Positions 1-64,000 of a stretch of DNA of 64,000 bases are shown in pieces. Position 1 is the first letter of the stretch. Each line of letters begins with the position of its first letter. Source of the stretch: Stylophora pistillata (Eukaryota); contig NW_019217824.1 in NCBI RefSeq assembly GCF_002571385.2, forward strand, positions 665,238 to 729,237. The letters are read 5' to 3'. The position numbers were made by a program, and so were the translations under genes. The notes under the pieces were generated by a model. It saw only the letters and a list, made by a program, of their open reading frames with translations, was not told the origin of the DNA and ran no database searches.

Positions 1-13200: not shown

Positions 13201-16200
13201 TAAAAGTCGCACGATACACTCTACCATCAAGAGATTATAAACCATATTCTTTTGTTACCATGCAAATGCAAACTGAACCAATCTCAACTTCTTCACCTGT
13301 ACTTTATGTAGCTTGCAGAGTTTTGGTGGATTTTTTATTGGTTCATTGTAATACTTACGTTTGTTTTGTTTTTCTGGCATTTGTTTTGATTTTCAAGACA
13401 CTCAACTAAAAAGCGCTTTAGTGGTTACAGATTGTTTGACTGTACCTTGCAGGGAAGGCTGAATTGCTAAAGAACTGATTCAGCAACTCGTTGACGGCTG
13501 CGTGATTGGGTGTGTGTTGTGTATCAGGTATAAACGATCTCCACTTGTCAATGTCCGGTATGTGACGTAAAATCCACTGAACCACAAACGGAGTCGGTGA
13601 TCGATTCTTAGCAACTTCAGATATAACCTGGCCAAGGAGAGTACGAATTTCTTCAATAATTATCATGAATATAATTACCCATGTGATTCGAAAGATTTTC
13701 AGCTCTATTTCTCGCTATGATCCCCCTGTGCAACCTTGGTGATTACAGCAAGAGCGTTCACCTTTTCGAATTGAACTGGCCGCAAATGGCTTCCTGTTAG
13801 ATATTTAAAGCCTATTGAACACTTTCTTACAAACGAATTTTGACACGGCCACAACATATTATCTCCTCTCATTGAGTTTTTGCTTTGTCATGCATAGTTT
13901 ACNNNNNNNNNNNTCAATGTTGGTCTGCAAGATGACATGGACCCATTGGCAACTGATAACATTGGTAGGGGAAAGGGGTGAAAGAGCGTCATAGACGTTC
14001 TTCTGGGAAACTGTCCGAACTAATTATGTCTGCGAGTGTAGAGGCCACATTCTTGACGCAAGACAAGTTGAAGGCAAAGAAATAAACTACAATTTACGTT
14101 TTTGCTCTAATAATCATCTGAACATTAATTATTATACCAAGACATTTATTCGCTTCGCGCTCAGTCGATATTGTTGAATAGTCCCCTTCGTCTCGGGCAT
14201 CATTCAAATTTGCCTTCGGTGAACACTTGTTAATAATAAAAGAGCAGTAAAAAAGGATGAGAAAGTAGCTAGTCTTAAACCTACCTTCGAGCCATACACT
14301 TGTCCAATATGACACAATAACAAAAAAGACGTGTTAAATAGCTCCCCTCTGATGCTTCCTTTTTTAACTGCAACGAATTAATGTTTTAATTAAACTGACC
14401 GGAGATAATCAAGTTTTTTTCAGATCAGGAAAATCATTTACAAGCCACACTGATAGAGCATGACTGATTAGCAAGGTTTATACTTGAGAAAAAGAAAATC
14501 AACTCAATACATTTTTTATCCTCACTCACCGTCCTCTTTTTCTGTAGCAGGGCGAAGAGTTTGTTCTGTAACTCTATAATACAAAATAGTTCAAGCAGTT
14601 ACCAAGAGTACTTTTTCAAAACCAAAGCTTACTGTTCTAGGTGTTTAACATTAGAGTTACATTAAATGAAACTTGAACATATAGTTAACTGCCATGAGCT
14701 CAGCAGTTGTTTCTAGTCAGTCGTCAATCTCACAAGTGCAAGCTTACTTGGAAAGACACAACTTAATTACAGCTGTGATCTCTAGGTTAACAAGCGATTT
14801 GGTGACCGCCCTTTTCAGAAGCACTGAGCAGTTTTGTACAAGTTTTTCCAAGTGTTCACCCTGATCCTCTTTTTTCCCTTGCTGAACTAATCAGTTTTAA
14901 TGGGTGCCTGGAATGTGGGCTTATGACTGACTTTGAAGGTATTTCCAGCCATGGGGTGGTATTCTAGCTTAAGGCTGGCTAGACAGAAAGGAAGCCCCTA
15001 GATACTCAAGCATTCACCTTTCATTTTCAAAGACTAAAGAGGGAATGAATAGTCAACTGTTTATTAAACACACAGGAAGACCAAGACTTGCTTGTCATGA
15101 CCAACACATACTGATTGTAGTTAAAACAACAACAACAACCACCATACTACACTTAACTTCACTACACCTAGGAGCAAGTCTTGTTAGAACACAGTGTGAA
15201 ACCATTAGAGCAGATCAGCAATTTGTGACTCCAAAGGAGGTGTGATTGCGTCCTGAGGCAATATTTGTTTACATCTGACACTAAGATGAACTCTCCATTT
15301 TAAGCAAACCTCATGTTCAAAGAAGATGTTATTTATTGAATGACACAGGCATACTCAGAGTAAAAGAACTCAGAGTGCTTACTGAATGATGTCTTCTTTC
15401 ACTTAAACACCAGGGCCCAGTTGAATAAAGGGCAGATAATGCTATCCAATGGATAAATTGCTATCCAGCAGATAAGTGATAGAAACGCATACTGCACTTT
15501 CCACCGGATAAAGATTTGTCAACTGGATAGCATCATCCAACCTTCGAACAACTGGGACCAGGCTTAAAAATTGACCATCTTCATTTACATAATCAAACCT
15601 TATGTTGTTTAGTAACTTGCTGAGGCAAAGCATCAAAACATCCTTACTTGACAAGGCCGTTTATAAGGTTTGGAAGTTTTCCCACACTTGCTGCAGCAAC
15701 CGTCATCCATCTAAATTTCTCCACATTTAACAGAGGGTTAAGGAATTTCTCATCTCTGCTGCTAAGATCAGATTCCAAAGCCTGAAATAAAGAAACAACA
15801 TCATTTTGGAATTGAACAGAATCATGCAAACTGTTCACTGCACATGTACTGACTAAGCTGGTGATAATCATTTAAGACTATGACATTGATAAAAAAAAAA
15901 AAAAAAACATGTTTAAAGTGATAACAGTGAAATCAAGATGAAAAATTCATTTCAAAAATACAGGTCAAGACAATACAAACAGGGCATTGGGACTCAGTTA
16001 AGGGAGTGCCCTCATAACATAGGTGAAAATTACAGTAATCAAACAAAAAAATTGCAGGACTTTGCAATTGACCCTTTAATACAGGGTGACTGCATAATGT
16101 GTTTCCACTTAAAAAAGGTGCAACTATATCTCCACTGAAATAGTTGTATACTTAGGTGATTGGGTTTTTATGAAACTCACCATGATTATTTCCATTATTT

Positions 16201-19200
16201 TGCTTTCTGCAATACGAATACAAACAGACAACATTAACTTTGTTTCACCACATCATGAAGAAAAATGATGGCAAAAGGAAATGGGGAGCACATCAGAAGC
16301 TGAAACAATCCAACAAAAACTGCTTTGTTTAATACACAAACCTTCATCTTGGACCTGCTGGGCTGGATGATTATAAGATGCTTGAATACTTAACAAGTGT
16401 TGTACTTCATCTGACAAGAGTCTAAAAAGTAAAATGAGGTGATGATAAGTTTTGCAGATTGTTATCGTAACAGAAAAGGGAATAATCCGACAAAACAGGT
16501 GTCTGGAACCCCTTTGCACATATCTCAACTACTGAAATGTAAAATAACACAACATGCAAACTTCTGAGTGGAGATGAAAATGAATGGTTGGATGCATGTA
16601 ACTAACCAGTGTCTGCCACACATAAATGTCACAAAAGCATCAAAACTTTATTCCAAGTCTATTATGCTAGCACAAAATATAAAGACAGTTCTTTGCACTC
16701 TAAATACAAAAAACAGGCTGTATCATAGGCTTCCAGTGAGGATTATCAGAATTGGCGTCAAAAGAAGAAATGTTGAGAGTAAAACAAATGAAATCAAAGC
16801 ATTTTCTTTTTGTTCAAATGATACGGCAACCTGTTTACAACCACAGAAAGACCTGGAGGGATAAGATGAAATTCTGACAAAGACCAGAAACAAACCTTTG
16901 AGAGATGAGCTGTCCAATCCTATCAACCACCTGTTGATTGAGGTCTTTGCAGTACTGCAGGATTAATTCTTTGTAACAGTTACATCTGCAAGGCATTGGG
17001 TAGTAATCAAAGATTGGCATAAAATTAACCAGTCATGTAAGAAACTTCTTTCTAAAATGGCCCTCTACATGTATATAAAACATTTATTTTTTTTATTTAG
17101 TTTGTAAATAGAAAAAAGATGGTAAGTTTGGAGCTCAGTAAAGAAATAGAGAAAGATGTTTTCATCTTGTCACGAGCGTAGAACAAAGAAAAAATTCTGG
17201 GTCCCCACGAGGAATTAAACCTCAGACCTTTGGATTCCATGCTCCAATGCTCTACCACTAAGCCACAGAGCTTTTATCATGAGCAATGCCCATTATGAAG
17301 TTCATGTATGAATACACATTCATAACTGTTTTGACAAGACGAAAACATCTGATTGTAAAAAAGAAATGGCTCTTTCTGGCTAGTAAAATACTATATATAG
17401 AGCTGATTCTATAGTAATCTGAGCATGTATACTAGGATATTAACTAATGACAGTCTTAATTAAAGAAGTACATTGTTTTATAACCTGCACTTCTTGTCAG
17501 CATCATCCAGCAAGGGAGCAAACTGTAGCAGTTGTTGAAAGGCAGTATGTGCAGCAGAGTGTTCCACAGGACTGGGCTGAAGTTGAATGGGAGGCTGAGA
17601 TCTAGACTCCAACAGGCGAATCACCATGGGGACCTACAAGCAGGTACAGTGTATCAGTAGTTAAGAAGAAAGAAAATCTCAGAAAATAGAAACACCAGGG
17701 TTAGTGGGGGCTAATCAACCTCTTCTCATAGAGTCTACCACAAATTTGTACAAGAACCTCTCTTATAGAATTTTAAATTTCATCTGAAGAAAAAAATGTG
17801 GTAGAAGCCACATGGCCATCAAGAAATTTCCCCCACTGACCTTCAGGAATAAAAACCCTGTCCACAGTATCATTTCCATTGATTTCTCAGGAGCTCCTAG
17901 CAGGCCAACTAAGGCTGATCTCAGAAATTCCAAGTATAGCTGATGCCTAGCAACATTCTATAAAAAAACAAAATTATATTGGACATTGGTAATATTCAAA
18001 CCACATTAACTTCAACAATTTTCTTTCAGAAATGAACTTGTCACAGGAAATTGGCAGAATTTACTTGAATAAAGGCTGATAGTTTCTAAAGAAACTGTTT
18101 GGGACTGCGTCGGTGGGGGTAACAAAATAATTTCAATATATCAACAAAGTTGAAATGGTAAATTGGCCACCGTTACAATTATAAAAGCTGATGTTTCAAT
18201 ATATCAACAAAGTTGATATATTGAAAGAATTTACTTGAGGTCACCTTCCTGTAAAATATCATATCATACTCCAACAGGTTTACTGGAAAGGTGACATAAG
18301 TGAAGGCAAGAAACAGGGCTATCAAATGGCTAAAATGACTCACAAAAATTTTTACAACAGATAGCAGTGACCTAACTCTGACAATGACTCCCACTAAGGT
18401 TGTCAAAACATCAGTCACTAAATCTGAGAACAGCCCTTCTCAGGACTTTGCACACCTGGACAGCTAGACCACTTGATAAAATATTACTCCTACAATCAAA
18501 CAAACAGCTGTGATGCAACAAAAACTTGTCAATAACTTTTTTTTGGGAAAACTAGCTGAATTAGAATCTCCCTTAAACCTTAATCAATCTCATACACAAG
18601 TGTCCTTGCTGAGTCACCCACTGAAAAATCCAAAAACTATCCAATTATGTGATTGGACAAAGGCTGACTTGTCAAGATAAGACTGGTGGCATTTTTCCAT
18701 CCAAACTAGAGGAAAAATCTTAGAAACAACACATTTTTTAAGAAAAAGTTGCAAGTGTAAATGGAGTTAAGAAAAAAGCAAATAATTTTAAATAATTTAT
18801 CATAATCAAAATTAAATAATGAGATCTAGTCTTGTACCTGAGTATGCATAGTGCTTTCCATCACATCAGCAACTTGATGTGGAGTATAAAAAGGACTCAC
18901 TACGACCTGTCAAAAACAAGTAGAAGTATAGGGTGAACAGTCATATACTCTGCTTATAGGACACAAGACCCATCATCCCAGAATTTATTCCAGTTCCAGT
19001 AGCATGAAGCCACTGGGATTATTACTGATGACCAAGTTAACAGGATGCCAGTCCATCACAGTGTTACCAGCCAGAATTATTCTGATGTTTCCTTGACAGT
19101 TTTCCCATCCTCAATTACCCATTGTTGGAGAGAGGCGCTCCTAAGTTGAAGATAACTTATTTCATTTAACTGTGAAATACACGTGCAGTGCGGAGAAAAA

Positions 19201-21691
19201 AATTGAGGTGTCTGTACCATAACATAACATAACATAACATTAATTCAGGAAGCTAGAACACTTGAATGTAAAAAATACATCCTGAAAAGGGAAAATCGTG
19301 AGGTTAGCCCTGTATAAAAACAATTTCCCTTACTAAAAACATACAAAAGATAAAATTTAAGGCTACAGATTCAGTAAATATTCAATAAATATTCAAATAA
19401 ATTATTTACATAAGCTACATAATTTGAACTTAAGTGTTCTGACCTGGAACTGAGTAATTATCTGGATAGGCATGTTAGGAACATGCCCCGGACTGATGTC
19501 ACCACTCCCTGATGAAGAATTCAAGCTCTGAAATCTTCAAATGAATACAACATTTATTAATCATCATCAATGAGTAAGAAAAACATCTATTACTCAATCT
19601 TTAGCAGTAAGAAACACTGTTAATTACCTTTACTAAAATTTAATTAATCTCTTGTTGCTGATTGGCTAATAATTGCAGGTATAAACCACAAAAGTGAATA
19701 GTGCCTTTTTCATGCACTCATTGGCTAGTTCAGAAGTGAATAACAAGAATTATTCACCTCTGAGGAGCTGATGCTCAGCAAAATTGCCCATAAAGAGTTT
19801 CATTTTGAACATTTTTCTGGCAAATTGAGAGAACTAATTTTTTGGTCTATGTGTAATTAATACTAACACAATTATTCACTTTTGTTTCCATGAAGGTGGT
19901 GGACATTAATTTTACCTCATCACTTCATGGCTTGTTAAATATCCACCACTACTCACCTCTACTTTGATGAATAATTGTTAATTATCATTAGGATAATACG
20001 GTAGTATCAGTTGATTAAATTAAATATCAATAAATTTGTTTGCACGTGATATAAAGTTTCATAACTTAACCTCTCAAATATTTCATCAACACAGAAAAAT
20101 TAGTGGGAAGGCTAACTGGATAAATAAAGGTGGACAAATATAGATTTCTTTCATAAATGACGGGCCTTATAATTGATAATAAATTTGTTTAGACATAGAA
20201 TGAATTTGCATAACCTAACATCTCCAGGGGGTAAAAAATTTGGTTAATGGAGACAAATCATTGGGGAAGCTACCTGAGTAAATGTAAGAGGACAGATATA
20301 AATCTCTTCCATTAATGGCAGGCCTAATTGCTGTTCTTTTATTGTCATGAGCCTTTCTGGCTTCAAAAGCAAGATAGTTTAAAAGTTACAATAGAATACT
20401 CACTCAAAATAAAGGCCAAGAGGGCTAATTTGCATGCATACATGTAAATGCATATCAAAATAATAATTTCATTAACCATGCCCACCATTACAGAAGAATT
20501 CTGTGACCAAAGATAAATAAAATTAAGGAAACAGGGGTAAAAGGAAACCAAGACAAAGAGAAACTATGTTTCTTAATTTGTCTCTCCTACCTGCTAAAAT
20601 TAACCATGAGTTCTTTGATGTAGAGCTGTACCTCAGGAACTACTCCATCAGGTTGGGTCATCAAAAGGTCTTTCAGATGTGCCTGCAACTGTCTGTCTAA
20701 TTCCAGTGCTGTGACTAAACAGAGATAAATATCCTTAGAGCATGATATATGTTATATGATTCACTCTCACTCAAGTACATTATGTTTAGGTAGCCTGTCA
20801 GGTAGCAATGTGTTCCCCCTTCCTCTGCCTGTCCTTCATCATGACTTCTAACCTCATATTACAAAAAATAAGAAATAACTCTGGCATGTAAATAAGGAGA
20901 AAATTCTTTTTTGTTACCTTGATCCTCCATCTTTCCCACAATAACCATAGCTCTGTAAGATGATGAACCTATGAGCTGTCCAAATGCTCTGTGGCATTTT
21001 CCAATATTAGCCGAGTGAAATGGGAGATTGATACCTCCAGACAGACGTAGAGACTACATTATTGAAAAGCACAGAAGAGGTAGTATGAAACAGATTATGT
21101 GAATTGAACAAAAACTTATCATTCCTTTTCTAACAAAGTTTGCTTATGATCCATACAATTAAAGACTTCTGAGTTAAATTCCTGAAATTTTGTACAAATT
21201 TGAGAAATGTATAATGAATAAACGCATACAGCATTTCACCTGAGTTGATAGAGAAATGTTTATATAATAAGGAAGAGACCTTTTTTCTAAAACAAGTTTA
21301 GACTGTATCTCCCCTCAAACATTAACCAGAAGGGAGGAAGATTTTAAGAATAATTAGTGTTAATAATTAGACGATATTAGAGTACCACCTTGTTTTTTAG
21401 AATTTTAAGCTTTTATTGTTTTAGACTTGTAAGTAGTAAGTAGCGATATGATTTTAGCTGGGTGCATCCTATTGATTCTCTAATTCATTAGTTATCTTAC
21501 TTAATTATTTAGACACAACCCCACAAGTGAAGTGTCGCTTTAAATACTCATCATGTATAAATAAAGATTATTGATTGATTGATTGAAATCAATACAGACA
21601 GTGTCAAATTTTTTGTTTTGTTCTAATATCACCACATCACAACTCAAGGAAATACTACAGGTATATTATGTAAATATCACATAATAAATAA

Positions 21692-21790
<99 letters not shown>

Positions 21791-21861
21791 AAGCATACGC
21801 GTCAGCTTAAAATCAAAAGGGAGCTCAAAAATCCAGTTTCTTCTTACAAAATAATAATTTT

Positions 21862-21919
<58 letters not shown>

Positions 21920-24273
21920 TATAGCCAACTCGGCGCTACGCGCCTTGTTGGCTATCTATCATCTTATATCCAACGCGCGTTCGTGAAATAATTGTTAATT
22001 ACATACAGTACACCACTCTCTACCAATGTCACATGAATGAGCATTATAAATATCTAAGGTGCTCGTGAGACTGGCACCGTCAACAGTGATGTTTCAAAGA
22101 TACAGGTATATTTTACAAACCTCTATACATAACTTGAGTAACCTTGTAGAAACAATAAGAAGCCAATACAAAATTTTGATGAAAGAAACTGCTAGCCTCA
22201 GACATTCCTCATCACTATCTGGACCACTTCGAAAAGAAAGAAAATATAGTGCTTCAATATTTTGAAAATAAACATCTTTCCTTTTTTTGTGGTTTCATCA
22301 GTAAATGGTTCCAACCTGAAGGTACTAATTAAAAGTGACAGGAAGTTTGGTATTACCACAGTTAACTCTCATAATTGTCAAAAAGCTGTGTACATTTTAT
22401 CAAGCTCAAAAGTTATCAGAGTTTAAAGTCAGAAATGACTCATTTTAAAGGTCATAGCTTTAACAACAACATGCCATATTCGTAACTTAAGAAACTACGA
22501 AGGGAAGGAAAGATTTGCCAGAAAAGTTTGCCTTTCAAAAAATCATTGCTTTTTTCATTTACCACATAAAATAAATAAATAGATAGATTAAAAATGATTA
22601 AGTTACTGATAGATCCTCTCCAAAATAGGACTATAATGATTGGTAAATCTAGATGTTATTTTGGTAGTACTTATACTGATTTTAAAGTACTTATTAATCA
22701 CACTCATTACCTTATGGTTGGAATGAAACTAAGCAGGAGATCAAGAAGAGCTGATAAGCACTTGTGTTTTATAATATTCTGAAACTAAGATAGAGTCAAA
22801 CATTTGCAATTATTCAGAAAATTTACATCACTAAAGGAAATTGTAGATGAACTTAAAGAACTTAACTAAACCCCAAATTTTTTTTTCGCTTAACGAAATA
22901 AGTGCATTTCGTAGGAGGATGTAGCAACGTGTGAAATTTGCAAGAGGGTATTACGCTTCATACATTTCTCATACAACACGCCTAGTCGGCATATTTCAGA
23001 CAATATCGATGGCAACCTTCCCAAACAGGTGAAAATGTGTGAAATGCAGACTTTCATGTTCTCAATTTGACATCACATTACCCGCTAGAACCATTCCTCT
23101 TTAAACTTGGTCATGAGCCAAGGTGCCAGCCAATTTTCCGTATTTTGACTGGGCACAGAAAATTGAAGATTTGAGCAAATAAAATAATTTTTGCACAGAA
23201 ATACTCCAAAAATACACTTATTTCGTTAAGCAAAAAAAAATTTGGGGTTTAGGTGCACTTTAAGATTTATATATTCAGTGAACTAGAATGAACACACAAT
23301 AGACAAAATCCCACGAGACTGGGAATTGTTTGTGTGATTCAAGATAGTCAGACACGTCTTTTGCTACCAAGAAGAAATTGATCTTTTAAAGAAACAAGAT
23401 CAAACAAGGAGAATGACATTCACTCTGTTAGCATTGCTTGAAATGAAGTGGTTTTTCATGTAACTTATACAACTGAGTAACAAGAATTCTTACATCAGTT
23501 TATGCACATACCTGATGAACTGCTGTCAAAGCTGATGAACATGAAATGACCTAAGAGAAAAACATACTCAGTATGTGTGTATTACGAGTAGATGATTGTA
23601 ACAATTTCAGTGTTTTCACCACATACCTTAGTGGAAATCCCATGGTTAAGATACGATAATATCAAAGTGCTTGGTGTACTGCCAAATGTAGCTTGTTGAA
23701 CAAGGCATTCTGGACAATAATGAAAAAATAAAAAACAAACAATAAGAACTAACATCAAAATAAATACGTAACATGAGTGAAAGGTCTCAATAAAATTTGA
23801 ATTAACTGTCGAGCATACAAGTTTCGAGAAAAAGGAACTTGATCAGCGAAATGAAGTCACCTTAGAACATTCGTGTCAAATTTTACATCTCCATGATATG
23901 AACTTTGAAATTCAAATGACCAGCCGATTGCTATTTTCACAAGTAATAACCGTTTTCACGCCGAAGTTACGATAAACTTAAAGACGGGGAAAAGTTAAAT
24001 ATCAATATCTTAAGAATAAAACGAGTACTGAAAGTTTAAATTCATAGTATCACATTGCAATAATTTAAATTTCAGTTTCGATCAAAACGGCGTGCAATGA
24101 CAGACGTCTCCCCTCCTCGCTTCATCAACATTTAGAAAAAACATAAAATAACCTGCCAAGTCCTGAAGTTCTTCGTTATCTTTCCCAGCCAGCTTTTTCA
24201 CTTCTACTAGCCACCGTAATGGAGACCATCTTTCCCTCCAAGCTTGAAGAAGAATCTCCGTGTTGACCACCAT
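3138..24273 (-). CDS. MED24: Mediator of RNA polymerase II transcription subunit 24, ~30 exons, ~970 aa
   Basis: GT-AG exons assembled by hand, collinear with recalled human MED24 (LQAWRERWS; LILSYL; WTGFLFLK; PLLDDADKKC; AAASVGKL; LFNTSFLLLCHIGQVYGS; LAVCACSW; MGGNEWF; GRQLCAKAL). Exons: 24273-24153, 23709-23627, 23550-23512, 22784-22711, 22226-22121, 21053-20918, 20714-20591, 19534-19444, 18906-18838, 17957-17841, 17633-17485, 16985-16896, 16421-16342, 16206-16181, 15781-15648, 14573-14530, 14367-14285, 13627-13446, 12362-12257, 8980-8868, 8660-8598, 8306-8251, 7926-7874, 7620-7498, 6417-6375, 5363-5242, 4734-4634, 4460-4381, 4011-3849, 3263-3138. Phases agree everywhere except the 4381/4011 junction (see findings). 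Confidence 0.93.
3293..3510. mobile_element. piggyBac-like TTAA-CCC MITE (related copies ~1478-1686, ~6843-6925, ~12062-12250, ~63698-63790)
   Basis: Starts TTAACCCTTTAAC, ends GTAAAAGGGTTGA; internal AATTTCTCCTTACA..ATCA motif shared with the 1478 and 63698 copies; the 6843 and 12062 copies look like a related subfamily. Confidence 0.7.
5555..5858 (+). mobile_element. Non-autonomous element with subterminal IRs and long 3' hairpin (Crypton-like or Helentron/HINE-like); decayed relatives ~19680-19985 and ~59555-59852
   Basis: ACTAAAACAGTG...CACTGTTTTAGT subterminal IR; hairpin 5746-5854 centred on GCGAAGC; short MASRFASVTSEEITQIND frame. Confidence 0.65.
5859..6152 (+). mobile_element. Second hairpin-tailed non-autonomous element
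   Basis: Imperfect hairpin ~5979-6137 (CATTTTTCCGAGCT...AGCTCGGAAAAATG) centred on GCC-GAA-GGC. Confidence 0.6.
6922..7362. repeat. Two head-to-head copies of the 21688-22001 element forming a palindrome
   Basis: Near-perfect inverted arms across 7019-7203; sequence matches the 21688-22001 copy. Confidence 0.8.
9240..9460. mobile_element. MITE with long imperfect TIRs
   Basis: TTGCCAAGCC..GGAGTGAGGCT..ACCTTGTT mirrored by AACAAGGT..AGCCTCACTCC..GGCTTGGCAA. Confidence 0.65.
9479..9680. mobile_element. Penelope-like pLTR-derived repeat (other copies ~11290-11560, ~18066-18220)
   Basis: Shared CAAAG(C/T)TGAAATGGTAAATTGGCCACCGT block in three places, inverted internal duplication, hammerhead motif. 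Confidence 0.7.
9631..9664 (+). ncRNA. Minimal type I hammerhead ribozyme motif
   Basis: GCU-CUGACGA-A-GAGC-UGAC-GCUC-GAAA-C-GUC-AGC: intact CUGANGA and GAAA core, stem II GAGC/GCUC, stem I GCU/AGC, loopless palindromic stem III; predicted cut after C9661. Confidence 0.7.
12476..12760 (+). mobile_element. Decayed L2/CR1-group LINE ORF2 C-terminal fragment
   Basis: Translates LQRVQNSTAR...*YDHITPVLRSLHRLPIEYRISFKVL...FKAIHN..HEYL, the typical L2-clade tail, with stops. Confidence 0.75.
15410..15562. mobile_element. Small MITE (possibly PIF/Harbinger-like)
   Basis: CCCAGTTG...CAACTGGG termini; internal repeated GGATA/TATCC motifs. Confidence 0.55.
17105..17350 (-). mobile_element. tRNA-derived SINE
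   Basis: Minus strand GTGGCTTAGTGGTAGAGC (A box) ... GGTTTAATTCC (decayed B box) followed by a non-tRNA body. Confidence 0.65.
20028..20330. repeat. Diverged ~150-bp tandem duplication in MED24 intron
   Basis: AATAAATTTGTTT...CATAAC.TAAC.TCTC...GGGAAG...GGACA.ATATA...GGCCT occurs twice in succession. Confidence 0.55.
21688..22001 (+). mobile_element. Third hairpin-tailed non-autonomous element (full copy)
   Basis: Hairpin 21881-21996 centred on GGCGC-TAC-GCGCC, ends AATAATTGTTAATTA; homologous to 7110-7362. Confidence 0.75.
22857..23259. mobile_element. Kolobok-type MITE in MED24 intron
   Basis: TTAA flanks (22853-56, 23260-63), AG...CT ends, ~50-bp TIR (CTAAACCCCAAATTTTTTTT..GCTTAACGAAATAAGTG). 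Confidence 0.75.
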
Positions 24274-26797
24274 TTTGAAAACCTATCCCTTAGTAACCTG
24301 GCAATGTCTAACTGTTTCATGTAAGAACGATCATACTATCACATTATGAAATTTCGTATGATTGCGAAAGTGCAGACTGTTTTACGCAGTTTATCAAACG
24401 TTATGTGAATCTGTTTTGATTTAATACGTATTTCGACGTTGCAAATTTTATGGTATCCCTTCATTTGCACAAGCAACAGAAATTGAAACACCTTTGTCAA
24501 TTCGTAACTCAAAGAGTATACGGTATGAAAACCGTTTCCAGAGCGAACAAAATACATAAACAGAAACAAATCTTTTAGTTGGTCTAAGCTTCCGCGCACT
24601 CCAGGAAACCATACCCTGTTTGGTGGCAAACATATTGTAACCTATAAGGTCAGAGTGCTCCGGAGAGACTAAAACACAGTTGAGATGCCATGACACTTCA
24701 TAGTTAAATAATGAAACAGGGACCAGAGGAAGATAACTTGGACTGACCGTTTCTGATCGCATAATTCAGAAAGAATTTTGCCCGCCTTTTTTAATCAACA
24801 AACACTGATTCCTTTTCTCCTATTTTTTGTAACAAATTGATTAAAGTTACATGCACTTTTCTGACAGGATAAGTACTTCGAATCTTTATTCATTTTCAGA
24901 TGAACCATATCCGGTCCTCAAAGCGTTAATTAACCAGAAAATCATTCCATATTGTTCAGCAGTGAACAGAACATCTGCGATCACAATGACCATAAAACGC
25001 TCAATTAATCTCGCTCTCCATTAACACTTTGCGAATCAACGACTATCTCGACCTCACCATGCACTGTTCAAAAGAATCCTTCCAACCCACTTTTCGCGCA
25101 GTTCAAACCACTATCAACAGCTGCTCAGCAGTGGTTTCGAGCTGTGAAGGCGTGTGAGAGATCAAAGCTTGTGTAAAATATTGTTTTATTGGCGAGGCAG
25201 CCATGCGACTAAACGTATACATTTTTGTCAATAGCGTACAATATAACAATGAAAAGGAGGGCTTATCCATATCAGCAAGTACAATTTGCATGCACGCAAA
25301 CATGACTCGAACTACAAACTGAGTGCGGAGATGAACTGGGAAAATTACCATTGTTCAATGGTTTATCTTTCGGCCGAAAACCCTACGGTCTCCACTTCTT
25401 TCATAGGGAAGAGTTAATTACCCATGTCCTTAAAATATGCCAATACCTTTTACAGTACCTTCGACTTCCCCTCACGTATCATTTATGCTACACTAACCAC
25501 TCAAAAATAGACAATGAACATAAAGTTCTATTTTGTCAGAGGGTCAGCTGATATGGGCCGCTTTTTCTGCTCTTTGAAGCTTAGAATGATGGGCAGTAAA
25601 TTTTCCTCTAGAAAAGCGGTTCCATTTTTTATGAAAATGATGTTTTATCCTCTTTTTCATAAAAAAACTAGCTGCAGTGTGCTGTATGTTTATGTGCTCT
25701 TGCCGTAATACCTTGTAATGTATATGAAAGCCGAGGGTACTCCGAAAACAGTGCATTTTCGATGAACAAAACACACTATGACAACAAAGATAAACTTTTT
25801 TTTGGCAATTTGTTTGTAAATAGAACTGTGTCGAACCTGTATGATATTGCGATGCGCTCTCATATGAAGTACCTCACGGCGCCGCAACACACCACCCATA
25901 TAGCTAAAGGTTATTTTTGGAAACGTTTTTCATCTCCTTCATTTTTTCTATTGAAAACATCTGAAAGGCTTTATCACGATAATTCGCTCGCTTAAGAAAA
26001 GCAAATAAATAAACAATACAATATTTGAGTTCATCAAAACATTTCGTCATATCTTTGGCTCTAGAGGACTGTGATTCTTCGAATCGGGTGACTTACGAGA
26101 AGTCTGAGAGGAAACCCTCCACATACTTTCATTAAACGTTGCGTGTTCGGCAACTCAAACGCTGTATCATTATTTCAAGAATGAGTCACATATCCTTAAG
26201 ATGTCTAGTAATACGCAAATACTAAGTGAGTGCATTCGTGGGAACTTTACAAATACGAACATTTGATACCTCAAGGGCTTGCGCAGATAAAAATATTGCC
26301 CGACAGAATGTTTATTCGTTTTAACAACAAAACAAAAGAGAAAAACCGCCCCAACAAAGGAGATTTATTTACCGCGTTTGGCCACCTGTTGCTATTCACA
26401 ATACCACCAGCCAATGAAATCTCGTCAGTTCTATTTTTATCCAATCACCGCTACTTACTGCCATCTTTTCAAAGCCTACACGTGGAAACACGATGCAGCT
26501 GACCGCAGATCACAGCCATTGTTATGCTACATCCGTAACAATGGCACTCGTTACAATACATGTCAACGATACTGGGGCGCGAAACACGCGTCAGCCACAC
26601 GGGTAACAATAACATAGGACAAAAATGTCTTCTGTTTTGACATGGCGCCGAAAATGAAAGTTTAGGCTCTAGGTAACCACAAGTAATGAGCCTAATTTGA
26701 ATTTCATATTCTTTCAAAGAAGATCAGCTTTTATTTACATGTCTTTTCTTTTGATAAGGCTTTTATTTTAAATTACCTGCCCCGAAAGGGCTACAGA

Positions 26798-29700
26798 ATG
26801 GAAAATTCAAGGGTCTTGTACGATTTTACAGACGAGCACGGTTCGAGCCTGGCTCTTCGCGAGATGAACGTTTTTCGAATGGAGAACTGTTTCTGCGATG
26901 TGGTTCTATCAACAGAAGAAGGAGAGGAGTTCAATGCTCACCGGCTCGTTTTGGCCTCTGTGAGCGCTTACTTTCGAGCAATGTTTTTGACAGACATGAA
27001 AGAAAGCCACGAAACAAACATCACAATCAGAGGAGTGGAATCACAGGCTTTAAAAACCTTAATTGATTTTGCCTATACTTCGACATTAAGAATCACTTTC
27101 TCTAACGTTCATTCCTTGCTTTCAGCGGCAAGCCTACTTCAGTTTCTAACAGTGGAAAACGCTTGTTACGATTTTCTCAGGAATAGTATCAACACCAACA
27201 ATTGCCTCGATATTTGGAACTTGGCCGATCTGCACGGCTGCACAGAACTTCTGGATCTAGCAGAGACCTTTATTCGCTCCAACTTTGTGGCAGTTCTCAA
27301 ACTGGGGGATTTCAATTCTCTAACGGTAAAACAAATTGTGAAATTGTTTTGTCACGACAAACTCAATGTCCCGTGTGAAAGTGTCGTGCTCTTCGGAGCA
27401 CTGGAGTGGGTCAAGTACGATTTGACCAATCGGCTCACAAATCTTGAAGAATTATTGACCCATGTCCGATTTCCTTTGATGACTCGCAAATTTTTGATGG
27501 ACACGGCCGCTAGAGAGGAGCTTATCATGAGCAGTTCAACTTGCCGACAATTTGTTCTTGAGGCGATAGATTATCACTTGATCCCTGAGCGAAGGACAAA
27601 GAACCGAATCACGCGGTCGATCCCGCGGGAAAGGCTCAGCCGTTTGCTTTATGTGGTTGGCGGTGAAGGTAGGGAAACCCGATCGGTGTGGTTGACAATA
27701 GCAATAAATAACATAGCTAATCTTTCTGTTACTGTCACCTAAGCGACAACACAAGTAAATATTAATATTAACGCAGTGAGTTCCTGAGATATGTTGAAAC
27801 GAGGTTTCGTCACATCTCGATTCATATTTCACGTTCGTCTTCGCATGCGCTCATGTTCAATCTGGCCATAAAGAAATGATAAAAACTTCATTTTATGCCA
27901 TAATTGGCCACAGGAGATGAATGAGGATAAAAGTTTACTTAATAGATTATTCCTAGTTTTATTTGAGTGCCGGACCCGCTTTAAGTGACCGTACAGTACA
28001 GGTGGATGACAATTGACAATACAAAACACACCTTTGGGACTCAGTAAAGGGTGAAAAGAAAGGTAAAAGTTACAGTCCAGGAGCACAAATTTCGCGACTT
28101 TGACAACCGACCACATGATACAGGGTGATCGCTTAATACGGTACCACTTAAAATAGGTTTGACTGTATTTCCTCAAAGGCGCCCTAAGATGCAAGGAGCA
28201 AGAGCGCAGATTTTCATGTTTCATGCCATATGCACTTATTGTATGAATAGCTGGGCCGGATGAGAAAATATTTTGCTGGGACTAGAGAAAATATTGGGAC
28301 GTAACTTTCGCTAGGCAGGAGGTAATAATGTACTGTGAGGTCCGGGCGTCGTGGATAAAAATATTTTCTTGTCTGGTCCGACCTTGCTCAGTCAATAAGC
28401 ATTTTATCGCATGACTGTCGCTTTTCCTTCTTTGTTTTCTCCTTCTTTTAGCTCGCACCACACGGGACCGTGCGGCTTTTTCCAGCCTTACTCACGCCAT
28501 CGCACACAACTCTCATACGAGGATTTTTGCTAAGTACTTTTCGATAAAAGTGCGGTTTTTGCCGTAAGGTTCATGTGATAACACTTCTAACCGCATCTCG
28601 TGTTATGAATTTCAAGAAGTACGCCGAAAAAAGAATGACAGTATTTCTTTCGAGTTAAGCCTAGCGTACGGTTTAAGCTACTTATGCTTTAAAGCAGGAT
28701 TTCGAAGCGTAAGACGTAACTCTACAACCTTTGATTGTTTTTATCGGGATAAGAACGGAAAAACCGAAAAAAGAAAAACAAACAAAAATAAAAACAATAA
28801 CTTTAAAGTCCACTACATTGTTGGCCGTATTAAAAAGGTAAAAATCGTTTTCAAAGATCATAAACCAAGTCAAATATCTCTGAAGTGGTTGTAAAAACGC
28901 CAAAACTGTGTCCTGAATAAGGCCTCATCATAGCGCGTGCAAAATATACCTCGAATATACCAACAGTGAGTTCGCTAATGAAATAAGCCTGAGGGGTAGG
29001 AGTGGGTTTGACGTAGGTAACCTATTTTGGTAGAACCACTAAATGGTAAAGTAGAATTGACACTTGTGACGATAGGGAGTCTATAGGAGAGTCATCATTG
29101 CAATATTCGATATTGCATTACATGGAAAGTCACAGGAGAGGTGATTAAAAAAGACATAATCCGTCTAAACAAGAATGTCTGTATCGACTTACTTATTCAT
29201 GAAGTTAAATGGTTTTGTATTTCACTGTCTACAAGAAGGATAAAAATTCCTGATTCAAAACCAAAATAGATTCCAACCATGGAGTTTAGAAGTTTATTAT
29301 TAAGAAAAAATGCCCTATGACGTCCGTTATTCCTTACTAAAAACTTCTTGAAATATTACAACTTATTTTCATTCTGTCGTTCTTGTCAACTTTTAGTCCA
29401 AGCTAAGCCACCTTGCTCCCAGTGCTAACGTTACTCTCTTGGGCGAAGTATAAGAATTAGTTTACGACCTCTAAGCCTCTTCATCCTCAAATCACTTGAA
29501 ACTGGACCTTAGCCCTCATTTTTACACTTCATGTTTTCAGAAAACCGCAAAGTTCTAAATAACGTGGAGTACTTTGACTTCAATGAGAAGAAATGGCGCG
29601 TCATTGCACCTATGATCATTCCGCGAAAGTTTGCTGGCTCAGTGATACTCGATGGTCAGTTGTATGCCGTTGGTGGAATTAACAGGGAGTACGCTGACCT

Positions 29701-30765
29701 GGTGACCGTCGAAAGTTATAATCCTTGTGTGGGGCAATGGACTTCTGTCGCGTCACTCAATAAATGCAAAGGTGATTTACGTATGTGAGAGGCATTACAG
29801 GCTATTCGGCTTTCTTCGCTCGGTGCTTGGTTTAGAAAACTCGTGCCATCCCATCCACCAATCAGATACAAAATTGAAATCAAACTCACCAATTGGTCAG
29901 TAGTGATTTCCCGTACTTCCCCTAGTTTGCTAATATTCACTTCGAATGTTTCATTTGGCTTCTTGTGTTATTTTCCTTTCATCTGATTGGCTGCTGCTAA
30001 ATCGGTGATTTTTGGTCTTACGGAACTCAATCGAAACGAAAAATCGACGCCTTTACCTATCTATCACCTTGTTCCTAAGAAACCGATACCAAGAACTTGA
30101 GTAGAAAAAATGTCATGTTTATAACGTTGTTCGTTTCTTTGATCTCAGGTGCTTTAGCAGTGTCCGTTCTGGAGGGTTGGCTGTACGCTGCTGGAGGATC
30201 CCACAATGGTTCTGCTCTCAAGAGCGTAGAGCGTTACGATCCGATCAAAAACGAATGGACCCAGGTAGCCAATATGCGCCTTCCTAGAAGCCACTTTGGA
30301 ATGGCACCTCTGCAAGGGCGCCTGTACGCTGTTGGCGGATACTGTGGGATTTCCGAAATTGAGCATGTGGAGTGTTATGATCCAATGACAAATAAGTGGT
30401 CCGATATGAGCAGTATGAACAAGTCCCGGATGAATCACGCCGTGGTGACATTCAGTGATCGTATTTACGTTGTGGGGGGCAGTAACAGTATTGGAATCCT
30501 GGATTCCATAGAGAAGTACAATCCTGACTTGAATCTATGGCTGATTATCCGCAACACAATGGATCCACGCAGCGGAGCTGGAGCCGCTGTGGTGTTGGGT
30601 GGAGAAGAGGGTGCGCAAGAACTTTTTATCATTGGTGGTCACGACACCAACAGTAGAGATACGAATTCCGTGAAAAAACTGAATCTGAAGTTTGCTGATT
30701 ACTCGACAGCAAATGCACCATGCATGAATTATCCTCGAGTACACGCTGCCGTAGCGTGCGCTTAG
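26798..30765 (+). CDS. Kelch-like BTB-BACK-Kelch protein (CUL3 adaptor family), 3 exons, 572 aa
   Basis: Exons 26798-27668, 29541-29771, 30149-30765 (phase-1 GT-AG introns, 1719 nt). BTB (FCDVVL...AHRLVLASVSAYFRAMF), BACK (CLDIWNLADLHGC...VRFPLM) and Kelch repeats (LYAVGG...VERYDP...W). Exact KLHL orthologue not assignable by eye. Confidence 0.93.
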
Positions 30766-31434
30766 CATCTCAACGTCCGTTAATAGGGGCGTATATGAGA
30801 TCTTGCAGAAAGGGGAAGGTGGCCCCTACCTGCTACCTCATTTAGAATCTGCCGGCGATTTTTTGTAGTTCTACTGGCACAATCTTTTGCGCTTCGAGAT
30901 GAATGGGAACCAAAGCAATGTCTGCGATTTTCTCTTTAATTCAGGTCATAAACAATGAAAGACATCCAACCATTTCAAAGTGTCGAGTCAAATCAAGTGT
31001 AGAGTCATACAGAGATATACACGATGTACAGATATCTCTAGTGATTTTACTCAAGGTTATAGTTCTGCAGTGTCTTAATTTACAGAAAACTCCAAATGCC
31101 AGTGGAGCGGCAGATAGTAACTGTGCCAAAACGAATACATTCAATTTATCATTACGTCTATTACTGACGAACACAAGCACTTTTAACCATCGATGTTCAC
31201 CAATGAAGAAAGAGATAACCGACTCCTTTACAAAAAAGTCCGAAGGCCTAGGTATTAGGGAAATTGTTTTAAATTGGGAGGTTGGTACTTTTCCATGCCA
31301 AACATAATCCTAACAAAAAAGAAAGAGCATTTTGTAAGAAAACATAGGGTCGTCTGGGTACATTGATTTGGAACAAGTATTATAGGTTTGACTAACTACT
31401 CTTCATCCCGAATTCGAATACTAAAAGCCTTTAA

Positions 31435-32316
31435 AGTGCCTATAACCCCCAAAAAAATTCTTGACCATATTAAATCTCTCTTTTGCACTGAGCAAAATGC
31501 TGCAAAATGCCGCAAAAATTTTTGTGTTTAGTTAAAACCCCGAATTTTTATGAATTTTCAAAGTCGTGGAAAGTCGCATGTTTTCAAAACACGACCTAGG
31601 CACGGAATTATCAAGATGGGTCTGGGTCGAGCACAGTTTGTGACGTCATTCAAGTTTGCTTCAAGGACTGGATGAAGTATCTTGACGGATATGCCTGATA
31701 AGTGCTTTGTTTTCGGGTGTAGCAACACTCCCAACAAAGAAAAAAGAATAGCACTTCATCCGATACCTTTATATGGCGCAGATGACCCGGAGCTTAAAAA
31801 AAAATAAAAGTGGGTTGACTTTGTGCAATTGAAGCGTGCACATTGGAAGCCCACAAAATACTCGGCCATGTGTTCCAATCACTTCCGAGAAGAAGATTAT
31901 TCAGTCATGTTTTCTGCTCTGACTAATAAGACTATGCAACGAAGGTTGCGAAAAAATGGAGTTGGAATTTGCGCCTTTCCGACTGATCATGCGTGGAATG
32001 TCGGAGGAAACGAAATCAGCTGAAAGCGAGCGAAGAGAAAGGTGAGAAAAATTTACCAGATCAGGCTTCAACGAAGGTTTCATCTCGTTGGGAACTTATA
32101 ATATTGACTGAGATTGGATCGGAGCCCCACTGCCGATGGCGTGGAATGACATCACTGGCCCCAGTCTCTGGTTCACTCGGTCGTTCGAAAACTAAACTCG
32201 ACTTTGAAAAATCATAAAAAGTCGCGGTTTTAACCAAACACAAAAATTTTTGCGGCATTTTGTTCAGCGCAATAGAGATTTAACACGGCCAAAAAATTTT
32301 TGGGGTTATAGGCACT
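31435..32316 (+). mobile_element. Non-autonomous Kolobok-type DNA transposon with THAP remnant
   Basis: TTAA on both sides (31431-34, 32317-20), termini AG...CT, ~130-bp imperfect TIRs beginning AGTGCCTATAACCCC; internal THAP frame. Confidence 0.85.
31691..32023 (+). pseudogene. THAP zinc-finger reading frame with one premature stop
   Basis: MPDKCFVFGCSN...LHPIP...KKK*KWVDFV...WKPTKYSAMCSNHFREEDY gives the C-x4-C...W...P...C-x2-H-F THAP signature; in-frame TAA at 31805-31807. Confidence 0.8.
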
Positions 32317-34131
32317 TTAACAGCGACGTTACCTCAGCATATGGTCCCGAGTGTATGGCCCCAATTATGTTCACTCACTGGAATAAAAGAATTTCATTCA
32401 TTTAACATCTCTTTGAGGGGCAACAGGACCAAAGCCAAAGCTTGACTGACGGAGTAAAGGCCAAAAGAGCCAGTTCACGGGTCACCAAAATAAATGGTTT
32501 GGATTTCTTATTTTTTTTTACAAATGAATAGTGTGCATTTCAAATTCATCAAAATAATTTATGGGTGCAAATATTTCATCTGCAAAGTGATGACTACAAA
32601 GATTACTCTTGCAATTCTAGGAAGTGCTAATAAGCTGGGGTAGTTTTAAGCGTGAATATCAATTTTGTGGATGAAAAAATTAAAAAAAAAAAATTTACAA
32701 GGATAGGCATGACAGTATATACATCTAAAAATAAAGGAAATAAAATAATTCACTACTTATAATTGATACCCCCAATGCACACCATTGTTTGAAATAAATT
32801 AAGAGACAAAAAATATAATTATGTATTTGGGAACTTTATTGCTTTTAAAATTTACCAATAAAAGACTATCGGTACTTGCTGGTAGTCTCATTAAATTCAT
32901 TTCAAAAGGGCCCTAAAAACGAGAAAACTCTGGAAAAACCAAAGTTATGGTTCAACAATATGTTTATACACTGCTAACATCACCACTCCAACAGTACCAG
33001 TATCTTAAGTTTGATTACTATTCAATACAAATTTGTTAGAAAAAAATGGAAAATCCACTCTAGTAAACAGGGAAACAAAAATATCATGTGCTGTGAAAAG
33101 TGACTAAATTTCTTAATTTCTTCCCTAAGAACTAATTAACCTATGAAGCTTGGTATCCTAGTTCCAAAACTGAAACTTAAAAAAAAATTGTTTGATATTA
33201 AGATCAAAATAATCAGATTATGTACCACTCTGATTTAGTGAGAATGGCTCTTTATTTCCCTTTTAAACTATTGTAAGAATTAACCTCAAGACCCAGAGGA
33301 AGAATAAATTTAAAGAGCACCCTAGGACAGCCAACCTACAAGAAAGAGGTGTAGCTAATCTCAAAATGCATCTGCATCTACTACAGTTACAGAAGGCTGT
33401 TAGGAGCCTAATTTAATGTAAATACTATACTCATCATTCACTAATAAAGCTGTATTAGGGGTAGGGTATACATAGGCTCATTTCCTAAACAGCAATTGTT
33501 ATCCAGGCTAAAGTAAATGAGGATTACTAGAGTTCATTTCTATAAACCGATGATTGTTCAGAATACTTTCCAAGAACAAATGAATGATTTTGTTTTCACA
33601 TGAAAGTAACTCTTACTAACTAAATTATGGAAAACTAGTTTATCAGATATTTGTAATGACAGTTTTTGCTGTCCAAGTAACTGAGTGAGATATAAGTGTT
33701 AATTTCTGGTAATATGGACCTGCCTGTTGGAAACTTATATCATTAGGTAAGTGGGAAAAGAAAATCCTCAATTAACATGTTGAGGACTATGAGTCAAATG
33801 AATGTAAGAACATCAATTAACTTTGTGCTCTCTTCTAAAAGATCAGAAAAAAATCTGCACACACAGAATAATCATCTGAAATGAATAATCTAGAGAATCC
33901 AGTACTAAAAGAGGACTAAACTAGCAAGGCTCTTAGAAATCTCTTGCATCATTCCTAACACAGGTTCTCACATAACAAACATAATAACTATGTTGCTGCT
34001 CACTTCCCAATCTGGGCCATTCTTGTAGCACTTAAGTACTCATCTTAATATATTACAAATACAATCTTCCTCTCCAAAAGATAATACACATTTAATTGGT
34101 AAGTTGCTTACAATGGATGAAAGGTTGCTGT

Positions 34132-35461
34132 TTAATGACCAAGATATGCTTTTGCATCGTCCAGTTCCCTTGACAGATTTGCTACATACTTTTTCCACTT
34201 GTTCACTTGTTCTGAAATGGAAACAGACTTGTAAACAAAAAAAAAGACACCTAAATCTGGTTCTCCCCAAGTTGTGCAGATGGTTTTGAATTTCTTAAAC
34301 AATATAAATACTTGCCTCTTAAAAAGAGGCAGACTGCCCCTGCTACTAAAAGTTTAACAACCTCCTGCCTGCATGCTAGAGTGACTGAGAGTTTCACCAT
34401 TAACCCAGGACACAGGATACTTCTCCATAAAATTTTCCCTAGTATTTGTTCTGTTTCTGTGACAACTGGCTAATTCCCATTTAGAATGCTTCAGGGGAGA
34501 GGTACTTTTAGAGTCTTAAGGCCTTACCCAAGAACAAAACACCACAATTCAAGGTCCAAACCAGGAGCAAACAGTGCAATATGACAATTACATTATACCC
34601 AGGCCTCTCACCAGAAGTTCCCTCCAACTTCTATGGGTGGAAGAAACTTCAGTTTCAATTTTATACTGTAACTCAAAACTACTCAGGGCAGCTACCTGCC
34701 TGTAACAGCATTTTTAAAAAGACAATGAAATCAGTATGGAAATCCTGACTGCTACTTTTTACCCCATATTCTATTGTTATCAGAATGTGCACTAAATGGT
34801 ACATATAGTTCTTACGTTTCAATCTGTCCCGCGCAACCAGTAGAACCTTGATCTCAGCTTCATTAGCGATGGCCTCTGTTTCATAATTCCTGATTTGCTG
34901 CTCTTTGGTCTCAACCTCATCTTCAAAATATTCTTCACGTTTAGTGTATCGCCTGTGCTTTAATTCCAAATTTATGAGTCTTACAGTGGTAGAATCAGAC
35001 TCTTCACTGAGCTTAACAATCTTGGACTCAGCTGCATTCAATCTTGCCAGAAGCTCACTCAGTTCACATTTCATGGAGCTGTGCCTGACCTTTGCCTCAG
35101 CCAAACGCTCTTCAGCTTCGTCAGCTTGTCTCTTTTTATCTCTAACTTTTATCTCAAGCATGACAAGTACATCACTGACTTCAAATTCTTTAGACTCAAG
35201 AGACTTTCTGATCTTTTCACTCTCTTCTGCAATCTCTTCTGTGGCTCGGTGACCTTGTTGCTTTTCCTGGATTTGCCTGTAGCTGTTTGCCAATTCCTCC
35301 TTTTTTTCTTGGATCCTTTGCTTAAGTGCCTCTTTTTCATCCTTAGCCAGATCAGCCCTTTCTCTTGCTTGTCTGAGGTAACGCATTAGGTCTTTGTGCT
35401 TGTTTTCTGCCCGTTGAGTATCCTCCATAGTTTCTTTAGCCTTTCTTTTGAGTGCATCCAT
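34132..35461 (-). CDS. Short cnidarian-type tropomyosin, 2 coding exons, 241 aa
   Basis: Exon 35461-34816 starts MDALKRK and is a proline-free heptad coiled coil; donor C|GTAAG; acceptor TTTCAG| then exon 34211-34132 encodes QQVNKWKKYVANLSRELDDAKAYLGH*. Length fits the ~242-aa cnidarian tropomyosins. Confidence 0.85.
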
Positions 35462-37029
35462 GATGTGGTGAAAAACCAAATAACTATTAAGCCACAACTA
35501 CAAGCACACAGTGACTGTGGAAACACAAAGGGGAATTCAAAGGTCAAAAAAGTAAACAGCAAATACCAGAACTTTCTAAGGCATCATTAAGATAAGAATA
35601 TATAGCTAAAATGCAGTTGGGGGATGTCCAATTCATTTTGTTCCCTGGGATTTTGTTGAAGTGAAGAGTATCATAACCCTGGTTAACTCAGCTACACCAC
35701 AACTACCTTTGCTTTGTAAAAAAAGGCGAGTTAGACGATTAATTTTGCTGTTGAACCAAGTCTTTTTCATTAAAATTAGATGCAGGAGTAGATTATAATA
35801 TAAAACACATGGTTGAATATTAAGTGCATGACAACACAAGTTGAAAAAAAAAAAAAACTATAAAGATTATTTCTCTCCACTCTTTGGGTATAGTTATTAA
35901 TCAGTGACATATATCATGTTTGTCCATAAATAGGTCTCACTTGGTGGAAGATCAAACCTGTAGTGATTTAAAAATTAAGACTTGTGGTTTAGGAACATTC
36001 TGTCTGAGAAATATAGCCTTCAGGAGTAAATTATACCAAAGGCTATAAAGTGCACATGTACAAAAAGTATGCTGAGGCAAGGTAATCCAAATGTGCAAAG
36101 ACCATCATAAAAGGTAGGACAATTTTCCAAACCCATTAAAATATATTATCATTTTCACAACATTTGAAGGGCAAAAGAAGCAAGAAATACACATGCAGAA
36201 TCTGACTTCTCATAACAGGCAATAAAGTTCCTAACATATTATGCAGTAAATATAGTTCACTAACAATTACCAAAAATAAACCATACATTAAACTGTTTGT
36301 TATGCTCAAAAGGCTACTGAAGTTGTGTTCAAATAATTCTTTGAGTCAACTGTCAGCTAAACTTCAGAATACCGGCCACATCATTTCCATGTCACTGAAT
36401 AAGAATAGCGTCTATTGTGTTATACCTCATTCTTCAAAGCCTCCCGACATATGAGTCGATTAAATGATGTGGACGGGTATTCTGAAGTTGCTCACAACTG
36501 TCTACTGAAATAGAATTCAGTGATTGTACGGAGAAAACAATCTCATACATCTGCAACAAAAGATCTAATTCAAATAAGCAATCAGCGAGGAAAGGCAGTG
36601 TGAAAGTTTAAATGCATCGGCTCAGCAGGAACATTCATTCACGACAAGTTCACCCCTAAACCGTAGTCAATAGACAATACTAAGTGTAGATACTGAACAA
36701 AGTAACAAACGTACGTGCTCATGATCATCAGACTTTGATCTCAGAGATTTAACATTCACAGCATACATGAAAATCAATACTATAATTCTGGATTTTTAAA
36801 TAACCCAACCAGCCTATAAAAAGAAGGAAATCGCGACAAGAAGCTGCATTTTCAAAGCAACCTTTCCGTCTAGACAGAAATCCATTGAATTGAACATGGC
36901 GTAGCACACGCTATAAAAACATTTCTTTAAATTGGCTTCCAAGAATGCAATCAATCAGACGCAATTCCGATCATGTGAATAAATGGCTTCCGTATCTTAG
37001 TCACAAGGAGTTTTGATTGTGAAATTTAC

Positions 37030-37241
37030 CTGTAATGCAGAAGAAGTAGCCAATTTCACAGCGTCTTCACGAAACACCACCAACTCTGCAACCACACCTC
37101 GCCTTTCAAACCTGGGTGTGCATAAATTAAGTGACACAATTCACTCTATATACGCTGAAACTAAGTGTCGCCAACCAGATATTTGCAGGTCTAGCAATTT
37201 GTTTGGAGTAGTATCTAGCAGCTTCGGAAAATAACCTTCCC
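37030..37241 (-). other. Probable non-coding 5'UTR exon of the tropomyosin gene
   Basis: On the minus strand a strong acceptor (TCTTTTTCTCTTTTCCAG|) and donor (CAG|GTAAAT) bracket 212 nt; the coding exon has an acceptor (CCCTTTGTGTTTCCACAG|) at 35515. Confidence 0.5.
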
Positions 37242-40200
37242 CTGGAAAAGAGAAAAAGATGTCGCCTTCCTTTAAGTTCTAAGCTAACAGCATGATTTCA
37301 GCAATATTTTCAAATTTTCTCTCACTTGGATCTGAGTGTCCCGTTCACGGCTTTCCTTTTTGGGTTTCCGATTGCTACAAGTTATTCTTGTCTTTCATTT
37401 GGCCTGGTTACTACTATTCATTCAATTAGTACCTACTCCCCAATACAATAAACAGAAAAAAGAAAAATGAGTGCGAGGGAAACACTCGGGCGCAGAGTTG
37501 AAATAGAACGCGAGGCGCGCGCCAAGCGAGGTCTGGGAACATACTCAAACCGAGGCAATATCAGTTAAACCTACGAATGGCGATTTCATTCCCACTGGAA
37601 CAGAATGAGAACAGTAACAGAGAAAAAGAGAAATAGGAAGCAGGAACAAAAAGTTTTGTCACAATGTCGGCTGAGTGGAGTTTGGACGCCTAAAATAGTT
37701 CGTGGTACTAATCGAGTGGTTGACATAAAGTAACATTATATTTCACAAAGGATAAAGGGACACAATACGAGGAAAGAAAATATTAAGCTAGTGTGGGTGA
37801 TTTCGTGGTCGATTGTTGCTTCATTTATACTTAAGAATCAGTCTTGGCAATATATGAACCATAGAGAAGACCTTTACCGAATAACAACAATAAGTTTTCG
37901 TCAAATTTAAAAGTGCACTACTGAATTCAAGTGAGCATACGGATGCTACGCCCCTGGAAACACACACAAACTGACGAACTATTTAGAATTTTAAGAGTTA
38001 ATCTCCACCTCATACTAGGTATTTGTTTTGTGTTAATTCATACTACGAAGTTTTTCGAATGATATGAGAAACAACTCTTCCCACGCTCTATGACAAAGCA
38101 AGAAGCTGCATGCTTCTATACAGTTTAAGTAAAATCAGTTGACGTCTTGAAGAACGTCAACAGCTGCTGAAACAAACCCGCCGCTCTATGGGCCTGTGTG
38201 CCTACAGCTGCAATTTTCAAGAGTGTTTGTGCTAGCTCCACGTGTAAGAAGGGAAAGACAGCCTTCTTAAACTACTTATGACTTTTATAAGACACAATGG
38301 CTCGAAATAATTTCCCGTTTCCCTATCAAATGAGTATTCAACCAATCATAGCGAGCGGGTTATTTGAAGTGAGAATGGATTATTTTTTCAACTGGCAAGT
38401 TTACAAACCCGTTTGTGGCAGGTGCTCATTAAGTCCAAGGACTAGGAAACAGCCTCTTGAGTAACTCCTTTTTTAGACACGCAAACGGTAGAAACGAAAA
38501 AAAAAAAAAGAGAGAGAGAGAGAGAGAGCGAGAGAATCGTGAGGCAAAGGAAGAAAAAGTGAAAAGAAGCCAAAACCTTCTGAGATTGGCGGTCAGAGAA
38601 ACCGAATTAGAATCTTTTTTTATGATAATTAAGAAACATCAACAACTCTACTAGCTTCTGATATCTTTAAGAAGCGTTCGCATTTTCCCACAACCGCGCC
38701 GGAGATAAAAGTAATTGGTGTCTGTTTGTCTGAATTGCCTTTCAGTCCGGATATGATAAATAAATGTGACCTTCCCTGTTCCTAAGAGTGGAAGCAAAGC
38801 CAAAGAGTAGGCGTTACTTCTATGAGGTATAATTTGCTACTGAAAATATGCATTTTTTTCTTTTTAAACATTCTCCACCTAGTATTAATTTCTAGGGAAA
38901 AAAGGTCAAAATCAAGCTCAAGGATCGGTTTATCAGAACAAAATCGAAGAAGTTCTGCTTCATTTGATCCAACACGTAATCTACCGTCTAGACAGCTAAC
39001 AAAATGAACAAAGGAAAAGGGGCAAAATGTTATTTGCGCTCCATAACTGAATCACCCATTAGCAATAACACAAGTGCCTAAAATTGAAAAAAAAAAGTTT
39101 TCCCAAGTTTTAAGGAAACGGTAAGCAATTAAATTTGACACTGATAGCTCGAAATGAGTTAAGAATGACCGAGTAGGAACGCTAGGAAATCCGCTTTACA
39201 TTGAGTCTGAAACACATCCTTAATATCAGTTACGGAAAGGGAAATCTCATGCTTCGTACACCCACATACACAGAAGGTGCGTTGTTCTGCTTCTACGAAG
39301 GATCACGTCTTCTGCGAGGGTGTAAAGCTCGCTAAGGAAGTTTTATCAGAGATTAAACTCCCTTCCTGTCGAATGATTAAAATTAGGATAACGGAAATAT
39401 ACGTGAACACTTGAAACGCTTAACTGCTTTTGGTTAAAGAGGTTTAGTGGAGATCTACGTCGCTAATTTGGAGTTCACATGAAGATCTCAAGTTTCTCCC
39501 CATAATGTGTGATTTTCAAGGTGAGCTCGAGAGGACGGTTCTTCAGTATCATTCGGCGTAGCACGATCAAGGGCAGTTAACGCCAACTAAGGAAGTAAAA
39601 AGCTGAGATGAATTAATCTTCCACCCTTTAGGAAGTTTATGTAAGAGGGACAATGATCAATTACAAACATAAACTAACTATCGATATAGAATACGATGGC
39701 TGACCGAAAGTGAAGAAAAATGGGCTGTTAGCATGCAGTTTTGGAGCAGAAAGGATGACAGTGCTCTATTCCCGCGTTTACTTCTCGAGTTGTTCTTCTT
39801 AATGACCTTGGCCCCTGCCGAAAGGTTAGGAGAGTTCCCTTATGAGTATTACAACATGACTATATGACAGCTTCGACTGTCGCGTTGTTTTCATAAGTCA
39901 ACTAATCCTATTTTTTTTTTTTTTTTGTTATAGCAGAGTTAATAGAGTTAATTTTGGTTATAGATACCAGAATTTTTAATGTGCCCGCTTAACCATCTAT
40001 GCAAATTTCACCTTTACAAGATCAAGAGGGATGTCCGTGCCTAACACCGATTAACACGTCCCAAACTTAGATAGATGACTCGACACAGTACATTTGAACT
40101 ACTCGTGATTGCTTGTCCGCACATACGCTGTTCTTTAACACTAAATGCATGACAAGATCATGTACTATTCTCAAAAGACGTCAGAGAACCTACCTCCACT

Positions 40201-43200
40201 ACTTCCATTTGTATTTTAAAATTGTAATAATTAAAAATTTTTGCAATTTAGTTAGATGAGAGGTCCACACCAGGACTCACGTCTTACTGGTAATTTTTAC
40301 CAACCTATTTATCAAATAAGTACTACAATTACTAGAAGTAATACTGTAGCACCAAGGATATTGGAGGTCACTACTAAATCATTATGACAGTTTTGGTTCC
40401 GATAAGATTGTTTACTTAGTGGAAACTGAGAGAGGAACAACCCAAGTCAAGCCACTGAACAATTTTACATATACTACTGGCGCAGTTACTCTAATTTATT
40501 GCGGATAATCTGAGTTATCGCTCTTTGAATACATTTTCAAAGATAAAACAGCTACAGATTGGGGAGCTTTCCCGATCGATAGAACCTAAACACTTCATCG
40601 AGTCCATACACGTATCTTAAAATATGGGTGATAAATTTGCTTTCGGTCACACGTAATCACACATGTTTCCCAGCGTGGGGGTATGAATTCAGAGTCGTTT
40701 AGCTTATCAGCAAAGTTCATCAATCTCATCAATTTCAAACTGAGCTTCCGGTGCACCCCAGATATCCTCCGCTATCCACACAAAGCATCGAACGCGATGT
40801 CCTGTTGTCCAAAAATGGCCTGGCCGTGGTCCTTTAAATATTAAATAAGTCTAAGAAAATTAATTTTGCATTTGAGGCAGGTATACTATGCTCTCTCGCG
40901 GCGCTGAGTTAAGGACCCGTAAGCCTATTTTTAACGTACTAAAGGGTCTATTGCACAGCGCGTGGGACGGGCGGAGGCCGATTAAACAATCGCGTTTTCT
41001 TTTCGAGAAGAACCGATTTATCCTTATCCACTATCATGGAAAGTTTCCTGATCTGGCACAATACCCGTAGTTTTTGTACTGTGTCCCAAAATAATGAACA
41101 TTTTATTCGTTCCATTTAAATTGCTTCTTGACTCGCGCCCACTGTGGACCAAAATATATTCTTGTGACAGAAATACGAGCCACGGAAGTTAATCATTAAT
41201 TCATGATGCTACCTACATATAATTTTAGGAAAAAAAATTTATTGAATTCAAGGAAGGTTTGGCTGTTACCACACGAAATTCTTCTCCTCAGAATTCTGGT
41301 ACCCTTTTGTCTCGACAATTCCTATGGTCTACGGTTATTATAAGCACCGAGCCGAAAGCAGTGAGAAAGACAGTGATAAGGCAATGGTTCCGTACTGTTC
41401 TAAGCCATTCAAGTCGAATCCGTAATACTAACATTTCCTCATTGACTAGGCACACAAGTACTGAAACGCTAGCATGTTCTCTCGTTAATGAACGGTTTTA
41501 TGTTGAAATACTACGCATAATAAACGCAATTAGCCTCAAGGAGAATGCACAGTTCTTCTTCGTAGATCAGGAGATACTACTCATGATTTCGACCACCATC
41601 CAAAGATCTACATTTGTACAGTCCCAAAGTCCACACATTCGCGATGGAATTTGACTTTTTGGCAAATGCCTTTCGCAGGCGTCTTAAGTCGGTTGCACAG
41701 TTTACAACCATTGTGACTGCACAGTGCATGCCCACGAATGTTGATCCCAAGTCAACTGATCACTCACCGTGGTATCGGAAATAAACGTGTATGTTCATTT
41801 ATAATCAACACCCACGGTCACTTAAGCATGCGGAGGCAACGATGGTAAAAAAAAAGATTTAATCTGTATCACACATTGAATGTAAACAACACTCGCTTAG
41901 ATCCGAAAAGTCTGTGTAGTAATCTATGAATTTCGTCGATAAATGCTGTAGCAAAGGTAACACAAATGGAATCATACAAGCACATCAGAAGCGCCAGACA
42001 TGTAAATGGCTGGTTCCCACTTTAGACATTGGGCTCCTTATTACTGAACACATTGAAAAAGAAACGATTCTTATGTAGTGACTGGTTTATGTATCACTGC
42101 ATCAGATAGGTTATGGGTCATCAAAACAACCTTGAATATTATCACAGTAATTTCTTGACCGTAAGACACGTACTCTTGGAAGACGTTCATTCGGAGGAAA
42201 TCGTACCCTAATCGATGAAATATGTTTCAGTAAACGTGTCAGCGTTAATAGAGATTTTCCGGTAGAATAAGAGAAAACAGAAGACCTTGATAAGTATTTA
42301 TTTTTATACCACGGAATAAAAAAAAGCTAGAGGAAAGAAAGTTGCCTTACTTTGTATCGCTTCAGAAAGTACGTCAGGCAGAGCAAGTGAAGCCTTATCA
42401 GCCTCGGAAAGAGTCACTGGTGAGTACTAGCAGTTCACTTAGTGTTATTCATTCAAGCAGTTTGCGTAGTATCCACAAAAGCATGACAGGTGTTTGTTGA
42501 GATCAGTCAACTGAAAAGTGCCACGCTACTTTACTGCACAACTTAGTCATTATCAAGAGCTGTTTTGGCTACATAAGCTTCGTGGGTTAGGAAAAACAAA
42601 TACGGTGGCTCGTAGATGTATCGGGTCACCTCACTAATACAATTCATACTAGTAAACTCCCCAACACATTGTCCTATCTTGACAACGACATTCGATCTCG
42701 TCATTCATCAAGTTTGACCTTTAGCGCTGAAAATAAAAACAGCAGAGATAAGACCATGGAAAAAGCATGTGCTGTTTACGGCCGTTCTTAAATTTTTAAA
42801 TTTCTTGCGCAACCTTACAAAAGGAGCATATTAAATCGACATGCTCGTGCTTTGGTTCTATGCAGTGCCTGATACGATTTATATACGAGTGTCTTTTCCG
42901 GTTATCTTTTGGGATAGCTTCCTGTTCCACCGTTAGGAAAGGAAAACGCCTAGCCCTAGCAATTCTTTAACCACGTGATTTATCACCCACGCATCCGTAC
43001 TCACCTTAAAAATACAGTTGACGAAGACATTTTTTTGCATTGAAAAATAATCGCTTTGTCAATCTTCCGTGAAGATGGCAAATACAACTGCGAAGGCGTT
43101 TTTTTTCCGACAACGCAGTCGCTTTCACTTCAAGACGGAATCCAATACTACGAAGACACCACTTTTACATCATCACTACCAAATAAGGCTCTCGTTAACT

Positions 43201-46200
43201 TTTCGACACTTGTCGAAGTTCACTCGGGATTGGTTCGTATTTACTCGGAAATGGTTGTCATGGCTTTGTTATGGGATAATGTTATCCACCTACGCTCGTA
43301 TCAAGCAGTTCTGTCGCTTGTCATTAGAATGTTCAACAGGCCGTAACGCCTACGATTATATGCATAATTGGTTACAACACCAAAACCGTGCACACGGCCA
43401 ACGGAGGATCATTTCGAATGGTGTTTGCCGAGCGAGGGTACACAGCTGTAGTGACAAAAATACTTCGGAAAATATCAACACATTCTCAATCCGTTAGGAA
43501 AGGAACCTAGAACGTGACACTCTCACACGATCCCAGTCGGTGATGTTAGCAATGGCTTATCCACGTTTTCCCGCATATGAAGGTAATTATTTTTTTTTAA
43601 TTCATAACATAGGTTAGACTGTCGCTGCGACAATCACGAATTTTACGTAATCAGTAAAAAGACGTACCTTTCTAGTCTAAAAATATAAAATACTGGGTAT
43701 CTTGACCAGTCCGACAGAATTTATTCGCTTTCATGAGCTACGCCAGTTCGGATGTAATTCACAGGGTAAACGGGCCAGCTTCGCACGAGTGAACATCACA
43801 CTTTACTTGTATGTACATATATCGTTGTGAAATGGGCTCACTCGCTGTGTAAATATAAATTTAACGTAAAGTAAGACATTCCTACAGCACTAACGTAGTA
43901 ACGGAAAACACTTTCGAGAAGCTGTACGCTTTGGCATGCCAAATCGGAAACATTTTGATGCCCAGATCATCTGTATATATAGCAGTACTAACACTGGTCG
44001 TGATGGTCAGCATTGCTACTGTTTTTTCTTTACCTAACGGGAACTAGACCTGGCATTACTTTAAAAACCCGACACTCTAAGATTTTAACCTTGAAGGACG
44101 AACAGTTCGCAGCATCAAGTTTAAGTTTTAAGTTGAATTAAGCCGAAGAAAGCGGCACTTGTGAAGAACATTAACCTTTAGAGAATAACTGTTTTGGAGT
44201 AACTCAAGAAATATATGCATAGCTCGCCCACACGGTGTTCACAAAATTTCTATAAAATTCTTCGCCCAGCTGTCGCAACTTTAGGAATGGAGTTCTTCAA
44301 TCTTCTACAGCAATCAACTCCATCTTGCTAATAATTCCATGTGAGTTCTTGTCATAAAGAAATTTTCTTCATTTCTTCGCGAGTCATAGTCCACCTTACT
44401 GATATGCGTGGGTGTATACATGAAGACCAAGTGACTTCGAAAAGAAAAATATAGAGCTAGCTTTTTTTAGCGTTGATAATTCTCTTTTCAAAGCTTATTC
44501 AAAAAAAGTCTGAACATAGTAAAAGTGATTGTGGCAAAATTCGAAAATAAGACGAGATAAGTTGAGTTAAAGTTGGGTGTTAAACTGATTATCTTCTGTG
44601 TCACGCCCATAACGTTCTGGGGATCCTACCAACCTCGTACAGTTTCCCTTCTTCTCTTCTTTATCACCAAGTAAATCTATAATTCCAGTTGTTTATGAAT
44701 AACAGCTCTTAACCCCACACTGCAAAACCTTATAATAAATTCAAGTCTACTTAGTGTGCGCCCACGACTGGTTAGGATCGCCACGCAGCTGTTCGTTGGA
44801 CGGCCGAGGCCACCAGCCAACGCAGTGTAGTCTAGTTTATTACAAGCCAAAGCACCAGCTTTACAAGAGGAAAATTGGGAAAAACTGAAGAGCGTTAAGT
44901 TGCTTAACTAAAAGAAATTTTCAACAGAAAGCAATGACAAAAAGGTCTTTTATGCGGAGAATTATCTTCCCGAAAACCTCATATGAATGGCTATATTGTC
45001 AGGTTAGGAAGGTAAGCATTTCTTGTACGTACTCTTGCCCACGTGGTTACGCTATTGGCCCCACAAAACTAAAATTTTAATCTCGAAATAATGCGATTTT
45101 AAGGATAGAAAAAGAACTAAATGAAAACAAAAGGGTGTAGAAAAATCAAATTAATACACAGACCTAAAATTACAATCAATGTTGAAATAGGGTAACCCGT
45201 TCGACTCTTGCGAGCGAATACTAGCGATATCAAGACTCTACAAAATCAAGTAGATTGGAGGCGTAAAACGCATTTAGTTCCTTGCTTAAAGCCACAGAAA
45301 ACAATAGCAATTGGTGGCGCTGCAATACTGAGGCATCTTAAAGAAGTTAGAAAGACGTCATCGATGATATACATGTAGTGCAATCATGAAAGGCTACAGC
45401 TCTTCTCATCTACCTCAATGCACCTACCGGAAAACTGCATACCCTACGCTAAGACATGACTTTCCTTTTCTCCGTTTTAGCTTATAAAAGCTCGTTGAAG
45501 TTAAAGTTGTAAATGAAATGAACGCTCTTGTTTTTTCTCAAATCCACACCTCAGTACGTGCTAGTACTGCCTACTACCAGGTCTCGATTAACTACACAGC
45601 ACGACCGACATAACTGTTCCCTGTGTTCTGAGCGTCATAAATCAAACAAGGTTCTTTTTAAACAAGAAAAGAGAAATGTGCGAGAAGATAAACTGGGGAA
45701 GGTTAAAGTCGTACTTTTGAAAATAGTAGAACAACGAAACCCTTAAAAAAGGCGAAATAATCGTACCTCCAGGCTAAGGAAACACTAGCAAAAAGAATCT
45801 GAAGGATTTCAAGTGGTGACGTGTAAGTATATTAAAGCTTATACAAACAACAGAAAACACAAATACGGTCGATTAAACGGGGTAATAGTCAGTTGTGAGC
45901 AGTTAAATCAACGTAAAAGTTAATATCAAACCGATTGAACAGGAGGTTTAAGCTCTGTGCCTGGTAATTTCCTTTCCTTCCTTCCACCCGAGGATTCAAT
46001 GCCGCCAATGGAACAAATTTTAAGTCTGATTGCCGTAAAGAGGCAGTCTCCCAATTAAGAAAAAGTTGCTAACATCCGTAGGAGGTATTTAACCATCAGT
46101 AATAAGTCCATATCTGTAAAACTGAACGGCGTTTAGTAATGTTTAATTCAGGAAACAAATTACCCGGAATTTAAACCAGGAATTGGTCACGCGATGGTTA

Positions 46201-49200
46201 TAAATACGAGGTCCTTCCTTGGAGGCCTAGGAACGAACTGTCACCAATATATGAAAGCAGACTAGTTAACCTACTGTTAGTTCTGGAAGACAGAACTAAG
46301 AAATTTTAGCTGCACAAAAAGGATAAACATACCAAGGATAACAATTTGTGAGGTATGTGCGTAAAGTTAGGCAAGCTGCATGCAGCTCGCCGGAGGTTTG
46401 TTCAATGTTCTAAGGCAAAACTTTGTTATTATATTCTACTTCACAAACTGAATCAGACCGCTACTGATCGCCAACTATGATCGTTCTTTAAATGCTTCCG
46501 GCTCTGAATGCGTAGAATCCTTGTCCTAATATTTATCAGTTTTGAAGTATTGAAAAAAAGCTAACTTTGTATCAAAGAGCATTGCATACGGGGGAAGAGA
46601 ACGTCGGACAATACGTCAGTGGCATCTCATTCGAGTGATCCTCCTCTAGCTCAATTTGTCGAACCTAGTAATAATCATATGAGGCTAAAAATTTCTTGCA
46701 TGAGATTGTATCCAGTGGTCAATATTTTTCAATTAGCTACGACAAAAGAGAAAAGCTGTCTAATCGTCAGTTTTGAGGCGCAATTTTAAGTAAACATCAG
46801 TCATCTTGATGACTTTTCTTTGATGAGCCACGTCTTCACTCGCTAGCTAATTCGTGTCGCCTTTGTTGTTCCCACAATCACAGATTATATATCAAGTCTA
46901 AATTGGTTTCTGAAAATCAAGGGTTTTCAGAAAGCGTTTAGGTTAAAAGACATCGAATTAAAAAAATGAAACGTACATCCAGAGACAGAGTGTCCTTTGT
47001 TTCGTTTTGGAGTTAAAAATTCCCAATGGATGAATCGAAGCCAGTGTTAAGAGCTGATTTTTAAGTGAAAAGCCTGAGAAAAAGTCAGCAAAGCAATCAC
47101 AGATCATATTCTTAACCTCGGTCGAAAGTTTTGATTATATTTCGAAAGAAAATCCTTACCATTGCTGAGAATTATTACCAAACCTAAATTAACCCGCATA
47201 TTTATGGCTGGATATAGTGTCTTGTACTAGAATAACTATATGTTACTAAACTTGTTTCAGAAACAATAGGGTTTACGTAAACCGAAATTTTAGCAGTTAT
47301 GAAGCTTTCTAAGTCAATTTACGCCGTCTAGATTAATATATCATGAGCTGGAGACGTTTTATTTTCGATTTATGGCACGATATAAATATCTTCGGGTGAT
47401 AAATCAGTTAAATGTTTACGCCAAAGCTACGTTCTATTCTTCGAATGACAATATAGAGCAAATTAAACTGCAAGTTATTTCATTTAGAAGTTTCAAGTTT
47501 CCCCAATTGCTCATTCACTTTTTTATTCACCCCTCGTGCAACAAATTGGAAACTTAAGAAAAACGGCTGTGCTGTCAATGATATCAATTGTAATAAAGGA
47601 AAGAAATTGGCGGGGGTCGTTTGCTTAAATACAAATCTGAGACTCCGGCACATCGATTCAGCTGTACTACGAACTACTTCCTTGGGACAATTTGTGGGCA
47701 GTATTGCAAGGAAAAAGTTCCCTCCTGTTAATGGTTAACACAGCCGGCGAGTGAAATTTCGAGAAATGCCTTCAAGCTGAGAGTACGTACTGCATCATTA
47801 AACAAAGCATTGAACTTTCACAGAACCATGCGTGGGCAATAAGGTACTGTCGCACAGACTACACGCCAGGGAAAAAGTTATAGTTGCAAGGCCCATTAGA
47901 ATATTGATACTGAGTAACATTTAACAGAGCTTGACTAATAATTTTGATTGTGTCTATAAACCAACTGATTTCTAAAAACTGTTTTGAGAGCTGTGTAAAC
48001 AACTTTATTTGGCATGTCTACATGTGGAATAGGGAAACGAGTAGACTCAAATCTTTTCCCACATCATCAAAACAGAAAGAAACCCTGTATGAATTGTCAA
48101 TTGATCTAATTGTTTTACCTTGTCTTCTTTCTGTTGCAACCGGCGAAATCTTGTTAATACCATAAAATTTGTGTTGTTTCGGACAAGGCTTGGGCTAAGC
48201 TGCATCGAAAAAATTGCTTTCCAAGGTTTACTTTCACATCATTTCCTACTTTGGCTAAAGTCGTACTAACAACTCGACTGATGGAGATTAAAATGTTTGC
48301 GTGAAGACATGCAGTGGACGAAGGTCCTATTTTGTTTTCACCTGTGTCACGATAGACATAATATAAGGTTTCACTTGTGTTGTTAACGAAGCTGCACTGT
48401 GTAGGCGTCTGTCAAAGTCGGATATATTAGCTTTCTTTCAATCACTTTCTGGCGCAGACATTTCGGCTCAAACAAGCCGTGCCTTGTGCCAAGAAAGTTC
48501 ACTCGATCACACATACTGCGTTAACTCAAAGTTCTGATGCAATAACAATGGTAGTCTGATCGTCTTCTGAGAAAGAAGCACATCTTCGGACTATTTAAAA
48601 GCCTTTTCGTCTTGTACACCTCACCAAAAATGGCTGAAATCTGTAAAGGCGGCCGAGATCCTGTTGATTTCATTGACAGTTTGCAATACTGATGCTGCAA
48701 AAGTGAACAAACTTCCCTGTATGCCCTCAGGTAGGCTAGCTCCTATTCTTAAAGGTTATCTGGTAGTAACTGATGAGAGTAAATGATACTGATTTAACAT
48801 TGAGCGATGAACTAGAGTCCAATGGCTAGAGTCCAACTCCGAATGCACCCGGGAAAGAGCCTCGCATAATCAAAATACATTGGTTCAAATAATACTATAA
48901 GCCGTGAAACAACCCGCTCAAATTAGCAAATCATCAAAGATAGTCAAAGAACGTTTTTGATTAGCCCGAACACATCTTCAAAACATACAAATGGCGGCTG
49001 TGAGCGGAAGAATCCTTAACAGGGTTTTTCATTTGATAAACAGTGGAGTCGGCTAATCTTTCCCGCTTGGATTATGTAATACCTAAAAAATCAAAGTAGT
49101 CAATTCTAAAAATTGTCTTTGCCCACAAGATTAATGCGAAAGAAAGTCCTCAGAGATTTTGAGTCGGTCAATTCACTGCTGAGTTGGAAGGGGATAGCAA

Positions 49201-52200
49201 CCACATGTAGGCCACAACATACCCGTGGATAGCTTTCAGGACAACTGCCATGAACTTTCACAATTAAAATCGCTGCTATATTTGATAATGTTTAGTTCTT
49301 TAAGTCTAGAAAGAGTAGACTTTGAAATTCTCAACTAAACTGGGTCTGATATGCTAACGATCTCAAGATCTTGGCAAATGCTGCTCGCACCTGATTAGCT
49401 GCTTATCACTCCAACCAACATTTTAGCGTGCATAGGGAGTTAGAGCAAACCTTAAAATAACGCAAACTGCCGTATCCTCCAGCATCTATCCAAAAGCACC
49501 ATTTCTCGCTGTGAAAACTCTCCTTTTTAAGTATGCTAAAACGAATTGTAATGTAAAGTGCCGAATGCCAGAGCAATCAAGTCAAATCAGTTTGTTCGAC
49601 CCCAAAACGGTTGCTGCATCACAAAAGTATTTCAATTTGATTAATGCAAACAATGAATAAACACAATGTTACATTTTAACCTTGATCTTCAGCGAGCAAT
49701 TTAGTATTTTTAAGTAGACACACCGAGGAATAAACTTGTTGGCCCACAAGAAAGACTCGACCAAGTAATAGCATCACAGAGATCGTGAAAGTTCACCATA
49801 ATGAACCCTAAATTATCAACAGAACACTAAACAAGGCCGATAGGTGATAGTTAGCCGTTCATTTCTGATTCTTTCGCCTTTAATACAGTTTGCTACTCGC
49901 CTCACACACATGCACCAACACGATAAAGCGTAAGACAAAGGGTAGTCAACGCCATCATGTATGCTTTTTGAGGGAAACTTTTTCAATTCAGTTAGCAATC
50001 TAAGGACTCCCTGAATTGTGCAGCTCCTCGGCGTTGACCGACAAAAAAACGGTCAGCGTCTTTATCGGAAAACTACCTTCAGGCTTAAAAAAAAAAGAAA
50101 AAAGAGAACAAAAAAAAAAAAAATCAAAATAACTACGAGATTCCGAGGGGAGGACATTTGAGAGTTGTGGTTTTTCAGTCATGCGTTGCACAAGAAAGAC
50201 AAACAACTCGCGTGATTGATATTTGCAATGAGTTAGGGCACACCGGATGTAGGCATTGTCCAGACTGCACAGGTGGTGGTGTTGCCAACGTCGAACAGGT
50301 GAATACGCTATTATCAAACCCATCACTATGAGCTCTTGTTGATGAGCGAGGTATAATACAAGACAGAGGCAAGAACAGATCAATTGTCGCTTAAACGTTC
50401 TGATATTTTGAGGAGTCCTCTTTCATGGGAAGACATTCCGCCTTGTTTACGACAAAGCATGTAGCGTGATTCACAACCAACACAAGCCCCCGCACTTTTA
50501 ATTCGTTTTACCTGAAAGATATCGAGAGATGACGGGAATGCAGCGTCGTTTATCAACAGTAATGCTTGATATTGCCACCCCCTCATCGAGTCGTCATAAT
50601 ACTTATCCCCTGCCCTTGATAAAATTTAACACTTGTAATTCCTCAGCAATGACAGGATATTAGCTTTTATAACAGTTAGAGTAAAGACAAGAACTTAAGA
50701 ATGAAAACTAAGTCTATTGATCATCAGACTTTAAAACAAAAACAAATAGAGCCGAACAATAACGACTGGAATGTAGAAATGCCTTTTTGAGGTATCAGCG
50801 TGAATCTCAATAGCTACTCCATAGCGCGTACTGCTAACGGTGTCTGTTTGATAAATCTGCAGTGCACCTTCTAAATAAATGCATCCTCTGGTTGAACAGT
50901 GCTGGCATGTATGTTGTCCTTTCCGGCTTGCAAGGAATGCTCTTTCAATCAGTGAATTGAACGAAAGTCGTGGTGTCGTATCTCGGTTTCTTCTCGACTA
51001 GACTTATTTCATAGATGTGGCCAAAGAATTTGGGACTTTTAAAGATATTTTTCAAGGCACTACTAGGTATACGAGTTTTTCCAATTACGATTGAATGCTT
51101 GTGTGATAATTTAAAGAGAAAAACAATTTCAGGAAAAAGGGATCGCATCCCTAGAAGTGGTTGCAAAACGTGAAACTTCAAATTCTTCTTTTTCCGGTCG
51201 CCTGCTCTGAGGAACGATACCCTGCGAAGGTGCGAGGTTAAGTGGCTCCGTCCCAAACGCCCTTACGCAGGCAAAGTGTTTTTACTCAAATTCTAGTCTT
51301 ATCAATTATTAAAACTCTTTTCTTATAGATCTTATAGATCCGAGCCTGTAATACCCTTCTGTTTCCTTTTGAACATGCTGTAGGCATGAATATATGTTGT
51401 CCATAAGTACAACACTTTCAAGAAAGAAAAGAAATTTCAAGGATAGTAATGCAATCCTTTTGCAACCTCATTAATCATGCTGGCGGCAATAACTTCTGTG
51501 AGGTGATTAAGGGCGGCTCTCAAAACCACTTTTTTGGTGCGTGCACATCAAACTTGAAATCAGGGGTTACAAAGTAAACAAAATGATCACTATTTCTGTT
51601 TCAATTGGAAAGGACCGCGATTCGATTGAAAACGAGCTGTATTTAGAGCTATTTTGGTCACACTCGTAACTGCAATGAATTCTTAGTCCAAAAAGAATAA
51701 AAACATTCGTATAATGCAAAAGATAATTAATAAGACCTACACAAGCCTTAGCTATGAATACTTTCCGATGTTTTTATGAACAACTTGATCAAGTACAAGT
51801 ACATAAATATGAAACGCTGCCGGTAGTTTCAATTGGAACGTTTAGTCTCTTTGTTCTTTTTCTTTTTTTCATTTTTTGCTTCACATAAACAAAAGCAACT
51901 GCTCTGAACCTTGTGATTTACAATCACAGCTGAAGAGTCCAAAAGCAAAATAAGTCAATCGTCTTTTAAATGTGCTGACAAGGAATAAATTTCTCACTGA
52001 TGTATATTTATAAGTCGCAATCATTGTAGAAATTGAAGACTAGAATTTCCTAGGATCTCTTCAACGAGAATTATACTCATCTATGTGGTCAAGAATTTCA
52101 AATCAGTTTTAAATAGATTGCATTGAAAATTTAAATTAATGTATTTTTTATGATTCTACTTAATAATTTTAATGTTAATCGAGTTTGGTTCTATAAACAA

Positions 52201-54729
52201 AATCGTGTTATAGTTTGTCATGCTGATCACCAGTTGATGCCCGCAACCTTTCAGATTTTCTGACTATTTTTCCTTTCAAAAATTTGCTTTTATGATTGTT
52301 TCATAAATGTGGAAATATGGTAACACCTGAATTGTTCTGGTTACAGCATCAAAACAAACCCATGTTCGGTCGCCACGGAATTCAATTGCACCGTACTTGA
52401 AATGTCAGAAAACTTTGCCCACTTAACTTCAACCTAGGTTATGTTTTCAATTCTCTAAAGCTTTTGCCATTTTGAGCCTCGACGTTCTGCCGAGAGAAGA
52501 GTTTGCAGAAACTAAAAATGTACCGAGAGGCTGTCGGGTGTTACAACAGAATAAATAAAATGTGCAGTGGTCTGACTCCAATACGTTCCAATTCAGTAAT
52601 CACATCGAAGTTACCCGGACGACACAAAGATCATTTACTTTCACAATGTAGGAATCCGCCCAACTATTTGCGACTTTCGCAAGTTCATGGAATATTTATG
52701 CAAACAAACGAGAAGCTGACGAAATATTACGAAACGATATCGATCAACAACACGTCATGCTGTAGTACACTCTTAAGAAAAATGTTGATTCACGCATCAT
52801 CAATGTAAACAAAAAACTTAGTCTGAGGAGAGTGTTAACCACCAACGAAAACAAATATTATCTGTAAATAAACGTAAAACTTGTGTTGCTATGGCTTCAA
52901 TACAATCATGAAATGTTTCTTAAGTAACAAGCAGAAACGAATCGAAGAAGCAAACGTGACCGTAAGCCCAAACTGCTTCGTGACCGTAAAGTAATTTCAT
53001 TCAGTCAGAGATTGTGTTCGTGCTGACACGACGCCACCGACGGATTGCAAAACACTTGAGCAAATGCGTGACTTAAGGAGTGGTTTATATATGGGTGTGT
53101 CAGTGCTCAGACGCGTAAGGGTAAAGTTCATGCGTATTGTAGTTACGTTGCGCAATGTTGTTCAATCACGTCTTCACCAGTCGTTTCTAGAATAATCTGG
53201 ACACGCATGAGAAAGCTTACGGTCACGCACCTTTCAAGCGTGCAGCGTAAGTAAGCTTTGATCTAAAAATCAGGCGCTTTGCCTCTACGTTTTCTTCTTT
53301 AAGTTCCATATTTTGACAAAGAATTGTTATGACCCGCAATGATGAATTCCAGTATTCTTTGTATTACACTCTTTTCTTTTATTGCAGAGATGTCTAGAAA
53401 TAACAAAACAGTACGCTGAAAAAAAGAACACTTGTTCGTCTTTCATGTATATTCATGGTTACTTTTTGACTGTAAATGCGACTGAGCTATATTTGCCTCT
53501 AAAAAATCTATTCCAAAAATCATTCCCTTTTCAGTTTTCTTGAAAATGTGTAGAAGTTACATGATAAGCTCAACATAGAGTCCTGTAAACCATAGCATTT
53601 TCGTTTTTCCTTCCTTCTTTTTTCGGAGTTGCATAAAAGGTCTTTTAACTAATATGGTAACACGCGGTCTCCTGCCGGAAAGGTATCTTGGGATTCCTTG
53701 GCCATGATGAATTCATTAAAAAAAAAGTAATTAATGAGACAGCTAAACTGTTTCTCGACCACCATCTTGACAAATCAAGACAAATACTAGATAGTGAAGT
53801 GAGGTAAAAGGTTTTTCCCAAAAAGGAAGGCTAAACACTGTTTTGCTGGCACATGAAATTTCTATCACCTTCTTGAACCCTCTAATAGACAAATTCAGAC
53901 AAAACCAATTTAATATTCAAATGTTAAGACATTTTCACAACAATTATGGTGAGAAAAAGGACGAAAATAATACGAATGTTTTCTTTATGTTCTGTGCACC
54001 GTTCAAGATCTAAAGGATGTTTTTTATATCCGGCTCAAGTTATACCTGAATATCCTACCGAAAACTTTTGACGTACGGGTTTGGCACTGGTTCCGGAGAA
54101 AACCGAAAATAATCCAATATGAATGATAACTGCTACAATCGAATCACTCTCGATTGCATCGAACGAAACAAATTTAAAGCAAAATGCTGTTTTTTTTTTT
54201 TCCGAAGTGCGGACAACAAACAGGAAAGCAGACCATAACCTTCCTGATTGAAAAATGACTAGGATAACAGGAAATGTAACAAAAAGAACCTCGACCTCGA
54301 CAATACATCGTCGCAAATTTCGTCTTTTTTAGAGTAGTTTTCGTTGATAAGCCGCCACCCCGAAAGCGGCGGATCTCCAAAAACCTGATAACAATAAACT
54401 AAAAAACATCCTTAATATCGTTTCAGATTTGAATTGCAAATTCAGTCTCCCTTTCATTTAGGTGACAGAATCGACACATTTTTGAACGACATAACTCGAT
54501 TCTCCATGACCACCGCGCTTTTTTTAAGCAACTGAAATCCTCAAACTCTTTTCAAATTAGCAGTATGAGGCGAATTTCCAAAACCGTGAAGTTTTCAAAT
54601 GCGATATCATCACTCCCTTTTTCATCCGCTTTTGCTTCGCTTCCAAGATCTATGAATAAGTAATAAGTGTCAAGTTAATGATATCTGTGTTTTTCACCTG
54701 TTCCACCGGGTGAAATGAGATTCGCAGCA

Positions 54730-64000: not shown

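What the first reader, a model, noticed from the sequence alone, without database searches (positions are those of the whole stretch)
40673..47838. Cluster of EGR-type binding sites upstream of EGR itself: candidate autoregulatory module
Seen: GCGTGGG five times in ~7 kb (40673, 40960, 42984-92 reverse GCGTGGGTG, 44406 GCGTGGGTG, 47830 GCGTGGGCA), plus GTGTGGGCG (44225 reverse), TCGTGGGCG (44759 reverse), weaker sites at 41729, 41809 and 45036, and GAGTGGGCG (55795 reverse) at the proximal promoter. Rough base-composition estimate is well under one GCGTGGG per 7 kb. Established: RSDELTR/RSDHLTT/RSDERxR fingers read GCG(T/G)GGGCG and EGR autoregulation is known in bilaterians. Inference: a distal feedback enhancer in a cnidarian.
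Basis: partly seen in the sequence, partly recalled or inferred. Interest (0 to 1): 0.7.

Follow-up and report, generated by a model that had tools for sequence, protein, structure and literature searches.

The report
Self-binding sites around coral EGR gene
The DNA in front of a coral's EGR gene holds about six times more EGR-type binding words than chance, one of them unchanged in distant relatives beside the likely start of transcription, so the protein likely regulates its own gene, as it is known to do in vertebrates.

Summary
All listed sites are at the stated coordinates, and there is a sixth GCGTGGG at 38080. The enrichment is real. All 7 words in the window within one mismatch of GCGTGGGCG lie in the 18-kb gap upstream of EGR, against 1.1 expected (P=1.6e-4; rank 1 of 105 permuted words). 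None of 80 control blocks, 30 of them upstream of other transcription-factor genes, reach the count. The three distal stretches tested are single-copy. It is not one compact enhancer: the sites are imperfect and spread over 10 kb in loose groups. Their conservation could not be tested, because the orthologous DNA obtained stops near 48 kb. The strongest evidence is proximal. GAGTGGGCG at 55795-55803 is an exactly 9-bp invariant island just after a TATA-like box in four corals and a distant anthozoan, and an intron site varies only at position 8. Best reading: direct EGR feedback, with distal sites likely sustaining expression and the promoter site likely damping it. Binding is untested. This is the known vertebrate kind (Krox20 elements A/D/E, the EGR1 promoter site); I did not find it in print for cnidarians.

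The parts
56009..56222 (+). EGR coding exon 1 ([14 protein letters not shown]...)
   Evidence: sequence; matches spliced transcripts L009/L012/L013 and protein P0003
56711..57795 (+). EGR coding exon 2 with three C2H2 fingers RSDELTR/RSDHLTT/RSDERRR
   Evidence: Zif268/EGR1 PDB chains E=1.6e-51 over all 85 aa; named EGR1-like homologues in Acropora, Nematostella, Exaiptasia; one match at E<=1e-30 in the own genome, 150 of 422 candidates scored
55795..55803 (-). EGR-type site GAGTGGGCG at the core promoter
   Evidence: exact 9-bp invariant run in window, L003, L007, L002, L011; also present in L004, L005, L008
55784..55790 (+). TATA-like element ATTTAAG (ATATAAG in L011); label inferred
   Evidence: spliced anemone-type transcripts L012/L013 begin at the equivalent of about 55826
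55636..55722 (.). conserved promoter blocks: TTGATAAACAA, CRE half-sites (CGTCAA, TGACGCA), CCAAT-like ATTGGCT; motif names recalled
   Evidence: invariant runs in 5 of 5 genomic rows
54736..54743 (.). full CRE TGACGTCA (name recalled), kept in L003 and L007
54850..54858 (-). weak EGR-type site TCGTGGGTG; kept in L003/L007, ACGTAGGTG in L002
56303..56311 (-). intron site GCGTAGGTG; GCGTAGGAG in L003/L005/L007, unchanged in L002, not aligned in L011
56362..56370 (+). intron site CCGTGGGCA; CGTGGG core invariant in 5 coral rows, absent at this place in L011
40673..41817 (.). distal group 1: GCGTGGGGG 40673+, GCGTGGGAC 40960+, TCGTGGGCA 41729-, CCGTGGGTG 41809-; CArG-type box at 40809
   Evidence: 40500-42000 single-copy
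42984..43295 (-). distal group 2: GCGTGGGTG 42984-, GCGTAGGTG 43287-; CArG-type box at 43179
   Evidence: 42800-45200 single-copy
44225..45044 (.). distal group 3, the densest (4 sites in 0.82 kb): GTGTGGGCG 44225-, GCGTGGGTG 44406+, TCGTGGGCG 44759-, ACGTGGGCA 45036- (the last is also an E-box)
   Evidence: single-copy
47830..48633 (+). distal group 4: GCGTGGGCA 47830+, GTGTAGGCG 48399+; CArG-type box at 48624
   Evidence: 47300-48700 single-copy
37791..38813 (.). outer sites GTGTGGGTG 37791+, GCGTGGGAA 38078- (also a CSL-type word), GAGTAGGCG 38805+
34679..35461 (-). divergent neighbour: tropomyosin-like ORF (rival target of the distal sites)
   Evidence: Pfam PF00261 E=1e-19; ATG at 35461

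Best explanation
The 19 kb in front of and within this coral EGR gene carry an excess of imperfect EGR-type sites, which the EGR protein likely binds to feed back on its own gene. Shown: the gene is an EGR with Zif268-type recognition helices; the words are enriched; one promoter site and two intron sites are conserved in other corals, and the promoter site also in a distant anthozoan. Inferred mechanism: CRE-type (conserved) and perhaps CArG-type inputs switch the gene on after a stimulus. New EGR protein would then occupy the distal groups at 40.7-48.4 kb, likely acting as several weak autoregulatory enhancers that amplify or prolong expression, like zebrafish krox20 elements A, D and E. It would also occupy the invariant site between the TATA-like box and the likely start, a position that would hinder pre-initiation complex assembly and damp the pulse. 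The imperfect sites would make occupancy depend on high EGR levels. The sign of each effect is untested.
For: Words within 1 mismatch of GCGTGGGCG: 7 of 7 in the window lie in 37600-55900, against 1.1 expected from 243 GC- and CpG-matched tiles (P=1.6e-4); rank 1 of 105 permuted words, next best P=0.03. 0 of 80 control 20-kb blocks (50 random, 10 bZIP-upstream, 20 homeobox-upstream) reach the EGR count for any of five patterns. Around GTGGG cores, C is enriched at site positions 2 (13 vs 4.6) and 8 (12 vs 4.3), as EGR predicts. KLF/SP, Hes, GLI, E-box and AHR words are not enriched. The three stretches tested are single-copy and no repeat carries the sites. The promoter site is an exactly 9-bp invariant run across five genomes including L011, whose EGR (99% to P0024) is about 65% identical to this one. 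The intron site changes only at position 8. L011 has its own unaligned GCGTGGG excess, 2 vs 0.21, 3 of 300 shuffles. GCGTGGGCA binds Zif268 at 0.27 of consensus (PMC1184061). Precedent: PMC3792346, PMC6095606, PMC7084410.
Against: There are no binding, chromatin or expression data. Conservation of the distal sites is untested; at 47.5-48.8 kb L003/L007 align no better than shuffles and hold no CArG box or matching site. No perfect site exists, and GCGGGGGCG-type words are not enriched (1 vs 0.92). GCGTGGGAC (40960) and GCGTGGGAA (38078) measure 0.041 and 0.064 of consensus. The outer G positions 1 and 9 show only trends (P=0.12, 0.05). The coral NAB gene, a classic vertebrate EGR target, has no such site in its 3.2-kb upstream gap. 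Five of six more distant EGR-like loci show no excess (L051, L052, L053, L067, L078; L070 has 4 vs 1.1). The pattern allowing TAG was written after I had seen the sites, so its P values are optimistic. The promoter site lies in a region where 40% of columns are invariant and longer invariant runs exist.
Confidence: 0.62

Rival explanations
1. EGR feedback is real only at the promoter and intron. The distal excess is bound by EGR but serves the divergent tropomyosin-like gene, or has no effect on EGR transcription.
For: The distal sites are 3-10 kb from the CpG-rich stretch near 37.5 kb (inferred promoter of the neighbour) and 8-15 kb from EGR. 48-55.9 kb holds only 1 one-mismatch word. Only proximal sites have conservation evidence.
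Against: Of all places in a 398-Mb genome, an excess that 0 of 80 control blocks reach sits in the gap next to EGR itself. The unmethylated-type CpG domain runs unbroken from 36 to 58 kb. Distal autoregulatory elements are the vertebrate precedent.
Confidence: 0.17
2. The CGTGGG(C/T) words are sites for another factor (CSL/Su(H), a Zic/Glis- or WT1-like finger protein, or a core-promoter factor at 55795) that regulates EGR from outside.
For: The firmest part of the signal is CGTGGGY (10 vs 1.3 per 20 kb), and outer Gs are less fixed. CSL-type words number 4 vs 1.4 (P=0.05). 38078 is a full CSL word; 40673 resembles Zic/Glis sites (recalled).
Against: Position 8 is enriched for C, not the A that CSL needs. 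The conserved promoter footprint is exactly the 9-bp EGR frame. TGG/TAG and position-8 changes between species fit EGR tolerance (tolerance partly recalled).
Confidence: 0.11
3. A chance cluster picked out after the fact, helped by the CpG-rich, unmethylated-type composition of the gap.
For: Among all 7-mers seen in the region GCGTGGG has P=3.6e-5, which would not survive correction for 6,611 words. Other tight pairs of strong sites in this genome were mostly duplications or repeats.
Against: The word was fixed in advance by the protein next door. Matched tiles, permuted words, shuffles and transcription-factor-gene controls all fall short. Chance does not explain the conserved proximal sites.
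Confidence: 0.1

Closest known systems
Krox20/EGR2 autoregulatory elements A (mouse, chick, zebrafish), D and E (zebrafish)
   Same: Distal clusters of the factor's own sites at its own locus; several elements; poorly conserved between species (PMC3792346 passages; PMC6095606 passages). The zebrafish EMSA probes printed there also hold imperfect sites.
   Different: Chick element A has 7 putative sites in 416 bp and the zebrafish one 5 in 1 kb. The densest coral group has 4 in 0.82 kb and the rest are spread over 10 kb. Those elements are proven by EMSA, reporter and knockout; these are not. Corals have no hindbrain and one EGR gene was found.
EGR1 binding site (EBS) in the mammalian Egr1 promoter
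   Same: An own site in the promoter; EGR1 binding there lowers Egr1 expression (review PMC7084410, passages). CRE-type elements are also present.
   Different: The mammalian site overlaps an SP1 site, and the promoter is driven by serum response elements. The coral site is GAGTGGGCG, directly after a TATA-like box, and the proximal 7 kb has no perfect CArG box.
Acoel (Hofstenia) egr wound-response network
   Same: An invertebrate EGR acting through EGR motifs after injury (secondary passages).
   Different: The primary paper was not held, so egr self-regulation in the acoel is recalled only. PMC12804838 says Nematostella egr expression does not support a conserved regeneration-induction role.

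Membership tests
EGR/Zif268 transcription factor | three C2H2 fingers with RSDELTR, RSDHLTT, RSDER(K/R)R helices | tested here: met
EGR autoregulatory element (Krox20 element A type) | excess of the factor's own sites at its own locus | tested here: met
EGR autoregulatory element (Krox20 element A type) | compact cluster of about 4-7 sites within 0.4-1 kb | tested here: inconclusive
   best group 4 imperfect sites in 0.82 kb (44225-45044); the 7-kb span as a whole is not compact
EGR autoregulatory element (Krox20 element A type) | sites of high affinity | tested here: inconclusive
   no perfect site; published values exist for three of the words only (0.27, 0.064, 0.041); GCGTGGGTG as a good site is recalled
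EGR autoregulatory element (Krox20 element A type) | sites or their excess kept in related species (distal) | tested here: inconclusive
   orthologous DNA reaches only about 48 kb; no sequencing runs were listed
EGR autoregulatory element (Krox20 element A type) | direct binding, and enhancer activity that needs the sites and the protein | not testable with these tools
   needs EMSA, CUT&RUN, reporters
EGR1-type promoter EBS (negative feedback) | conserved own site in the proximal promoter | tested here: met
   55795-55803 invariant in window, L002, L003, L007, L011, present in L004, L005, L008
EGR1-type promoter EBS (negative feedback) | binding lowers transcription | not testable with these tools
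   inferred from position only
SRE-driven immediate-early promoter (mammalian Egr1 type) | CArG boxes in the proximal promoter | tested here: not met
   no perfect CC(A/T)6GG between 48634 and the gene, and none upstream in L002-L005, L007, L008, L011; three lie distally, 3 vs 1.1 expected, P=0.10
repeat- or transposon-derived motif cluster | sites inside multi-copy or internally duplicated DNA | tested here: not met
   40500-42000, 42800-45200, 47300-48700 each match only themselves (the tool skips very common words); no site-bearing repeat among those shown

The most novel reading that the evidence does not exclude
EGR self-regulation predates the cnidarian-bilaterian split, and anthozoans run it with two arms. 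One is a fixed EGR site wedged between the TATA box and the start of transcription, kept unchanged across hexacorals, that shuts the pulse off. The other is a set of fast-turnover distal groups, each near a CArG box, that pair signal input with positive feedback.
Probability: 0.3. Interest if true: 0.62.

Novelty: new member of a known kind. Interest (0 to 1): 0.42.

Why it matters
EGR feedback is established in vertebrates. A cnidarian case would date the loop to the common ancestor of cnidarians and bilaterians, and give the first named cis-elements for a gene reported as disease- and heat-responsive in corals (PMC4636412 passages; that probe's EGR label rests on a weak BLAST hit). The invariant promoter site is a single 9-bp target that can be mutated in Nematostella or Exaiptasia reporters. 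The concept itself would not surprise a specialist.

Tried and rejected
Cross-species test of the distal sites: no related genomes are held. Metagenome loci L003/L004/L007/L008 stop near the 48-kb equivalent, and L005's upstream 7.5 kb does not align. The PacBio run search listed none, which is no evidence. Scans of viral and prokaryote contigs gave only unrelated zinc-finger hits of 42-68% identity. An 11.5-kb own-genome DNA search was not scored, so three smaller stretches were searched; 37500-40500, 42000-42800 and 45200-47300 were not tested for copy number. NAB as a positive control showed no sites. Seven close pairs of TGCGTGGGYG from the first 100 of 434 listed matches were examined. 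Four are local duplications with identical or near-identical flanks, two lie in or by repeat-like ORFs, and one is a true cluster. So pairs alone are no evidence. A CArG-EGR pairing is only suggestive (count P=0.10; nearness P=0.02-0.06). No Rfam family lies in 36-57 kb. A published EGR weight matrix could not be obtained, so mismatch classes and permuted words were used. No earlier findings of this scan bore on the locus.
Full report
The gene. Window 56009-56222 and 56711-57795 (+) encode an EGR protein. Its fingers read RSDELTR, RSDHLTT and RSDERRR and match Zif268/EGR1 chains over all 85 residues (E=1.6e-51). Named homologues are EGR1-like proteins of Acropora (82%), Nematostella (66%) and Exaiptasia (67%). 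One locus matched in the own genome at E<=1e-30, with 150 of 422 candidates scored. Upstream lies a gap of about 18 kb with CpG o/e near 1, no Rfam family, and a divergent tropomyosin-like ORF beyond it.

The observation. No perfect GCG(T/G)GGGCG occurs.

Chance. The genome rate is 14,665 GCGTGGG in 397.6 Mb, about 0.26 per 7.2 kb. Five were seen, and 0 of 300 dinucleotide shuffles reach that. Because the 7-kb bounds were drawn round the sites, I tested the whole gap with a definition fixed by the protein: at most one mismatch to GCGTGGGCG. All 7 such words in the window fall in 37600-55900, against 1.11 expected from 243 tiles matched for GC and CpG (P=1.6e-4); 6 lie in 37.6-48 kb and 1 in 48-55.9 kb. 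The word ranks 1 of 105 permutations with the same letters and CpG count. At two mismatches it ranks 2 of 105, behind its own one-base shift. The 20 kb upstream of the fingers was compared with 50 random blocks, 10 blocks upstream of bZIP matches (10 of 15 found) and 20 upstream of homeobox matches (20 of 118). None of the 80 reached the EGR count for any of five patterns; for example GCGTGGG 6 against a control maximum of 4, and one-mismatch words 7 against 4. Blind to the protein, GCGTGGG ranks 2 of 6,611 7-mers and CGTGGG 1 of 2,053 6-mers in 35500-55950, but neither would survive correction for all words.

Whose sites. Around the 28 GTGGG cores in 37600-56710, C is enriched at EGR positions 2 (13 vs 4.6, P=2e-4) and 8 (12 vs 4.3, P=5e-4). 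G at positions 1 and 9 shows only trends (P=0.12 and 0.05). KLF/SP, Hes, GLI, E-box and AHR words are not enriched; CSL-type words are borderline (4 vs 1.4, P=0.05) (these consensus words are recalled). Measured Zif268 affinities relative to GCGTGGGCG are 0.27 for GCGTGGGCA, 0.15 for GCGTGGGAG, 0.064 for GCGTGGGAA and 0.041 for GCGTGGGAC (PMC1184061, parts 1-2 of 6 read). So 47830 is a fair site, and 40960 and 38078 are weak. That GCGTGGGTG and TAG-centred words bind well is recalled; the source papers were not held. The stretches 40500-42000, 42800-45200 and 47300-48700 are single-copy, and no internal repeat shown carries the sites. The sites form loose groups: 40673-41817, 42984-43295, 44225-45044 (4 in 0.82 kb) and 47830-48407. 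Three perfect CArG-type boxes (40809, 43179, 48624) each lie 108-225 bp from a site, but this is only suggestive (3 vs 1.1, P=0.10; nearness P=0.02, or 0.06 within 37.6-49 kb).

Conservation. One search gave 80 EGR-related loci. Six genomic ones with upstream DNA align to the window at about 78% (L002, L003, L004, L005, L007, L008; L003/L004 and L007/L008 are near-identical pairs), and L011 is far more distant. They align well to about 54.3 kb and in patches to about 50 kb, so the distal groups are out of reach. At 47.5-48.8 kb alignment is no better than shuffles and no CArG or matching site is found, which is inconclusive. Proximally the result is clear. CGCCCACTC at 55795-55803 is an invariant run of exactly 9 bp in the window, L003, L007, L002 and L011, with divergent bases on both sides in L011. 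It starts four bases after a TATA-like ATTTAAG (ATATAAG in L011), and two spliced anemone-type transcripts begin about 23 bases downstream of it. These are assemblies from other species, so the start position is inferred. Other invariant runs there are CRE-half, CCAAT-like and Fox/GATA-like words; 40% of the 449 columns upstream of the ATG are invariant. The intron site 56303 is GCGTAGGTG here and in L002, and GCGTAGGAG in L003, L005 and L007. Site 54850 is kept in L003/L007 and changes TGG to TAG in L002; the 56363 core is invariant in the five coral rows. L011 lacks the two intron sites at these places but has its own GCGTGGG at two unaligned places (2 vs 0.21, 3 of 300 shuffles). Of six more distant EGR-like loci examined, five show no excess and L070 has 4 one-mismatch words vs 1.1.

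A control that failed. The genome has one NAB-domain gene. Its 3.2-kb upstream gap holds no EGR-type site by the patterns used, so the vertebrate EGR-to-NAB loop gets no support here.

Mechanism. Most likely (0.62) EGR binds its own locus. The distal groups would sustain expression, as krox20 elements A, D and E do (PMC3792346 passages; PMC6095606 passages, which also report that such elements are poorly conserved). The promoter site would damp expression, as EGR1 binding to its own promoter does in mammals (review PMC7084410 passages). Enrichment and proximal conservation are shown; binding, target gene and sign are inferred. Rivals: distal sites serve the tropomyosin-like neighbour or nothing (0.17), another factor's sites (0.11), chance (0.10).

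Novelty. The kind is known. Searches for EGR autoregulation in cnidarians or acoels listed no paper describing it. I read passages of PMC12804838, PMC8049744, PMC8651858, PMC13046036, PMC10232395, PMC4636412 and PMC2709573 and saw the rest as listings only. The library lacks most subscription papers, including Gehrke 2019. In Hydra, one study finds the Egr motif gaining accessibility after injury and another finds no enrichment. Verdict: a real feature, a new member of a known kind, interest 0.42.

Noticed in passing
G000:C12:323057-323858 (L092 end, L093 start): Four strong EGR-type sites (GCGTGGGCG twice, GCGTGGGTG twice) in 0.8 kb between two divergent long ORFs of 348 and 423 aa with no Pfam match; tighter and closer to consensus than the cluster in this window, a candidate EGR target enhancer.
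   Followed up: partly
genome-wide, G000: TGCGTGGGYG occurs 434 times against 224 for the reversed control, and GCGTGGG 14,665 against 8,197; in 0.92 Mb of random blocks the two 7-mers were equal, 28 vs 28, so the genome-wide excess may come from repeats.
   Followed up: no
G000:C23:845275-846036 (-): Single NAB-domain (NCD1) gene, so the EGR co-repressor family exists in this coral; no EGR-type site in its upstream gap.
   Followed up: partly
window 55880-55945: The EGR 5' UTR holds blocks conserved from corals to anemone-type transcripts (e.g. ACTGTTGATCAGTT, 14 bp invariant in five genomic rows), a possible RNA-level element.
   Followed up: no
window 55355-55460: A second strongly conserved block with a TATA-like TATAAA at about 55406 and CRE-like words, possibly an upstream promoter or enhancer.
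   Followed up: no
window 58000-58700: The EGR 3' region stays alignable at about 78-80% in several corals as far as 58,690, suggesting a long conserved 3' UTR.
   Followed up: no
window 1-64000: CpG o/e switches sharply between about 0.15-0.4 (14-22, 34-36, 58-60, 62-64 kb) and about 1 (24-32, 38-56 kb), the pattern expected of gene-body methylation beside an unmethylated regulatory domain.
   Followed up: no
L005:1-7500: This coral contig matches L003 at 96% near EGR but its upstream 7.5 kb aligns to nothing else fetched: an insertion, rearrangement or misassembly about 0.9 kb upstream of the ATG.
   Followed up: no
window 31580-32290: A THAP-like broken ORF (MPDKCFVFGCSN...) flanked by similar inverted ends near 31430-31520 and 32200-32300, likely a small transposon remnant; read by eye, name recalled.
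   Followed up: no
L204-L213 (genome contigs): Multi-C2H2 zinc-finger-like genes on long contigs labelled Endozoicomonadaceae/Oceanospirillales (Sansalvadorimonas, Ca. Endonucleobacter), 42-49% identical to the EGR fingers.
   Followed up: no
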